Of a stretch of DNA of 64,000 bases, positions 1 to 64,000 are shown piece after piece. Origin of the DNA: a virus; IMG/VR virus record IMGVR_UViG_3300028569_000031, positions 1 through 64,000 of that record; one strand, written 5' to 3'. A program made the position numbers and the translations under genes. Under the pieces are notes generated by a model. That model saw only the letters and a program-made list of their open reading frames with translations, was not told the origin of the DNA and made no database searches. How positions within the stretch are numbered: the stretch's first letter is position 1; each line of letters opens with the position of its first letter.

Positions 1-182
1 ATTCCTATATCAATTGACTTTAAATTAAATTGTTTGCCTTGTGAATTTGTTAACCTGGTGAGGGTAATAATACCTGCTTTCATTATGTGGCCACTTAGTT
101 TTCCAAGTGGTGTATTCACATTTAAAACAGTGAAGTCGTTTGGTGGACCAATAGGTGGAACTGGTGGCATTGGTTTGAACAT
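1..182 (-). CDS. hypothetical early protein, truncated by window edge
   Basis: ATG at 182, open to position 1 (MFKPMPPVPPIGPPNDF...); co-oriented with early cluster. Confidence 0.5.
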   Translation of the reverse strand, partial: MFKPMPPVPPIGPPNDFTVLNVNTPLGKLSGHIMKAGIITLTRLTNSQGKQFNLKSIDIG

Positions 183-191
183 GTTGATTCC

Positions 192-347
192 TTAGTTGTA
201 GATAAGTCTAAATTTATCTTTAGCTTGACTTACGATTTGTATAATCTCTTTCCAAGCAGGGTTTTGCGTATTGTAGGAAAGTTCCTTCCATTCGCCATCA
301 AGATAGATGGCAATTGTAACAAAACGTTCGGTTCCATTTCTTTTCAT
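192..347 (-). CDS. hypothetical early protein
   Basis: ORF 192..383; ATG at 347 just after the upstream stop is the likelier start. Confidence 0.55.
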   Translation of the reverse strand: MKRNGTERFVTIAIYLDGEWKELSYNTQNPAWKEIIQIVSQAKDKFRLIYN

Positions 348-351
348 TTGG

Positions 352-1065
352 TTAAGAACACTGTAGTACTGCTTGTTTAGCACGTATGCCGTGCGCTGGA
401 AATACTACCACAACAGTTCGGTCTGCTCTTGAGCAGAGTGGCTTTTTCCATCTACCTCCACAGGTTTGACATGTAATTTTAGATTTTGGTAAGGTTGCTG
501 GGCATTGAATAAAGGAAACTGCGTTGTGTATAAAAGCAGTTGGTAGTCCTTTTGGTTGTACAACTACGGTAGGCAGCCCTTCTTTGTAACGTTGTGCTGC
601 AACATCTAAAGATTCAGTGGATACGTTTACAACAAAACCTAATTCAATTGAATTAAAGATAATTTCTTTATTGATTGCGCCATTGATACCATCTAGATTA
701 TGGTGTGTATAAGTCCAGGCAGCAGATAAATGGGAAGTTGCCTTAGCTAACTTATAAAGATATTCCTGGTGAATAATATCTATAGCATCTGTCTCATGCC
801 ATAAATCACCAGCAATATTATGTCTGAATAGTTGGAAACGTGGTAACTTTTTAACTTTTTCAATAAATAAAACAGGTTCTAAGCCATGTGTACCTGCAGT
901 AACAGCGTCCCAATGCATTCGTGTGTAGTAACCTGCTTCTGCGTAACAGCCTCCTTCTTTACCTGCAAGTTTACAAGTAGATGGGCAAGATTCTCTTGAG
1001 GTAGTTGAAACAGCAATTCCACCTGTTTTTGAATTTTCAGATGGACAAGTTAATGAACTGTTCAT
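352..1065 (-). CDS. Cys-rich phage protein, Gp88-like (possible Fe-S binding)
   Basis: NSKTG, CPSTC...GCYA, FRHNIAGD, WTYTH, CPA...TCQTC...C...FPAHG motifs of this widespread phage family. Confidence 0.6.
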   Translation of the reverse strand: MNSSLTCPSENSKTGGIAVSTTSRESCPSTCKLAGKEGGCYAEAGYYTRMHWDAVTAGTHGLEPVLFIEKVKKLPRFQLFRHNIAGDLWHETDAIDIIHQEYLYKLAKATSHLSAAWTYTHHNLDGINGAINKEIIFNSIELGFVVNVSTESLDVAAQRYKEGLPTVVVQPKGLPTAFIHNAVSFIQCPATLPKSKITCQTCGGRWKKPLCSRADRTVVVVFPAHGIRAKQAVLQCS

Positions 1066-1295
1066 GAGTACAAAACTACATAAGGTAGGATTTCTTCAAT
1101 AGTATGTACATTGGATTCTTGTCTTTCGTTTGCATCAGACAGGTCAATATCAGAGAAGTCTTCTGTTTGATCTTCAACAACTTCAAATCCGTTTTCTTCA
1201 AGTTGATCTACAGCTTCATCCCAAGAATTGGCTGATAGATAAATCCAAGAAACTCTCAATGTTTGATCAGATACTAAGGCAACGTAGTTGTTCAT
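1062..1295 (-). CDS. acidic hypothetical early protein
   Basis: ORF track; ATG 1295 coupled to upstream TAA, ATGA overlap with next gene. Confidence 0.6.
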   Translation of the reverse strand: MNNYVALVSDQTLRVSWIYLSANSWDEAVDQLEENGFEVVEDQTEDFSDIDLSDANERQESNVHTIEEILPYVVLYS

Positions 1296-1618
1296 TAGGA
1301 GTGAAGTGCTAAGTGCTGTTTCCATGCAGAGGAATGCATTTCATCTGCTGTTATACTTGGTTCGCTGTTAGTCATGTCGTCTGTTGGGTCATATTCAGTA
1401 ATGTATTCAAGTTCTTCAATTGCACTTAATATTTTTTCATCTGACCCGATTGGCAAATTGCAATCCATCATATGAAGTTTATCTTCTTCTTTAATAATAT
1501 TTCTCAATGCTTTTATAATTAAGTCAAGTTTTCTCATCGGATTCATTTTGAATGTATGAACTTTTCCGGTGATTGAAGTAAATTCTGTATCTTCAAAGTG
1601 AATTTCAGTTTGCCTCAT
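1295..1618 (-). CDS. hypothetical early protein
   Basis: 107 aa ORF translationally coupled at both ends. Confidence 0.65.
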   Translation of the reverse strand: MRQTEIHFEDTEFTSITGKVHTFKMNPMRKLDLIIKALRNIIKEEDKLHMMDCNLPIGSDEKILSAIEELEYITEYDPTDDMTNSEPSITADEMHSSAWKQHLALHS

Positions 1619-1809
1619 TGCTGTTCCTCTGTTGTGGTGTAGAATTTGCTCTGTGGACCATATTCAGAAAGGATTTTAGGGAAGGCAAGGAATATACGTT
1701 CTCTGTTCTCATTGTCCGCATAACGTATTGTTGTAGCTAACGATTGAAAAAAGCGCCCTCCATATCGGAGCATTGCTTCTGTTGTGGCGTGAACTTCAGT
1801 TGAATTCAT
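1615..1809 (-). CDS. hypothetical early protein
   Basis: 64 aa; YGGRFF...AD..N..RI..AFP pattern of small phage proteins. Confidence 0.65.
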   Translation of the reverse strand: MNSTEVHATTEAMLRYGGRFFQSLATTIRYADNENRERIFLAFPKILSEYGPQSKFYTTTEEQQ

Positions 1810-1956
1810 GGTGCAGGAGTGAAGGAACTAGAAAATTTTAAGGTCGTATCCAGGACCGGAGTGCTATTTTAAAACGTAGTCATGCAAAACACAACTACGT
1901 TCACAAATTTTAAAGTAACCTAAAAGTTGTTATATTAACCAGATCAAGTAGTGCTG

Positions 1957-2160
1957 TCAACGGATTTGAGAGATTTTGTCTGATAATTTTGAAACTTCTT
2001 CTGCATTAAAATGTGCTTGAAGAGATTCAAGTAACTCGACATTTATATTTGTAGTAAGTTCTTCATGTTTACTTTTTAGTAATACCTCAAGAATGTCTAA
2101 TGCATTGATGATTGTTTTCCACTCTTTAAGGTGGACAATCATGTGTTTTCCTATTAACAT
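1957..2160 (-). CDS. hypothetical early protein
   Basis: 67 aa ORF in tight operon. Confidence 0.55.
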   Translation of the reverse strand: MLIGKHMIVHLKEWKTIINALDILEVLLKSKHEELTTNINVELLESLQAHFNAEEVSKLSDKISQIR

Positions 2161-2276
2161 TGTGTTACCTCTGAATTGTTTGTGTTAGTTGCTCCAAATT
2201 CTTCTACTAATTCTTCTAATATCTCAGGGGCAATAAATGTTGCTGTTAGTTCATCAATGCAGGTTTGTTTGTTCAC
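2154..2276 (-). CDS. 40-aa ORF, partial paralogue of 2760..2966
   Basis: GTG overlaps upstream TGA; IAPEILEELVEEFGAT vs IAPRILAEVIEEFGAT. Confidence 0.45.
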   Translation of the reverse strand: MNKQTCIDELTATFIAPEILEELVEEFGATNTNNSEVTQC

Positions 2277-2497
2277 TTAACTTCCTCATATTCAATAGAA
2301 TTAATACACCGACCAGAGGCATCACTAATTTGCTCTAAAAGATCATCGTGATCATCTGCATCCCATGATGTTTTGGTATATACTCTTTGCAGTTGACCTT
2401 GTAGCATTTCAGTGTCAATGTACTCACCAAATAATTGATCAAAGTCATGACAATTTTCAGTGAGATCAAATTCAATATCAGTGATTTGGAATTTCAT
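2273..2497 (-). CDS. acidic hypothetical early protein
   Basis: 74 aa ORF, coupled by 4-nt overlaps. Confidence 0.65.
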   Translation of the reverse strand: MKFQITDIEFDLTENCHDFDQLFGEYIDTEMLQGQLQRVYTKTSWDADDHDDLLEQISDASGRCINSIEYEEVK

Positions 2498-2763
2498 TTT
2501 GAGAGTTTCAGTTTGAGTGATTTAAGTGCTTGTTTACGTGCTACAATCTGACCCTTACACATACCCTTGGTTCGTTGAGAGTTGTAGAGAACATTATTCA
2601 TTTTGGGTAGTGAGACTTCAGTACCATCAGGAACTGAATTTAGCAGTCGATTGAGTAACCTTGTTCTATTAGAATTCTTTGATAGATCTAACTGAGTGTG
2701 AATGGGGATCTCTTCTGAAACACTATTCTCATAAGAGAATTTAACGTAAATGGTTTGTGTCAT
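2494..2763 (-). CDS. hypothetical early protein
   Basis: 89 aa ORF, ATGA coupling at both ends. Confidence 0.6.
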   Translation of the reverse strand: MTQTIYVKFSYENSVSEEIPIHTQLDLSKNSNRTRLLNRLLNSVPDGTEVSLPKMNNVLYNSQRTKGMCKGQIVARKQALKSLKLKLSK

Positions 2764-2966
2764 TTAGTTGCTCCAAATTCTTCTATTACTTCTGCTAATA
2801 TCCGAGGAGCAATATTGTCAACTTCAGCAACTAATTCTTCCATGGTGTAGTTTGCAAAATGTTCTTGAAGATCATTACAGGCATACGCCATAAGATCTGA
2901 AAGCTCCATATTTTCTACCAAAGCAGTAACATAAGCATCAACAAGTTGTTTTTTAGTGAATGTCAT
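2760..2966 (-). CDS. acidic hypothetical early protein
   Basis: ORF 2760..2993; ATG 2966 directly after upstream stop. Confidence 0.6.
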   Translation of the reverse strand: MTFTKKQLVDAYVTALVENMELSDLMAYACNDLQEHFANYTMEELVAEVDNIAPRILAEVIEEFGATK

Positions 2967-2970
2967 TTTG

Positions 2971-3159
2971 TTAGGTAGAAAAAAATTTGGCAAAGTTGTC
3001 TACTACTATCTGGCACATCTTATCGTTTAATTCTTGATCATCACTATCAATGAGAGTGAGAAGATCCTGCTGAATTTGTTCTCTGGTTTGAAGTAAATGC
3101 CCTTCCAATAACTCAGCGCAGATTTGTTGAGTTGATGTCATTTTGTTGTGAAGTTCCAT
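2971..3159 (-). CDS. hypothetical early protein
   Basis: 62 aa ORF. Confidence 0.55.
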   Translation of the reverse strand: MELHNKMTSTQQICAELLEGHLLQTREQIQQDLLTLIDSDDQELNDKMCQIVVDNFAKFFST

Positions 3160-3193
3160 TGTGATTAGATGTTTGGGTTAAGGTGGGTATATC

Positions 3194-3478
3194 TTAATAA
3201 ATATCGTTTGTACTTTCCTCAATTTCATCTTCTATAAGAGTCCATTCAAGTTTTTCTAAGTTTACATATTTTTCTATAACTGGAATTTGTTCAATTAAGC
3301 TCATTTGATTTAACGGTAACCATGCCGGTATATCCGATATATCTACATCGGTTGTACATAAACCTGGTTTGTATTCAGCTGGGGTGACCTGAGTTCTGTG
3401 TTGGACTAGAATCATGTTATCTATGTAAGCATAAATAACTGCTAGATCATTTTGAACGTGAATTTCTTGAATGTCCAT
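3194..3478 (-). CDS. hypothetical early protein
   Basis: ORF 3194..3571; ATG 3478 avoids overlap with the DUF2958 gene. Confidence 0.6.
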   Translation of the reverse strand: MDIQEIHVQNDLAVIYAYIDNMILVQHRTQVTPAEYKPGLCTTDVDISDIPAWLPLNQMSLIEQIPVIEKYVNLEKLEWTLIEDEIEESTNDIY

Positions 3479-3515
3479 GGTGTGAGGTAAATTTGAATTG
3501 AGTACAGTTGTTAAT

Positions 3516-3815
3516 TTAATTTTGTAATAATTTACATAATGGAGTAGGTTCAAATGCAATGTCGCGTTCAACTTTTAATCCACCTGGACCTACTATGCTT
3601 TCTAGTTCACTTAAACTAAAGTAACCTAGTTCACGTTCAAAACCATCTACAAGACCGAAACATTCTTGAGTTTTTAGATTGATTTCAGTTACATACCAAG
3701 TCCAAGATGACCAGGGCGTAAATAATTTTAAGTATGCAATGGCATCATTACCCTTACCATCTTGTGCATATAAAGGAGGAATCTTTTTTGAGATTGTTTT
3801 AGTTAATAGTTTCAT
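3516..3815 (-). CDS. DUF2958 domain protein
   Basis: KLFTPWSSWTWYVTE...FGLVDGFERELGYFSLSEL...ERD signature. Confidence 0.85.
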   Translation of the reverse strand: MKLLTKTISKKIPPLYAQDGKGNDAIAYLKLFTPWSSWTWYVTEINLKTQECFGLVDGFERELGYFSLSELESIVGPGGLKVERDIAFEPTPLCKLLQN

Positions 3816-3816
3816 T

Positions 3817-4173
3817 TCAAATTAAACCAAGTAATGATAACCAGCTATCTGGATGGTCCGGTTCTAGTTCATCGTCTGCTGGAGTGAAGCAGACGCTATC
3901 AAAGACCCATTCTTCAATGTCTTCAAGGTTGGGGATGTCGTACCAACCTTCGAGGTCTCTCTTTTCCTCTTTGGTATAGTTGGCTCCTTTTGGAACCCAG
4001 TAGTAGCGGAGGACACCTTGTTTGCTTTTGTAGATGTCACCGGCTTTATTTCCACCTGGGGTTTCAATAGAACAGGTGGGTTCAACGTCGTATTGGGTAA
4101 GACCTTCTTCTTTTGAGACGGGATCGTAGTCGAGGATTTTAGCAATGATTTGTTGTTCTGGTAAGAGTGCCAT
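3817..4173 (-). CDS. hypothetical early protein
   Basis: 118 aa; C-terminal EEWVFDSVC.TP.....EPDHPDSWL.LLGLI. Confidence 0.7.
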   Translation of the reverse strand: MALLPEQQIIAKILDYDPVSKEEGLTQYDVEPTCSIETPGGNKAGDIYKSKQGVLRYYWVPKGANYTKEEKRDLEGWYDIPNLEDIEEWVFDSVCFTPADDELEPDHPDSWLSLLGLI

Positions 4174-4262
4174 AGGATTGGAAAAACGATTGTAAGTAAA
4201 GAGAAGATTAGAGCAATGATGATTGTAATTACATCATCATTATGATTCTGTTGTTTAATCAT
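3864..4262 (-). CDS. membrane-anchored protein overlapping 3817..4173 in another frame
   Basis: N-terminal TM helix VITIIIALIFSLLTIVFPILW; start coupled to upstream stop (ATGATTAA). Confidence 0.5.
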   Translation of the reverse strand: MIKQQNHNDDVITIIIALIFSLLTIVFPILWHSYQNNKSLLKSSTTIPSQKKKVLPNTTLNPPVLLKPQVEIKPVTSTKANKVSSATTGFQKEPTIPKRKRETSKVGTTSPTLKTLKNGSLIASASLQQTMN

Positions 4263-4416
4263 AATTTGGTGGTGGAGGAAAGTTAGTAGTTGGAAACTTG
4301 TCTATGCCATCCCATTCATTCTGTTCTGATTCACGCATTGCTAACTCTTGTTCGTCTGCAATGTCTGCTAGTGCATCAAGCATGTCGGCAGTGTAAGGCT
4401 GATCAAATGAGTTCAT
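4255..4416 (-). CDS. 53-aa acidic protein (below ORF-track cutoff)
   Basis: MNSFDQPYTADMLDALADIADEQELAMRE...; fills the gap between neighbours. Confidence 0.55.
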   Translation of the reverse strand: MNSFDQPYTADMLDALADIADEQELAMRESEQNEWDGIDKFPTTNFPPPPNYD

Positions 4417-4427
4417 TTGTACTGTAG

Positions 4428-4640
4428 TCAGGAGGATACAATGCTAAAGAAACCAACAGTATTACCGTTAATATCTTTTAATTTTAAAGAATCAGAAGCA
4501 AGAGAGAGGTGTTCTGGATGGCTACTTAATTTATCTGATAGCTCATCTAGAATTCGCGTTACTTCATTAGCTTGGTCTTGGTAGGTAATGCCGAAAGCAT
4601 CATTATCTACAGCGATAGAAATTTCTATGCAGTGATCCAT
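4428..4640 (-). CDS. hypothetical early protein
   Basis: DNDAF...EV.RIL...L.DINGN.VG pattern of small phage proteins. Confidence 0.65.
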   Translation of the reverse strand: MDHCIEISIAVDNDAFGITYQDQANEVTRILDELSDKLSSHPEHLSLASDSLKLKDINGNTVGFFSIVSS

Positions 4641-4649
4641 GGTTGTTTG

Positions 4650-4874
4650 TTATTGGGGCAAGGTTAAATTGGTAGGTCCTTCTAATACTTTTCTTGACAC
4701 ACAGAATTTAGAAGTACCGGTAATATGCTCAACAGTAATAATTCTGTTAAGCAAGACGTTGCAATACTTGTTGACGTTTTGATTTACTATATATTGAAGT
4801 CCATTAAACAAAACAAAAGCAATTGCAAAACCAGATACTATCAAAGATAGTTCTGAGTAGGGTTGACACTTCAT
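4650..4874 (-). CDS. small membrane protein with two Cys (paralogue of 7363..7557)
   Basis: TM helix then C...TG....C. Confidence 0.6.
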   Translation of the reverse strand: MKCQPYSELSLIVSGFAIAFVLFNGLQYIVNQNVNKYCNVLLNRIITVEHITGTSKFCVSRKVLEGPTNLTLPQ

Positions 4875-4897
4875 TTGAGTTATGCGGTGTGAATTTA

Positions 4898-5215
4898 TTA
4901 GAAAAATTCTGAATCATTACTAGTTAATATAAAGGCTAATTTAAACATTTCTGGTAATTCGTCGAGTTTAAGGTATCTTGTAGCAACAATACCTCCTGAT
5001 GCGCACGTATATTTTTGTTCTGAATTATTTTTCATTGTTTGCATTAACAGATAACTGGCTTTAGCTTTTAATTCAGATATAGAAGGAACTTTTAATACAT
5101 TATGTTCATCTACCCAAACCCAATCAAGGGTTGTCATAGCCAAATGAACTTTTTCAAAATTAAAGTTGTTGATGACATAATCCATCTTAGTGCTTTGCTC
5201 AACAGTGATTTCCAT
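4898..5215 (-). CDS. hypothetical early protein
   Basis: 105 aa; FNFEKVH..M..LDW.W...VP...EL motif. Confidence 0.65.
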   Translation of the reverse strand: MEITVEQSTKMDYVINNFNFEKVHLAMTTLDWVWVDEHNVLKVPSISELKAKASYLLMQTMKNNSEQKYTCASGGIVATRYLKLDELPEMFKLAFILTSNDSEFF

Positions 5216-5241
5216 TGTGTGTGGTTGTGGTGGGATAGGTT

Positions 5242-5276
5242 AAAAAAGGCATAGATTTATTAAGTCGTATGCCTTT
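5242..5276 (-). terminator. intrinsic terminator
   Basis: minus strand AAAGGCATACGACTTAATAAATCTATGCC-TTTTTT, stem-loop plus U tract after 5318..5551. Confidence 0.55.
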
Positions 5277-5317
5277 ATGAGGATTTTTAGTCAACAGTTA
5301 ACGGTACCGATGTTGAA

Positions 5318-5551
5318 TCAAGACACCGCTAACGGCTTCCATGATAGATCAAGATCACGTTTTTGGCGATAACCCTGACCGATGAGAAGGTTGACGCTTT
5401 TGCGAATGACATCGATTGGTGCTTCAAACTTAATGTATTGAGAACGTTTCTCAAGAACGTTTACTCTTAACATTTCTGCGAAGTCACCACGGATGGTGAT
5501 TAAGTAACCGTCGTCATTCTTTTGATAGAGGAAAGAATAATCTTGGCGCAT
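5318..5551 (-). CDS. hypothetical early protein
   Basis: 77 aa ORF preceded by TCCTTTGCAC motif. Confidence 0.65.
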   Translation of the reverse strand: MRQDYSFLYQKNDDGYLITIRGDFAEMLRVNVLEKRSQYIKFEAPIDVIRKSVNLLIGQGYRQKRDLDLSWKPLAVS

Positions 5552-5575
5552 GATTTTTGGTGCAAAGGATTGGAA

Positions 5576-5600
5576 CGAAGCAAGTTTAAATACAAACTTG
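5576..5600 (-). promoter_or_regulatory. repeated early leader hairpin (stem-TGTATT loop-stem-GCTTCG)
   Basis: copies at 5576, 6971, 7956 and 8585 with different, complementary stems. Confidence 0.55.
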
Positions 5601-5654
5601 ATTCACAAAACAAAAAGATGTTTAAGCGAAGCAAGTTATTTGGTTTGATATTTA

Positions 5655-5900
5655 TTAAGAAGGGTTAACTGTTTTGGGTTGATCATCACTGCAGTATTTA
5701 GCAATTTCTTCTAGTACGGAAGGATCTACCAGATCGGTTAGATCACCATCATTTACATCTGGGGAGATTAGGTTAGCAAGTTTGCGTCTATTAGTTTTAA
5801 TAATTTGTTTGATGCTATCCTTCTGATTGTCGTTTAGTTTTGACCAGACGAGGAAAACGGATCCAGTGGTAATTAAGGAGGTTGAAAAGAAACGAAACAT
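5655..5900 (-). CDS. hypothetical protein with hydrophobic N-terminus
   Basis: 81 aa ORF. Confidence 0.6.
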   Translation of the reverse strand: MFRFFSTSLITTGSVFLVWSKLNDNQKDSIKQIIKTNRRKLANLISPDVNDGDLTDLVDPSVLEEIAKYCSDDQPKTVNPS

Positions 5901-5968
5901 TTGAATGGTGAAGAGGAAGAAATTTATTTATATGGAAATATAAAGAAAACCTTAAGACCATTTAATAC

Positions 5969-6196
5969 TTATCTAGTTACGTTTATTCCGTTTAATGTCA
6001 TGTTTACACTATTTACCCATAGTTTTGCTGTCTTATATTCGTTACTAAATCTATTCAAATCATCTAAAGCTTCCAGTGCTCTAAGTCGAGCAGAGTTAGC
6101 CAATGCAATTCGATCAAGCAATGACAAATACAAGTTGCTTTCTGGACTAGACATTAGATAAATGCAATTGGATTTTAAAGTTAACGTGGTTCTCAA
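5969..6196 (-). CDS. hypothetical early protein (start may be ATG 6154)
   Basis: ORF track. Confidence 0.5.
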   Translation of the reverse strand: MRTTLTLKSNCIYLMSSPESNLYLSLLDRIALANSARLRALEALDDLNRFSNEYKTAKLWVNSVNMTLNGINVTR

Positions 6197-6202
6197 ATGA
6201 GG

Positions 6203-6240
6203 ACCACAGAAAAGGGATCCGTAGATCCCCTAAGTGTGAC
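6203..6240 (-). promoter_or_regulatory. hairpin with CUUA/UUUC internal loop (putative processing site)
   Basis: same architecture at 7324-7359 with a fully different upper stem. Confidence 0.5.
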
Positions 6241-6242
6241 CG

Positions 6243-6653
6243 TCAAATAGAAGCCAGTAAGAGTTCGTCTTCCTGGAGGCTAAGTTGATCGCTAGTTGGT
6301 TTGTTAGTACCAGCTGCTTCTTCAGCTCTCTTGGCAGTACTGATTTTACCAAGGCGGATTGTAGTAATAGAAGTTACCACAATTTCCATACGGCTCAAGT
6401 ACTTACCTTCTTTATCTTGCCAAGTTGTATAACGCAGTCGGTAGGTTAAACCAACTGTGTCGCCTTGGTTGTATTTATCGGCGATATTCTTTCCTACACC
6501 GTTGTAAGCAGTGAGAGGAATAGCAGAATCGCCATCACGTGCATCAACTGGAGCAACACGGAATTGTGTTACATCTAGCTGATCATTTGGTTGACGGTAG
6601 TTGATTTCGGATACGATTGTACCGATCAAATTACCGTTGTTAGCAGAAGACAT
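6243..6653 (-). CDS. ssb: single-stranded DNA-binding protein
   Basis: OB-fold SSB pattern N...LIG.I...V.QFRVA...GD.V...RLR...WQDKEG...SRMEIVV; lacks the usual IPF tail. Confidence 0.8.
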   Translation of the reverse strand: MSSANNGNLIGTIVSEINYRQPNDQLDVTQFRVAPVDARDGDSAIPLTAYNGVGKNIADKYNQGDTVGLTYRLRYTTWQDKEGKYLSRMEIVVTSITTIRLGKISTAKRAEEAAGTNKPTSDQLSLQEDELLLASI

Positions 6654-6660
6654 GGTTGTT

Positions 6661-6705
6661 GTGCAAAGGAATAGTGCAGCATCCTGTCCCAGGCTGCAGT
6701 TGGGA
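6661..6705 (-). ncRNA. putative H-type pseudoknot in ssb leader
   Basis: S1 UCCCA/UGGGA, S2 UGCAGC/GCUGCA; covarying copy at 7908-7951. Confidence 0.55.
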
Positions 6706-6726
6706 TAAACAGATAACTTTTAATCG

Positions 6727-6924
6727 TTAGCAGACAAAATCCTGATAACAATCACTAAGTACTGTTTGTAACTCTTTAACGCCAGTAGGCATCTCTTTTA
6801 AAGTAACTACATTTACCTGGCGCCACTCATTTCCTTGAAGGATTTCAAAGTGAACTTGTGTGGACTGACCGTTATACCAGGTAACACGATGAGTTGGAAA
6901 GCATTCGGGAGACCAGGAAAGCAT
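6727..6924 (-). CDS. hypothetical early protein
   Basis: ORF 6727..6978; ATG 6924 lies downstream of the leader hairpin. Confidence 0.55.
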   Translation of the reverse strand: MLSWSPECFPTHRVTWYNGQSTQVHFEILQGNEWRQVNVVTLKEMPTGVKELQTVLSDCYQDFVC

Positions 6925-7034
6925 ATTACTTTGAAATTGTGCGGTGCTTATCTCCGCTGGAGCCGACAATCGAAGCAAGTTAAATACATAACTTACTCAA
7001 TAAAACCAACAAAACATTAAAACGTAGTGTTGGT

Positions 7035-7069
7035 AATAGCTAAGGGAGGCATTACACCTCCCAGACCGT
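7035..7069 (-). promoter_or_regulatory. T-arm-like hairpin after stop codon
   Basis: GGGAGG-TGTAATG-CCTCCC-TTAGCTATT; second copy at 7604-7638. Confidence 0.45.
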
Positions 7070-7291
7070 TTAAACGGATTCAGCTTTAAATAGTTCAGCA
7101 ACTGCTCTCTTTACTCTGGGTCGCGTTGCAAGGTACGCAACACCTGCTATTACAGCAGCAATTGTTGCTTTGGCTACTAAATGTTTTGAATCCATATTGA
7201 ATTCAGCTTGTGAAACTGCTTGTGCGGTGGCTTCTGCTGCTGTTTCTGCAGCAAAGAAAGCGTCTTCTGGATAGATAGTAAACATGTTCAA
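7070..7291 (-). CDS. small membrane protein
   Basis: Ala-rich with TM segment ATIAAVIAGVAYLA. Confidence 0.6.
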   Translation of the reverse strand: MNMFTIYPEDAFFAAETAAEATAQAVSQAEFNMDSKHLVAKATIAAVIAGVAYLATRPRVKRAVAELFKAESV

Positions 7292-7362
7292 TTAGGTTGA
7301 ATAGGTTTGAATGCAGAAGAGTTCTGCAGAAATCCATCAGTAGTGATGGATAAGTGCAAAAA

Positions 7363-7557
7363 TCAGTTGTACTTCTTATTTATGCAATACAATCCATTTC
7401 CGGTAGGAGATTTGATGACAACCAAATGATGAGTTGATTTGGATGCGCAACTGTTTACTGCTAAATTGTTCAATGTTTTCTGAACTGGTATAGTAAGTAA
7501 CATTCCGGCGCCTATACCTATTGCAATGGCTGCAAAAGAATTTGTTAGTTCGTTCAT
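7363..7557 (-). CDS. small membrane protein with two Cys (paralogue of 4650..4874)
   Basis: TM helix then C...TG....C; ATG 7557. Confidence 0.6.
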   Translation of the reverse strand: MNELTNSFAAIAIGIGAGMLLTIPVQKTLNNLAVNSCASKSTHHLVVIKSPTGNGLYCINKKYN

Positions 7558-7642
7558 GATTAATAAAAATAAAGTGGATTGGTTTATGCCACTAAAGTGT
7601 GGCAATTGCTGAAGGAGGACTTAAACCTCCTTGCCGGTCTGA

Positions 7643-7900
7643 TTACCAGTCAGCTTCTAGCTCAAGCTGATGCTTAAGCCATTTGATCAGATCCTTGTTA
7701 TTGGAGATGATCTTGTTAGCAACCATAATGAAAGGTTGCATGTTATCTGTACCTAAGTCCAGAAATGCTTCAAAAGCATTTAAGAATTCAAGTCGAAATT
7801 GTTCCAGTTCACGATCAACCAAAGGTCGGTGTTCACTGGAATCTCTGCGTGCCAGGAGTCTTAAATCCTGGAGCATGTTATACACAGCGGTGGTGGACAT
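7643..7900 (-). CDS. hypothetical early protein
   Basis: ATG 7900 lies 7 nt after TCCTTTGCAC, as in ssb. Confidence 0.65.
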   Translation of the reverse strand: MSTTAVYNMLQDLRLLARRDSSEHRPLVDRELEQFRLEFLNAFEAFLDLGTDNMQPFIMVANKIISNNKDLIKWLKHQLELEADW

Positions 7901-7907
7901 AACTGTG

Positions 7908-7951
7908 GTGCAAAGGAATAAACAGCATCCAAGACCAGGCTGTAATTGGCC
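7908..7951 (-). ncRNA. second copy of leader pseudoknot
   Basis: S1 GGCCA/UGGUC, S2 ACAGC/GCUGU. Confidence 0.55.
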
Positions 7952-8417
7952 AAAACGAAGCAGACTTAAATACAAAATTAAGTCATTAAATAAATAAAAT
8001 ATTAAGGTGCAGGAAGATTAATTCTTGTTAGAATTAGATGCAGTTAAGAGAACTGTTTCTAAGGTTGTACTTGAGGTATACCCTTAGAAATAATTACCTA
8101 TTACTGAGTAGTATTAAATACAAAAATAAATTCCTGAATAAATACAAGTCTTATGCAACAAACGACTGTAGTTTAAAACAGGAATAAAGTAAGAAAAAAA
8201 ACACAAATAAAACACAAACAAAACAAAATAATTCATTTTAGTATTCCACAGCTCTTGCCGAAAATTTTTTAACGCGCCACCTTCCATCTGACGGTTTAGG
8301 TGAGAGTGACTGCGGTGGAAGGGATTTGAAGGGAGAATAAGGGTATATGGTGTATAAGTTAAGGTTTGGGGAGTATAACAGGGTATATCTGGGTTGTGAG
8401 GCCCGAAGGCCCCGTAT

Positions 8418-8576
8418 TTAGAAAGGAATTTCTGGTGAGTATGGTAACGGTGAGGACGGTAACTTTGGTCCGAGGCAGATATGTATCAGTTGGAAGTCTC
8501 CGTTTTCAAAATCATCGTTGTAATAAAAGTAATCGCCATTGATTAATACAATGTCAGCTGCACTGAAGTTAAACAT
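8418..8576 (-). CDS. 52-aa acidic peptide ending EIPF; first leftward ORF
   Basis: MFNFSAADIVL...PYSPEIPF*; leader hairpin upstream, cUUCGg hairpin at 8398-8413 downstream. Confidence 0.5.
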   Translation of the reverse strand: MFNFSAADIVLINGDYFYYNDDFENGDFQLIHICLGPKLPSSPLPYSPEIPF

Positions 8577-8830
8577 GATTTAAACGCAGCAGGTGAACAC
8601 AAATCCTGCTATACCCTACTAACAAAACTATTAAGCGCAGCAAGTAAACACTCACAACACAACACCTACCCTACCCAGAACTTCTTTTTTTGTCTCAGCT
8701 CGCTTCCTCTCGCTGTAGTTGTCTGATACCTGCCGGGATTTTTACCCCAAATAACAGTTTTTTAGGCGCCAATAGGGTTACAAGCATATTTATAGAGCTT
8801 AAAATCAGTAATATTGAAGAATTACATAAA

Positions 8831-11134
8831 ATGCCCGTATCACCACAAGATTTTGCTCTATGGGCATCGGTTACAGGTAATAATTACCCTGAAACTGCAA
8901 GTGAACGCATGGCTTTAGCTCCTCACGTACATAATTTTGTACGTAATTTTGGTAAATCAGGGGCAAATAGGGTTCTAGAACAACCTGGATCAAATGCTAT
9001 ATACAATCAACCGGTTTCTGCTCAACATTTAAACGCAAACAGTGTATTTGGTTCTCCAATTACACCAGATAATAATGTTTCTAAAATCGTAGGCACCTAT
9101 GATTCAACACTTACTGGAGAACATACTGCTAATCAAGAAGCAGAACGCATTGAAGATACATCTAAACAATACAATTTAGTACGTAATATCGGTCGTGCAG
9201 CCCTTGGCGCCGGACTTGTTGCGGGTGGAGTTGCCCTTGCAGCTACGCCAGAAGGTAGACAAACAGTTCAGAATGCTGCAACAACAGTTAAACAGGGCGC
9301 TCAAAATATTAGCAACCGTGTTTCTAGTTTCTTAGGGGGATTAGGGGCAGGCCGTGGTATTGATCCAGATACAATACGTAATTCTGGTGATGTAACGCCA
9401 CCAACAACAGCACAACGTTATAACCAAGCTGATGTACCAGTAGCAACACAAGAAATACAACTTGCAAAGAATTCTCCTGTCGGTTCAATGGAACGTGAGC
9501 TTTTAAATATTAAACCAGTTACAGAGAGCGAAGTACTTACATCAAGCCAAACATTTGCACCAAGCCAAACAGGAGACATTGTTGCACAACATCAAAGAAG
9601 AGAAGCAGCAACACGTCTTGCAAATGTTGCCCGTAAATTAAAATCAGGTATGTCGTTCTCTGATATAAAGTATGGCGTAGAAGCTACTGATCCTCCGCTG
9701 CCAAATTTACCAGGACTTGAACAACAAGGTCTGTCAGAACGAATTAGATCTTTATCAAGTGTTGAGCTGCCAGAAACAATGCCAGCGACCACATCACAAC
9801 AAACTTCAGCTCTTAATCCGTCATTAACAGATGAAATAGATTTATTTGTAGCTGGGTTAACAAAAAGTGCAGACCCCTGGACCGGAGAATACACACCAGC
9901 TAGTAAATCTACAGAATCTTTTAATGCTCCTCTTCAAACAATAAAAGGTAAAGTTCCTGACCCTTGGTATGCACGTGGCCCACGTCCAGTACGTAACGCT
10001 TCTTCTGAAGAACTAAATGCTGCAAACCTTGTTGCAGAAGTTTATGCTAAAACCGGCGAACGTATTACACCGGAAAATGCACAGGCTGCTCTTCGTGGTG
10101 GTGAACTATCATCAGCAGTGCAAAAAGCCTTTACTCCAACAGATTATCTTGCAATCGGTTCTCAAACATTTGAACCCGGTCAAGTTCAAACCGGACGCGC
10201 AATGCAAGTAGGAACAGGTGAAATAAGAGGAGCTACTTCAAAAGATTTTCTTGAGCGGTTTACAGAAGAAAACGTAGCCGGTCTAACAAAACAAGGTCGT
10301 CAAAGTGCTTCCCGCGCAACACTTGGAGGTGACTACGTACCTGGGGTAAGCCAAGAAACAGCAGACCCTAATGCAGTAATTTCAACCGCTGGCGGTAGAA
10401 CCATGCGTAATGTAAGTGCATTAGATAAAGAAGCTCTTGCTGAAGGAAGAATTGAGTATGCAGGCTTTACCGGACAAACAACTGACGTAAATCCTGAAAT
10501 AGCAGCAGCTACATATAAATCTGCCACTAACCCTCAAAAGGTTCGCATGTTTAATTCTTTACTTAGTCCACAAAGCTCAAGTCAAGTATTGCATTTAAAA
10601 ACAGAAAGCGGAATAATACCAATGACTACTAATGAATTTAAAAGACGTACTGGCGAACAAGCACATAAAATTTTTGCAGATGTTGTACAACAACACGCAG
10701 CACATCATGGTATTGAAATGCCTAACCCCGATATTATTACAAACTCCGGCCAGGTTATGGAGAATAGGAATCCGGCCTTTATTGATGCTGCTAATAAGCT
10801 TATAAATACAAAAGGTATAAGTGAATCAGTATACCCAATGATGGCGGCAAAATTCAATGATGTTCTACAGCAATCAGGTATTAATTTAACTGCAGCTAAT
10901 GACCCAGAGCTATCTCATGGTGCATTGAATACTTTAATGGGTGTCGCACGAAACACTTCTACAGCCCAAATAGGACTTGAAAATTTTGGTAAACTTGCCG
11001 GACGTTCTCGTTCCAGGGGTATTATTAGATCAGACACCAGTCAAGTTCCAGTATCACTTCCAGGGCCATCAGCTGAATCAGTTTCACAGGCCATGAAAGG
11101 ACTTGGATTAGGTACTAAACTTAACCCGTATTAA
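8831..11134 (+). CDS. large low-complexity putative internal virion protein
   Basis: ORF 8690..11134; ATG 8831 follows TAAAAT at 8800; hydrophobic segment AALGAGLVAGGVALAA. Confidence 0.7.
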   Translation: MPVSPQDFALWASVTGNNYPETASERMALAPHVHNFVRNFGKSGANRVLEQPGSNAIYNQPVSAQHLNANSVFGSPITPDNNVSKIVGTYDSTLTGEHTANQEAERIEDTSKQYNLVRNIGRAALGAGLVAGGVALAATPEGRQTVQNAATTVKQGAQNISNRVSSFLGGLGAGRGIDPDTIRNSGDVTPPTTAQRYNQADVPVATQEIQLAKNSPVGSMERELLNIKPVTESEVLTSSQTFAPSQTGDIVAQHQRREAATRLANVARKLKSGMSFSDIKYGVEATDPPLPNLPGLEQQGLSERIRSLSSVELPETMPATTSQQTSALNPSLTDEIDLFVAGLTKSADPWTGEYTPASKSTESFNAPLQTIKGKVPDPWYARGPRPVRNASSEELNAANLVAEVYAKTGERITPENAQAALRGGELSSAVQKAFTPTDYLAIGSQTFEPGQVQTGRAMQVGTGEIRGATSKDFLERFTEENVAGLTKQGRQSASRATLGGDYVPGVSQETADPNAVISTAGGRTMRNVSALDKEALAEGRIEYAGFTGQTTDVNPEIAAATYKSATNPQKVRMFNSLLSPQSSSQVLHLKTESGIIPMTTNEFKRRTGEQAHKIFADVVQQHAAHHGIEMPNPDIITNSGQVMENRNPAFIDAANKLINTKGISESVYPMMAAKFNDVLQQSGINLTAANDPELSHGALNTLMGVARNTSTAQIGLENFGKLAGRSRSRGIIRSDTSQVPVSLPGPSAESVSQAMKGLGLGTKLNPY

Positions 11135-11163
11135 GCTAGAATAAGGAAAAATTAGGACTCAAC

Positions 11164-11619
11164 ATGACTTTCCTAGAACCAATTCTTATCCCAGGCTGCT
11201 TTCTCCTAATTGGTGCAGGCATTACATATGCGGTTTCTAAACTCAATAAAATTAAAACCGTTTCTTATCTTCTTAAGTACGGCCCTATAATCAAAAAAAC
11301 ATACGACGTTATAGATCCAATTCTAGATAAAAACTTGTCTAGGTGGTATGGATCGGATATTGACAAGGCAATAGGTCTGACAATAGAAGCAGTTGCTGAT
11401 GGAGAATTAACAGATAAAGAAGTTAAAAAACTCTCAATTATTATTGCTGAGCGTTGGTTACCACAAAAAGCTGCTGATAAAGTTCGTCACTATTCTAAAT
11501 CTTTATATGAAGTACCCCAAGTACTGGCGGCTAAACAAATTACTGAAGTAGTTAACGGAATAACTTCTAAATCATCTGGACTTGATTACGCACGTAAACT
11601 TCTTTCATCATTTTCATAA
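11164..11619 (+). CDS. membrane-anchored hypothetical protein
   Basis: N-terminal TM helix. Confidence 0.65.
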   Translation: MTFLEPILIPGCFLLIGAGITYAVSKLNKIKTVSYLLKYGPIIKKTYDVIDPILDKNLSRWYGSDIDKAIGLTIEAVADGELTDKEVKKLSIIIAERWLPQKAADKVRHYSKSLYEVPQVLAAKQITEVVNGITSKSSGLDYARKLLSSFS

Positions 11620-11828
11620 TGACTAAGGATAAAAATTGGATTCAAGGAGCGATTAAACAACCTGGCGCCTTCACAAAAAAAGCTGAAGAACGTGGTGTAT
11701 CTGTTAAGGAATTAGCCGCTAAAGTAACAGCAAATCCAGATGAATATGACAAGACGACAGTCAAGCAAGCTAACCTAGCAAAAACTTTAAGTAAATTACG
11801 TAAACACAGACAAGCTAAAAACAAATAA
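11619..11828 (+). CDS. small basic phage protein
   Basis: KNWIQ.AIK.PGAF...A.LAKTL.KL motif. Confidence 0.7.
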   Translation: MTKDKNWIQGAIKQPGAFTKKAEERGVSVKELAAKVTANPDEYDKTTVKQANLAKTLSKLRKHRQAKNK

Positions 11829-11832
11829 TAAA

Positions 11833-12291
11833 ATGCAAGCTCCATACAGCCAAGATTACACAGGCCCCGCAGATCAAGCTAGGAGAGCAGGTAAATCTCC
11901 TGATGTAGGAATTTTAGGTCCAAACCCAAAATCTGCATCGGATCCGAATTCATTTAAAAATGAATTTATTTCTAGGTATAAATTAAATCCTGATAGCAAG
12001 ACTTTTTATTCACAGGGTATCTTCCCTGGAAAAACTGCGGACTTATCACAACAGAAATATGACGAAGCGGATGGGGCTCCTTATTTTGCTAATCCTAATG
12101 ATCAAACATTAGCTAACGATTTTGTATCTAAGTATTCAACCGGGATTTCCAGGGGTTTAATTGAAGAAGATCGTGCAATAACTGCCTCTTCTGTAGATCA
12201 ATTTAGAACTAAAAAGCCAATGGAAGACTTGAGGGATAGTAATGTAGTATCAGGTAAATTCCCAGGGGCAGGGGGAGTTGCAACTACATGA
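11833..12291 (+). CDS. disordered putative virion protein
   Basis: 152 aa in late operon. Confidence 0.65.
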   Translation: MQAPYSQDYTGPADQARRAGKSPDVGILGPNPKSASDPNSFKNEFISRYKLNPDSKTFYSQGIFPGKTADLSQQKYDEADGAPYFANPNDQTLANDFVSKYSTGISRGLIEEDRAITASSVDQFRTKKPMEDLRDSNVVSGKFPGAGGVATT

Positions 12292-12821
12292 ATTACTCAG
12301 AACCAATCCGCTTAGCTGGAACAGCATTACAAAATTTTTTTAGTGACCCAAACACTATCAAAGGAATAGGTAAGCGTGTGCTTGCTGAAACCGCTATTAA
12401 CACCGCTGCTCAACAAGTTGTACCGCGTTTAATGGGTAAGCGTCCAGAATATAATATTCCTCAATCACTTCTTAACACTGGAGTGCAAGCAGCAATAGCA
12501 ACGCCGTTAGCTGGAGGAATGCAAACACTCGGCGTTCCAGAATGGGCAGCTCAAACCGGTAGTCAGATGGTAGCTTCACCTGCAGCTTATGCAATTACAA
12601 ATGCAATTATTCCCGAAACACATAATCAAGAACATAGTAATTCTCACGAATTAATGCAAATGCAACAAATGCATGCAGAGTTAGAACAACAAAGATATAG
12701 TAATGAAATTAATTTAGCATTAGCTAAAAATTACCGTGCACCTACTGAAATTGTACACAGAAATCCAAGTGCAGACTTACAAACTGCTTACAATATCATG
12801 ACACCTAACGTTTCTTACTAA
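12288..12821 (+). CDS. putative virion protein
   Basis: 177 aa, ATGA-coupled. Confidence 0.65.
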   Translation: MNYSEPIRLAGTALQNFFSDPNTIKGIGKRVLAETAINTAAQQVVPRLMGKRPEYNIPQSLLNTGVQAAIATPLAGGMQTLGVPEWAAQTGSQMVASPAAYAITNAIIPETHNQEHSNSHELMQMQQMHAELEQQRYSNEINLALAKNYRAPTEIVHRNPSADLQTAYNIMTPNVSY

Positions 12822-12825
12822 GGTA

Positions 12826-13950
12826 ATGAATCTTGATCCTAATAAGAATTATCTAACAAACAGTCTTGCAAATATTCAACAGTTTGTAAACTCTGCTGCT
12901 GATGAGTTACGTCATATTGTTTATAAAAGTAAATACGGATATGGATCTGCTTCTGGCCCAGCAGTAAAAAATGTAGCTGAATTAAGAACAGCACCAGAAG
13001 CTTTTGTAGCTTCTGCGGTTGGCGATGTTCTTACAGATCAGTCCCGCAAAGAAATTTGGAAATATACAAATATTCCAAGGATGGCTGGTGAAATTGGTAA
13101 AGCAGTTTCAGCTGCTGCTGGAATGGATCCTGTCACAGGAGCGGTTCTTACAATAGGAGCACCTGCCGTTTTACTTGGACTGAGTGGACGCACAGGACCT
13201 CTTTCTCAAGGTATGCGTCCCAAAGGATATAAAGCCGTTGCACCTGCTTCAAAAGAAAAAGATCCTACAGGTAGAACTCCACAATCAATACCGTTGGAAA
13301 TAGCTTTACGATATGGCTTAGGGCAAACCAGTCAAATCCTTCCTTATCAAGAATTTAAAAAAGAACGTCCAGATGTAGCACCTTCTACATATACTCAATA
13401 TCGTCGATACGAACATTCAAAACCGGAGCCAGGTAAGTTAATTGGTATTGATCCAGAAGGTCAATCTTTTACTACTATTGGAGGATTGGTTCGCGGTAGT
13501 GCAAAAGGATTGAATGATCCTGAAATTAGACTTAAAGGAATGCCTGTTACTTTAAGTGGAGCTCTTGGTACAGCAGCCGGACTTGGCGCTGCTTCTGCAG
13601 CTTATGCTGCCTTACCAATTAAAACAAGATATGCACGTTCTTCTATAGATTTATCTAGATCAGGTCCAACAACAAATCCAATTACAGGACAAGTACAGAC
13701 TGGCGCGGCACGTACATATTCACCTTCTTCTCTTACAACAGCCGGAATTGCGGCTATTGGTTTAGGAACCGCTGTTGCAGTCGGAGCAGCAACAAAAAAA
13801 GTACTTCAGAAAGCAGCAGACAATAGGATTAAAAAAGATAATCCTGTAGAATATTTAAAGCAAAGGCATGGTTCTCTTGAACAAGCAAGTATTGCTTTAG
13901 GTTTACCACAAGCTCAGAGTTGGCAACAACTCACACCCTACGTAAAATAA
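12826..13950 (+). CDS. putative ejection/internal protein with Gly/Ala-rich hydrophobic helices
   Basis: three hydrophobic GA-rich segments. Confidence 0.65.
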   Translation: MNLDPNKNYLTNSLANIQQFVNSAADELRHIVYKSKYGYGSASGPAVKNVAELRTAPEAFVASAVGDVLTDQSRKEIWKYTNIPRMAGEIGKAVSAAAGMDPVTGAVLTIGAPAVLLGLSGRTGPLSQGMRPKGYKAVAPASKEKDPTGRTPQSIPLEIALRYGLGQTSQILPYQEFKKERPDVAPSTYTQYRRYEHSKPEPGKLIGIDPEGQSFTTIGGLVRGSAKGLNDPEIRLKGMPVTLSGALGTAAGLGAASAAYAALPIKTRYARSSIDLSRSGPTTNPITGQVQTGAARTYSPSSLTTAGIAAIGLGTAVAVGAATKKVLQKAADNRIKKDNPVEYLKQRHGSLEQASIALGLPQAQSWQQLTPYVK

Positions 13951-13953
13951 ATC

Positions 13954-14511
13954 ATGGCTTACGGTTTTAATTTAGGTACAAGCGGAAGTTTTAACACTGA
14001 AAATAATTTAGACCCTAACAAGTCTTTCTATGGTGATTATAAAGATCCACGCGGCTCTATGAGTGCGCAGGATCAAAATGTAATGGATAATTGGATTATT
14101 CCAAAATACAATCAAAGCGATTACGAACAGGAACCTATAAATTGGAATAAATTTGAAGTAGCTGAACCTAGAAAACGTTTTGCCGGAGAAGTGTGGGATG
14201 TACTAAATAAAGAACAAAACAGAAATCGCTATAGTGGTCAGTTAAATGAACCAAGAGGGGCTTATGGTGGTCAACCTTCTACAGGCGGTTCTGGACAAAT
14301 CTTAGATAACCTTGGTGTTGTTTATCCACAAACATATAGCCCTATTGTTATACCAGGACAACAGGGCAGTTCAGGAGGAGCTGGCGTTGGTGGTGATATT
14401 GGAGCTCTAGCTGGTATGGGTATAGGTGCCTTGATAGGCGGTCCAGCTGGTGCAGCATTTGGAAGCCAGATTGGTCAAAAAGCCGGTAACGTTGCAGGCA
14501 GCTTCTTTTAA
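13954..14511 (+). CDS. putative ejection protein with C-terminal glycine zipper
   Basis: GGDIGALAGMGIGALIGGPAGAAFGSQIG. Confidence 0.65.
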   Translation: MAYGFNLGTSGSFNTENNLDPNKSFYGDYKDPRGSMSAQDQNVMDNWIIPKYNQSDYEQEPINWNKFEVAEPRKRFAGEVWDVLNKEQNRNRYSGQLNEPRGAYGGQPSTGGSGQILDNLGVVYPQTYSPIVIPGQQGSSGGAGVGGDIGALAGMGIGALIGGPAGAAFGSQIGQKAGNVAGSFF

Positions 14512-14572
14512 TAATATTCTTAATAATTTAAAAATTACCTAATTTAAAATAGTAATCAAAAGGATTTAGATT

Positions 14573-15337
14573 ATGTTGCCACTAATACTAGGTAGTGCCG
14601 GACTCGGTGCTCTTGTCGGCGGTGTTCAGGGTTATCAAAGAAGTGGCGGTGATCTGGGACGCACACTCACAAGCGCAGCCACTGGAGGCCTACTAGGAGG
14701 TGCTACGGGTGGTTTAGGTGGGCTTGCTGGTGGCGCAGTTACTCGTTTTGCAGGACAGAAGCTAGCAATGCCTCTTGTTCCTGGGGGTATTGGACAATCT
14801 TTAGTCAACAAAGGAGTCTCCCCTGATCTTCTAGCGCAAGCACCTGGATTCTTAGGTGGTGCAGCTAACATTGGAACACAATTTGCTGCTGGTAGTTTAC
14901 TTGCACCACTTGCCGGTTCAATCGGACAATTAGGAACACAAGCAGCTGGCGCTGCTACTGCAGGTGTACGCGGAATGCAGCCAGTTCCTGGAATGCCTAA
15001 TGTTTCAGCGTTACCGCAAGGGATACAAGATCAAAATCGACCAATGAATTTATATGATGTTTATTACGGACCTGGATTGACTGCCAGAACTGCCGAGGAA
15101 CTAGCCCAAGATGTTCAAATGAAAGGTTTACAAAAACAATTTAATACAATGTATCCGCAGTTAAGTCAGGCCAAGAAAGATGAAATGCAACGTCAATTAG
15201 CTGCAGCACAGATTCGCCAAAATATCACTACTGCCGCTAACATGATAGAACGCGGTCAACAAACTGCGCAATCTATAGGAATTAACGCTGCAAATACACT
15301 TGGTAATGCATTAGCTTCTCAATATCAATATCAGTAA
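14573..15337 (+). CDS. putative ejection/pilot-like protein (glycine zipper plus Q-rich coiled coil)
   Basis: GxxxG repeats N-terminally, Q-rich C-terminus. Confidence 0.65.
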   Translation: MLPLILGSAGLGALVGGVQGYQRSGGDLGRTLTSAATGGLLGGATGGLGGLAGGAVTRFAGQKLAMPLVPGGIGQSLVNKGVSPDLLAQAPGFLGGAANIGTQFAAGSLLAPLAGSIGQLGTQAAGAATAGVRGMQPVPGMPNVSALPQGIQDQNRPMNLYDVYYGPGLTARTAEELAQDVQMKGLQKQFNTMYPQLSQAKKDEMQRQLAAAQIRQNITTAANMIERGQQTAQSIGINAANTLGNALASQYQYQ

Positions 15338-15339
15338 TC

Positions 15340-15969
15340 ATGGCTAATACACCATTTGATTTTGTAAATTCACCTACAAGATTTGCCTCTTTAGGATTGA
15401 ATTTTAAAACAGGAAGGCGGGATGATCCAGCTCAGTCATATTATGCGGATACTAAATCTGCCGAGGCGCTACCCGGATTCTCAACTGATAAAACAGATTA
15501 TCAATCTCTTTTGTCAGAGTTTGTCCCAGCAGGTTATCAGGCTCCAACGTTTGGTGCGGCAGTAGACCAACAAATCAACCCAACATTTGGTGCAGTACCT
15601 GACTTATCTCCAGCCCAGATGGCAGCTATTCAATATCAACAAATTATGGGTCCTTACAATAGGGCCGAAAGAAACGAGGCAGCGGATTTTCAACGTCGTT
15701 TAACGCAACAACAATTAGCAGAAACTTATCCTTTTTTAAGTGCTGCTGCTAATGAAGCAACACAACGTGCTTTAGGTGCTAGTAAAGAATGGGCTGCTTA
15801 TAAGCAAGGCTTGCCTACTACAGCACAGGATATTATGACAGCTAAACAAAATCAACTTACCAGTGCAGCACAAGCTAAATATCTTGAGGATTTAGGAATA
15901 GCGTCATTGAATACATCAGCAAAACAACAAGCAAAACTTGGCTATACTGGAAAGAGCTTTTCAAGTTAA
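15340..15969 (+). CDS. putative virion protein
   Basis: 209 aa, A/Q-rich. Confidence 0.65.
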   Translation: MANTPFDFVNSPTRFASLGLNFKTGRRDDPAQSYYADTKSAEALPGFSTDKTDYQSLLSEFVPAGYQAPTFGAAVDQQINPTFGAVPDLSPAQMAAIQYQQIMGPYNRAERNEAADFQRRLTQQQLAETYPFLSAAANEATQRALGASKEWAAYKQGLPTTAQDIMTAKQNQLTSAAQAKYLEDLGIASLNTSAKQQAKLGYTGKSFSS

Positions 15970-16014
15970 TTGAACAGCTTTTTATTAAATTAGTTCTTTA
16001 ATAAAAATTTAATT

Positions 16015-16860
16015 ATGGGATCCTCAAAACCACCATCGCCAACAGTTATTTACTCACCGCCGCCTCCTCCTCCAACAACAACTGACGTACCTTCTCAGTC
16101 TTATGAGACTCAGGTACGTTTAGATGAGATTGCTAATGCACAAGCACGTTCAAATGCAGAATTTGGTGCAGAAATAGATCGCAGTCAAAACGAATTCTTT
16201 ACTAATCAAGACATTAGAAGAGAACAGGCTTCTGCTGGTGAACAGCGGATGACAATAGGAAAACAAGGTGAGGAGGAACGCGCAACAGTTGGCGCAAAAG
16301 GTGAACAAGAACGCAAGGGTATTGAAACCTCAGGGGCTCAACAACGTCTAGGTATCGAAACATCAGGTACTCAACAACGTTTAGGGATCCAAGAGACAGG
16401 TAAAGAAGAACGTTCAACACAGAGGGAACGTTATGCAGGCGAACAGGTTTTAATAGGTGCTAGAGGTGTAGAAGAACGTAGGGGTATCGAAACATCAGGC
16501 GCTCAACAACGTTTGGGTATTGTCGAATCAGGTTCCCAACAACGTCTAGGAATTCAAGAGACAGGTAAAGAAGAACGTTCAACACAGAAAGAACGTTATG
16601 CTGGCGAAGAATCTTTAACTAAAGTTAGAGGAACGGAAGAGCGTTCTGGAATTAGAGAAACCGGTAGCGAAACACGTTCTACTGTTCAAACCAGTGGCAC
16701 AGAACAACGTTTAGGAATTAGAACCGCAGGAGAAGAAGAAAGAGAAACTATTGGTAAATCAGCAACCGAACAACGGGCTTCTGATTTACAGAAAGAAATG
16801 TACAGACGTTATGCAGAAAATAGAGATTATGAACAAGCTCAAAATCAGTATCGAACATGA
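16015..16860 (+). CDS. 11-residue repeat protein
   Basis: about 17 G-x-E/Q-x-R-x-x-I-x-x-x units; Pro-rich N-terminus. Confidence 0.7.
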   Translation: MGSSKPPSPTVIYSPPPPPPTTTDVPSQSYETQVRLDEIANAQARSNAEFGAEIDRSQNEFFTNQDIRREQASAGEQRMTIGKQGEEERATVGAKGEQERKGIETSGAQQRLGIETSGTQQRLGIQETGKEERSTQRERYAGEQVLIGARGVEERRGIETSGAQQRLGIVESGSQQRLGIQETGKEERSTQKERYAGEESLTKVRGTEERSGIRETGSETRSTVQTSGTEQRLGIRTAGEEERETIGKSATEQRASDLQKEMYRRYAENRDYEQAQNQYRT

Positions 16861-17342
16861 TTACTTGGATTGAAGAGTTAACGGAGAAGGAAAGAGAATC
16901 TTTCCATGCGTTCTGCAAGAAAACGCTATCACCAATACAAATGTATCTTTATGCAAGGTTTTTAGGTTTTACTGGAAGCATAGTTGAGTGTGATGAATGG
17001 GCGCAAAAAATACATTCAAAGAAAAATTTTAACGCAATATTAGAAGAAGAAATTGATTTAATGCAGTTAGACATTTCAAAGTTACGTGATGCAATTGATC
17101 TTGGAATGGTTAAACAAGATATGGGGACAGCTCGGATTGCTATGTTGCAAAAAGAATTACGCGGCTCAATAAAACAACTAAATGATGAAAAAGTTTTAAC
17201 AGATAAACAAGGATTGATTCTTGCAGGTGCAGACCGTGCCTTACGGGAGATGCTATCAATCTTTCGTGACGACCCTATTGAAGGACCACTTCAAGAAGCG
17301 TCTATGGGCGTATGGACAAAAATATTGGCAGAAGAGTCTTAA
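16857..17342 (+). CDS. putative terminase small subunit
   Basis: helical 161 aa directly upstream of the large subunit; position only. Confidence 0.45.
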   Translation: MITWIEELTEKERESFHAFCKKTLSPIQMYLYARFLGFTGSIVECDEWAQKIHSKKNFNAILEEEIDLMQLDISKLRDAIDLGMVKQDMGTARIAMLQKELRGSIKQLNDEKVLTDKQGLILAGADRALREMLSIFRDDPIEGPLQEASMGVWTKILAEES

Positions 17343-17366
17343 GGTTTAGTGCCTTAGTCTAATGGC

Positions 17367-18890
17367 ATGGCAGGTACATCCCTTTACTCCGTTTACCGAA
17401 GGACCGCACGTGCTGCAGCAAAACAACAGATAGTAAAAAAGAGTTCCAATATTGATATTGACCTGGCAAGAAAAGATTTTGCTTATTTTTGCACGGCAGT
17501 CGGTGAAAAACCACCGGCAACACACCACCTTCTTTGGCACCAGCACTTATGTACTGGAAATAGTTCGGAATGTTTAATCGATATAGCTGGCCCAAATGTA
17601 GATATACTAGGTCCCAGAGGTAGTGCAAAAAGTACAATTTTAGGTTTATTTACAGCGTGGACAATAGGTGTACATGCTTTAAACAAAAAACCGTTAAAAA
17701 TTCTTTATATTTCTTACACTGTTGATGTAGCCAGACCAAAGAGTGCTGCCATTAAAAGAATCATAGAAGAAAGTAAAACATATAAAGAAGTGTTCCCAAT
17801 GGTAAAAATTGCTAAGGGAATCAATAGTAATGAATACTGGAGTATTGATTGGAAGTTTGCTGGCATTAGATCTACCGGTGAAGAAGAATTTACTCTTTGC
17901 TGCGCTGGGTTAAAAGGTGCTGTAACCTCAAAACGTAGCCATTTATGTATAATAGATGACCCGATTAAGAGCTCTGACGACATTAAGAACAGAGATATCC
18001 GAGTAGCAATGGAAGATAACTGGAACTCAGTTATTACTCCTACAATGTTTGAAGGTGGACGTGCAATTTGTCTTGGTACTAGATTTCGACATGATGATGT
18101 TCACGCCAGTACTTTTACCCCAGGTAATGATTGGGTTCAAATTGTTCAGTCTGCAATAACGGTAGATGATCAAGGAGAAGAAGTTTCCTATTGGCCAGAA
18201 ATGTGGTCTCTTGAGTACCTACAAGACCGTCGTCGTCAGGCTCCTATAAGTTTCAGTTTTCAATATCAAAATCAAATTGTACAAACAAGTGAGCTATCAG
18301 TATCTCCAGATTTAATTGTTAAAGGTCAAATTGCTACTCAGTTTGATGCTTTAGGTATTGGTGTTGATTTATCTGCTGGGGTAAAGGAACGAAATGACTA
18401 TACTGTTTTTGTTATGGGCGGAAGGGTTGGCGACAAGATTCATATTATTGATTGCAAACGAATCAGGATTATGGGTAACCTAGAAAAATTAGAAGCGTTA
18501 ATGGAAATGATGTATGAGTGGGGAGTTGTTCACAAAGACGGAAAAGATTACCATCCTACTGGTAACACTATTGATGTATGGTCTGAAGCTGTAGCCTATC
18601 AAGCATCTTTAGAAGCTGATTTTAGAAGAATATGTCAAGGTGATCACGGACTGTATAACGTTAATTGGCATCCTGTTAAAGGATTTCGCGGAGACAAAGT
18701 AGCGCGTTTCAGGGGAATTATGGGTTTATTTGAACAACGTAAGCTAATCTTTAACAGGTACCGTAAATTTATGGCTTTAACCGATGAGATCGTAAATTTC
18801 GGTGTCAGTTCTCACGATGATTGTGTTGATGCTTTAATTTGGCTTTGTAATGGTTTAATGACCAGAGGAAAACTAGAGCTAGAGTATTGA
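17367..18890 (+). CDS. terL: terminase large subunit
   Basis: Walker A GPRGSAKST, Walker B LCIIDD, GTRF coupling motif, RNase H nuclease IGVDLS...DYT...HDDCVDA. Confidence 0.92.
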   Translation: MAGTSLYSVYRRTARAAAKQQIVKKSSNIDIDLARKDFAYFCTAVGEKPPATHHLLWHQHLCTGNSSECLIDIAGPNVDILGPRGSAKSTILGLFTAWTIGVHALNKKPLKILYISYTVDVARPKSAAIKRIIEESKTYKEVFPMVKIAKGINSNEYWSIDWKFAGIRSTGEEEFTLCCAGLKGAVTSKRSHLCIIDDPIKSSDDIKNRDIRVAMEDNWNSVITPTMFEGGRAICLGTRFRHDDVHASTFTPGNDWVQIVQSAITVDDQGEEVSYWPEMWSLEYLQDRRRQAPISFSFQYQNQIVQTSELSVSPDLIVKGQIATQFDALGIGVDLSAGVKERNDYTVFVMGGRVGDKIHIIDCKRIRIMGNLEKLEALMEMMYEWGVVHKDGKDYHPTGNTIDVWSEAVAYQASLEADFRRICQGDHGLYNVNWHPVKGFRGDKVARFRGIMGLFEQRKLIFNRYRKFMALTDEIVNFGVSSHDDCVDALIWLCNGLMTRGKLELEY

Positions 18891-18920
18891 CGCAACTTAA
18901 ACTTATACAAACACTCAAAA

Positions 18921-19103
18921 ATGTCTACCGGCTATTACGTCATCGAGCTTGAACAGGATGCTTACGGCTCCGCCCTGCTCCCACTTCCCGACGAACTTTG
19001 TCACGACATGTCCCTCACCCCTGGGGAACAATTTGATGTCGAGGTAGAGGACGATGTGATTACATTCAAAAGATTGCACGCTGGTTACGAAATTGAGGCA
19101 TAA
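18921..19103 (+). CDS. AbrB/MazE/SpoVT-like DNA-binding protein
   Basis: G.ALLPLPDEL...MSL.PGEQFDVEVEDD.I..K pattern. Confidence 0.7.
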   Translation: MSTGYYVIELEQDAYGSALLPLPDELCHDMSLTPGEQFDVEVEDDVITFKRLHAGYEIEA

Positions 19104-19127
19104 TAGAGAAACAGGTATTTTTCAAAA

Positions 19128-21392
19128 ATGAGCGATAGCAAGTCAGCGTTAGATTCTATCCTCAAATCCGTTGTTAATCGAGACGGAGGTGGCTCTGCGG
19201 ACACCATGTTGGTGAATGCTCACCTTGCCCAGATGAAAATGTTTGGGATTCGTCAAGGCGTGGAATTTTATCCTGACCAGGATAATTTTGGTACACAGCG
19301 ATTTGATTTTGTTCAACAAGTAATTCGTTTTAATAAACTTGATGCAAGGTTGGATTCCATTTGGGATCGGTTCCTTTCATTTGGAAAAGGCTTATTCTAT
19401 ATAAGGCCTACTAAAAAAACTTATCGTTTATATTGGTTTGATAAAGATGCTTACCGTTCATACTACAGCGCCGATGGTGAACTAGAAGAAGTAGTAATTA
19501 TCTACCCTTATAAAGTAAAGTCGAATCGTGGTTTTTCCGGGGTAGGTTTATCAACAGATAAACGTTACATGAGATTAAGAATTACAGCAACTGAAATTGA
19601 AGAGTATCATAGCGAACAAGAATTAAATTTTGAGTCAACATTAGAGTTTGCAACGTTAGGAAAAAAGACAGTTGTAAACACAATGCAATTTATCCCTTGC
19701 GTTGAGGTTTTTAATAATCCAGATGCTTTTGGTACTGAGGGTAGTGGGGAATTTGAGTGGTTGAGTAATCAAATTATTGCTCACGATGAGATGGTAAAAA
19801 ATATCAGAGCTAATCTTTCTTTCTTTGGAAATCCAACTTTACTGTCTTCTCGCCCCAAACAAGACATTATTGAACAAAAAGATGGAGATGTTTCTCAAAG
19901 GCCAAGTATTGCAAGCCAATCTGGTTTCCAATCTGATTTTCCGCTTTCGAGTTCTACTTATCGCCAAGACAATGTAACCAGGCAAAATCCTGGATACATT
20001 GGAAAACCTGGCACTGGTATGCGGGTACCGCGTGTTATTGCAAACCTTGAGCCAACAGATCGTGTTGGTTTTATTACCCCTAATGCAATAAGCACTGACC
20101 AAGCAAGATACGCAGAACAGTTGAGATCTGAGATACGCCTAGCTCTTGGCGGTATTGACGACTTAAGTATTACAAACGTAACTGCTACTGAAATTAAATC
20201 AGCTTATGGTCGTGTAAGTGCGACAGCTAAGAAAAAATGTTTACAAATTTATACGTATGGAATTTGTAGATGTTTTGAATTAATGATTTTTCAAGAGGAG
20301 CAAATATTCAGAAAAACACTTGCTTTTAGTTCTGGCTTAAAATATCCTGATCCACCTGAAGATTTAGAAGATCCGAAACTTGAAGCAAAGTATGAGAAAG
20401 CAAAAGATAAGTATGAACAGGGTTTACAAGCTGCAATTGATAATGCAATACAAACAAAAACAATACCGCCAGGGGTCTTAGGTCTTGCTCCAGATGGGGA
20501 TAGAACTGTTTGTTGGCGATGGATGGGTCCTGTTTATGAAGACACCGCTCAAGATAAACTTAACCAATCTATCTTTACACGTAACCTACAGGAATTAGGT
20601 GTTGATAGCATTGAAGCACTGAAGTATTTGTTCCCTTCAAAAACGGACGACGAAATCGCAGGCATGCTCTCCGGTTTCCCGTTCCGCATGGTGGGTGAAG
20701 TACAGAGGGCGATGTCTACTTTCATTGACCTGGTTAACCAGCAAATGAGGACCCCGCATCCGCAGCAGCCGGATATACCGATGGCTGCGGACCCACGTCT
20801 TGATCTTACACCGTTCCTTTACCGAACTCTCGAAAGCCTACAAAAAGAGGTAACCTATGCAGGCCGATACCGCAATGCCGACCCAATCGGCACCCCAAGT
20901 ATCTCAGACCCAACCGATCAGCTACGCGGCTCCAGTTTCTCAAACAGCAGCCTACGCGCCAACGGTTTCAACAACGTCCCAATGGGTGGCGCCTTACCAG
21001 CAGGTAACGGCCCCAGCACCGCAAATGCAGGCCCAGATGGGCGTCCCCCAGACGCAATACAGCCCTACAGCGTCGTACCCCCAAGCTTACCAGGCGTCCC
21101 CACAATCGCCCCAGTCGGAGAATCCTTACAAGGAGGCATTCAACCGGGTAGTAGGACTCCTGAGTTCGCCGGTCCAATTCCCGTTCCAGGGTCAACAGTC
21201 TCAAACGAGCCCTCAGTACGCCCCGGCCAACTACAGTTCCCAAGCGGCTCCCCAGTACAGCAACGCGGGGACGCAGACCTATACGCCTGGGATCAACAGC
21301 AACCAGGGTTACTCCAACGGTTATTCCCAAACTTCTCAGGAACTGACCAGGGAGCAGCTCCAAGCAAACGGAGTAAGCGAAGCAAGTCTTAG
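19128..21392 (+). CDS. portal protein with Pro/Gly-rich C-terminal extension
   Basis: large gene between terL and scaffold/MCP; IPCVEV.N, A.EIK portal-like segments. Confidence 0.7.
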   Translation: MSDSKSALDSILKSVVNRDGGGSADTMLVNAHLAQMKMFGIRQGVEFYPDQDNFGTQRFDFVQQVIRFNKLDARLDSIWDRFLSFGKGLFYIRPTKKTYRLYWFDKDAYRSYYSADGELEEVVIIYPYKVKSNRGFSGVGLSTDKRYMRLRITATEIEEYHSEQELNFESTLEFATLGKKTVVNTMQFIPCVEVFNNPDAFGTEGSGEFEWLSNQIIAHDEMVKNIRANLSFFGNPTLLSSRPKQDIIEQKDGDVSQRPSIASQSGFQSDFPLSSSTYRQDNVTRQNPGYIGKPGTGMRVPRVIANLEPTDRVGFITPNAISTDQARYAEQLRSEIRLALGGIDDLSITNVTATEIKSAYGRVSATAKKKCLQIYTYGICRCFELMIFQEEQIFRKTLAFSSGLKYPDPPEDLEDPKLEAKYEKAKDKYEQGLQAAIDNAIQTKTIPPGVLGLAPDGDRTVCWRWMGPVYEDTAQDKLNQSIFTRNLQELGVDSIEALKYLFPSKTDDEIAGMLSGFPFRMVGEVQRAMSTFIDLVNQQMRTPHPQQPDIPMAADPRLDLTPFLYRTLESLQKEVTYAGRYRNADPIGTPSISDPTDQLRGSSFSNSSLRANGFNNVPMGGALPAGNGPSTANAGPDGRPPDAIQPYSVVPPSLPGVPTIAPVGESLQGGIQPGSRTPEFAGPIPVPGSTVSNEPSVRPGQLQFPSGSPVQQRGDADLYAWDQQQPGLLQRLFPNFSGTDQGAAPSKRSKRSKS

Positions 21393-21864
21393 TGTAATTG
21401 ATCATTTTGGTGCTGATTGTCCAGCAATTCTTAATGATTATTCTTGCAAAATTGAAGACGCTCTTATTGTTACCAATAACCAGTTAATTCACGCAGTTAA
21501 TCTACTGAAAGAATTATCCGCTGAGCATAAAGCTTACGAGACAATTCTTACAGATCCTGATGTACTTGCTGATTATACTTGCGAGTTCTTCGGTGAAAAC
21601 GGTCCTTACCCTGTTCCCGATGAATCAGTTTCTTACAGCAGGCCTGTAGGTCAACAGTTTGTTAATCCAACTGTTGCTCCTCAGTATCAGCGTCCTGACA
21701 TGCCAGTTCCTCCTCAGCCTCAGCAAACACAAGGCAATCCAGCGGATTTCTGGAATAGTTTTGGTTCGTTGGCTGACCGTGATCCCGCTAATGCATGGCG
21801 CTATTTGAATGCAGCACAACAAAATCCTGATGTATTCCGCCAGAAACTCCTGGTAATGGAATGA
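20857..21864 (+). CDS. putative capsid scaffolding protein
   Basis: GAGG-N6-ATG at 20857; Q/P/S/Y-rich N-half, coiled coil, C-terminal helical motif; upstream of MCP. Confidence 0.65.
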   Translation: MQADTAMPTQSAPQVSQTQPISYAAPVSQTAAYAPTVSTTSQWVAPYQQVTAPAPQMQAQMGVPQTQYSPTASYPQAYQASPQSPQSENPYKEAFNRVVGLLSSPVQFPFQGQQSQTSPQYAPANYSSQAAPQYSNAGTQTYTPGINSNQGYSNGYSQTSQELTREQLQANGVSEASLSVIDHFGADCPAILNDYSCKIEDALIVTNNQLIHAVNLLKELSAEHKAYETILTDPDVLADYTCEFFGENGPYPVPDESVSYSRPVGQQFVNPTVAPQYQRPDMPVPPQPQQTQGNPADFWNSFGSLADRDPANAWRYLNAAQQNPDVFRQKLLVME

Positions 21865-21895
21865 TCATTAGTTTGATCTATTAAGTTTAGAATAT

Positions 21896-21921
21896 GGGGT
21901 AGTAAATGCTACCCCTTTTTT
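21896..21921 (+). terminator. intrinsic terminator
   Basis: GGGGTAGT-AAAT-GCTACCCC-TTTTTT. Confidence 0.7.
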
Positions 21922-21941
21922 ATTAAATATAGAGGCATAAA

Positions 21942-22442
21942 ATGTTTAATGTGCCACCGAACGTACAATCCGCTGTTACCAGTGCTGGAGAAGCAGTTAA
22001 AAGCGGCGTTCAAGCAACAGAAAAAGTAGGAAAACGTGCAGCTAATTTTATTGCTGCAATTGGAACAAGTGGTGGTCCTGTTGGATCCGCTGCGTTAATT
22101 GGATTTGGAGCTGGTGCGGTTACCGGTGCATTAACATCAGCTTACCAACGTGAGCAAGGATTACATCGAATGGCTGGGGAAGCAATTAAAATTGGCAGCC
22201 CTCACTCACAGAGTGCAGTAATGCCAACGGATCTACAAGCCGGATATTTAAATTTAAATACTTTTGGATCGCCCCTACCAACACATGGATTAATGGGTGC
22301 TCATAATTTACGTGCCTCACAAATAATTCAAGATCAAGCAACTGCATCTGAGCAGCAATATATGTCAGCATATATGCCGCAAACAGGTCAACTTCCTTTT
22401 GGGGAACTAACCCAACAACCACAACAAAAAGGTCGCCGCTAA
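21942..22442 (+). CDS. putative virion protein
   Basis: GA-rich hydrophobic segment, RMAGE motif. Confidence 0.6.
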   Translation: MFNVPPNVQSAVTSAGEAVKSGVQATEKVGKRAANFIAAIGTSGGPVGSAALIGFGAGAVTGALTSAYQREQGLHRMAGEAIKIGSPHSQSAVMPTDLQAGYLNLNTFGSPLPTHGLMGAHNLRASQIIQDQATASEQQYMSAYMPQTGQLPFGELTQQPQQKGRR

Positions 22443-22741
22443 TGGACCACAACAAAGCCAAGAAAGCTAAAACAAAAGCTAAGTCACACAACACACAGAA
22501 AAAATCTTCCCCAGAACAAGTTGCCCAGCAACAAGCCGCCACAGCGCAGATGATGGCAATGTCTCAGCAACAGGGCCAGGGTTTTATTAATCCGGAAGTG
22601 CAAGCACAGCAAATTTCTTTACAACCGCCAACAACTAATCCTTATCACATGATGGGTGCAATGGCGCCTACATCTTACCGTTACGGAAACATGGTAGATG
22701 GTTACGCTGGAGTTGATCCGCAATTTCGCCCAATGGGTTAA
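22442..22741 (+). CDS. K/Q-rich hypothetical protein
   Basis: 99 aa, coupled to upstream stop. Confidence 0.6.
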   Translation: MDHNKAKKAKTKAKSHNTQKKSSPEQVAQQQAATAQMMAMSQQQGQGFINPEVQAQQISLQPPTTNPYHMMGAMAPTSYRYGNMVDGYAGVDPQFRPMG

Positions 22742-22852
22742 TAATCGGGGTAAGTAAGTCTTTGCTATAATTTTATTAATGGAGCAAATGTTCCAGATAC
22801 TTTGAGGTAATTAACCTCAGGTTTCAGCTAATCCTTACGCTGAGTAACCACT

Positions 22853-23995
22853 ATGTTTATCGATAACGACTTTCCCAAGCTGTTGGGCGCGGAGCTGTAC
22901 CGCCCCCACCCAGCGTATATCGTGGAGATGGCGGCTGAGCCCGTTGTGGTCCATGACTTCACAAAACAGCCAGGACAGACTGTGCAGCTGGACCGTTATC
23001 GTTTCTGGGGTAACCCTGGAACAAAGACCAGCCGCGAGCGTACCCAAGATCAAACTATCGGTACAGCTAGCAGCCGTGCAATCGTAAAAGACAAGGTTCT
23101 TGTTTCTTTGCGTGAGTACACTGGTCCTGCCGACCCTAACAATACAAACCTTCCCAGCACCTTCAAGATTGCTAGGGAAACCCTGATGACCGCTCAGCGT
23201 CTTCTTTTGGACTCCGGGAACCTTAATATGTTCCACCAGTCCATTGGTTCGTTGACACTTCTGGATGATTATCGTCGTTGGAGGGACCGCGTGTTCCTTG
23301 ACGAGATGGCGAAATCAGAATCCCGTGGCGCATCTGGCGACTCACAGGGCGGTTACTACTACCCCAACGGTAAGGCCAAGTCTTCTTCTACCGTACTTAG
23401 CTCTTATAGTGCTACCGAGTACGCTTCTGAGCGTTACAAGTTTAACGTAAAGACCGACCTTCTAGAGGTTGTTCGTCAATTGCGTAAGCGTAACGTTCCT
23501 GTATTCCAAGACGGTTACTATCGTTGTATTGCTGACCCTTCTTTCATGAAGGATCTGCGTGCTGATCAAGGCTTCCGTGAAATCGCCCGTTACCCAGGTA
23601 TGGGTCAAGGCAACCCTCTCATGGGTGCTGCTGGTCCTAACCAGGCAATTTATGGTGGTGGTCAATACGGCCAAGCAATGTTTGTTGCTGGTGAGCCCGT
23701 GATGCCTACCGGATTTGTATTTGAAGGAGTACGCTTCTTCGAGTCAACCAACTTTGCTGAAAAATCCATCACTTGTGATATTGGCGATGGTAGCGGTGCC
23801 ATTACCCACACCACTCCTCCAGGCCTATTCTTTGGTCCTCAGGCAGTAGGCGTTGGTATCGGTGGCCCTAACGCCCAGGTTCTTATTAACAACAACGATG
23901 ACTTTAGCCGTTTCATTATCTTGATCTGGCAACTGTACGCTGGTTTTGCTAATTTGAACAAGGACTTTATCACCTCTGCTTTCACCATTATTTGA
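22853..23995 (+). CDS. major capsid protein
   Basis: 380 aa; PGQTVQL.RY, V.V.LREY, YRCIADP, GF.FEGVRF.ES, G.FFGPQA, DF.R motifs; C/T-ending codon bias typical of highly expressed genes. Confidence 0.8.
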   Translation: MFIDNDFPKLLGAELYRPHPAYIVEMAAEPVVVHDFTKQPGQTVQLDRYRFWGNPGTKTSRERTQDQTIGTASSRAIVKDKVLVSLREYTGPADPNNTNLPSTFKIARETLMTAQRLLLDSGNLNMFHQSIGSLTLLDDYRRWRDRVFLDEMAKSESRGASGDSQGGYYYPNGKAKSSSTVLSSYSATEYASERYKFNVKTDLLEVVRQLRKRNVPVFQDGYYRCIADPSFMKDLRADQGFREIARYPGMGQGNPLMGAAGPNQAIYGGGQYGQAMFVAGEPVMPTGFVFEGVRFFESTNFAEKSITCDIGDGSGAITHTTPPGLFFGPQAVGVGIGGPNAQVLINNNDDFSRFIILIWQLYAGFANLNKDFITSAFTII

Positions 23996-24014
23996 GAATA
24001 AGAGGTACTAACAA

Positions 24015-24845
24015 ATGGCAACTTACAAAACAAATGCTGGAAACATTCTCCAGCCCGGCGCTCAGATCAATCGCCTTTCTTCATTCAACGTAGAAGGTGT
24101 TTATGGTTGGCCAGGTATTGAAGCGTATGAGCTGGTTGGTTATGTAAAGATTAGCAATTTAGTTGCCGACAGGGCAAGCTACAAGAGCTTTGACATTACT
24201 GTACCTTCACCAGATCGTCGTGTTGATGACCGTGTACGTGATAACCGTACTTCATTGGTTGTTAATGCTTCTACTTTGCGCCCAGCTTATGTGTACGGTG
24301 CTTCTATAGCCGTAGCACAAGACATTCCTTCCGGTGGTGTAGTTGGATTCCCCGCGTCTCCTGTAACTGCAGACATCGGCGGAACAACTAGCGATCTCCT
24401 CTTCCTTGGCCCTAACAATAGTGGTGTTCCTTTTGGTATCCCTAGTTCACAGGCCAACGGTTTAGCTGCTGCATCCTCTTACCTAACTGCTGCTTCTAAC
24501 CTGTTTACTCAAGGTTCAGCCGCTGTTACAGGTGGTGGTACAGCAGGTATTGCTCCTTTCCTTAACACCGTTACTACTGCGGGTATTGTCGCTGCTAACC
24601 TTGCAGACTCAATGCTCTACAAGGTGACTGCAGATACTACCTTCAAGGTGTTTAGCACCACTGGTGTTACTGCAACCACTGTTAACGGTGCTGGTGTCTT
24701 TATCAGCGCAGCTGATTCTGATGCTGGTAAGGCAGGTTACTTGTTGTGCCGGGTTAATTACCTGCGCACAGCAGCTGCTGTTTCTTGGAATGACATCCAA
24801 GGTTTCATTGACTTTGCTTCTCAGGTTGGCGGCAACGATACTTGA
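24015..24845 (+). CDS. putative capsid decoration/second structural protein
   Basis: directly after MCP, AGAGG RBS, beta-rich A/G/S/T composition. Confidence 0.55.
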   Translation: MATYKTNAGNILQPGAQINRLSSFNVEGVYGWPGIEAYELVGYVKISNLVADRASYKSFDITVPSPDRRVDDRVRDNRTSLVVNASTLRPAYVYGASIAVAQDIPSGGVVGFPASPVTADIGGTTSDLLFLGPNNSGVPFGIPSSQANGLAAASSYLTAASNLFTQGSAAVTGGGTAGIAPFLNTVTTAGIVAANLADSMLYKVTADTTFKVFSTTGVTATTVNGAGVFISAADSDAGKAGYLLCRVNYLRTAAAVSWNDIQGFIDFASQVGGNDT

Positions 24846-24905
24846 TACTGGTCAATAAGGGTTAAGGTGGGTATTGTATTGATAGCTGTCATTTCATTTT
24901 TTTAA

Positions 24906-25346
24906 ATGCTGTATCAATACAAGCCCACCGGCTCCCTTCTTGAAGTTGTCTCTAAGCATGGGGAGGGCATCCTCATGTGTGTCGATTCACAAGATGAAGT
25001 TTGGTATGTAGCGGAAGAGGACCTTGTTCCACATCTTGATGCTACAAATGAAAAAATCCGTACAGAAGAACGTCTTACTGCTCAACTAGAAGAAGAAGGC
25101 GTTAAACCTGCAAAAGCAACTAATCGAGAAACATTTCCACTTGACGTTAGGATTAACATAAATACTGCAAGTGCAAGACAAATTGCTGACGCATTACCTG
25201 GAGTAGGATTAAAAACAGCACGGGACATTAAAGACTTACAATCTTCAATGACCGGTGAAAAGTTCGTTAAACTAGATCAACTTAAATCCATCAAACGGGT
25301 TGACTGGGACGAAATCTTTAAAGAAAATCTTATCCGCGTTGAGTAA
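24906..25346 (+). CDS. helix-hairpin-helix (ComEA-like) DNA-binding protein
   Basis: RININTAS..QIA..LPGVG.KTA..I. Confidence 0.75.
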   Translation: MLYQYKPTGSLLEVVSKHGEGILMCVDSQDEVWYVAEEDLVPHLDATNEKIRTEERLTAQLEEEGVKPAKATNRETFPLDVRININTASARQIADALPGVGLKTARDIKDLQSSMTGEKFVKLDQLKSIKRVDWDEIFKENLIRVE

Positions 25347-25825
25347 TGCAACTCGATAGCTTCCTCAAATCAAAAGTCCGCTGGCACCTGGGATATAACA
25401 CTACAAGCGTCCCCGCTGGTGATCAGGCTCGTCTTGAGGAAGCTGTCAACAACATCCCAGATTCGTTCTGGTATTCAAAAATTGTCGAACAAGTAGGTAG
25501 GTGCGATCAAGCAGAGAAACGTACCGACATGACTGGTAGTGTTAACAACAATACTATTCCGCGTAATCGTATTGAAAGTATTGCAGGCGACGTAGATCGT
25601 ACAATTGCTACTTCTGATTTTAGAGAAACACTTAAAACTTGGACGGCGATTTATATATACGAGACGGATCGATTAGCCCTACATCTTTATGTTCCAAATT
25701 ACCGAAACCCTGAACAGGCTAGGTATCGATTTGATCGGGAAGGAGCTGAATTCATTCAAGCACTTCCAGGCCCTGCTGACGTTGCTGTTGGCACTAGGCT
25801 CATGCTTTCAAATAGTTTCCGCTAG
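25346..25825 (+). CDS. putative head-tail adaptor
   Basis: helical 159 aa in head completion position; family uncertain. Confidence 0.45.
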   Translation: MQLDSFLKSKVRWHLGYNTTSVPAGDQARLEEAVNNIPDSFWYSKIVEQVGRCDQAEKRTDMTGSVNNNTIPRNRIESIAGDVDRTIATSDFRETLKTWTAIYIYETDRLALHLYVPNYRNPEQARYRFDREGAEFIQALPGPADVAVGTRLMLSNSFR

Positions 25826-25841
25826 AGAGGTTAACAATAAA

Positions 25842-26459
25842 GTGGCAGCTTTAAACGCAAGTCAGCTTTTACAATTAGCCCAAAAAGCAGGGTTTAAGGA
25901 TAAAGAAGCCAAGACCATGGCTGCAATCATCCTTGGTGAGTCCAGTGGTAGACCAGATGCATACAACCCTAATGCAACTACTGGTGATAAATCTTACGGA
26001 CTGGCCCAGATAAATATGATCGGCTCCATGGGGCCAGCAAGATTAAAGCAATTTGGTTTACAAAAAAATGAACAGCTTTTTGATCCAGCTACTAATTTAG
26101 CTGCCGCACAAAAAGTTTATTCTGAGGTTGGTAATAAATTTACACCTTGGTCTGTATATAGCTCTGGTGCATACAAACAATTCTTACCTCAAGTAGAGAA
26201 GGCGGCCTTAACTTCACAACAGGTAGCAACAACTCAGCCTGCAGAAGCTACGCAGCCTAAAGCGTTAACTCCAGATGCGGTATCTAAAACAGGTAATACA
26301 TTTGTTGTTTACACCGGAGACAAATCACCAACTGACTTTCTTAATGATTTTATAAAAGAAAAACAATCCGTCGATTCAACTGGTCTTATTAAATCCAGTC
26401 AAATTGATCCGATGAAACTTTTGACCGATGCTTTTAAGGTTAATTATTTTGACAATTAA
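25842..26459 (+). CDS. lytic transglycosylase (SLT-like) with C-terminal tag
   Basis: A...ESSG, SYGLAQIN, LFDP.TN, PWSVY; GTG 25842 is the likelier start. Confidence 0.8.
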   Translation: MAALNASQLLQLAQKAGFKDKEAKTMAAIILGESSGRPDAYNPNATTGDKSYGLAQINMIGSMGPARLKQFGLQKNEQLFDPATNLAAAQKVYSEVGNKFTPWSVYSSGAYKQFLPQVEKAALTSQQVATTQPAEATQPKALTPDAVSKTGNTFVVYTGDKSPTDFLNDFIKEKQSVDSTGLIKSSQIDPMKLLTDAFKVNYFDN

Positions 26460-26488
26460 ATTAGAATTTAATTAAGCGATCTACTATT

Positions 26489-27148
26489 ATGTCAGAAAAA
26501 TCTATTGTTGATGTAGGTAAGTTTCTTCAGAAATATGGATTAAAGATTGGTGAAAATCCTGCTTTTGGAGGAGTTTCCAATGTGCATACAAAAGGTTCTT
26601 ACCATTACACCCCAGGTGGCTCTGCAATTGATGTTACTGACTGGAGGCCGGACATGGCACCTGCTTACGAAGGGGGTCCTTCTAAGAGCTGGAAACAGCG
26701 CACAGGGGAGTTGTCTTGGCGTGCTAAAAAGTTAGGTGCCTTTACCGAAGCACTTGGGCCTGGTGACCCCGGCCATGACACACATGTGCATTTAGCGTTA
26801 GCAAAAAACGCTCCCTTATCTGAGCAACAATTAGAGTGGCTTGCAACTGGTAGATATAAGACCCCAGACGGTAAGCTTTCTAGCTCCCTTCCTACTAGCT
26901 ATTCCACCGGCCAATCCCCATCACCTACTCCGGCGCAGGCAGCACAACCTCAAACCGCACCGCAAGGAACAGGCAACACAATTGTTCTTGTTCCTGGTAT
27001 GCCTAATCAACAAAAAACCAGTGAAGATTACCTTACTGATTTTCTTTCAAAGAACTTTACTAAAACAAGTACAGGTAATACACAGTCTCAAATTGATCCA
27101 ATTGCAGCGTTAAGACAGGCCTTTAATACACCATCTACTTTTGAATAA
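26489..27148 (+). CDS. M15-like Zn peptidoglycan peptidase with C-terminal tag
   Basis: H..GSYHY...AIDV and H.THVH zinc-ligand motifs. Confidence 0.7.
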   Translation: MSEKSIVDVGKFLQKYGLKIGENPAFGGVSNVHTKGSYHYTPGGSAIDVTDWRPDMAPAYEGGPSKSWKQRTGELSWRAKKLGAFTEALGPGDPGHDTHVHLALAKNAPLSEQQLEWLATGRYKTPDGKLSSSLPTSYSTGQSPSPTPAQAAQPQTAPQGTGNTIVLVPGMPNQQKTSEDYLTDFLSKNFTKTSTGNTQSQIDPIAALRQAFNTPSTFE

Positions 27149-27447
27149 TGAGATTCGCTCAAGTCCCTGGTTACGAACCGAGCTTTCCCGTTACCTACGG
27201 TAATTTATATGGAGACAGCACGTTAACTACTGCAGGTTTTAGTGACCCATTTAACATGAAACGCACTGAGAAAATAATGCATTGTCCATACGTAGTCTCT
27301 TACAATGGTATTGAGGAGCCACGGTTCCAACTAAACAACCCAGCTTATATGAGGGAGGTTGACCGCTCTCATAGCGACCCACTGCCTCCAGTTGGGTTGA
27401 GCCGTAACTCAAGACAAAACGATTTACATGGCGTATACAAAACCTGA
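27148..27447 (+). CDS. hypothetical protein
   Basis: 99 aa, coupled. Confidence 0.6.
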   Translation: MRFAQVPGYEPSFPVTYGNLYGDSTLTTAGFSDPFNMKRTEKIMHCPYVVSYNGIEEPRFQLNNPAYMREVDRSHSDPLPPVGLSRNSRQNDLHGVYKT

Positions 27448-27520
27448 ACTTAGGGAACGACTTAAGAATCGAATAAAATCCGGTTCTAAAGGAGGTAAAC
27501 CAGGGCAATGTAATGGCTGA
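27428..27520 (+). pseudogene. truncated DUF5872-like N-terminal fragment
   Basis: MAYTKPELRERLKNRIKSGSKGGKPGQ then CNG*; family normally continues WSARKAQ. Confidence 0.6.
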
Positions 27521-27719
27521 TAAAGCAATACAAGCTGATCACACCAAACGTTACCTACCAGAAAAAGCATGGGCTAATTTGTCCCCAGAAGAACGGAAGA
27601 AAACAGATGATAAGAAAAAACGTGGCTCTAGAGAAGGTAAGCAATTTGTACCTAATACCGAAAGGGCAAAAAAAGCCCGCCTTGCCGTAGAATTAGCAAG
27701 TAAGAGAAAAGAACAATGA
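27513..27719 (+). CDS. small basic protein (DUF5872 C-terminal-like)
   Basis: RYLPEKAW..LS.EE...TD.KK...GKQFV.N. Confidence 0.65.
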   Translation: MADKAIQADHTKRYLPEKAWANLSPEERKKTDDKKKRGSREGKQFVPNTERAKKARLAVELASKRKEQ

Positions 27720-28051
27720 GTATACATGGACAACGAACAGTAAGAAAAAAACTCGCCGACCATGCTGAGGATAGGAGAAGACGACCAGATGAGAGACCAG
27801 CAAATAGACCTCAAGCAGACCTTGGCTATACTCTCGGTGTACGTCAAGACTCTTTACCTTTTGACGAACCATTAAAAACCAACGCTGAAAAATTTGTCTC
27901 TCCTCAACGAACTGATCAAAAAAAACAACGAATGGCCGGTGATGTATTAGGCGCTTTAAACTATGATATAAAACAAGGTACCGGACTACCGTCTGCATTT
28001 AAACAATTGCAAGTCGGCAGTTCTGAACTCCGTAACCCCGAAATTTCTTAG
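27716..28051 (+). CDS. basic disordered protein
   Basis: 111 aa with RMAGD motif. Confidence 0.55.
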   Translation: MSIHGQRTVRKKLADHAEDRRRRPDERPANRPQADLGYTLGVRQDSLPFDEPLKTNAEKFVSPQRTDQKKQRMAGDVLGALNYDIKQGTGLPSAFKQLQVGSSELRNPEIS

Positions 28052-28056
28052 TAGCA

Positions 28057-28248
28057 ATGCCTGGTAAAAACCAAATGCCGCCACAGCTGTTGGCACATTT
28101 TAAAAAGAAAGCAGCTAGCAAAAACGAGTCAGAGGAAGCTACGCCAGAAGTAAAAAAAGAAAACGATAAGGCAAAGCGCAAGGAAGCACTGACAAAAGCT
28201 CGTACCCAATTGGAAGAAAAAAACAGAGCAAAACGAAAAGAAAAATAA
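28057..28248 (+). CDS. small K/E-rich protein
   Basis: MPPQLLAHFKKK motif. Confidence 0.6.
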   Translation: MPGKNQMPPQLLAHFKKKAASKNESEEATPEVKKENDKAKRKEALTKARTQLEEKNRAKRKEK

Positions 28249-28306
28249 TCAGACCACTGGTTAGTGGAAATACGCTACAATTAAAACAACGTAATTAAGT
28301 AGAGCC

Positions 28307-29080
28307 TTGTCGTCATCCTCTTCAAACAAGCAGCCTATGCTTATTGATAGGCCTGCTAATTTAAGCACCCTAGTTACGGTAGCATCTGGTCAGTTATTTT
28401 CTACAAGCTTAATACCGACAGCAATTGGAAATTGTACAAGAGTTTTTGATTGCGATTCCGCACAAACAGACACCTCAATTAGTGGAGCATATATAGATGA
28501 AATATGGTTTCGTTATACAAAAAATAATAATACTTTTATAGATGCACAGACCGCTGGTGCCGGGACATATGCTCAGACAGGAACATCTTCAGTAGTCGTA
28601 ACATTAGCCAATCACAATCTACGTGTTGGCCAAAAAGTAGGACTTGATTATACAAGTGGTACTGCTGTTGATGAAATTGCGGTTGTTTCCGCCGTAACAT
28701 CTACAACATTTACAGTTACTAGCGCAGGAACTTTAACAACAAGCGGAAACGTAAGTGTATACCAACCAACTGATTTCGGGTTCTATTTATTAAATACATC
28801 AACAATTACTAATACCAACCAGTTTTTTCCTTTGTTTGTTGCAAGCGTACCGTCAACTTATGATAACGTTGAGTATAGTCTTACTACAAATTTAGTTCTT
28901 CCTTTGATCAACCACCCAGTACCGCAAGCCGGGGCAAACTTTAGTAGTACTAATAGTACTGTATCTCCAAAAATGCGCGGGTTAATGTTACAACGTGGAC
29001 AAGCTTTATATGTTTCTGTTAGTGGTACAACCTCATTAACAAATGGTTTTTACTGTAACGTGCAAGCGGGTTACTATTAA
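28307..29080 (+). CDS. tail/structural protein
   Basis: S/T-rich; V.VT...H.L.VG..V...TSG repeat module. Confidence 0.6.
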   Translation: MSSSSSNKQPMLIDRPANLSTLVTVASGQLFSTSLIPTAIGNCTRVFDCDSAQTDTSISGAYIDEIWFRYTKNNNTFIDAQTAGAGTYAQTGTSSVVVTLANHNLRVGQKVGLDYTSGTAVDEIAVVSAVTSTTFTVTSAGTLTTSGNVSVYQPTDFGFYLLNTSTITNTNQFFPLFVASVPSTYDNVEYSLTTNLVLPLINHPVPQAGANFSSTNSTVSPKMRGLMLQRGQALYVSVSGTTSLTNGFYCNVQAGYY

Positions 29081-29088
29081 GAACTAAA

Positions 29089-31386
29089 ATGCCTTTTGGA
29101 TCTAAAGGTTTTAGTGGTAAGCCATTAAAAAGTTTTGATGGCGGCTTGTCCAAAGGGTTTGAGGATGTTAGTAAACCAGTAATACCTGATTTTCTTTTAG
29201 ATGAAAACCCGTTTAAATTTACCCCTAAAGATTTAAAATACAGAAGCAATATCCGATTCTACGATCAGGATGCGTTGTGGACCAGATGGAGACGTGGTTA
29301 TGAACTATACACAATTACACAAAATGTTTTAGGTTCTTTTTCTCAAGAAAGAGCACAGCGTGGTGATTATAGAATGTACTGCTCATTTCAGCAGTTTCCA
29401 GGTGTATTTATACCTATACGTGTTTTTACTTTTCCCACAACAAATTCAGAACTCGGTAATCAATTAGTCGGCATAAGAGATGCAAACTCATTAAATTTTT
29501 ATAATTTCGGCTTGCCAATACTGGAAGTACGTTACCTAGGGACAGCAAGAAATGCAACATATTCCCAAAGTGGTACAACAATAACAGTTTCAAAACAAGA
29601 TCATGGTTTTTTTGTAGGGGAGAATGTTTACCTTGTGTTTACTTCTGGGGCCGGAGTAAATGCAACACTTCCAATTACTTCAACAACTCAAAACTCTTTT
29701 ACTTGTATTGCTGCTGCACCGTTAACCACAGGAGGTAATTTAACAGTACAATTATCAACAATATTTACAGACACTCGTTGGACTGAGCTCAGAACAAGAC
29801 TTAGAAGTTTACCAACTGCAGCAAGTTTTCTTTTGGGTGAGCGGTTGGTAGATAGGGTGATTGAGAAAGATCCGGGCATATCTGCAACTTATTCAAGAAC
29901 GAGTTCTACGTTAACTGTAACTTGCTCTTCTGTACACGGCCTTTCAACTGGTAACACTGTTTATTTATTAGTTAGTAGCGGGCTTATTACTTCTGGTCAA
30001 TATACTATTACTGTTACTTCAACAACACAGTTTACAATAACAACAATTACTAGCGGCACAACAAGCGGTAATGTAACAGTAATTCGTTTAATAATGGGAT
30101 TTAGATATGATGATTATGTTGGTTATACGGTAAGTGCAATTGATGCAACTTCAAATGAAATTGTTTTTTATCGCACTGATAGTTATGGTGCACAAACAAT
30201 AAACAATAAAACAGAGACAGTGGTACCAGCTTCAAGAGGATTTGAAGTGGGTAGGTTTCTGACAACCGAAGTTCGTTATCAATGTACATGTCAAGATTAT
30301 ACTAGGCGATCAGGATATAATTTTTTTGAAGAGGTAATGCACAAGAAGTTCCCAGTTACTGCAATTGGTTCCACAAAACCTGGTCAGTATCTAGATAAAG
30401 ATGGGTCTTTAATTAATCAACGGGATAATGTAGGTGTTTTTTCGGACTTAGGTCACGTAGCTATTAATAATTTTTATCAACTACCGACTTATGAAGATAC
30501 ATCAGATACATCATTTCCTAATTTAATGTATTATCAATTGAGATGGTGTAAGCATATATACGCCGCAATGTTTTCTTTAAAGCATGATGAAGGAAATTCT
30601 CCGTTATCTATTAGCGCCAAGTATGTTCAATCTGGTGTGAACATTACAATTAACGCAGAAAATCACGGATTACAGGCTAATACAAAAGTTGAACTTGTAT
30701 TTACAAGTGGCGGCGCAACGTCAGGACAGTATACTATTACGCAAATTATTAACAATAATAGTTTTATTATTGTTTATCCATTTTCAAACAACACAAGCGG
30801 TTACTGCGTTGTAGAAAACCTGAAAGAACATGATTATGTTAATACATGGCTTTTAGAACCTAGTGATAAACCTGTCGGTGATTCTTTGGATACATTTTAT
30901 ATATCTTTTGACAAGGAAAATAAAAACTTACGAAAAGCTGCAGAACGTTTTGCCTTGGTTAAGCAGGGTGAAAAGTGGGTTGGCACGCAGTCAATTATAG
31001 GTTCCAGGAACCTGCCAGAAGATGTTGCTAATATTGACCCACAACTTTTGGTAATGTTAATGACTGACGAAATACGTAGAGGGTCTTCAGGAACATTAGA
31101 TAATCAAGGTGTTTTACAAAACAGTACACAAAGAATGATTTCAATGATCAGTAAATTATTAAACTTGCAACCAGAGTTTATTCTTGGCACTAAATTTGCC
31201 ATGTTAGATGAACCTCTGATTAATTACATGCCGACATTCGATGCTGGTGCAATTAGGGGAGGCGCTTATTTAAATGGAACACCTACGGAAGATCCAGCCA
31301 CATTGACCGCTATTAATTGCTCCAGCTATGATCCGTATGTGCAGCAAGATACGGTAGTATCTTCTGGACGTTATATTAATTCTTAA
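29089..31386 (+). CDS. structural protein with three beta-repeat modules and a split SWIM-like zinc finger
   Basis: three Y......IT....HG...G..V.L...SG repeats; YQCTCQDY...WCKHIYA. Confidence 0.6.
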   Translation: MPFGSKGFSGKPLKSFDGGLSKGFEDVSKPVIPDFLLDENPFKFTPKDLKYRSNIRFYDQDALWTRWRRGYELYTITQNVLGSFSQERAQRGDYRMYCSFQQFPGVFIPIRVFTFPTTNSELGNQLVGIRDANSLNFYNFGLPILEVRYLGTARNATYSQSGTTITVSKQDHGFFVGENVYLVFTSGAGVNATLPITSTTQNSFTCIAAAPLTTGGNLTVQLSTIFTDTRWTELRTRLRSLPTAASFLLGERLVDRVIEKDPGISATYSRTSSTLTVTCSSVHGLSTGNTVYLLVSSGLITSGQYTITVTSTTQFTITTITSGTTSGNVTVIRLIMGFRYDDYVGYTVSAIDATSNEIVFYRTDSYGAQTINNKTETVVPASRGFEVGRFLTTEVRYQCTCQDYTRRSGYNFFEEVMHKKFPVTAIGSTKPGQYLDKDGSLINQRDNVGVFSDLGHVAINNFYQLPTYEDTSDTSFPNLMYYQLRWCKHIYAAMFSLKHDEGNSPLSISAKYVQSGVNITINAENHGLQANTKVELVFTSGGATSGQYTITQIINNNSFIIVYPFSNNTSGYCVVENLKEHDYVNTWLLEPSDKPVGDSLDTFYISFDKENKNLRKAAERFALVKQGEKWVGTQSIIGSRNLPEDVANIDPQLLVMLMTDEIRRGSSGTLDNQGVLQNSTQRMISMISKLLNLQPEFILGTKFAMLDEPLINYMPTFDAGAIRGGAYLNGTPTEDPATLTAINCSSYDPYVQQDTVVSSGRYINS

Positions 31387-31388
31387 CC

Positions 31389-31826
31389 ATGACCGTTCAA
31401 ATATTAAGTCGCTTCTCAGACCTTCTTTATGACCGGCCTTTTCCAACAAGATTAGGCGTACTCCCCGATGGCGTAGAAATGGCTTTAAACCATAACGCTA
31501 ATGATCCGGGTTTATATTTTGCAGATAATACGTCAGGGCCTACACGCGGCTTAATAAAAGTAGGTCCCACACACGTAGGCAGTACCGCCCCCAACCTTAC
31601 GCCAACTGGCCACACAAGTTACTCTAAGGGTGAATCCTGGTTAGATACGGCCAGTACAAAAATCTTTAAGGTGTACGATGGATCAGCATTTCAAGCGACA
31701 AATGCTGTCGCTTCTGTTAGTTCTGGTAAACCATCTAATCCAATAAACGGACAACTTCATTACGACTCAGCTATACCAGGTTTATTTATATACTTAACAA
31801 GTAGTGCTAACTGGGTTGCTGTTTAA
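31389..31826 (+). CDS. tail fibre-associated protein
   Basis: GE.WLDT...KVYDG and P..GQL.YD motifs. Confidence 0.6.
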   Translation: MTVQILSRFSDLLYDRPFPTRLGVLPDGVEMALNHNANDPGLYFADNTSGPTRGLIKVGPTHVGSTAPNLTPTGHTSYSKGESWLDTASTKIFKVYDGSAFQATNAVASVSSGKPSNPINGQLHYDSAIPGLFIYLTSSANWVAV

Positions 31827-32062
31827 CGCATTACCCTGTCAAGAATCCTATCTAATTTACTATGTACAGCCTGCATTTCCCGAAGAAAGTCTTCTTTTAA
31901 TACGTAATCCCTGATTAAACGATCTTCTAAAGAGTCGAGTTTGTCTTCAATTTTTTCAAAACGTTTATTCAAACGCTCTTGCGAATTATACAAGGCCTTG
32001 GACAGACCGGCAAATGCCGCAATTCCTGCAGAAAGAGCAGTTATAATTGTTTCTATTGGCAT
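31823..32062 (-). CDS. small TM plus coiled-coil protein (holin-like candidate)
   Basis: N-terminal TM, then YV.KEDF...KLD; TAGAAT upstream on minus strand. Confidence 0.55.
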   Translation of the reverse strand: MPIETIITALSAGIAAFAGLSKALYNSQERLNKRFEKIEDKLDSLEDRLIRDYVLKEDFLREMQAVHSKLDRILDRVMR

Positions 32063-32134
32063 TGTTTTAGTCCTCTTACTATCTATTCTAAAGGATTTAA
32101 CAACTTAGAATAACATCAGAAAAATAAAGGTATC

Positions 32135-32668
32135 ATGTCAACAGGGTACGATCCCAATATAGAAGGGGCTATTACTGTACTCGTTGATTTGATGTCCGGT
32201 AATGGGTTCACGCTTACTAGGAAACCCTATGCTCCTAATTATAGGGGTTTGGTGGATTGCATTATTGATTTAAAAGATGGTTTGTATGCATATGTTCCAC
32301 ATAGAGTTGGATTTAATGCTGTGGTTTTTGAGAACGTAAATAAAAATGATGCGGTTTACCTTAGAGTAGCAGATGGTCAGGCAGGCAAAGCTATTGCAAG
32401 CGGCGTTTCTTTTGACGCTGCCTGTGTTATTGGGTTTGCTGAAGAGGCCGTTCTCTCAGGCGGAACAGCAAGAATTATTGTTGCAGGGTTTCAAACTTTT
32501 ACAACTACTTTAGATCCAGGGGATTTGTATTTCCTATCCGCTGCAACTGCTGGCCAAATCACAACAACGCCACCAAGTACCGCTGGTCAATATGTAACAA
32601 GAGTAGGAGAAGCATCAACAACCAGCGAATTTGTTATCCAAATAGAACCGCCAATTAGGTTAAGGTAA
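32135..32668 (+). CDS. cement/decoration-like (DUF2190-like) protein
   Basis: AVY....G.A.KA...IGFA...PG..YFLS...G.I.TT.P. Confidence 0.55.
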   Translation: MSTGYDPNIEGAITVLVDLMSGNGFTLTRKPYAPNYRGLVDCIIDLKDGLYAYVPHRVGFNAVVFENVNKNDAVYLRVADGQAGKAIASGVSFDAACVIGFAEEAVLSGGTARIIVAGFQTFTTTLDPGDLYFLSAATAGQITTTPPSTAGQYVTRVGEASTTSEFVIQIEPPIRLR

Positions 32669-32670
32669 AT

Positions 32671-33486
32671 ATGTCAATCACACCAATAAGTAATACTGGT
32701 TTATACCCAGGTCTTTCTTGGGCCACTGTATTCACGTCAGGTAACCAGAGCGGTATATATGCAATAAATAGTACGACAGCAACTGGGACACTTTTTGATT
32801 TTAAAAATTATTCCACGTCCGTTGAACTACTTTGTTGTTCTACTGATGGGATAGCTACAGTCTACGCAAATGGTGTTGCCGCAACGGGAATTGCGGTTGG
32901 TAGTACATATGCGTCAGCTACTTGGATAACGGTTCTTTCTGGAGCAGGTACATTAACAAGCATAGCTGTTGAATCCATAGGTACACAAAGGGGAATACTA
33001 TTTCAAATTCGTGTTGATGGAACTCAACTTATTGATTTAAATCCTTACGCACCAAATGATCTTGGTGTAATTGAATCTTTAATAGATTTAAAAACAAATA
33101 TAGCAAATATTTTACCAGTAAGATCAAGCTTGTCAATTATAGGAACTACATTTGAGCCGGTTTCACAAGGTGAGGCAGTTTATATGCGTAGCAGTGACGG
33201 AAAGTTGGGTAAGGCCGTCGCTAATTCCACTGTTGAACTAGCTACTGTTATTGGTTTTGCCCGTGAAACAAAAACAACAGGCCAACTTTTACAAGCCTCT
33301 TTTGCTGGTATACAGGGAACAACAGGACTTACCCCAGGTAGCATTTATTTTTTATCTGCCAGTTCTCCTGGTGCAATAGTAACTACTGCTCCATCTACTT
33401 CTTCTTACTACATCACAAGGGTGGGTAAGGCTGTGACTTCTACCCAACTTGCCGTGGAATTAGAACCACCTATACTTTTAACGTAG
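32671..33486 (+). CDS. paralogue of 32135..32668 with extra N-terminal domain
   Basis: shared PYAPN..G...IDLK and C-terminal domain. Confidence 0.55.
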   Translation: MSITPISNTGLYPGLSWATVFTSGNQSGIYAINSTTATGTLFDFKNYSTSVELLCCSTDGIATVYANGVAATGIAVGSTYASATWITVLSGAGTLTSIAVESIGTQRGILFQIRVDGTQLIDLNPYAPNDLGVIESLIDLKTNIANILPVRSSLSIIGTTFEPVSQGEAVYMRSSDGKLGKAVANSTVELATVIGFARETKTTGQLLQASFAGIQGTTGLTPGSIYFLSASSPGAIVTTAPSTSSYYITRVGKAVTSTQLAVELEPPILLT

Positions 33487-33538
33487 TGTCTAACTATACC
33501 CTTGATAATATAGATAATAAGGTGAGACCTGTGCACGC

Positions 33539-35002
33539 ATGACAACTAGAAAACCTATTGTTTTAATTTCAGGGCTTTTTGAAGAAGTAAATACTCCGAC
33601 GGATGGACTGGACTTTGCTGGAAATACAACAACAAATTTAACAGAGGGTACAAATCTTTATTACACAGATACTAGAGCACGGTTATCAATTTCTGCTGGA
33701 AACACAGGAACTGGATATGGGTCTATAAGCTATAACAACAGTACAGGAGTTCTTACCTATTCAGTAGTTACAGACTTAAATATTAGAGGTGCTTTAAGTG
33801 TAGCTGGTGGTTCAGGTTTAACGTACAACAGTACTACTGGAGTATTTGGTACAAGTGCTATTCCAAACTCTCAATTAGCCAACAGTAGTATTACTTTTGG
33901 TGTTACACCTGCTGCTTTAGGTTCTACAGTAACAAGTTTTGATATTACCAATCTAAAAACCGCTGGGCTTGAAATAAAACATCCATCTACCAGTGCTTCA
34001 CATATAATAGCTGATTACGCGGGTATTCTTTTTACGGGCGCCACAATTACAGTTGGTCAGTATATTGACCTAGTACCTGCACAGCCGACCGGCGCACGTG
34101 TTATTACTCTTCCAGATGCAACAGGTACGGTTGCTCTGTTGTCATCAATAAGTGCAACAAATACTGGAACTGGATACGGGTCCATAAGCTATAACAACAC
34201 GACCGGAGTACTTACATATTCAGTAGTTACAGATTTAAACATTAGAGGTGCTTTAAGTGCTACTAACAGCGGTAGTGGTTATGGGTCAATAAGTTATAAC
34301 AGTACTTCTGGCGCTATTACCTATTCAGTAGTTACAGACTTAAATATTAGAGGTTCTTTAAGTGTAGCTGGTGGTTCAGGTTTAACGTACAACAGTACTA
34401 CTGGAGTATTTGGCACAAGTGCTATTCCGAACGCACAGCTTGCTAATAGCAGCCTCACCGTTGGTTCTACGTCAATTGCTCTTGGAAGCACTGCAACCAG
34501 CATTGCTGGCTTAACTGCTTTAACAGCAACAACATTAACCGCTGGTACCGGCGGACATATATTTACTGGTTCCTCATCAGGAACTACTACAGTTGTTGCC
34601 ACAGCAGCAGCATCTGGAACCTTAACTCTTCCTGCTACTACCAGCACACTTGCCGTTCTAGGCTTAGCCCAAAGCTACAGTGCGGCGCAACGTGGAACGA
34701 TCAGTGTCCTTACAAGTAGTTCTTCCATTACTCCAGATTTTGCTGTTGCTAATAACTTTTCCTTAACCTTAGGCGTAAGTACTACAATCCAAAATCCGTC
34801 AAACTTAACTGCTGGACAAAGCGGTGCAATAGTTATTACTCAGGACGGTACCGGCTCCAGAACAATTGCCTATGGTTCATATTTTAAATTTTCAGGTGGT
34901 ACACCAACAGCTACGACAACTGCAAATGCCGTTGACGTATTAGTTTATTATGTTGAATCAGCTACGAGAATAACAGCTAGACTGATAACAAACGTGGCAT
35001 AA
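33539..35002 (+). CDS. tail fibre protein with internal repeats
   Basis: three GYGSISYN...TYSVVTDLNIRG repeats; C-terminal ITPDF...GQSG...QD.TG.R domain. Confidence 0.75.
   Translation: MTTRKPIVLISGLFEEVNTPTDGLDFAGNTTTNLTEGTNLYYTDTRARLSISAGNTGTGYGSISYNNSTGVLTYSVVTDLNIRGALSVAGGSGLTYNSTTGVFGTSAIPNSQLANSSITFGVTPAALGSTVTSFDITNLKTAGLEIKHPSTSASHIIADYAGILFTGATITVGQYIDLVPAQPTGARVITLPDATGTVALLSSISATNTGTGYGSISYNNTTGVLTYSVVTDLNIRGALSATNSGSGYGSISYNSTSGAITYSVVTDLNIRGSLSVAGGSGLTYNSTTGVFGTSAIPNAQLANSSLTVGSTSIALGSTATSIAGLTALTATTLTAGTGGHIFTGSSSGTTTVVATAAASGTLTLPATTSTLAVLGLAQSYSAAQRGTISVLTSSSSITPDFAVANNFSLTLGVSTTIQNPSNLTAGQSGAIVITQDGTGSRTIAYGSYFKFSGGTPTATTTANAVDVLVYYVESATRITARLITNVA
33753..34428 (+). repeat. 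112-bp direct repeat (33753-33864 / 34317-34428)
   Basis: 2 mismatches; offset 564 nt, in frame. Confidence 0.85.
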
Positions 35003-35008
35003 TAGATT

Positions 35009-35413
35009 ATGGCAACTCAAGTACAACTAAGGCGTGGTACGACTGCTCAGACAGCTTCTTTTGCTGGTGCACTGGGGGAGGTTACTGTTGATACACAGAA
35101 ACTTACAGCCATAGTTCATGATGCGATAACACTTGGCGGGTTTCCGCTTTTACGAGAAGACGGTACCAACTGTTTACTTTCTCCCGGCGCACTCAATAGT
35201 TGCGCTCTTAAGTTTGCCAACAGCATTAATACTGGTATTATTAGTTCAGTACAGGCCCAATTATCTTTGGTGACGAACGGTGTTGCAAGGCTTACAATAG
35301 ATTCTTCAGGGAGTGCAACCTTCTCTGGAAACCTAACCGTTAATGGAAGTCTTAGTGTCGCTGGCACTACTACTTCATCTGACACTTTAACCTTAATTAT
35401 TGCTCTAAGTTAA
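35009..35413 (+). CDS. tail fibre protein (Mtd/hyaluronidase-like N-terminus)
   Basis: MATQVQLRRGTT...GALGEVTVDT. Confidence 0.75.
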   Translation: MATQVQLRRGTTAQTASFAGALGEVTVDTQKLTAIVHDAITLGGFPLLREDGTNCLLSPGALNSCALKFANSINTGIISSVQAQLSLVTNGVARLTIDSSGSATFSGNLTVNGSLSVAGTTTSSDTLTLIIALS

Positions 35414-35758
35414 ATGGCAAACACTTTTAAAAAAGATACAAAGTCAAGCCTTTTGACAGCTGATGTAACATCAAGCGCAACTACTAATATACTTACAGCG
35501 GGTGGCTCTGCTACTCTTGTTATTCTTAGTGTATTAGTTTCAAACAAAACTGGTAGCAGTGCAAACGCAAATGTATATATTTCTTCCGCAGTTGGTGATT
35601 CAGTATTTCTTATAAAGAATGGGCCGGTGCCAGCAGGCTCCTCGTTAGAACTTGTACAAGGTAATAAACTGATTGTAGAACCATCAGATGTTATCCGCGC
35701 CAGTTCAGATACGGGCTCGGCACTTGACATAATGATTAGCTACCTGGAGCAAACATAA
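35414..35758 (+). CDS. tail-associated structural protein
   Basis: MANTFK...P.GSSLE...K..VE.SD. Confidence 0.6.
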   Translation: MANTFKKDTKSSLLTADVTSSATTNILTAGGSATLVILSVLVSNKTGSSANANVYISSAVGDSVFLIKNGPVPAGSSLELVQGNKLIVEPSDVIRASSDTGSALDIMISYLEQT

Positions 35759-36165
35759 TGACAACAGGACTAACAACGATTGGTGACATTGACATTCTGT
35801 ACAAACAGGTGAGTTCTTTAAAAGAAGATATTAAAAACAAAGGAGAACTAAAAGAAGAAACATATAATTTAAAAATTATTGAAATAGAAAAGCGTCTTCA
35901 AGATTTAGAATCAAGAATCTTTGAAGAACGTGTTCTTGAACTGGATGACACTTCTTGGGATAATATTATTTTGAAAAGAAATTACCTACTTAAGTCAACA
36001 GACTGGACCGTTACTTCTGGTTGCACTGTAGATCAATCTGCTTGGGTATCTTATAGACAACAATTAAGGGACTTACCACAAACGTTTTTCGGTGTAAAAT
36101 TAAATGAGGTCCGATGGCCAGCAGCACCTGCTACTACTGGCCCAAACTCAATAAAAAATAAATAG
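35758..36165 (+). CDS. tail fibre assembly chaperone
   Basis: W....RN.LL..TDW...W..YRQ.LRDLPQ...WP..P. Confidence 0.8.
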   Translation: MTTGLTTIGDIDILYKQVSSLKEDIKNKGELKEETYNLKIIEIEKRLQDLESRIFEERVLELDDTSWDNIILKRNYLLKSTDWTVTSGCTVDQSAWVSYRQQLRDLPQTFFGVKLNEVRWPAAPATTGPNSIKNK

Positions 36166-36173
36166 GAACTGAC

Positions 36174-37004
36174 ATGCGTTATATAGGAAACACAACATTA
36201 ACACCTGGTATAAGTTACCAACGTATTGATAATATTGGGTCTAGTTTTAACGGCGTTACAACGTCTTTTCCATTATTAGTTTCTGGTATTTCACCTGTCC
36301 CATTTCCATCTAACCCACAACAGTGTTTAATTTCTGTTAACGGTGTAATTCAAAAGCCAGACCCAACCGGTGCAGCTGGCTTTAATTTAGTGGGTACGAA
36401 CATAGTATTTGCCTCTGCTCCGACAGGAGGTTGGGCTTTCTTCGGGGTTGTTCTTGCTGGGTCTGATTTTGTTGCGGTTGGGGCCAGTTTCCCAGATGGT
36501 TCAAATAGTGCACCGAGTATTACATTTGATAATGCACCAACCACTGGTTTTTATCGCAGCGGCTCAAATGAAATTAGTGTTACTACTGGAGGTGTTCAAC
36601 GTGCTGTTTTTGACGCTAACGGTAATCTTGCTATAGGAGCATCTGTAGGTAATACAAAAATATATGTTCAAGGCACCGGAGCAATGAACATTGCAACTTT
36701 AACCGATGGGTCTACAATTACTCCTGATTTTACAGTTGCCAATAACTTTACAGTCACTTTGACCGGAACACCTCGAACACTTGCTAACCCAACTGGCATG
36801 ACTGTTGGGCAGAGTGGTTTGATTTATATTCTGCAGGATGCAACTGGAAACAGGATTTTAAGTTACGGCAGCCATTGGAAATTCCCTGGCGGCCAATCGT
36901 TTAAAAATTTAACTACTACAGCAAACGCAGTTGACTTAATTGGTTATACTGTACGTACAAGTACAAGCATTGCTTGTCAACTCGTAAACAACCTTACCCA
37001 ATAA
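36174..37004 (+). CDS. tail fibre protein
   Basis: FNG.TT.F.L...ISVNGVIQ.P, GS.SAPSITF; C-terminal domain shared with 33539..35002. Confidence 0.75.
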   Translation: MRYIGNTTLTPGISYQRIDNIGSSFNGVTTSFPLLVSGISPVPFPSNPQQCLISVNGVIQKPDPTGAAGFNLVGTNIVFASAPTGGWAFFGVVLAGSDFVAVGASFPDGSNSAPSITFDNAPTTGFYRSGSNEISVTTGGVQRAVFDANGNLAIGASVGNTKIYVQGTGAMNIATLTDGSTITPDFTVANNFTVTLTGTPRTLANPTGMTVGQSGLIYILQDATGNRILSYGSHWKFPGGQSFKNLTTTANAVDLIGYTVRTSTSIACQLVNNLTQ

Positions 37005-37006
37005 TT

Positions 37007-39472
37007 ATGTCTATTCCAGGTTCTACCAACCCCCTTTTATTATTTGGTGACCCCACTGGCGGACAGTACCAAATACAACGTTCGCTCAGATTCAATAGTA
37101 GTGACAGTGCCTACTTGTCTAAAACCTTCTCATCTTCAGCGACAAGTTCTAGAAAACTTACTTATTCAACTTGGGTAAAACGAGCGGCATTAGATGTTGG
37201 ATCGGTCCAACACTTTGGACTGTCTGCTGCAGTGTCTGGAAGCTCAAGAGACGCTATTAGATTTTCTGGCGACAGTATTCAAGTTTATTTCAATGAAGGA
37301 GCCTCTGGAATCGTAACTACAAACGCAGTATTTCGTGATCTTTCCGCTTGGTATCATATTGTTATTTCAATTGACACCACTAACTCTACCCCCGCTGATC
37401 GGGTCATAATATATGTCAACGGTAGCCGTCAGTCTACTTCTGGAACACAACCCTCTCAGAATTACGACTTTACCGGTTTTCTAGTATCGGGAAAACAGCA
37501 AAACATCGGCAGAAATCCGGCACCCGATTATTATGTAAACGCCTACTTGGCCGATGTATTCCTAATCGACGGCCAGGCATTAACCCCCAGCAGTTTCACA
37601 GAAGTCAGTGCCACTACTGGGCAACTCATACCCAAGGCATACACCGGCACATTTGGTACGAATGGATTCTGGCTGAAGTTCAGCGATAACTCCGCTCTAA
37701 CCAGTGGCAGCAATGTTGGGGTCGGCAAAGATTACTCAGGTAATGCAAATTACTTTAATACTTCTGGCCTCAGCGTTACTGCTGGTGCTGGGAATGACAG
37801 CCTCGTAGACACCCCGACTTCTTACGGCACCGATACCTACGTGGGTGGTGAGGTGAGGGGGAATTACTGCACGTGGAATCCGCTTGATCAAAAAAACTCC
37901 AATACTTTTTCTAATGGCAATCTTGATTGCGTGATTGCTGGGGCAGGAGAAATCTTTGGTACGCAAGGTGTAAGCAGTGGTAAGTGGTATTTTGAAATTG
38001 TTGGCACTGCTACAGCGGATTTCCTTGGTAGGTATGCAATTATTATGGGAGTTTGCAATTTATCAGTTACGCAAACAAGTCGATCTAGTGCAGGGTCGTG
38101 GTTATTCTATACCTATCTGGGGACAAAAATTTCAAACGGAGTGGAAACTTCTTACGGAAACCAAGCAGCATTAAACGCAGTTGTTGGTGTTGCAGTTGAT
38201 CTCGACAACTCAAAAATATGGTTTAGTGTTAATAATACTTGGCAAGCATCAGGAGATCCGGCGGCAGGGACAAACGCTGCGTTTACCAACGTATCTGGAG
38301 TTATTTCTCCTGTTGTATTCAATGGTAGCTCAAACTCTACAAATACTTTCGTATTAAATACAGGTTCTCGCGCATTTGCCTACACCGCCCCCAGCGGCTT
38401 CAAGGCACTATGCGATACCAACCTCGGCGCCCCATTAGTCGCCAAGCCTTCCACTGTATTCGATGTTATTACTTATACCGGCACAGGATCTAGCCTTACG
38501 CTGCCAAATGGTAGTAGTACTCCTACCAGCATTTCATTTACACCAGATTTTGCATGGTTGAAAGGTCGCTCAGGTGCAACAAACCATGCGCTGTATGACG
38601 CAGTCCGTGGTGTGCAAAAAGATTTAGTTAGCAACAGTACGTCTGCTGAAACAACGGAAACCACCGGGTTAACTGCGTTTGGAACTAATACCTTTACTGT
38701 TGGCAGTTTGGCAAAACTGAATACTAGTAGTTCTACATATGTTGCCTGGGCTTGGAATGCTGGCGGCACAACAGATCCTTCCAACACAGCAGGCTCCATC
38801 ACTAGTCAGGTGAGGGCGAATGTTAGTGCTGGGTTTAGCGTTGTTGGATGGACTTCAAACGGCACCTTTGGCATTGAAACAACGGGTCATGGGTTAGGCG
38901 TATCACCGGATTTGATCATTGTAAAAAACAGAGACTCCGGTACTGATCCATGGCAAGTATTTCATTCTTCTTTTAGCAATACAGCCTCCGATTATCTGTT
39001 CTTGAATACAACTGCGGCGAAGGCTACGTCTGGCGCAACTATTTGGACCAGAAGTTCAACAACGTTTGGTTATAGGCAGTCTTCTATTTTCACCAATGGA
39101 CAAAAAGGAATTGCTTACTGCTTCGCCCCAGTAGTCGGGTACTCTTCTTTCGGCAGCTACACCGGCAATGGCAGCGCAGATGGGCCGTTTGTGTATACCG
39201 GATTTAGGCCGAGGTGGATTATGGTGAAACGTACCGATTCTGCAATCCAGTGGACAATTCTGGACACATCTAGAAGCCCCAACAACGTCGCTGATGCTCG
39301 CCTTTTCCCAAACCTAGCTCAGGCAGAGACGGTCAACGGTGACGGCAACACCGATCTGCTTTCAAACGGTTTTAAGCCACGCAACATTGATAGCTCCTTT
39401 AACACAAACGGTGGCACTTACATATTTGCAGCCTTTGCAGAAAACCCATTCCAATACGCCCGTGCCAGGTGA
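37007..39472 (+). CDS. receptor-binding fibre with LamG/concanavalin and SPRY domains
   Basis: RSLRFN, RD.SAWYHIV, SGKWYFE, GVA.DLD..KIWF, YTGNG...GF.P.W, YI..AFAE.PF. Confidence 0.8.
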   Translation: MSIPGSTNPLLLFGDPTGGQYQIQRSLRFNSSDSAYLSKTFSSSATSSRKLTYSTWVKRAALDVGSVQHFGLSAAVSGSSRDAIRFSGDSIQVYFNEGASGIVTTNAVFRDLSAWYHIVISIDTTNSTPADRVIIYVNGSRQSTSGTQPSQNYDFTGFLVSGKQQNIGRNPAPDYYVNAYLADVFLIDGQALTPSSFTEVSATTGQLIPKAYTGTFGTNGFWLKFSDNSALTSGSNVGVGKDYSGNANYFNTSGLSVTAGAGNDSLVDTPTSYGTDTYVGGEVRGNYCTWNPLDQKNSNTFSNGNLDCVIAGAGEIFGTQGVSSGKWYFEIVGTATADFLGRYAIIMGVCNLSVTQTSRSSAGSWLFYTYLGTKISNGVETSYGNQAALNAVVGVAVDLDNSKIWFSVNNTWQASGDPAAGTNAAFTNVSGVISPVVFNGSSNSTNTFVLNTGSRAFAYTAPSGFKALCDTNLGAPLVAKPSTVFDVITYTGTGSSLTLPNGSSTPTSISFTPDFAWLKGRSGATNHALYDAVRGVQKDLVSNSTSAETTETTGLTAFGTNTFTVGSLAKLNTSSSTYVAWAWNAGGTTDPSNTAGSITSQVRANVSAGFSVVGWTSNGTFGIETTGHGLGVSPDLIIVKNRDSGTDPWQVFHSSFSNTASDYLFLNTTAAKATSGATIWTRSSTTFGYRQSSIFTNGQKGIAYCFAPVVGYSSFGSYTGNGSADGPFVYTGFRPRWIMVKRTDSAIQWTILDTSRSPNNVADARLFPNLAQAETVNGDGNTDLLSNGFKPRNIDSSFNTNGGTYIFAAFAENPFQYARAR

Positions 39473-39475
39473 GTA

Positions 39476-39697
39476 GTGAACACGGATACGATGCTGGGGG
39501 CAATGACACGTTTCTTCTCTGACCTTACCAAAAGCATCAGCGAAAAACGCCGCGAACAAATCGAACGCCGCAAAGCCGAGCTTCGGCAACGATTTTCTTC
39601 CAAAACCATCCATCGCCTTGCCGATAACAAACTTTACAAACTCACAGTCGATGGCTGGGTCGAGGTCCAGCCCAGACTCGATTCAGACAGGGCTTGA
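39476..39697 (+). CDS. hypothetical protein
   Basis: 73 aa ORF, GC-richer than flanks. Confidence 0.5.
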   Translation: MNTDTMLGAMTRFFSDLTKSISEKRREQIERRKAELRQRFSSKTIHRLADNKLYKLTVDGWVEVQPRLDSDRA

Positions 39698-39700
39698 CAC

Positions 39701-39834
39701 AAAAGTTTAGAACGCCCCACTTTTAACCCCGTGGAAATCGACGGGTTTGCTGTTTGCAAATAGCGAACAGTCAGGTACTTTTTCATGGATTCACAAATTT
39801 GCAAAATCGTGAAAAAGCCTTAACATGATTAGGC
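39701..39834. repeat. array 1 of heterogeneous imperfect palindromes
   Basis: five inverted repeats of 18-24 nt, mostly abutting. Confidence 0.75.
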
Positions 39835-39878
39835 AGCGAGTATCAGCTCCTGCTGCCGGCCACAATCCTCTGGAGATC

Positions 39879-40184
39879 ATGACCACCGAACTGTACGAGA
39901 TCCGTGACTACGCATACGAGCCAGGATGGGTTCATTACGTCACGGAAACAACCACTTCTATTGCAGACTCTTGGACAACTGCATTACCTCTTGACTCAGA
40001 AAATATTGAGAAGTTTGGTGCAGCAACACCGCCAAAAAGATTTAAAACAAAAGCAGAAGCCAAACCTTATCTTGATGCACTAAAAGCAGCACGTCTAGAA
40101 AATTGGGCAAAAGACGGCTATTTAGATAAAGCACGTGGGCGTTGTCGTCCTGCCTGGAAGATCTATGCTGCTAAAGCCTCCTAG
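39879..40184 (+). CDS. hypothetical protein
   Basis: GGAG RBS before ATG 39879. Confidence 0.6.
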   Translation: MTTELYEIRDYAYEPGWVHYVTETTTSIADSWTTALPLDSENIEKFGAATPPKRFKTKAEAKPYLDALKAARLENWAKDGYLDKARGRCRPAWKIYAAKAS

Positions 40185-40420
40185 TCCTTGGCTCTACTCA
40201 CCCGTGGAAGCCAAAGGGCTACCGATCAAGTACTGTGCACATACTGCACATTGCAACTCTCTGGAAATTCCGGACAGTTCAGGTGTGCCTAGTAGTCCCG
40301 CACACTAGTCCGGTCAACTACGATTGGGCTGGGTTGTAATTTTCTAGTACTTATTCAAAGAAAGCGGCTCAATTTTGAATAAGCCTCAATCTTATTCAAG
40401 TTTGACGCGGTAAAATAAGG
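40182..40420. repeat. array 2 of heterogeneous imperfect palindromes/hairpins
   Basis: seven inverted repeats of 23-40 nt in 240 nt. Confidence 0.75.
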
Positions 40421-40437
40421 CTGCTTATCACCAATCC

Positions 40438-40695
40438 ATGACTAACCCCGCTCCAGTAGCAACTATTCTTACAGTTTCTATCCACCGAACAAGTACGAAT
40501 CCTGTCCATGGCCGTGGGGTCCTACAGATTTCTATTGACGACGAAGGCGCAGGAGGTTTTATAAAAATACGTGAATTAGGTGATGATCTAGATAATTGCG
40601 TGCGCCTGGATGCTGATGAACTGGATTTGGTTTTCCAGGAAGCCAAAAAACTTATTGATCAGAAAACACTGCTTCCTTTTAAGGATCTGATTTAG
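40438..40695 (+). CDS. hypothetical phage protein
   Basis: SIDDEGAGGFI...RLD.DEL motif. Confidence 0.65.
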   Translation: MTNPAPVATILTVSIHRTSTNPVHGRGVLQISIDDEGAGGFIKIRELGDDLDNCVRLDADELDLVFQEAKKLIDQKTLLPFKDLI

Positions 40696-40699
40696 TAAC

Positions 40700-41011
40700 A
40701 TGACACCACAACAAAACGACGTACTCTTAGCTGCTGTTGATCTGATCAACGGTGGAATGGACATGGAAGAAGCATTGGGTTGTTACCGAGTTATTGCTCA
40801 ATACGTTGTGAAAACAATTCCACCTGATTCTGTAGAGAACAAGTACAATCTATTAAAACCGTTACCTGATCTTGAAAGGCAAGAAATAATGTGGCGCGTT
40901 GCTGTTACGTCCGCACTGGAAACAGGAGAGGCTCCATATGAACTTTTTGCTAATCGTCTTCATAGCTATCTTGCTGGTAAAAACCTCATGGAGATAGAGC
41001 AGCTATCTTGA
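40700..41011 (+). CDS. hypothetical protein
   Basis: 103 aa ORF. Confidence 0.6.
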   Translation: MTPQQNDVLLAAVDLINGGMDMEEALGCYRVIAQYVVKTIPPDSVENKYNLLKPLPDLERQEIMWRVAVTSALETGEAPYELFANRLHSYLAGKNLMEIEQLS

Positions 41012-41101
41012 GAATCCTAGATTGTTTGAAACATCTAATCACTATATATATATATGATATAAAAGAGATTGTTTAACAATTTTTATGGACATCTTACCAA
41101 T

Positions 41102-41127
41102 AAAAAAGACCCTCCGAAGAAGGTCTT
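41102..41127 (-). terminator. psbA terminator
   Basis: AAGACCTTC-TTCG-GAGGGTCTT-TTTT with cUUCGg loop. Confidence 0.8.
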
Positions 41128-41147
41128 AAGAACTGTTAATTTATTTA

Positions 41148-42227
41148 TCAACCAATAGAAGGTGCAGTAAGAGCAACAGAAGTTAACTCAGAAGCAGCAA
41201 GATCTAAAGGAAAGTTATGAGCATTTCTTTCATGCATTACTTCTAAACCAAGTCCAGCACGGTTCAGAATATCCGCCCAAGTTGGTACAACACGGTTCTG
41301 ACTGTCAACAATTGACTGGTTAAAATTAAATCCATTAAGATTAAACGCCATTGTAGAAACACCTAGAGCAGTGAACCAGATGCCAACAACCGGCCAAGCA
41401 GCTAAGAAAAAGTGAAGTGAACGACTGTTGTTGAACGAAGCATACTGGAAAATAAGTCTTCCAAAGTACCCGTGAGCAGCAACAATGTTGTAGGTCTCTT
41501 CTTCTTGGCCAAACTTATAGCCGTAGTTATGCGATTCATTCTCTGTGGTTTCACGAACCAAGCTGGAGGTAACCAATGAACCGTGCATTGCACTAAACAA
41601 GCTGCCACCAAACACACCTGCTACGCCGAGCATGTGGAAGGGGTGCATAAGAATGTTATGCTCAGCTTGGAACACCAACATGTAGTTGAATGTACCAGAG
41701 ATACCCAATGGCATCGCATCAGAAAAAGAACCTTGACCGAAAGGATATACAAGGAATACAGCAGTCGCAGCAGCAACAGGTGCTGAGTAAGCAACGCAGA
41801 TCCAAGGGCGCATTCCTAATCGATAGCTAAGTTCCCATTCGCGTCCCATGTAAGCAAAGATGCCAATGAGGAAGTGGAATACGACGAGTTGGAACGGCCC
41901 GCCGTTGTAGAGCCATTCATCAAGGGAAGCAGCTTCCCAAATTGGATAGAAATGTAATCCGATTGCATTTGAGGAGGGGACAACCGCTCCTGAAATAATG
42001 TTGTTTCCATAAAGTAAAGAGCCAGATACAGGCTCGCGGATCCCATCTATATCGACAGGTGGAGCACCAATAAAAGCTATGGTGAAGCAGACGGTAGCAG
42101 CAAGAAGTGTTGGAATCATTAGGACTCCAAACCAACCAACGTATATCCGATTTTCAGTTGAGGTTACCCAACGGCAAAATTGTTGCCATAGGTTCGTTTG
42201 TTCTTGTAAGGCAATTGAAGCAGTCAC
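41148..42227 (-). CDS. psbA: photosystem II D1 protein
   Basis: intact 359 aa D1 ([32 protein letters not shown]); GTG start, no intron. Confidence 0.99.
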
Positions 42228-42269
42228 TTTTAAAAGGGTAGGTATGAGTCCGGGGGACGAACGGGTTGT

Positions 42270-42342
42270 GTTATTCCCACATCACCCTCAGATGCGGGTA
42301 TTAGAGATGATTTACTTCTGATGATCTCGGTTTCAGAAGTGT
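42270..42342 (-). ncRNA. PhotoRC-II-like leader RNA
   Basis: ACUUCUGA/UCAGAAGU stem, loop GAGAU pairs with downstream AUCUC, then CCCGCAUC-UGAGGGU-GAUGUGGG; upstream of psbA. Confidence 0.75.
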
Positions 42343-42498
42343 AAGGAATTGTAAAGTTTTATCTTCATTCCCTGACTTATTCAGTATAGCTTGTTTAAAC
42401 ACAAATTGTGGGGGTGACCGAAGAACTTAAGTGGCTAAGAGTTCCTAAAGTGTACTAAAAAAACAAGTCTATAATTAGTAAAGAAAGGCTCAATTCAG

Positions 42499-43293
42499 TT
42501 GGCTGTTAATCCTAACAATTTTTTAAAAGAATACCTTGATCCAATCAAAGAGTCAGGGGAAGGTACGTTTGCTTATAATCCGAACTTGGAGTACGAAGAT
42601 ACGGCAGGACTGTTCGGAAGCATTTTACAAAAAGCACAACAATTTGTTAATAGCGCGAATAAATTAGGAACCGATGTTTACAGTGGCGCTGGTAGAGCTT
42701 ATGAAAATGTTGATAAGACAGTATTTAAAGGGTCACTTCCCTATGGTTCAGATTATGTTAAACCAAGTAGAAGCATTCCGGCAATTTTCAACGATGTCTT
42801 AGATAAAGGATTAATTCCAGTTCCAACAACAGATAGAAACACCTGGGCAGCAGCCACTGGCGTCAAGGCCTACGCTGGTCCATTGGGTAAACCATTTAGA
42901 GTAATGGATAATCCAGATGCGGCAAAGTATAGGTATGAAACCCTTGGCTACGCTCAACCATCAAACAATGATATTAATTATGGATTAAGTACCACCGGAA
43001 AATATAGACAAGGGTATGAAAAATTAAGGGATGAGCCTGCAAATATGGCAATTGGCCAATATTCAGCAACCCCAGATCGTTTTGGTTTTGTCAATGTAAC
43101 AGATAATTACAATACAAACAACCCTCTTAGCTGGTATTTTAATAAAGTTGTTGAAGGTTCTCCAAGTGAGAAAGGTTTTTACGCAGTTGCCGGGGCGGGT
43201 AAGGCCTTGGAAAACATTGGGTGGTTAAATCAACGACCACTGGGTTCAAGTGTCCCCATGGGATTTGTGAATCCCACAAACCGAGACAACTGA
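42499..43293 (+). CDS. hypothetical (putative virion) protein
   Basis: 264 aa; TATAAT at 42470; FLKEY motif. Confidence 0.6.
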   Translation: MAVNPNNFLKEYLDPIKESGEGTFAYNPNLEYEDTAGLFGSILQKAQQFVNSANKLGTDVYSGAGRAYENVDKTVFKGSLPYGSDYVKPSRSIPAIFNDVLDKGLIPVPTTDRNTWAAATGVKAYAGPLGKPFRVMDNPDAAKYRYETLGYAQPSNNDINYGLSTTGKYRQGYEKLRDEPANMAIGQYSATPDRFGFVNVTDNYNTNNPLSWYFNKVVEGSPSEKGFYAVAGAGKALENIGWLNQRPLGSSVPMGFVNPTNRDN

Positions 43294-43482
43294 AATCACA
43301 ACTCCAAGTAAAATCCACGTTCCGTCCGCAAAAACATTGATTCTATGTCGTAACTCCGCATGGTTATTCTGTGTTTCATATGCTTTATTTAACTGATACA
43401 TATCAGTAAGCCCCCAGTAAGATGACACGGTGGCTGCACCAAGACCAAATATAAAGGAACAAGAAAGAAAAAAGTTTTTCAT
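43246..43482 (-). CDS. two-TM membrane protein
   Basis: two hydrophobic helices. Confidence 0.6.
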   Translation of the reverse strand: MKNFFLSCSFIFGLGAATVSSYWGLTDMYQLNKAYETQNNHAELRHRINVFADGTWILLGVVISVVSVCGIHKSHGDT

Positions 43483-43620
43483 ATGCCTTGTGAAAATTTG
43501 AGAAGGTTTGTGGATAGGATTGAGATTAGATCTAAGCAGTTTAACGTCATGTTTAGGACGATTATTTAAAATAAAAACAAAACACTTGTTACAATTGATT
43601 TAACAGTTGCTTGCGTGGTC

Positions 43621-43872
43621 ATGCCTAACTGGCTCTGGCGTTCAATACTTGCTACAGCGGCTTCAATCATGTTGCTTACTGTCGCTCAGTGGGGGGCCTG
43701 TAGATTTTATGTTTTTCCAACAGCATGGCCTTGGTACGCTAAGTATGTAGGCACTCCTGAAGGTAAAGCTATCGAAGCTCAACCAACCTGTGCAGACAGT
43801 GATAGCAGAGCCATAACATCTATGATGGCTGTGTTAACAACATTAATAAGCCTTAGTCGTAAGGCTGATTAA
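43621..43872 (+). CDS. two-TM membrane protein (holin-like candidate)
   Basis: two hydrophobic helices with a Cys pair between them. Confidence 0.55.
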   Translation: MPNWLWRSILATAASIMLLTVAQWGACRFYVFPTAWPWYAKYVGTPEGKAIEAQPTCADSDSRAITSMMAVLTTLISLSRKAD

Positions 43873-43892
43873 CTCAATTTAATAAGCATGCA

Positions 43893-44075
43893 ATGAAAGT
43901 TAAAACCCGTGTAGTTCTTGAAGATGCTATAGATAGGGGTATTCGAGATGGTTATCGTCGTGCCCATAAACACGTTGAAAATCCAGAAGAAGACTCAATT
44001 CACCTGGCAATAGAAGACGCTATCTGGCATGAACTTGATAAAGTTTTTTGTTTTGATGATGAATACACTACTTAA
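43893..44075 (+). CDS. small phage protein
   Basis: GI..GYRRAHKH.E.P motif. Confidence 0.65.
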   Translation: MKVKTRVVLEDAIDRGIRDGYRRAHKHVENPEEDSIHLAIEDAIWHELDKVFCFDDEYTT

Positions 44076-44080
44076 TGGTT

Positions 44081-44932
44081 TTATAAAACAGGCATTTCAT
44101 ACTCCTGAGTAACGTTTACATAATGCTTCCAAATAACTTCTGAACTGTTACCTGCCCAGTTTGCAACTTGTGCTACCGGAATCTGAGCTTCAATCCACCG
44201 GCTAATTGCCGTATGCCGCAAGTCATACGGTCTATACCTATTTTGAATAAGTTTTTCTTCATGCAACTCTTTCATTCGATCATAAAAATAACTTTGAAAC
44301 GCATACCTATTCCAAGGGAAAATATATTCACTAGTTTTTGATACGGCTTCCATGATTTCTTGGCACCTATTATTTAAAGGAACCCACCGTTTCCTATTTG
44401 TTTTTGTTGAATTTTTATACCCATGAGTAAGAGTATAGTTACTATGTACAAGGATTTTATTTTCTTTTATATCTTCCCATTTAAGTGCACGCACTTCGCC
44501 AGTACGCATTGCGGTTTGCAACATAAACTCAGAATAGAATGCCCAGTTAGCCCCGTTACGGGCTTGTTTTGATCCAAGTGCTTTCAGAACTAACTCTGTT
44601 TCTTGCCGTGGAATTACAATAATATCTACATCTTCCTGCGGTGGTTTTGGCATTTTAAAACTAACAATTGGGTTCTTATCAATTAACCTAATATCTTCAC
44701 TAGATGCCCAACGATATAACGATTTTATGTACATTGTTACACGCCGACTAGATTTAACAGGTTTTTGACTTAATATCCATGTTAATATTTTTCTTCCTTC
44801 ATTCAAATCTGTAATTGGACATTTGTTTAACCAGTTACCCACCTGCCTGTAGTCTGCAACCAGACTGGTCGGACATAGTGCAATGGCTCTTTCAGTTTTG
44901 AATTGCTCCCAGGCTTCAAGTAGTGTTGTCAT
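44081..44932 (-). CDS. int: tyrosine recombinase/integrase
   Basis: AMRTGEVRALKW (R), TKT (K), YDLRHT, WAGNS, KHY (Y nucleophile). Confidence 0.9.
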   Translation of the reverse strand: MTTLLEAWEQFKTERAIALCPTSLVADYRQVGNWLNKCPITDLNEGRKILTWILSQKPVKSSRRVTMYIKSLYRWASSEDIRLIDKNPIVSFKMPKPPQEDVDIIVIPRQETELVLKALGSKQARNGANWAFYSEFMLQTAMRTGEVRALKWEDIKENKILVHSNYTLTHGYKNSTKTNRKRWVPLNNRCQEIMEAVSKTSEYIFPWNRYAFQSYFYDRMKELHEEKLIQNRYRPYDLRHTAISRWIEAQIPVAQVANWAGNSSEVIWKHYVNVTQEYEMPVL

Positions 44933-45049
44933 TGGTGGGAATTTTGTTGGCCTAGCTTAGCATAAAATCGGTTAATGTGCCAGGATGGCTTCGGTTTCCT
45001 ACACCACAGGGGCTAAGAAGGCTTACAATGATTAAAAACCTGAAGCATA

Positions 45050-45616
45050 ATGTTTCTTTTAAACGGTAAGCCTATATCTCCAGATTCTCCGTTTGTGACG
45101 CCGGATGGGACCCAGTACCCTTCAAACTGGATCCGATTTGCTTCCCCTGAAGACCGAAAAGCAATTGGAATTACTGAAGTTCCTGATCCCCCTTACTATG
45201 ATCAACGGTTTTATTGGGCACCAGGAATACCTAAAGACCACGACCAGTTGGTTACTCAGTGGGTGGATCAAACCAGGCAGACTGCTAATACTTTAATTAG
45301 CCCTACGGATTGGATGATTGTGCGTTCTGTTGATAACGGGAAAGAAACAGATCCAGTCATTAAAACCTGGAGAGAAAACATACGTACTACATCAGGTCTT
45401 AAGGTTTCAAAAATTAAAGCTACAAAAACAACAAATGATTTAGCTAATTTTGTTACTTCACCTGAGTATTCTTCCTGGCCTGTGCAGGGTGCTAGTGACA
45501 ACTTAGTTACGTCAGATACAGTGATTGATTCTGGTACAACGGATTACGTTACCAATTCTGGTGGTATAGATTATCTTTCATTTAATTCAGGCACAACGAC
45601 TTCTGGTATAGTTTAG
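45050..45616 (+). CDS. tail fibre assembly chaperone-like protein
   Basis: QYP.NW...DQRFYW...TDW...W.E.IR. Confidence 0.65.
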   Translation: MFLLNGKPISPDSPFVTPDGTQYPSNWIRFASPEDRKAIGITEVPDPPYYDQRFYWAPGIPKDHDQLVTQWVDQTRQTANTLISPTDWMIVRSVDNGKETDPVIKTWRENIRTTSGLKVSKIKATKTTNDLANFVTSPEYSSWPVQGASDNLVTSDTVIDSGTTDYVTNSGGIDYLSFNSGTTTSGIV

Positions 45617-45636
45617 TATTAACACTTGCCACCATT

Positions 45637-46887
45637 GTGAAAACATCTGTACAAGGATTAAAATTAATAAAAGGATTTGAAGGCCTCAGGCTTACTGCTT
45701 ATTACGACGTGGTTGGCGTGTTGACAATAGGATATGGTCACACAGGAGATGACGTATACGTTGGCCAAACTATTACAGAACAACAGGCTGAACAATTACT
45801 TCAAAAAGATTTAGACTTTTTTGAACAATCAGTAAGTAAATTAATTTCAATAAATTTAAATCAGAATCAATTCGATGCACTTGTAAGTTTTACTTATAAT
45901 GTTGGAGCTGGTGCGTTAGGTGAATCTACTCTACGCAAACGTTTGAATAGCGGAGAGAACACCAATATTGCAGCAACACAGGAATTAGTAAAGTGGACAA
46001 AAGGCGGTGATGGTCAGAGTATAGCTGGTTTAATAAGACGCCGAACAGAAGAAATTAAGTTATTCTGTGCTGTTAATAACCAGAAAGAAGAAATAACCAC
46101 CATTAGTGTTACCTCTCTTCAGCAAACTTGGTTTAAGAAAGAGCCTAAGCATGCAGACAAACTTGCTAATGACAGTAAAGCAAAGGTTTATCAGGGACGG
46201 ACTTACCCAGGTAATCAAGTTTTAGAAAAAAAAGATAAACATACTTTGCTTGAAATGGGAAACAAAATGGGCAGATGGTGGATTTATGATGATCATTGGA
46301 GTGGACTAACACCGAAGATACATCCTTATGCACAGGATGGAGATTTACGTTATCTACGTAACTTTCCTTTCTTTGATCAAAAAGATAACGGCCCCGAGGG
46401 CTGGCGCCAATGTCAGACAAGCTCAATTGCAATGTGTTTAAAATACACTAACGTAAAAGAAATAAAAGATGATACAGATTATTTAAAAGTTGTTGAACGC
46501 TTTGGTGATACGACCACTAGGGATGCTCATTATAAAGCGTTAGAATCTCTTAACGTATCTGCAAAATTTTATACAAACTTAGAAGAACAAGATATTAAAG
46601 ATCAGATTGATAAAGGTAAGCCCGTGGCTGTTGGTATACTTCATCACGGCATGATAGACGCCCCACGTGGAGGTGGACATTTCATAACCATCTCTGGATA
46701 TAGTAGCAGTTACTGGCTGGTTCAGGACCCTTATGGGGACCTAGACTTAGTTAATGGAGTATGGGAGAACCAGTCACCTGGTGCAGGTAAAAACAGGCAC
46801 TATAGTTTTAAAAACTTAAATCCACGTTTGTTTTACGGCGGCTGTGCTAATGGCTGGGGTTGGATCATTAAGGGAAGTAAGGGGTAA
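45637..46887 (+). CDS. endolysin: GH24 lysozyme plus C39-like peptidase
   Basis: FEGLRL.AY.D..GV.TIGYGHT, FDALVSF.YNVG, GL.RRR.EE; C-terminal QC..SS.AM...GHF...DPYG. Confidence 0.88.
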   Translation: MKTSVQGLKLIKGFEGLRLTAYYDVVGVLTIGYGHTGDDVYVGQTITEQQAEQLLQKDLDFFEQSVSKLISINLNQNQFDALVSFTYNVGAGALGESTLRKRLNSGENTNIAATQELVKWTKGGDGQSIAGLIRRRTEEIKLFCAVNNQKEEITTISVTSLQQTWFKKEPKHADKLANDSKAKVYQGRTYPGNQVLEKKDKHTLLEMGNKMGRWWIYDDHWSGLTPKIHPYAQDGDLRYLRNFPFFDQKDNGPEGWRQCQTSSIAMCLKYTNVKEIKDDTDYLKVVERFGDTTTRDAHYKALESLNVSAKFYTNLEEQDIKDQIDKGKPVAVGILHHGMIDAPRGGGHFITISGYSSSYWLVQDPYGDLDLVNGVWENQSPGAGKNRHYSFKNLNPRLFYGGCANGWGWIIKGSKG

Positions 46888-46938
46888 CCTTGCGTTTAAA
46901 TAAAAATCTGTTAATATTTAAAGAGTTATCTTAGGCTG

Positions 46939-47157
46939 ATGATTGAAAACGTATTAGAACTGGAAAAAGGATTGCAAGAGCAACTAAAGTCTTTAACATC
47001 AGAAATTAGGACAGCAGAGGCCAATTTAATTTCTAGCAAAGAAGGCTATCTAAAAGTCCAGGGAGCTTTAGAAGTTCTTAATATTTTAAAGCAACAGTTA
47101 GAAGAAAAGGCCAATAAACAAATCTTGGAAGCGTGTCAAATCATGAGTCCAGATTAG
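46939..47157 (+). CDS. coiled-coil protein
   Basis: 72 aa with heptads. Confidence 0.6.
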   Translation: MIENVLELEKGLQEQLKSLTSEIRTAEANLISSKEGYLKVQGALEVLNILKQQLEEKANKQILEACQIMSPD

Positions 47158-47253
47158 CTGCACGTGTGTGGTTTACATTGAACCATGTATTTTATTGTTA
47201 GTAAGTATACAGATGTATGCGCCATATCTTTTATTTAGAAGCATGAGCTCACC

Positions 47254-47664
47254 GTGTTTCACACTGAGAATGAACTCTTAGCTGAACTAATTGTTCTCAC
47301 TCCAAAACTTGCTCGAAAAAAATTCCGTCAAAGTATTTTTGAGGCGTGGAAGTGGAACTGCGCTTATTGTGAAAAACAACTTTGTCATAATACCGCTACA
47401 ATTGATCACATTGTTCCAAAACATAAAGGTGGTCACAACACAAGAAATAATCTCGCTTGTTGTTGCGGTTTTTGTAACTCATCTAAAGGATCTCAAAAAC
47501 TTGACTTATGGTATACAGACGGTAACCCTAAATACACTAAAGAAAGGGCTGATAAGATTAAAGAATGGACAGAGCAGAAACCAAAGTCCTTAAACCTAGC
47601 CGCTGCTCATCAGGCTATTCCGTATATTTGTGAGGATGCATATGTTGGATGGATCGCAACCTGA
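47254..47664 (+). CDS. HNH endonuclease
   Basis: CAYC...DHIVP..KGG....NL..CC..CN..KG. Confidence 0.88.
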   Translation: MFHTENELLAELIVLTPKLARKKFRQSIFEAWKWNCAYCEKQLCHNTATIDHIVPKHKGGHNTRNNLACCCGFCNSSKGSQKLDLWYTDGNPKYTKERADKIKEWTEQKPKSLNLAAAHQAIPYICEDAYVGWIAT

Positions 47665-47812
47665 TAGACAACAAACAGCAATGGTGCCATCTGAGTTTCT
47701 TGCTGGCTATGTTCAAAAATTAAATTCTTACAGAAGGCCAGACCCTTTTGAAATTGCAGATAACGGCGCTGTGCCTCAGGATGTAGCAACTAATTTAGCC
47801 GGTCGAATGTAG
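47630..47812 (+). CDS. small disordered protein
   Basis: carries FLAGY and LAG motifs; start uncertain. Confidence 0.5.
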   Translation: MRMHMLDGSQPDRQQTAMVPSEFLAGYVQKLNSYRRPDPFEIADNGAVPQDVATNLAGRM

Positions 47813-47814
47813 GT

Positions 47815-48087
47815 ATGGCAGACCACGCTAAAGCTAAGCGTTTATCGAAAGAGCACATGAAGTGTAATAAACCACAACGTGCTCCAGCTGGCGATACCCA
47901 TAAATGGGTTGTTAAGTCTTGTCACGACGGGAAAGAGGCTATAGTGCGTTACGGGCGAAGGGGTTACGAAGACTACACCCAGCATGGAGATAAAGAACGC
48001 AGGAAAAATTTTAGGGCTAGAATGGGATGTGATAAACCCACGGATAAAAATACGCCTAAATACTGGGCGTGCTCACACCTTTGGTAA
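47815..48087 (+). CDS. small basic phage protein
   Basis: IVRYG..GY.D...H.D..RR.NFRAR..C...YWAC..LW. Confidence 0.7.
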   Translation: MADHAKAKRLSKEHMKCNKPQRAPAGDTHKWVVKSCHDGKEAIVRYGRRGYEDYTQHGDKERRKNFRARMGCDKPTDKNTPKYWACSHLW

Positions 48088-48092
48088 TTTAA

Positions 48093-48563
48093 ATGGTAAA
48101 AGACCTAACCGATAAAAAAACTTCTTGCTACTGCCTTCTAGTGCAGTGCTTAAGGGATTCCGTAAATGTTTACCACCAAACTCAACTTGTCCATTGGGGA
48201 CTAATGGGAGGTAAATTTTATGAAATCCATCTGTTGACAGAAAAAATATACCGTGAAATGGAGGAAGGCATAGATACAATTGCTGAACATATCCGTTCTT
48301 TAGGTATTGCCACACCTAAGACCGTAATGGATTTAACATATTCAAATATGCCTGAGTTACCGTTTGAAGATTGTTTTAGCCAGGACAAAATTATTCTCCA
48401 AATAGCCGCAAACCACGACACACTTGCTTGCAATTTCAATGATTTGATTACTGAATCAAACCTCATTGGAGATCAGTTGACCTTAGATCTTGGAGTTGAA
48501 CGGGCTAGGGTGCATAAAAAAAATCAATGGCTGCTAAAATCCAATTTAGATTACAAAAAATAA
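48093..48563 (+). CDS. dps: Dps (ferritin-like DNA-protection protein)
   Basis: HW..MG..F..IH...E.IY......D.IAE.IR.LG...K..W.L. Confidence 0.88.
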   Translation: MVKDLTDKKTSCYCLLVQCLRDSVNVYHQTQLVHWGLMGGKFYEIHLLTEKIYREMEEGIDTIAEHIRSLGIATPKTVMDLTYSNMPELPFEDCFSQDKIILQIAANHDTLACNFNDLITESNLIGDQLTLDLGVERARVHKKNQWLLKSNLDYKK

Positions 48564-48566
48564 ATC

Positions 48567-48923
48567 ATGAGCTTTGATCCTAGTTTTATTGATAGCGTAT
48601 TTTTTAACTCAGGAGCACTTTCGGCAGCAGGTGCAACAGCAACCTTTCAAGTTGCAGAGCAGAATATATCATCTTTAACTGACTTTTTAATTCAAGTCAC
48701 TGCCGCATCAATCCCCGCTGGTGGTAATGTTGTTTTTAAAATAGAAGGCAGTTTAGATGGAACAAATTACTTTAATTTAAATACGGCAGGCAATACTACT
48801 GTTGCCAGTAATGGCACAACTTTTGTAACTTACTCTAATATGCCATTAAAGTATATCCGTTGTAATTTAGTTTCATTTTCATCAGGCTCGCCAACCGCTT
48901 CTTTTGTTATTGGCGCTAAATAA
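48567..48923 (+). CDS. beta-sandwich structural protein
   Basis: IEGSLDGTNY motif; paralogue of next gene. Confidence 0.6.
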   Translation: MSFDPSFIDSVFFNSGALSAAGATATFQVAEQNISSLTDFLIQVTAASIPAGGNVVFKIEGSLDGTNYFNLNTAGNTTVASNGTTFVTYSNMPLKYIRCNLVSFSSGSPTASFVIGAK

Positions 48924-48926
48924 GTC

Positions 48927-49271
48927 ATGAGTTATTTCGAGGGTTATCAGCAAACAGTATTTTTTGATTTCCCAGAACTGTCCGCCCCCGGTATTACTGA
49001 TGCTGTTGATGTTTATATTACAAACTATTTATCCACACGTAACTATACATTTATTGTTATAGTTGCAAATGTAAATAACCACGTTGATGTTAATTTAGAG
49101 GGTAGTCTTGACGGTATAAATTTCGGTGTAATGCGTACTGAAAAAATCACCGCAAATGGTACCTATGCATATAATGTCAGTGGGTTCCCGGTAAAAAAAA
49201 TACGTGCTAATTTTTTCCATGAGTCCGGCGGTAGTTCTGCAACAGTTAAATTTAATATTGCCGCCAATTAA
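48927..49271 (+). CDS. beta-sandwich structural protein
   Basis: LEGSLDGINF motif. Confidence 0.6.
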   Translation: MSYFEGYQQTVFFDFPELSAPGITDAVDVYITNYLSTRNYTFIVIVANVNNHVDVNLEGSLDGINFGVMRTEKITANGTYAYNVSGFPVKKIRANFFHESGGSSATVKFNIAAN

Positions 49272-50062
49272 ATTAACGCCCAAGACCTGAACCATTTAGT
49301 AATTACATATTTATTGTTGCTTACTGGTGGCAATGCTTCGTGAAGTGTTTTGTAATTAGGCATACCGTTTCTATATAGATTATTCCAAATAACAGCCGTT
49401 CCTTTTTCAGGTTTAACCTTTAGTTTTAGATGTTTAAAATAAGTTTCTCCACCTTCTTCTACATCGTTCAAATAACACATAACAGTCCAGGTTCTTTGTC
49501 CCATCCATTCTGTATATATAGAAAACTCTTTTGTTCTGGGATGAAAGAAATCATGATGCTCCTTGTAATATTCACCGGGTAAATAGCTTTGCCCTTGCAG
49601 TGTTTCGCCGGTAAATGGTTCTAGATCCATAAATTGACAGATTTTCCAATCCAACGCATTTAAAAATGGTGAATAAAAATAATGCAGATCAGTTGTCTTA
49701 CTTGTTCTATAGTCAGACGTAACAGCTTGATCACTTGGATCAGCAACCGTAGAGGGTCTTGACCTTGCGTTAATTACTTCTATTAGTTGCTTGCACGTTG
49801 CTGACGATAAAAAATTCTTATGTATAAAGAGCTGAGTAAAAGGAAAACTTATATCTTGTTTTATTTTTGTTATTGGTCGATTAGAAAATAAGTTATAATT
49901 AATTCTTTTTGGTTTCTTGTTGAAAGAACAAGCATTTATAAGCTCTTCAATATTTTTATCGGTATATTTATATTTTTCTTTAAAGTGACGAATCACCTGT
50001 GTTTTACTTACACCAGCAACAGCTGCCTTTATAAACTCAGCTGTTATGGTACTATTGATCAC
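49268..50062 (-). CDS. prolyl 4-hydroxylase-like 2OG-Fe(II) oxygenase
   Basis: RTS, Y.EH.DFF, R.WT..YLNDVEEGGET.F, LH.A.P...K...TKW; ORF open to 50161, GTG 50062 likelier. Confidence 0.88.
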   Translation of the reverse strand: MINSTITAEFIKAAVAGVSKTQVIRHFKEKYKYTDKNIEELINACSFNKKPKRINYNLFSNRPITKIKQDISFPFTQLFIHKNFLSSATCKQLIEVINARSRPSTVADPSDQAVTSDYRTSKTTDLHYFYSPFLNALDWKICQFMDLEPFTGETLQGQSYLPGEYYKEHHDFFHPRTKEFSIYTEWMGQRTWTVMCYLNDVEEGGETYFKHLKLKVKPEKGTAVIWNNLYRNGMPNYKTLHEALPPVSNNKYVITKWFRSWALI

Positions 50063-50117
50063 TGTGTACTGAGTGTAGGGTTGCTTAAAATATAGTAGTT
50101 TAAAAGCGGGTTTGCAA

Positions 50118-50288
50118 GTGTTTGCTATTATTCTTTTATCAGGATTAATCTTTGGAAGCACCTACGCTTTAGGCACAATATGTCTAAACAAGCAATGGAG
50201 CAAAAATGGATTACGTTCTTGCCAAACAAGTATGGAACGCCTTGGTAAATGTAAAACGTTAACAAGGGTCAACTCTGGTTTATCCTAG
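50118..50288 (+). CDS. 56-aa membrane peptide
   Basis: GTG 50118, FAIILLSGLIFGSTYALG; TAAAAT just upstream. Confidence 0.4.
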   Translation: MFAIILLSGLIFGSTYALGTICLNKQWSKNGLRSCQTSMERLGKCKTLTRVNSGLS

Positions 50289-50346
50289 AGAACAAGCGAC
50301 AAAGCAACTTAGAACTGCTAAAATAACAGTATAAGTTGGAAAGCCG

Positions 50347-50568
50347 ATGGACACTCACGCCTTAGAGCTACCAGTGGATGCACAGTTTGCTTTACATGCT
50401 GCTGCGCTAAGCTTAAAACAACTTGACAGAGATGAACTAGAAGAAGCGTTTATCGACATGCTCCATCAAAAAATGATGGACAAACAGTTGTTCTTTGGTA
50501 TCATGAAAGAACACGGCATAGACGCTGAAATTAAGTTTAACTACCTGACAAAAAGCCAACTCTCCTAA
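50347..50568 (+). CDS. nblA: NblA-like phycobilisome degradation adaptor
   Basis: LELPVDAQFALH...LKQLDRDEL...M..Q.M......MK matches the NblA pattern L.LEQ.F......V..MS.EQ....L..Q. Confidence 0.6.
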   Translation: MDTHALELPVDAQFALHAAALSLKQLDRDELEEAFIDMLHQKMMDKQLFFGIMKEHGIDAEIKFNYLTKSQLS

Positions 50569-50573
50569 TTACC

Positions 50574-50960
50574 ATGCCTACCAGAACAATCAAAGGGACC
50601 ATTGACAACTTTTTTGTTAATGCTGGAAGTGAAGTTACTTACCAAGGAACAACGTCCGCATCCTCAACCCCTGGCCTGAACATTAGGGGCTTTCGCGTTG
50701 ACCCAGCCAGTACTGGTAGTCTAATAGTTACGTTAGACAGAAGTAATGGTGTCAATACCATGGAAATTTTTCAAGAGGACGTTTACAACGGCTCTACTGC
50801 ACCAGCAGGGTACAAAACTTTTGCTAACATAGCAAAGGATGGTCGCAGTAAAGGCGTAGTTGCTGTTACCGTAACAGATGCAACCAAAAACTACATTGTC
50901 CTCCTGGAGCTAGATGGGTATTCAGAAGTCACTTACAACGGCAGCGTTGTTGTCCCATAA
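50574..50960 (+). CDS. beta-rich putative structural protein
   Basis: 128 aa, T/G/V-rich. Confidence 0.55.
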   Translation: MPTRTIKGTIDNFFVNAGSEVTYQGTTSASSTPGLNIRGFRVDPASTGSLIVTLDRSNGVNTMEIFQEDVYNGSTAPAGYKTFANIAKDGRSKGVVAVTVTDATKNYIVLLELDGYSEVTYNGSVVVP

Positions 50961-51660
50961 GGAAACTTTACCTTTATTTTTGAATCAAGACGGAATAAAA
51001 TTAATACAATTATATACAACGCCAAGAATTTACTTAGGTTCTGGACGCTTTGGTTGCTATAAAGAAGAAGGAGCTGATCACTACAAAATTGGTTATGGCA
51101 GTGAAAAAATTAAAAAACATGCAGTTAATTGGCACACTAAATCTACAGTAAAAGAAATTAACAACCAATTAATAGAAGACCTTAAACCCTTTGCTGAAAA
51201 GGTGCAGGCCTATGTACTTGTAAGTTTAAATAATAAAAAAAGAGCCGCACTATTAAGCTATGCTCATAGCATAGGCCTAGCTGCTTTTAAAGAATCTTAT
51301 TTACTTGAGTTAATAAACTCTTACGCCAGTAAGAAGTTGATTATTAAGGAGTGGAGTCCACTGATAAATTCAATTTATTTTGGCGCTGATAATAAGTTAA
51401 AAGAACGCCGCCGCGTTGAACTAAACATGTACATGGCACCTGATAAAGAAGTGCCATTATTTTTTGAACATAAATGCAAACTTAATCAATGCCTTCTAAA
51501 CATAGGAGAAAGTTATCTAGGTACGCCAAATCAAGTAAAAGCAATTGAATATTTAGAACGCAAATTACTTGAATTTGATCCCTCCCAAGAAACTTTGCGG
51601 CGTTTTTGGCGTTATTGGAATCAAGAACAGGGTTGCCTTGGCTCTAATAAAACTATTTAA
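50914..51660 (+). CDS. GH24 lysozyme-like protein lacking the catalytic Glu
   Basis: GIKLI, IGYG, LN...AALLS.A.SIG, L.ERR..E; FEG replaced by YTT. Confidence 0.65.
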   Translation: MGIQKSLTTAALLSHKETLPLFLNQDGIKLIQLYTTPRIYLGSGRFGCYKEEGADHYKIGYGSEKIKKHAVNWHTKSTVKEINNQLIEDLKPFAEKVQAYVLVSLNNKKRAALLSYAHSIGLAAFKESYLLELINSYASKKLIIKEWSPLINSIYFGADNKLKERRRVELNMYMAPDKEVPLFFEHKCKLNQCLLNIGESYLGTPNQVKAIEYLERKLLEFDPSQETLRRFWRYWNQEQGCLGSNKTI

Positions 51661-52055
51661 TTATTTTCATGAGAAGCAATAAGCCTATCTAAATACCACC
51701 GGCTTTTTTTTAAATCTTCTAAAGTATTGTTTTTATGGTCGGCACGCCACACATACTTTATTACATTGCCTTGACAGTAGCCACGAAATTTTTCAGTTCC
51801 TAGTGCCGCTTTAATTGCTTCTATGCATTCTATATCTTCATTTTTTGTATAATGCACTGGCGCGTAAACGTTATCCGAAACGCCTTCGCTTAACTTATTT
51901 GAAATTAAGTTAGGCGTAGAAAAAATATTTTTAGTTTCTGTCTCCCAGTTGTCGTCTGCATACCAATCAAAACTACCAGTGGGGAAATTACAGCCTGGGT
52001 TGGCAGAGTTAAAAGAGATGGTATCCTCACCTGGGGTAGACTGAAAAGTAATCAC
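51657..52055 (-). CDS. DUF3310 protein
   Basis: V..P.HY....IECIEAI...GN..KYVWR..HK...EDLKK..WYL. Confidence 0.85.
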   Translation of the reverse strand: MITFQSTPGEDTISFNSANPGCNFPTGSFDWYADDNWETETKNIFSTPNLISNKLSEGVSDNVYAPVHYTKNEDIECIEAIKAALGTEKFRGYCQGNVIKYVWRADHKNNTLEDLKKSRWYLDRLIASHENN

Positions 52056-52085
52056 GGCAGTAAGTGCATCTGCCCAAATACTAGC

Positions 52086-52340
52086 ATGAAATTAGAAACA
52101 AGTCAGGATTATGACGTTGATAATCGGTATGAGGAAACCGATGGTCCTAATGGTTCAAGTGTGTCCGACAATACCTCTGGTAAAAAATTCTTAACTAGGT
52201 ATATAAACAATTCAAAAGATTTGATTAAGCAGAACGCAGCTTCAGATGGTCAAGATGAGGATAGGTTTATCATGTCTGGCCCAGGTGACGTTACCTATGG
52301 CTTTAGAAATGCGTTTCGCGCCAGCTTGTTTAACAGATGA
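52086..52340 (+). CDS. small disordered protein
   Basis: FLTRY motif. Confidence 0.55.
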   Translation: MKLETSQDYDVDNRYEETDGPNGSSVSDNTSGKKFLTRYINNSKDLIKQNAASDGQDEDRFIMSGPGDVTYGFRNAFRASLFNR

Positions 52341-52950
52341 CTTTACCTATATTAGAAAAAATTTGTTGAAACTTTTCAATTTGATTAAAACCTAAATCCG
52401 TACTAGGTAAGTAAACAAAAAACCCCCACGTAAACGGTGCGCCTAAGACCTTCATAAATTTACCGTGTATCAGCCTTGCCCTATCTTTTGGTATACACAC
52501 TGGATAGTTCCATATCTCTGGACAGCTTCTTAATATTTCATGGCTAGTAGAAAAAAATAAAGCTTCTGAAACATTACGAAGTTTCCATTCTTTTTCTAAT
52601 CTTTTAAACCAAACAGAAGAGGGGGACTTACCGGTGTGGCCTCCTTTTAATCCCCATCTCCATGTACCACGTTGTTTATTGAAAGAGCAACGTCCGTATG
52701 TAGGGGGGAATAAATATGTTTTTCCCAACCACTGTTCATGAGTATTTAAACCATCTTCTTTTAATGTATAAATTTTTTTTGCACGTAAATATTCCTTATT
52801 AGCGTGTTCTGTTGTGCAAGGGTCTAAATCAATGTCGCCAAGTAAAGCATATATATAAGGTAGGTATTCAACGGGAGTCAACCAATCCTCTTCAATTCTT
52901 AAGATTCTTGTGAGAAATAAATGTCGAGGCAGGTTTTTGTAATAACTCAT
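52330..52950 (-). CDS. phage Dam-type N6-adenine methyltransferase-like protein with altered motif IV
   Basis: W.TP...IDLDPC...DGL...W.G...FPPTY in place of NPPY. Confidence 0.65.
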   Translation of the reverse strand: MSYYKNLPRHLFLTRILRIEEDWLTPVEYLPYIYALLGDIDLDPCTTEHANKEYLRAKKIYTLKEDGLNTHEQWLGKTYLFPPTYGRCSFNKQRGTWRWGLKGGHTGKSPSSVWFKRLEKEWKLRNVSEALFFSTSHEILRSCPEIWNYPVCIPKDRARLIHGKFMKVLGAPFTWGFFVYLPSTDLGFNQIEKFQQIFSNIGKVIC

Positions 52951-53354
52951 GTAGGTACAAGATCCGCAACACCTTTTTCACGCTTATAATGTAGCAACGA
53001 CATGTGCTGGGGGTCTTGAATAATAAATAAAGCTTCTTTTTCTAGGTCAAGTGACTCAGCTTTAACAATAGCTTTACGCATTATCTCAGCAATTCCATCC
53101 ATGTCTTTTGATTGCATATCCTCTCTGGCTGCAATTAGAGCTGCAACCGACATGTAAAACATTGAATCCTTTTCTTCTTTGGCCGTTGGAACATATACCA
53201 TAGCTCCGGGGCCTTCAAAATAATAAAACCGATCATAAAAATCACACATGTCATCGCAAATTCTTTCAATGACAAGCTTGGTCAGCACACGTTCCGTTTC
53301 AGTTGGCGTGTTGCCAGCTAATTTAGCTAGTTTTTGTTTCCTGTAGTCAGTCAT
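52947..53354 (-). CDS. hypothetical protein
   Basis: 135 aa, ATGA-coupled. Confidence 0.65.
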   Translation of the reverse strand: MTDYRKQKLAKLAGNTPTETERVLTKLVIERICDDMCDFYDRFYYFEGPGAMVYVPTAKEEKDSMFYMSVAALIAAREDMQSKDMDGIAEIMRKAIVKAESLDLEKEALFIIQDPQHMSLLHYKREKGVADLVPT

Positions 53355-53424
53355 TTTTGAAGTTGCAAGTTAATAACGATAATAACAAAGAAAGAATAAA
53401 AAAACAGGTCGGATAACCAGAAAA

Positions 53425-54006
53425 TTATTTTGTTCCAGTCTCCCCTGGGGCTTGCTTTATAAATGCAAACAACCCTGAACGTTTCAATGTTTCTCTTATT
53501 TTGGGTAGCGGCCTATAAATTACCACCATTTTACCAAGATTACCGACTTCCTTAATTAATTTTCCTGACTCGTCTCTCATCTTAATTAATTCTTCTTGCC
53601 GAATCAAATATTCTGCAACACATCTATATCTTCGTTTTGTTGCAAGGTCAATGTCAGGGAATTTAGCACATATTTTTGCCGGTACCATATCGCTAAAACA
53701 TATTCTTATTTGATCAGCAAGTGATAGCCCCAAAACCAAATCATTTGTGGATGTTTCGTAGCTACAAACAAGTTCTAAATACCTTCTCAGATCTGCGTCT
53801 TCAAAGCTACCTGACGGCGGCAAAAACATTTCCACCTGGTCTGCTAACGAGGGTACTAATTTTTCCTTGATATTTTCAATTGTGACTTCTGAAATGTTTA
53901 AACCGTTAAACCTATAGCTTACGTATTTATTTGGGTCAATAGAAGTTTTTTTTACTGGCGATAGCGCCGGTAACTCCCCTTCTTCAATCAAATAATCCGA
54001 CAACAT
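53425..54006 (-). CDS. hypothetical protein
   Basis: 193 aa ORF. Confidence 0.65.
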   Translation of the reverse strand: MLSDYLIEEGELPALSPVKKTSIDPNKYVSYRFNGLNISEVTIENIKEKLVPSLADQVEMFLPPSGSFEDADLRRYLELVCSYETSTNDLVLGLSLADQIRICFSDMVPAKICAKFPDIDLATKRRYRCVAEYLIRQEELIKMRDESGKLIKEVGNLGKMVVIYRPLPKIRETLKRSGLFAFIKQAPGETGTK

Positions 54007-54015
54007 GGTGTTCCA

Positions 54016-54402
54016 TTACGTTTCTATAGGTATCTTAACGTTTTTTAAGAACTTGTCACATTGTATTGCATGCGTAATACGTAGTACCCATGCATAGTAA
54101 ATTCTCTTGTCTTCCATGTTTTTTAAATCCCCTGGTTTTGGCCTACCCCCATAATTGCAAGCTTCCCAAAAAGCCTTTGCTATTTGTTTTTCTTGCTGAG
54201 TCATTAATGAATGCATAACCTTTGTAGACATACTGGCCAATAGTTCGTTAAACTGGGCCATATGTAAAGGATTTTCTTCCCCATGAAAAAAACCATCACT
54301 TACGCTGAGCTGATTTTGTTCCTCGTCTTCATGCCCCTTGGGACAGTAGGGGTGGTCCATCTGGCGCAGTTTATTAGTAGTAATATCAGTATAGAGATCC
54401 AT
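54016..54402 (-). CDS. hypothetical protein
   Basis: 128 aa ORF. Confidence 0.55.
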   Translation of the reverse strand: MDLYTDITTNKLRQMDHPYCPKGHEDEEQNQLSVSDGFFHGEENPLHMAQFNELLASMSTKVMHSLMTQQEKQIAKAFWEACNYGGRPKPGDLKNMEDKRIYYAWVLRITHAIQCDKFLKNVKIPIET

Positions 54403-54420
54403 GTAAAAAAATAGGTAATT

Positions 54421-55389
54421 ATGGGAAGCAAGAAATCAACCGCACCTACGGTAATTATGCCTGCGCCAACGGCGCCTTCCCTGTATCGTTCCATTACAAC
54501 GCCAGAGGCTTTTGCTGTTGGCGAGAAATATTTAAAAAGCCTCCAAGATATGGGGGCACTTAGCAAAGCAAGTCGTGAGGCTGCCGTAGGAACAGATAAA
54601 GATTTACGCGAAACTCAGGAACAAACAAAATACCAAGCCGCCGCAACTTATGCATCTTCTCTCCCCAAAGGAGATAAATACTTAGCTGAAAGCACCGGTA
54701 TTCCTAGAGAACTTTTATACAAAACTGCAACTACAGCAGCAACTACAATTGCTGACGAGAAACAGAAAGATTATCTTGATGCAGTAAAAAACAATACAAC
54801 CCCTGTAACTGAAGCAGGTTCTAAGTTACGCGAATTTAATCGTTACTATAATCCAAGTACTCGACAACATTTTTATAGCTCAACGCCAGACACAGAATTA
54901 TTAAGTGGTTGGAATAAAGAAGGTGATACTGCATTCAAAACACTGGATCCTAGTGATACTACTGCCGGTGCAAGTACTTTGTATCGTTTGTATAGACCAG
55001 GTGATAAGCCGGGTGGACCTAACCATTTATTTACAACATCAAAAGAAGAACGGGATTCTGCCATTTCTCAAGGATTTAATTATGAAGGTGATGTAGGTAA
55101 GGTTTATGATACTGCTCAGGCAGATACACAAGAAGTACAACGTTTTTATAATCCTGAACTAAACCGACATATGTATACTGCTGATTTAGAAGAAATTAAA
55201 ACCTTAGCAGGTAAGGGTTACAACAGAGAAGGATCTTTCTTTACTCCAACAAAAGCAGCACCTGCTGCACCTGCTGCACCTGCACCTGCTGCGCCTTCTA
55301 CACCAAGTGAAGACGCCGCTGCTGTTGACAAAGCAAGAGCAGATTTACTCGCTAAAGCAGCAGCGCAAAACCCAGTTAAAACACCTTAA
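54421..55389 (+). CDS. putative virion protein with DUF5648 repeats
   Basis: three R.YN....H.YT.....G...EG repeats; N-terminus MGSKKSTAPTVI resembles the 16015 ORF. Confidence 0.7.
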   Translation: MGSKKSTAPTVIMPAPTAPSLYRSITTPEAFAVGEKYLKSLQDMGALSKASREAAVGTDKDLRETQEQTKYQAAATYASSLPKGDKYLAESTGIPRELLYKTATTAATTIADEKQKDYLDAVKNNTTPVTEAGSKLREFNRYYNPSTRQHFYSSTPDTELLSGWNKEGDTAFKTLDPSDTTAGASTLYRLYRPGDKPGGPNHLFTTSKEERDSAISQGFNYEGDVGKVYDTAQADTQEVQRFYNPELNRHMYTADLEEIKTLAGKGYNREGSFFTPTKAAPAAPAAPAPAAPSTPSEDAAAVDKARADLLAKAAAQNPVKTP

Positions 55390-55422
55390 TAAACAGGGTT
55401 ATAGGGTTTTAAATATTGATTA

Positions 55423-55617
55423 TTAAACAGTAGTTGACAGTTTTTCTGTTTCTATCCACTCGTCATAGGCCTCAAGCAATATACCGTAAGACTCCACCGG
55501 TAAAAGCATCACAGCAAAAGTTTCAGTGATAATTTTATAATGTTCTAAATTTATAACAACATCGTCCATGATAGCGTCAAAATCTGACTGAAGCTGCTCA
55601 ACAGTGACAACTTTCAT
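55423..55617 (-). CDS. Phd/YefM-like antitoxin (orphan)
   Basis: MKVVTV.Q....F..IMD.V......II.....AVMLLP.E.Y. Confidence 0.65.
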   Translation of the reverse strand: MKVVTVEQLQSDFDAIMDDVVINLEHYKIITETFAVMLLPVESYGILLEAYDEWIETEKLSTTV

Positions 55618-55653
55618 GGTACAAGTGATTTGCTACTAATAGAGTAGCATAAA

Positions 55654-56346
55654 CTAAGTCACGTCGCCAAAATCAAACGCAAGGTCTACTGTTCCTGTTA
55701 TTGCATCAAAGTTAATATCTTTTTCAGATGTTTCATCGGAATACCTCCAATCATTAATAGATGTTATTAATCCAATTGAGTAAGTTGTTTCAATGTAACG
55801 AATATCATTTGTTATTAAAAATAAATAATCTCTAGGTGCAAGCATAATGTTCGGATAATCTTTTGACTGACTTTCAACTATATCCGTATCTGAATCAGAA
55901 TATGGAACACCGGACATGTCGTAAACGTAACCATTGGAGTTTATTGGGAGCTCTCTTCTGTGCGTACCATCTTCAATTACGTAAAACGAAAGTATTGTAT
56001 TTCTATTCGTTTTGGAGTCGTAAGAAGTTTGGCTAAAGTTCTGTGTAAACTGTATTGCACGCGCTTGAAGTAAACGCATTTTATAAAATGTTGTTTGAAT
56101 TCTTGTTAAGCCGCCATGAGAATTTGAAATTGTTAACGACTTAGAAATCGAACTAAATGAACTTAAATCACCAAGGTTAATTGGGTTGTTAACACTATCG
56201 CCAGGTCTTGGAGGCAGGGGGTCACTACCAAAATAACTTGTTGGACCATAAGCGGTTGGCCCTGTACCGCCGGTTGGGTAAGCCTGAACTGTGCCTAGGT
56301 TTGTAAAGCCCAGGTTAGTCGGTAGTGCTGTCAGGTATAGTGCCAT
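55654..56346 (-). CDS. putative structural protein
   Basis: 230 aa, GDS.NNPINLG, beta-rich. Confidence 0.55.
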   Translation of the reverse strand: MALYLTALPTNLGFTNLGTVQAYPTGGTGPTAYGPTSYFGSDPLPPRPGDSVNNPINLGDLSSFSSISKSLTISNSHGGLTRIQTTFYKMRLLQARAIQFTQNFSQTSYDSKTNRNTILSFYVIEDGTHRRELPINSNGYVYDMSGVPYSDSDTDIVESQSKDYPNIMLAPRDYLFLITNDIRYIETTYSIGLITSINDWRYSDETSEKDINFDAITGTVDLAFDFGDVT

Positions 56347-56659
56347 TGATTAAATTTAAGCCAGTGTATAGTCCGTTGTCCCTACCACTTGCTTGATATT
56401 TTTCTTCTATTATTGTAGCGCGTTCAGGGTAAACCCCTTCCATTTCTGTTGTTTCTATTAATTCATAAGTTAATCTTTTTTGTAATATACGTAAATCGCT
56501 TTCAATCTCATCTTTATCAGCGTTAGGTTCTGTCCAGTAGTTATCAGGTCCTATAGCTATTACTCCAATCCACTTAGAATTTTTTTCGTGGTAGCAGGTA
56601 GGTAAAATTTCACTGTGCTTCTGCGTTACTTTTTCTAACTTGTTCAAAAATGTTTCCAT
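56315..56659 (-). CDS. hypothetical protein
   Basis: C-terminal Y..SGR.NGLYTGL motif. Confidence 0.6.
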   Translation of the reverse strand: METFLNKLEKVTQKHSEILPTCYHEKNSKWIGVIAIGPDNYWTEPNADKDEIESDLRILQKRLTYELIETTEMEGVYPERATIIEEKYQASGRDNGLYTGLNLINGTIPDSTTD

Positions 56660-57746
56660 AGGTAAGGTCGTAGTTAGTAAGCTGTTCTGGCTGGTCTCCT
56701 AACTTTAATCCTTTTATTGTTAGATGGGTTGGGTTACAGCAACCGGGTTCACAATTTTGTGTGTGCATGATTCTGTACTTTCCTGTATACCCCCTTGAGA
56801 CCCAGAACGCAACTCGCGGTGCTGTCTGTGCTTTAGCGGAATGGAAAGGACTTGGCATATACGCAACGGTTTCGTTGTTAGGTTTCCTGCCACCTTTCCA
56901 AACCCAACATTTTTTGGAGTCTAAATCTTTTGGTATATCAACCTTGTCCCAAAAACTACGGACAGTCCAATATTTATCAAAAGCAAAAGATTTAAGATTT
57001 ATTTCACATTTGCCCTTCTCTATTCCTTCCATACAGGTCAAGCACTCACCCATTAATCCAAACCTACCCTTATGACCCCATATGCATTCAATGTTGGAGT
57101 AGTCCATTACATCCTCTTCTGTAATTTCAAGTGATTCAGAGCTGATGCCTAGCTTCTCTGGAACTATAACAAGCTTCTGCGTTGTTGGATCGGACGGTAA
57201 GTAAATACCCTTATTACAGATTCCACGTATAACACTATAAGAAAGATGGAATTCCTCAGAAAGTTTCTGATAGGTGTATCGCTGTGGATCAGTATTCCTT
57301 AAAGTCCTAATTTCTTTAATTGTCTCCCGTGACAACGAAGTTCCGTTGCGTCTTAACCGCTCCAACTGAACATCACTCCTACTTCCCCAGTAGTAATGGT
57401 TTGGGTTGACACAGTAATGGGAAGAACAAGAAACATTCCTTACAACAACCTGTCCTGGCTCCCCGTACCTACCAGCAATAGCGAGAATTAAAGCACGTGC
57501 ATCCCTGCCTCTATATCGAGGCCTACCAGTAGAGACCCCAGTCAACGCTGAGGGATCCTCAAAGGGGTTCTTTCGCTGGAGTGTGAACCCGTGGAAGAAG
57601 GCATGGTTGATCTTATCCAGGGGCCAGCAGCAGTCATCTGGGAGCCGTTCCTTTAACAGCTTTAAACACTTAAGGATCCAAACCAAGTCTTCGGTTCCTA
57701 AACCCCTTTCAATAAAAAATTTCCCTGTCTTTTTAGCGTTAAGCAA
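56610..57746 (-). CDS. tandem His-Me finger (HNH-like) protein with central HTH
   Basis: CW...C....CVNP.H and CW.WKG...H...C...CCNP.HL. Confidence 0.65.
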   Translation of the reverse strand: MLNAKKTGKFFIERGLGTEDLVWILKCLKLLKERLPDDCCWPLDKINHAFFHGFTLQRKNPFEDPSALTGVSTGRPRYRGRDARALILAIAGRYGEPGQVVVRNVSCSSHYCVNPNHYYWGSRSDVQLERLRRNGTSLSRETIKEIRTLRNTDPQRYTYQKLSEEFHLSYSVIRGICNKGIYLPSDPTTQKLVIVPEKLGISSESLEITEEDVMDYSNIECIWGHKGRFGLMGECLTCMEGIEKGKCEINLKSFAFDKYWTVRSFWDKVDIPKDLDSKKCWVWKGGRKPNNETVAYMPSPFHSAKAQTAPRVAFWVSRGYTGKYRIMHTQNCEPGCCNPTHLTIKGLKLGDQPEQLTNYDLTYGNIFEQVRKSNAEAQ

Positions 57747-58059
57747 GTTGATAGGGTTCCGCGCTGACTGACAATAGCCTGTGCTGCAGTAGATGTCAAG
57801 GCCGCCTCCACGGAAGCTAAAAAACTGAGTCCACTCTTAATTACTATAGAAAGAAAAAGGGGTAGTGCCTAACAGACACCATAACAACCCTATCGCTGTG
57901 TGCTACGCACGACCTCTTTTTTTGTCTATAGGAGTTACGAGCGGCGACACCTTATTACGGATCAGCCAACTCACCAGCCAAACTCATTGCACTGCAGTCG
58001 ATTGTCACCCAGTGTCAGAACCCTATCAACTCACCTTAAGAACGTCTGTACTAACAACT

Positions 58060-58305
58060 TTAGGCTCCTGGCCACGGTTCCCCTCTTTCAATAGTGTTGA
58101 AATGTTCCGCATGTGTCATTGCAATATATAAAGAACTGGCAGAACGACAAATATCACCACTAGGTTTACAGGTTAAGTACACATCAGAACCATCTGTGCC
58201 CGTGGCTTGAAATATTTTTATACCGGTATCGTATTTTTTCACAAGAATTTCTAACATACAAAAGTTTCTGGAGAGTATTATTGTAAGAAAGCTAAGTGCA
58301 GTCAT
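58060..58305 (-). CDS. hypothetical protein (start possibly ATG of MLEILV)
   Basis: ORF track. Confidence 0.45.
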   Translation of the reverse strand: MTALSFLTIILSRNFCMLEILVKKYDTGIKIFQATGTDGSDVYLTCKPSGDICRSASSLYIAMTHAEHFNTIERGEPWPGA

Positions 58306-59197
58306 GCCGGTTAATAGTCAGTTCCTTCAAGAGGTTAAAAAATACGCAGCAGATCAAGCTGCACAGATGACTGCAAATAAATATTTTTCAGAACGTTACC
58401 CCAGCAAACCAGTACCCGGATTACCTTCGTGGGCAGCCGGTATAACTACTGGAATTAATGCCGGTAAAAATTTAATGTCTCCCGAGGCCTACAAATATGT
58501 TTCCAATGAACTTGATTCGGTAAGGAAGCAACCCGCCTCGTTTAGCCCCAGCACAGGAGTTTCAGGATTACCTTCGTCATTAAGGGGACAAATATCTCCA
58601 TGGGTGCGTGCCCTTACTGGGTCGCCGTCTGCGTCTCCTAACCCTACGTTAAGTCTTATGGAAGGCGCTCAAAGGATTGCTGCTACTGAAGCTGCTAATA
58701 GAATGGTTACTGATTCCTTTAAAGGTAATTTCAAACAGCCAATACAACGCCCCACTATTGACGGTGCAATTGGATTAGGAGCAGGCACTGTACCTATTGT
58801 TCTAGGGACAAGGGACGGCGTTACCGCAGACCCTACACAAAGCGATCAATACAGGGCTGAGCTTTCACGTTATATGAATACGGTTGCCGGACCTTCTAAA
58901 GAACAATTAGGATTACAGATATGGGCGCAAGCAAATCCAGGTCTTGCAGCTAAGTTAAAACCAGGTCAGTCTGGTTACAATCAATCAGCAGATTACTTTA
59001 ACAATAGGTATCGTGATTACGGAGATATGCCACCTACAGGGGCAGCTGGATCTGCACCTTTAACCCAAATGCCTTTAGAAGGACAGCAGCCGGTACAGAT
59101 GACGCAACCAGAGATGGAAGGCGTTGCTCCTGAAAGCACTAATGACAGAGTTCAAAATTTTCTTAGAATGTTGACAGAGGTTGGTCAAGGTCAATGA
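58304..59197 (+). CDS. disordered putative virion protein
   Basis: GLQIWA..NP.LA; ends DRVQNFL. Confidence 0.65.
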   Translation: MPVNSQFLQEVKKYAADQAAQMTANKYFSERYPSKPVPGLPSWAAGITTGINAGKNLMSPEAYKYVSNELDSVRKQPASFSPSTGVSGLPSSLRGQISPWVRALTGSPSASPNPTLSLMEGAQRIAATEAANRMVTDSFKGNFKQPIQRPTIDGAIGLGAGTVPIVLGTRDGVTADPTQSDQYRAELSRYMNTVAGPSKEQLGLQIWAQANPGLAAKLKPGQSGYNQSADYFNNRYRDYGDMPPTGAAGSAPLTQMPLEGQQPVQMTQPEMEGVAPESTNDRVQNFLRMLTEVGQGQ

Positions 59198-59430
59198 TGA
59201 ACCAGCAGTGCGGCCCATCTGGGTTTGACTATAGTCAGATGGGGGTTGTTGACGGTGTGCAACGACAGGGAATGCTACCTGGTGGTTGGTCTAATCAAGG
59301 TCAGATGGTGAGTAATCAATATCAAGAAGCTAACCGCGAGGCGGCCAAAAAAATTAATCCCCAGAATGCTTCTTCTCAAATGCCGATAGGGGACCGGGTA
59401 ACCCAATTCCTACATACCATGGGGCAATGA
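59194..59430 (+). CDS. disordered putative virion protein
   Basis: ATGA-coupled; ends DRVTQFL. Confidence 0.6.
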   Translation: MMNQQCGPSGFDYSQMGVVDGVQRQGMLPGGWSNQGQMVSNQYQEANREAAKKINPQNASSQMPIGDRVTQFLHTMGQ

Positions 59431-59942
59431 TGGTTGATAACGATTTTCCTACCTCATATGCTAATTATGGGGATGTAGCTCAGGGAACGTCACCGGTTAA
59501 TGAGGATCTATATAACTGGATGCATAAAACATACGGCATAAAACCTGCGGAGTGGTATCGTAACAACCCAGATAAAAAACCAGGAGCAAATCCAATGCTT
59601 CCTAGAGGTGCTTATGTTCCTTTAGCCGAAGGCAGTACTGAGGGGAATGGGGCTGTTGGTTTTCTTCAACAATATGCACGTGGTGTTCAAGATTATAGTC
59701 AAGAGGGTACAGATATTCCTTCATTTAGTTTTGAGAATAAATATGCTCAGGAACAGGGCGGGCCTATAGCCAGGTCATTTAAAATTGGACCGAGAACTAT
59801 AGCGACTCCGATTGATGATGTACCGGTTAGGGGTAATTACTCTTTACCTTCCATAAACAAGCAAATCCAAAATGTAAATGAGTATCGAGGTGAGAGAGGC
59901 ATGGGACCAATAACTGCCGGACAATTCATGGGAGGGGTATGA
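59427..59942 (+). CDS. disordered protein with MCP-like N-terminus
   Basis: MMVDNDFP; FLQQY. Confidence 0.6.
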   Translation: MMVDNDFPTSYANYGDVAQGTSPVNEDLYNWMHKTYGIKPAEWYRNNPDKKPGANPMLPRGAYVPLAEGSTEGNGAVGFLQQYARGVQDYSQEGTDIPSFSFENKYAQEQGGPIARSFKIGPRTIATPIDDVPVRGNYSLPSINKQIQNVNEYRGERGMGPITAGQFMGGV

Positions 59943-60109
59943 ACTTAACACCTGATGAACATCAACTTATTGAAAGCCTAGCTAAAGTACTCAGGAATTT
60001 AGATAGTTATGATGATTGGGAATACGGAACAGAAGTAATACCGAACGATACAACTTGGGGACAATCTAAACATAAAGTTCTTACTGATCCTTGCCTTCAG
60101 GAAGAATAG
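59939..60109 (+). CDS. 56-aa protein
   Basis: GGAGG RBS and ATGA coupling; DDWEYGTE. Confidence 0.55.
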   Translation: MNLTPDEHQLIESLAKVLRNLDSYDDWEYGTEVIPNDTTWGQSKHKVLTDPCLQEE

Positions 60110-62675
60110 TAGGTAGGTCCATATAAGCTTGATCAGAAGCACGAATTGCGATACCTTTAAAGAAAGTACGTCCCGCCTTATTAAATACATTTACGCCATC
60201 TAATCCAAGTTGGTTCCTACAACAATCTTGCAATAAATTAACAAATCTTTTTTGCCCTACGGGTTTGGATCCTGTTGAATCACAGTGTTCGCAATAACTA
60301 GGATACAACTGAGTATGTGTATTGTAATAACGGGTATTACTATCTTTAGCTGCTGGCACTTTTTTACCTACAGCAGAAACACTATTAGCACAAAGTACAA
60401 CTTCTGATTGTAACCATTCAATTAAATTATTACTACTAAGGAGAATATTATTTCTCACACGACGTAGTGCGGGAACCATTTCTGTGGTATCGAGAAGGTA
60501 ACGGCGCATTGATCTTTCATCCATTTCAAGCACCCAGTTAACAAGTCCTGGTAAGTATTCCTTCCAGTTACCGCTAATTCGCCCCTTATCAATCTTAATC
60601 ATATCTTTAGCTTCGCTACTTTTATCATAGAGCTTACGGTTGAACTCAATTGTCAGCCTTCTACGTGCCAACCCACTGGTGTTATCCGTAGTTTGAATAG
60701 GTTCATTAGCTGCAACCATGACCATTCCTGTGTACACAAATGGTTCACCGATTGCTTTTAATTTTTCTTCATAACGTAAAGAATCTCCACCAGTCAACGC
60801 TTTAAATATCTGTGCCGAACCGCCGTAACGTTCCGAATCATTTATTAATGTCAACCGCTTATCTTTAATAGAAGATAATTCAAATCTACTTTGTTCTAAT
60901 TGATTTAATGATGTACTGGCATAGTTACCAGCACCAACCATGGCGCAACATAAGTTAGCATAAGTGGATTTACCACGTCCACCGGGTCCAATAACTTCAA
61001 GAAAACGTTGTAATTCGTTTCCACGTCCGACTAAGCACGCTCTTAACCAGGCTCTAAGCACCTGTAAGCGATCATCGTCACCGTACTGGGTACGTGACAG
61101 CCAATCAACAATAGGACCTGGTAGAACCTGGGGGTTGTAATCAAAATCTAGTCCCCAGGTAATGTAATTGTTGCGGTTATGCTCTAGGAAGTTACCCGAA
61201 TCGAGTTCAAGAACACCGTTACGAAAGGCGAGTAAAGACGCATCATCATTCCAGTCTGAGTGGGCAAGGTGGCCTTCGAGGAGCCCGCAAATATCATTAA
61301 TAAGGTTGTTGCTATAACCACCAGGGAGCGATAAATTACAAAGTGTGAACTGAATTTCGTGTTTAAAGTCTTTACTGTACCCTTGTCGAGACCAGATCCC
61401 ACGTTTTTCGTCATAGCGCATGAAGACATCGAACCTAGGATCATATAGCCAACCGTTCTTTCTGCAAAGCGGCATAACAAAATCCGCAATCTCAGATGGT
61501 GGTGGGTTACGAGCAGATTTTTTACTATCTTTATTTTTAGAACCTGCTGCATTTAAAAAATTATTTACTTCAGAAACATAATCTTCACCTATATCTTCAA
61601 AATATTCTGGATCACCACCAGATTCTAAGTAATCAGCAAATGCTTCGTTATGTTCGGCAGCTACTCTTTTAGCAACTTCCTCAATATTTGGAACAGTAAA
61701 TCCATGCATATCAATGAACCCGTCTTCTTTTGCTTTTGCTCGTAATGTTTTCAAACCCCTTGCCCCTTCAGGGTTTGGTCCACCTGGCAGTCTTTCAAAT
61801 GAATCCCATTTCTCTTCACAACAACCTTCTTGAAAAGATTCAGATTGCATAGACCATTCAATCCAATCACCAAGAAGAGTGTCATCAATTTGATGTAAAG
61901 ACATACCAACTGCTATCCATTCTTCATAATCATCCGCTCTTTCTGGAGCCAAAGCTTGAAGGTATTCAATTACATCATCAAGAATAGATTCTAAATGGTA
62001 TTGACTGTCTTCTTCATAACTTAAAGTAATATTTTGTGTCAATAATGAACCTGGACCTGCTGTTTTTCTTCTATATTTACTTGAAGGATATGCATTACTT
62101 ATTTCTTTATATAACCAGTCTGGCATTTCCGGTAGGTTTTTAACGTGTTCAAAACCGCCGTGTTTACCGGTGCAATAACCGTTTGTATCAGGGTGTGCGC
62201 CCATTAGTGCGCCTTGCCTGCTACGCCAGAGTATTTCCCAGGGGGCTTTATCTAATTTCAGGGTTGCTTTATCTGGCAGTAAATCAATTTTTCCGTTTGG
62301 CACACGGAATAACATTCTGGACTTACCAGGCTTCCCACTGGTTATGGTTAAAGTAGGAGGGAAAATAGCATCAAGCGGCCCTCCACCTAAAGCTTCGATA
62401 ATTGGTATAGCTTCTTCACCGTCAATATCAACCCAGATCAGACCGTATTCGTTACAATGCTGACCGCTTAACAAGCCTACCCCTGTTGCACGACCAGCAT
62501 CTAATTCTTCTTTGATCTGGTTAAGGGTGTATGGATTGGTTGTCCATCCACCTACGTAAGCTCTTTTGCCGTTAAGAGGAGTTAAAGCCCAGTCCTTAGG
62601 GATCAGTTCTAAGTTTATTTCCCCAGGATTTAATTCCCTTTTGGGTGGCCTGGGATCCATGGCAGCGAGGGGCAT
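60081..62675 (-). CDS. primase-polymerase / PriCT-2 / D5-like SF3 helicase (P4-type primase)
   Basis: VDID prim-pol, YEEWIAVGMSLH PriCT-2, F.NG D5_N, GPGGRGKST Walker A, FK.LTGGD. Confidence 0.9.
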   Translation of the reverse strand: MPLAAMDPRPPKRELNPGEINLELIPKDWALTPLNGKRAYVGGWTTNPYTLNQIKEELDAGRATGVGLLSGQHCNEYGLIWVDIDGEEAIPIIEALGGGPLDAIFPPTLTITSGKPGKSRMLFRVPNGKIDLLPDKATLKLDKAPWEILWRSRQGALMGAHPDTNGYCTGKHGGFEHVKNLPEMPDWLYKEISNAYPSSKYRRKTAGPGSLLTQNITLSYEEDSQYHLESILDDVIEYLQALAPERADDYEEWIAVGMSLHQIDDTLLGDWIEWSMQSESFQEGCCEEKWDSFERLPGGPNPEGARGLKTLRAKAKEDGFIDMHGFTVPNIEEVAKRVAAEHNEAFADYLESGGDPEYFEDIGEDYVSEVNNFLNAAGSKNKDSKKSARNPPPSEIADFVMPLCRKNGWLYDPRFDVFMRYDEKRGIWSRQGYSKDFKHEIQFTLCNLSLPGGYSNNLINDICGLLEGHLAHSDWNDDASLLAFRNGVLELDSGNFLEHNRNNYITWGLDFDYNPQVLPGPIVDWLSRTQYGDDDRLQVLRAWLRACLVGRGNELQRFLEVIGPGGRGKSTYANLCCAMVGAGNYASTSLNQLEQSRFELSSIKDKRLTLINDSERYGGSAQIFKALTGGDSLRYEEKLKAIGEPFVYTGMVMVAANEPIQTTDNTSGLARRRLTIEFNRKLYDKSSEAKDMIKIDKGRISGNWKEYLPGLVNWVLEMDERSMRRYLLDTTEMVPALRRVRNNILLSSNNLIEWLQSEVVLCANSVSAVGKKVPAAKDSNTRYYNTHTQLYPSYCEHCDSTGSKPVGQKRFVNLLQDCCRNQLGLDGVNVFNKAGRTFFKGIAIRASDQAYMDLPTILPEGKDQ

Positions 62676-62734
62676 ATCAACCTAGTCTACGGACAGTTCT
62701 TACAAATTTCAAGTTACCGCGCATAAATCTGCCA

Positions 62735-63670
62735 TTAAGTTGTTTCCAACTTGTCCCCGTCCACGACTTCCATATCAATTTCATTTTGAGCCGGTAGAAT
62801 TTCAGAGTAATATTTCGCAACAGCTTCCAGCCACTTGCATTTATATTTCTCAATTGTCCCACTTTGTACGGCAAAGACTTGTGTACGCTCCCTAGTAGCA
62901 ACAAATATCATTAGAACTTCTGGTACCACTCCTATAGTATGTTCCAAACCCAGAGCATAGGCGCCCATCTGCAGCATGCACTTTTGGTACTTCATGAACC
63001 CAGAACGGCGCATGGCATACTCACTTTTCAGTGTTTCTGGACCTGGCCATCTACTATAATAAGGTCCATTTGATGTTTTCAGATCTCCTAAAACAATTTT
63101 TCCTTTGTATTCAGCCACAATATCAGGAGCACCAGCCCATCCCCAGTTCTCTGTTTCATGTACCCCTGGATGCCAGACTCTACTGATACCGTCACCTCCT
63201 ATTGTCCAAGAAAAGTTATCACCGACAGGGTTTTCTGCCCATAGTATTCGACCAAGCTTGTCTAGTTTCTCTGGAAGTCCGTTCCAAAAAGCTTGGATTT
63301 CCTCATTCTCAATGACTGGATTTTTATCAATACCTAATAAATAATTTTCCATGAGTCCGTGGACTCTTGTACCCCTTGCTGCAGCAGCTTCTCGTCCACC
63401 TGGATTTTTTTTTGCCCACCTCTCAAGTGCTACTTTATTACCTCCTGTTGCAGATAAGATTGTAGTCACAGAGGGCAAAGTACCATAGGGAGTCTTATAG
63501 TGACGGCTCCCATTAATGGTTAACCTAGTGTCTCCGTCGCTTTGGTATTGCAAGAATTGCACATATGGCGCAGTTCGAGAGTACACTGGGTGAATTTTGC
63601 GTTCTAAACAGACGCTTTCTAGTACTTGGACCTCAATATCCGTACAAGATCCGTACATAAAATCTCCCAC
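62735..63670 (-). CDS. PD-(D/E)XK exonuclease (Cas4/RecB-like)
   Basis: PSVTTIL, RGT.VH, AG.PD, DLKTS, Q..AY. Confidence 0.85.
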   Translation of the reverse strand: MGDFMYGSCTDIEVQVLESVCLERKIHPVYSRTAPYVQFLQYQSDGDTRLTINGSRHYKTPYGTLPSVTTILSATGGNKVALERWAKKNPGGREAAAARGTRVHGLMENYLLGIDKNPVIENEEIQAFWNGLPEKLDKLGRILWAENPVGDNFSWTIGGDGISRVWHPGVHETENWGWAGAPDIVAEYKGKIVLGDLKTSNGPYYSRWPGPETLKSEYAMRRSGFMKYQKCMLQMGAYALGLEHTIGVVPEVLMIFVATRERTQVFAVQSGTIEKYKCKWLEAVAKYYSEILPAQNEIDMEVVDGDKLETT

Positions 63671-63750
63671 CTGCTCAAAAGGTAACAGATTTTTTTGCTT
63701 TTACAAGTATTTTGGACCTTAGAATAGCTAGAAATGCGTGTTTTAAAAAA

Positions 63751-64000
63751 GTGCATGAGTTAGCAACCTTAGGACGACACTGCATACTTGATGCATATGG
63801 GTGTAATCCACTATATTTAGACGATGAAACTTTTGTAAAAGAAGCTATTAAAAAGGCTGTTATTTGTTCAGGAGCAACCTTGCTTCAGTTGATTGCGCAT
63901 AAGTTTGAACCGCATGGAGTTACAGCACTAGCACTTTTATCTGAGTCACATATAGCACTTCACACGTGGCCCGAATTAAATTATGTAGCAGTCGATGTGT
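63751..64000 (+). CDS. speD: S-adenosylmethionine decarboxylase proenzyme, partial
   Basis: GRH...GATLL...HKFEPHGVT...LSESH...HTWPE...AVDV; not in ORF track, runs off window. Confidence 0.92.
   Translation, partial: MHELATLGRHCILDAYGCNPLYLDDETFVKEAIKKAVICSGATLLQLIAHKFEPHGVTALALLSESHIALHTWPELNYVAVDV

Follow-up and report, generated by a model that had tools for sequence, protein, structure and literature searches.

Why do the two spacers around one small cyanophage gene carry about 12 different inverted repeats, some of them resembling palindromes of DNA-binding protein families that have no match in the phage record? The window, by which we mean the whole stretch of 64,000 nucleotides that was analysed, comes from a freshwater lake cyanophage, and the locus lies in an accessory-gene segment with a tail-fibre gene on one side and psbA on the other. 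The left spacer (39698-39878) and the right spacer (40185-40437) bracket the small gene, and all of the repeats listed in the preliminary description were found at their coordinates. Palindrome counts and coverage were two to three times those of dinucleotide shuffles in both spacers (p ~0.003-0.04, depending on the settings), and the ORF between them showed no excess over dinucleotide shuffles. When coverage was scored in 250-nt intervals the locus fell in the top 1-4% genome-wide, with other intervals comparable, so the locus is not unique in this respect. The 78-kb genome contains 23 palindromes of 24 or 25 bp in which 10 or more of the 12 pairs form, compared to ~8.5 in shuffles, and 4 of the 23 fall within this 720-bp stretch. 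A replication origin at the locus was rejected, as GC skew has no turning point here. Isolated phages showed no similarity to the spacers or to the small gene, and no Rfam covariance model matched within 39450-40500 at E up to 5, the only Rfam match in the window being PhotoRC-II at 42263-42354.

The tail-fibre gene is followed by a small ORF on the + strand (39476..39697), which probably starts at ATG 39503, has a homologue in the relative L082 that begins MVRPFSELTKDF, is missing in some relatives (L026/L027) and gave no family match. Between the arrays lies a + strand gene of 101 aa (39879..40184). Its start is most likely ATG 39879, because the 119-aa ORF found there opens with 18 codons that are a conserved non-coding leader. 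The homologue in L002 is 83% identical, the gene is deleted in L026/L027 except for its last ~15 codons, and no family was found for it in Pfam, PHROGs or NCBIfam, with weak matches in the protein atlas. Downstream of the right array, an 85-aa ORF (40438..40695, + strand) matches one PHROG of unknown function and has homologues in 8 contigs at 80-86% identity. The phage record, which is 91% complete, also contains a short tyrosine recombinase gene at 44081-44932, and it gave no match to the RhuM, KilA-N or Bro-N families, in a search whose control found a RhuM match in E. coli. The missing part could still contain a cognate phage gene.

Comparison within the lineage showed that the slots in the spacers are kept and the units exchanged, as expected if both spacers would be built of short, sharply bounded, portable DNA modules, and in agreement with the unit turnover anticipated for this locus. 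The units are 95-98% identical between relatives, and the coding DNA of the same relatives 85-88%. Breakpoints fall at module edges in L026/L027, in L002 and at the joint 39770>40241 of a metatranscriptome contig. Contigs from RNA libraries cover parts of 39543-39817 and 40177-40338 and, being assembled, carry no evidence on transcription or ends. Lineage-specific modules for expression or junctions make up approximately half of the repeats; these are a conserved leader, terminator-like hairpins and a promoter-like cassette that contains CTTAT half-sites. Four or five other units are stand-alone copies of palindrome classes, each of which recurs in anything from dozens to over 100 unrelated phage genomes. 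The proposal that the phage had collected binding sites of other organisms' proteins is thus a fair reading for the units of KilA-N and RhuM type, since the phage record lacks such genes, and does not extend to the lineage-specific half.

The left spacer begins with an AAAAGT..ACTTTT repeat (39701..39724), part of a lineage-specific module whose AAGTTTnGAACGCCCC recurs only in the relatives L024, L026, L027, L301 and L341. This module precedes the KilA-N-type palindrome TTTTAACCCCGT-GGAAATCG-ACGGGTTT (39721..39748), which is terminator-like on the + strand and lies 20-40 nt past the tail-fibre stop codon in relatives. The suspected KilA-N resemblance gained support, as the unit matches the in-gene palindrome of the KilA-N gene L351 at 25 of 28 bases, and the KilA-N gene L353 has a palindrome of the same class. 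The centre is GGAAATCG, not the CGAATTCG of the KilA-N in-gene class, and a GAAATC centre recurs in the free-standing copies L184, L186-190, L343 and L344. The class stands free in 13 IMG/VR contigs, in ~5 unrelated contexts, and two of 401 Verrucomicrobiota genomes contain it, one copy lying ~30 nt upstream of a KilA-N start codon. Two matches in GTDB species representatives were set aside, both being inside unrelated non-cyanobacterial ORFs and approximately the number expected by chance.

The next unit, the odd palindrome CTGTTTGC-AAATA-GCGAACAG (39750..39770), belongs to a widespread free-standing phage class with 51 IMG/VR contigs, 28 of them with distinct flanks. In at least 12 contigs the unit occupies the spacer that separates tRNA-Met from tRNA-Ile or precedes tRNA-Tyr, and L326 has it in tandem with a unit of KilA-N type, as in the window. 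The class was traced to none of the gene families considered here, and its reading as a RhuM/KilA-N-type site is not supported. The 24-bp palindrome TTCAC..GTGAA (39790..39813) overlaps a weak -35-like TTGCAA and occupies a slot that in relatives holds the Bro-N-type palindrome ACCATTTTC..GAAAATGGT, whose arms match the in-gene palindrome of the Bro-N gene L385. Alignment showed that the right half is homologous to the relatives' right arm and the left half is new, with symmetry restored; with only the right half kept, the unit fails to match the in-gene Bro-N class. The spacer ends in a conserved cassette on the + strand (39817..39878), present once in the genome, with a -10-like TAACAT, a leader hairpin (39832-39857), GGCCACAATCC and GGAGAT 4 nt before ATG 39879. 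The cassette is 83-89% identical in 8 contigs, where the downstream proteins diverge after ~7 codons, and it could be a promoter of sub-threshold likeness. Neither promoter-like site at the locus reached the threshold of the sigma-70 scan, and in relatives a good TTGACC stands 24 nt from a -10-like hexamer, so the promoter roles are ones that we infer.

The right spacer starts with a decayed + strand copy (40186..40217) of the relatives' module TAGTCCTTGGCT..CCCGTGGAAATCGACGG (compare position 334 of L012/L024), whose inner hairpin is degenerate, with a CCTTGGCT/AGCCAAAGG pair in its place. It is followed by a RhuM-type palindrome of the class AATGTGCA-N5-TGCACATT (40232..40252), in which the spacer CATAC is atypical, one arm base differs and the right flank GC matches the class. 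The RhuM resemblance read from its translation was also supported, as RhuM ORFs encoding ..NVQKMHIA.. carry this class, and the match of 15 of 16 arm bases within 720 nt has a chance of ~1e-5 by simple arithmetic. The class was found in 102 IMG/VR contigs with the spacer mostly AAAAA or AAATT; the majority of copies stand free, and a few lie within RhuM ORFs (..NVQKMHIANSDKP..). The second RhuM-type unit, the 25-bp palindrome AACTCTCTGGAA-A-TTCCGGACAGTT (40255..40279), has AAC..GTT termini, is centred on the A/T of AAATT and is alone among the genome's 25-mers in being an AAC..GTT palindrome (0.05 expected). Of its two arm mismatches, one is at a relaxed position and the other is a tolerated T, a variant shared by 9 of 94 copies. 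The segment 40234-40274 is 97.6% identical in L002, where the surrounding DNA is unalignable and the 40255-40279 copy has lost its outer right arm.

Beyond these two units, a GTGTGC..GCACAC hairpin with AGTCCCGCACACTA (40283..40307, + strand) is a leader-module remnant: in L012, L014 and L082 its motif runs directly into ..AATCAC-ATG of a gene, and no gene follows it in the window. The adjoining terminator-like hairpin (40305..40342, + strand) has 11 pairs, G-U pairs among them, and the T-rich tail GTTGTAATTT; its TAGTCCGGTCAACT is a conserved junction motif that heads a portable cassette in L012, L014, L015, L016 and L029. Five CTTAT/ATAAG half-sites (40350..40428, + strand) then make up the palindromes 40350-40383, 40375-40399 and 40391-40419 and an ATAAG-N4-CTTAT at 40415-40428, flanking a -10-like TAAAAT (40411-40416) upstream of the 85-aa ORF. 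The first 41 nt of this segment are a window-specific duplication (repeat family D1), and the DNA from GCGGTAAAATAAGG to the ATG of the 85-aa ORF is common to L016 and L029, which have different genes downstream. These half-sites might be an operator or a recombinase site.

To what do the KilA-N- and RhuM-type units correspond? Long palindromes were present at the start of the RhuM domain in 26 of 30 RhuM genes, in keeping with the preliminary description, which placed palindrome-encoded segments inside RhuM-family genes, and nearly all are of a 25-bp AAC-N19-GTT type. Several share the core of 40255-40279 (L154, L156, L164 and L183, and L174 with wider flanks), and the CCGGAA-A-TTCCGG core occurs also in the RhuM ORFs of L045, L066, L099 and L153. 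Both arms of the core change together across genes. For core identity, a correlation was found with the 60 residues on the N-terminal side of the palindrome (Spearman 0.24, p 5e-4, with relatedness among sequences ignored) and none with the 60 on its C-terminal side (Spearman 0.04), and helix motifs track the cores, with T[VI]NEH accompanying CCGGAA, NISMH accompanying TTAAGAA and NVSLH accompanying GTCAAGG. As the core co-varies with the helix-turn-helix encoded just upstream, these data suggest that the in-gene palindrome may be the RhuM protein's own docking site. KilA-N and Bro-N genes have the same design. Among KilA-N genes, 10 of 14 contain a GAATTC-centred palindrome at a constant offset, which is even, has TTTTAA../..TTAAAA flanks and encodes F-N-P-V-E-F-D-G, and in L343, L347 and L353 copies of other classes lie 100-170 nt ahead of the KilA-N domain match. 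RhuM itself is a match to PDC-S05, a defence candidate in PADLOC, and has been proposed as a toxin of R-M loci (PMC3710099). No description of in-gene palindromes in RhuM, KilA-N or Bro-N genes was found in the open-access literature. On the basis of these alignments, 40255-40279 can be assigned to the in-gene palindromes of RhuM, and 39721-39748 and 40232-40252 probably belong to those of KilA-N and RhuM, respectively. The conceptual translations quoted for the window, including the in-frame TAG, were correct, and Pfam found no match for the RhuM-like and KilA-N-like ones at E up to 10, so the likeness is one of DNA only and not a gene remnant.

The 40255-40279 class illustrates how such units spread. 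Its 18-nt core occurs in more than 115 IMG/VR contigs among the matches listed, with at least 94 distinct flank contexts among the matches listed and unrelated DNA around them. Over the 94 contexts the information content falls to zero beyond AAC..GTT, and the palindrome does not extend into the flanks. There is almost no variation in the core or in the outer AAC/GTT triplets, and arm positions 4-5 are often unpaired. No target-site duplication surrounds the 94 copies, and a transposon-like insertion was rejected. Of 273 loci that bear a palindrome, no more than 7 have any further DNA in common with this genome, and each class is rare, being present in only ~100 of 2.9 million viral contigs. 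The elements were also found in frame within portal, tape-measure, SSB, methylase and reductase genes.

Our reading is that the spacers are made of portable modules and that the KilA-N- and RhuM-type units among them would act as dsDNA docking sites for dimeric domains of these types, and we give this explanation as a whole, short of any decoy step, a probability of about 0.55. Docking of KilA-N/RhuM-type domains, which the host or resident mobile elements would supply, is probable. What the phage would gain is a more tentative matter: by analogy with the aba element of BstA, the likeliest benefit may be mimicry of the genes' own 'self' site, which would blunt or titrate the proteins. In its fullest form, which we consider possible but somewhat doubtful, the locus would be an immunity-mimic array of several specificities, collecting the palindromes by which several defence proteins of the KilA-N, RhuM and, in relatives, Bro-N types would recognise self. 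Phage replication would then amplify the copies, which would dock and neutralise host or prophage proteins, a DNA-only counter-defence like aba that would be traded between phages as 21-28-bp modules.

The alternative that survives best, and that we hold to be unlikely, is that the units are only expression signals (terminators, processing or stability hairpins) and gene-swap linkers, comparable to the promoter/stem-loop cassettes of T4-type phages, with no docking, and that the likeness to RhuM and KilA-N genes arises from shared mobile hairpins. The spacers fold better on the + strand (z -2.9 and -5.7) than on the - strand (z -1.3 and -2.0), the right spacer accounting for -5.7 versus -2.0, and 39721-39748 stands where a terminator is expected after the tail-fibre gene, so an RNA-level role is possible. 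The breakpoints at module edges, the tRNA spacers occupied by the 39750-39770 class and the leader and promoter-like cassettes in front of different genes are likewise in keeping with expression signals. The repeats had been described as having no U tail, which holds for most units, including 40232-40279, 39750-39770 and 39790-39813, but not for 39728-39745, followed by TTTGCTGTTT, or the hairpin 40305-40332, both of which passed a lenient terminator scan. The absence of a U tract from most units argues against expression signals as the sole role, as do the in-frame copies in protein genes, where a terminator would do harm. Moreover, near-invariant termini and core combined with unpaired positions 4-5 in the 40255-40279 class point to sequence recognition rather than stem stability, and the RhuM core classes co-vary with the helix-turn-helix.

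The same identity and co-variation evidence would fit docking sites that serve the defender, with host RhuM and KilA-N proteins having evolved to recognise functional or hitch-hiking phage sites as a mark of phage DNA, the in-gene copy providing auto-control and the array being a liability or neutral rather than a decoy. The rarity of free-standing copies per class agrees with this, and BstA localises to phage replication sites (PMC8585504), so such domains can seek phage DNA. However, sites of this kind should be lost fast from phages, yet the units are more conserved between relatives than the coding DNA, and several classes are stacked in one spacer; we regard recognition to the defender's advantage as improbable. 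It is harder still to credit that the units are inert, decaying fragments of RhuM and KilA-N genes left by illegitimate recombination. The arms are imperfect, the 40232-40252 spacer is atypical and the neighbouring modules 40186-40217 and 40283-40307 are degenerate, and with the truncation of the L002 copy this suggests that some copies may be decaying. Random fragments would, however, retain RhuM or KilA-N coding flanks, of which none is conserved in the 94 contexts, the window translations have no Pfam match, and 40232-40252 and 40255-40279 match the same RhuM codons and therefore cannot derive from one gene. Integron-like cassette recombination sites (TAGTC..CACTA or the 9-7-9 palindrome 40375-40399) driven by the tyrosine recombinase are very improbable and an attC/cassette array was rejected, for although the recombinase gene is 3.7 kb away, TAGTC-type motifs recur at relatives' gene junctions and 40375-40399 is laid out, in arms and spacer, like a recombinase core site, only three + strand copies of TAGTC lie in the spacers and none at the island's other gene junctions, the recombinase is only weakly Xer-like with matches far below family cut-offs, and the widespread palindromes lie in hundreds of contigs whose fetched flanks have no conserved partner sequence.

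If docking and mimicry are real, then RhuM, KilA-N and Bro-N, three very common and poorly understood defence-linked families, would each carry a readable 'address' in the gene, and phages would counter them with mere copies of that address. The palindrome class in a phage would also name the defence variant that it has met, providing a phage-host link from sequence alone. Should the decoy idea fail, sharply bounded palindrome families would still have been defined that move between unrelated phages and enter spacers, tRNA arrays and reading frames.

Several known systems resemble this locus in part. Operators of the lambda OR/OL type are also clustered imperfect palindromes by promoter-like sites, a pattern that the CTTAT half-sites at 40350-40428 fit, but here no repressor gene is linked and the array palindromes are all different instead of variants of one consensus. 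Rickettsia palindromic elements, REP and Correia sequences are multicopy and confined to one genome or lineage. They share with the window classes sharp boundaries and unrelated contexts, including in-frame insertions, whereas the window classes are usually single copy per phage, extend across very different phages and are tied to a DNA-binding gene family. The PeSL regulatory cassettes of T4-type phages reportedly combine an early promoter with a stem-loop (Arbiol and colleagues, 2010). The resemblance lies in short conserved non-coding modules beside small accessory genes of a hyperplastic region with apparent gene shuffling; unlike for PeSL, no shared promoter consensus was found here, and the long palindromes of many classes are common to unrelated phages and bacterial genes.

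Cancellation of a KilA-N defence protein by a cognate DNA element has a precedent in BstA of the Salmonella prophage BTP1, which has a KilA-N-type DNA-binding domain and is cancelled by aba, a short element in its own locus that acts as DNA, protects another phage once moved into it and varies in specificity between BstA variants (Owen et al. 2021, PMC8585504). In contrast to aba, an element of 63 bp with direct repeats at its ends that extends across the gene start, the window elements are 21-28-bp palindromes of a type found inside domain-coding sequence, and they stand alone, with several classes adjacent, in a phage without the gene. The in-gene palindromes of RhuM, KilA-N and Bro-N themselves are also counterparts. 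The window copies differ from these in being non-coding, imperfect and arrayed in a cyanophage without these gene families, but the two agree in length, in termini (AAC..GTT or TTTTAA..GAATTC..), in core classes and, apart from the GGAAATCG of 39721-39748, in centre.

The source is a cyanophage from lake water, represented by a 78-kb IMG/VR record judged 91% complete whose first 64 kb form the window, and the runs containing it are lake and freshwater metagenomes. The window encodes a large terminase, major head protein, endolysin, primase and short tyrosine recombinase, together with a tail fibre (36974-39472) and psbA (41148-42227, minus strand) with a PhotoRC-II leader. The recombinase (44081-44932, minus strand, 283 aa) lies inside an accessory island and has only weak Xer-like matches; the related phage contig L082 carries a homologue at 70% nucleotide identity. 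Within the gene-variable segment from tail fibre to psbA, a left spacer (39698-39878) and a right spacer (40185-40437) flank a small gene without assigned function. The true start of its 119-aa ORF is most likely ATG 39879, because codons 1-18 form a non-coding leader common to other contigs.

All repeats listed in the preliminary description were found in the window, and the conceptual translations quoted there are correct. Imperfect palindromes reach 2-3 times the level of dinucleotide shuffles in both spacers, with no excess over such shuffles in the intervening gene. Palindrome coverage of this stretch is in the top few percent genome-wide, and equally high windows exist elsewhere. Long palindromes (24/25 bp with at least 10/12 pairs) number 23 in the genome compared to about 8.5 expected, four of them within this stretch. 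Three more lie in structural-region ORFs (13736-13759, 21652-21676, and 30751-30774), one being GGAATT-centred and one having AAC..GTT ends; they may be in-frame relatives belonging to the same families of elements.

RhuM genes were found in 180 of 401 sampled Verrucomicrobiota genomes, often in several copies. In 26 of 30 such genes surveyed, the opening codons of the RhuM domain (..ATxxKFxxVQ..) coincide with a long palindrome, which is nearly always of the 25-bp AAC-N19-GTT type. The core varies from gene to gene, its two arms changing in concert, and several genes have the core of the window unit 40255-40279, which is the sole 25-mer of its type in the genome (0.05 expected) and has two arm mismatches, both at positions where the family tolerates change. 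The unit 40232-40252 matches 15 of 16 arm bases of a second class, present in 102 viral contigs, a few of whose copies fall within RhuM ORFs that read ..NVQKMHIA... The two units stand side by side and match the same codons of RhuM, and therefore cannot represent one gene fragment. In the relative L002 (4376-4560) both fall within a short ORF (MSDTTPWDEYCEASLDL..) that has a homologue with a different end in L015; the same frame (..CAHTAHCNSLEIPDSS..) is kept in the window only as a 57-aa GTG ORF (40135-40308, plus strand).

The 18-nt core of 40255-40279 occurs in more than 115 viral contigs among the matches listed in an IMG/VR scan, and the element turns up in non-coding DNA as well as in each of the three reading frames. 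Across 94 distinct contexts among the matches listed, conservation is near total inside AAC..GTT and gone 1-2 bases beyond it, and no target-site duplication was found around the copies. RhuM genes make up just 4 of the 47 scanned long frames holding the element; among the rest are genes for portal, tape-measure, SSB, methylase, and reductase proteins. Long ORFs of these unrelated families (the reductase being a ribonucleotide reductase), and of YqaJ and gp59-like ones, carry the RhuM-type palindrome in frame (..PEIPDSS..) in the contigs L040-L153, e.g. at L048:1775-8842, L053:794-2251, and L044:7904-10258. An ORF of ~490 aa (L053, L054, L086, L141) has two different palindrome classes 73 nt apart.

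In KilA-N genes, a GAATTC-centred palindrome lies within the domain in 10 of 14 cases, its offset constant and its arms again changing together. The F-N-P-V-E-F-D-G reading given in the preliminary description is present in one class (L351, L353), which matches the window unit 39721-39748 at 25 of 28 bases; overall, the likeness to RhuM and KilA-N self-palindromes is borne out for three units, in 40232-40252 with an atypical spacer and in 39721-39748 with a differing centre. The 39721-39748 class occurs in 13 viral contigs, some five of which are unrelated contexts, every copy outside long ORFs, and in 2 of the 401 Verrucomicrobiota genomes against 0.005 expected by our arithmetic. One of these copies is just upstream of a KilA-N gene; the other (L344:1501-1523, genome G025) is an exact 23-mer of 39725-39747, in frame as ..KPVDFHGV.. 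in a 635-aa sulfatase-like ORF. Copies of other classes, including one RhuM-type, precede the KilA-N domain match by 100-170 nt, and some KilA-N and Bro-N genes (L347, L364, L367, L383) have RhuM-type palindromes or cores upstream. In the unrelated viral contigs L186, L187, L189, and L190, the 23-mer is directly followed by a second palindrome, TTTCCATATTGGAAA, which resembles the core of the RhuM class in L166; thus, mixed arrays recur beyond this lineage.

Bro-N genes share the same in-gene palindrome design. The arms in one of them (L385) are those of the palindrome that relatives hold in the slot of window 39790-39813, where the right half is retained and the left arm is new and again symmetric. 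For this Bro-N-type slot the resemblance to self-palindromes is borne out indirectly, through relatives. The unit 39750-39770 belongs to a separate class (CTATTYGCAAATAGCRAAYAG; 51 viral contigs), for which a tie to a gene family was sought and none found. In the tRNA arrays of at least 12 phage contigs that differ otherwise (including L295, L299, L304, L305, L315, L316, L321, L333, L336, and L339), it takes up the spacer of 20-27 nt separating tRNA-Met(CAT) from tRNA-Ile(TAT), or just precedes tRNA-Tyr.

Among 21 RhuM genes, with kinship ignored, core identity is correlated with the 60 residues preceding the palindrome and not with the 60 following it, and the helix-turn-helix motif varies with the core class, which points to the in-gene palindrome as the protein's own docking site. 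The outer triplets and core are invariant while arm positions 4-5 are relaxed, a profile that suits sequence recognition better than stem stability and also favours docking. We consider docking sites the best-supported mechanism, with a probability of roughly 0.6. Folding is much better for the plus than the minus strand and 39721-39748 is located at the expected position of a terminator; RNA-level roles may exist alongside docking or instead of it. The window copies are imperfect, and in one relative a copy is truncated.

Comparison with related contigs shows the spacers to be patchworks, and lineage modules explain roughly half the repeats listed. Eight contigs share the leader 39832-39884 at 83-89% identity, with the downstream proteins diverging after a few codons. 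The segment from TAGTCCGGTCAACT to GCGGTAAAATAAGG is upstream of different genes in L016 and L029, AGTCCCGCACACTA leads up to a start codon in three contigs (L012, L014, L082) and is a remnant in the window, and 40305-40332 is a terminator-like hairpin. Gene content differs as well: in L026/L027 the first small ORF is missing and the second nearly all deleted, and in one metatranscriptome contig 39770 is fused to 40241. In relatives (L012:340-425, L016:3520-3605) a second copy of the KilA-N-type palindrome is followed by a 21-nt unit (GCTCCCCTCGATCCAGCGGCA-like) repeated three times in tandem, which is absent from the window. The stretch of some 300-440 nt that follows the tail fibre in relatives (L016:3221-3664, L029:11063-11350) is non-coding and consists of conserved modules, one being a long inverted repeat, TTAACGGATTGG..CTAATCCGTGA, possibly a small RNA.

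No paper on these palindromes was found in the open-access literature. The new findings are the stacked array of several families in a cyanophage without RhuM, KilA-N, or Bro-N genes (no matches in this genome, its record being judged 91% complete), the slot-wise palindrome turnover among relatives, and the palindrome class in tRNA spacers. RhuM is a PADLOC defence candidate and has been proposed as a toxin of restriction-modification loci (PMC3710099). A decoy function of the array, as the preliminary description had proposed, is a tentative and rather doubtful prospect, yet a reasonable extension in light of BstA, a KilA-N-domain abortive-infection protein. The BstA locus itself contains a cognate DNA element, aba, which cancels the protein and also protects a foreign phage receiving it (PMC8585504), and the pair is the nearest precedent.
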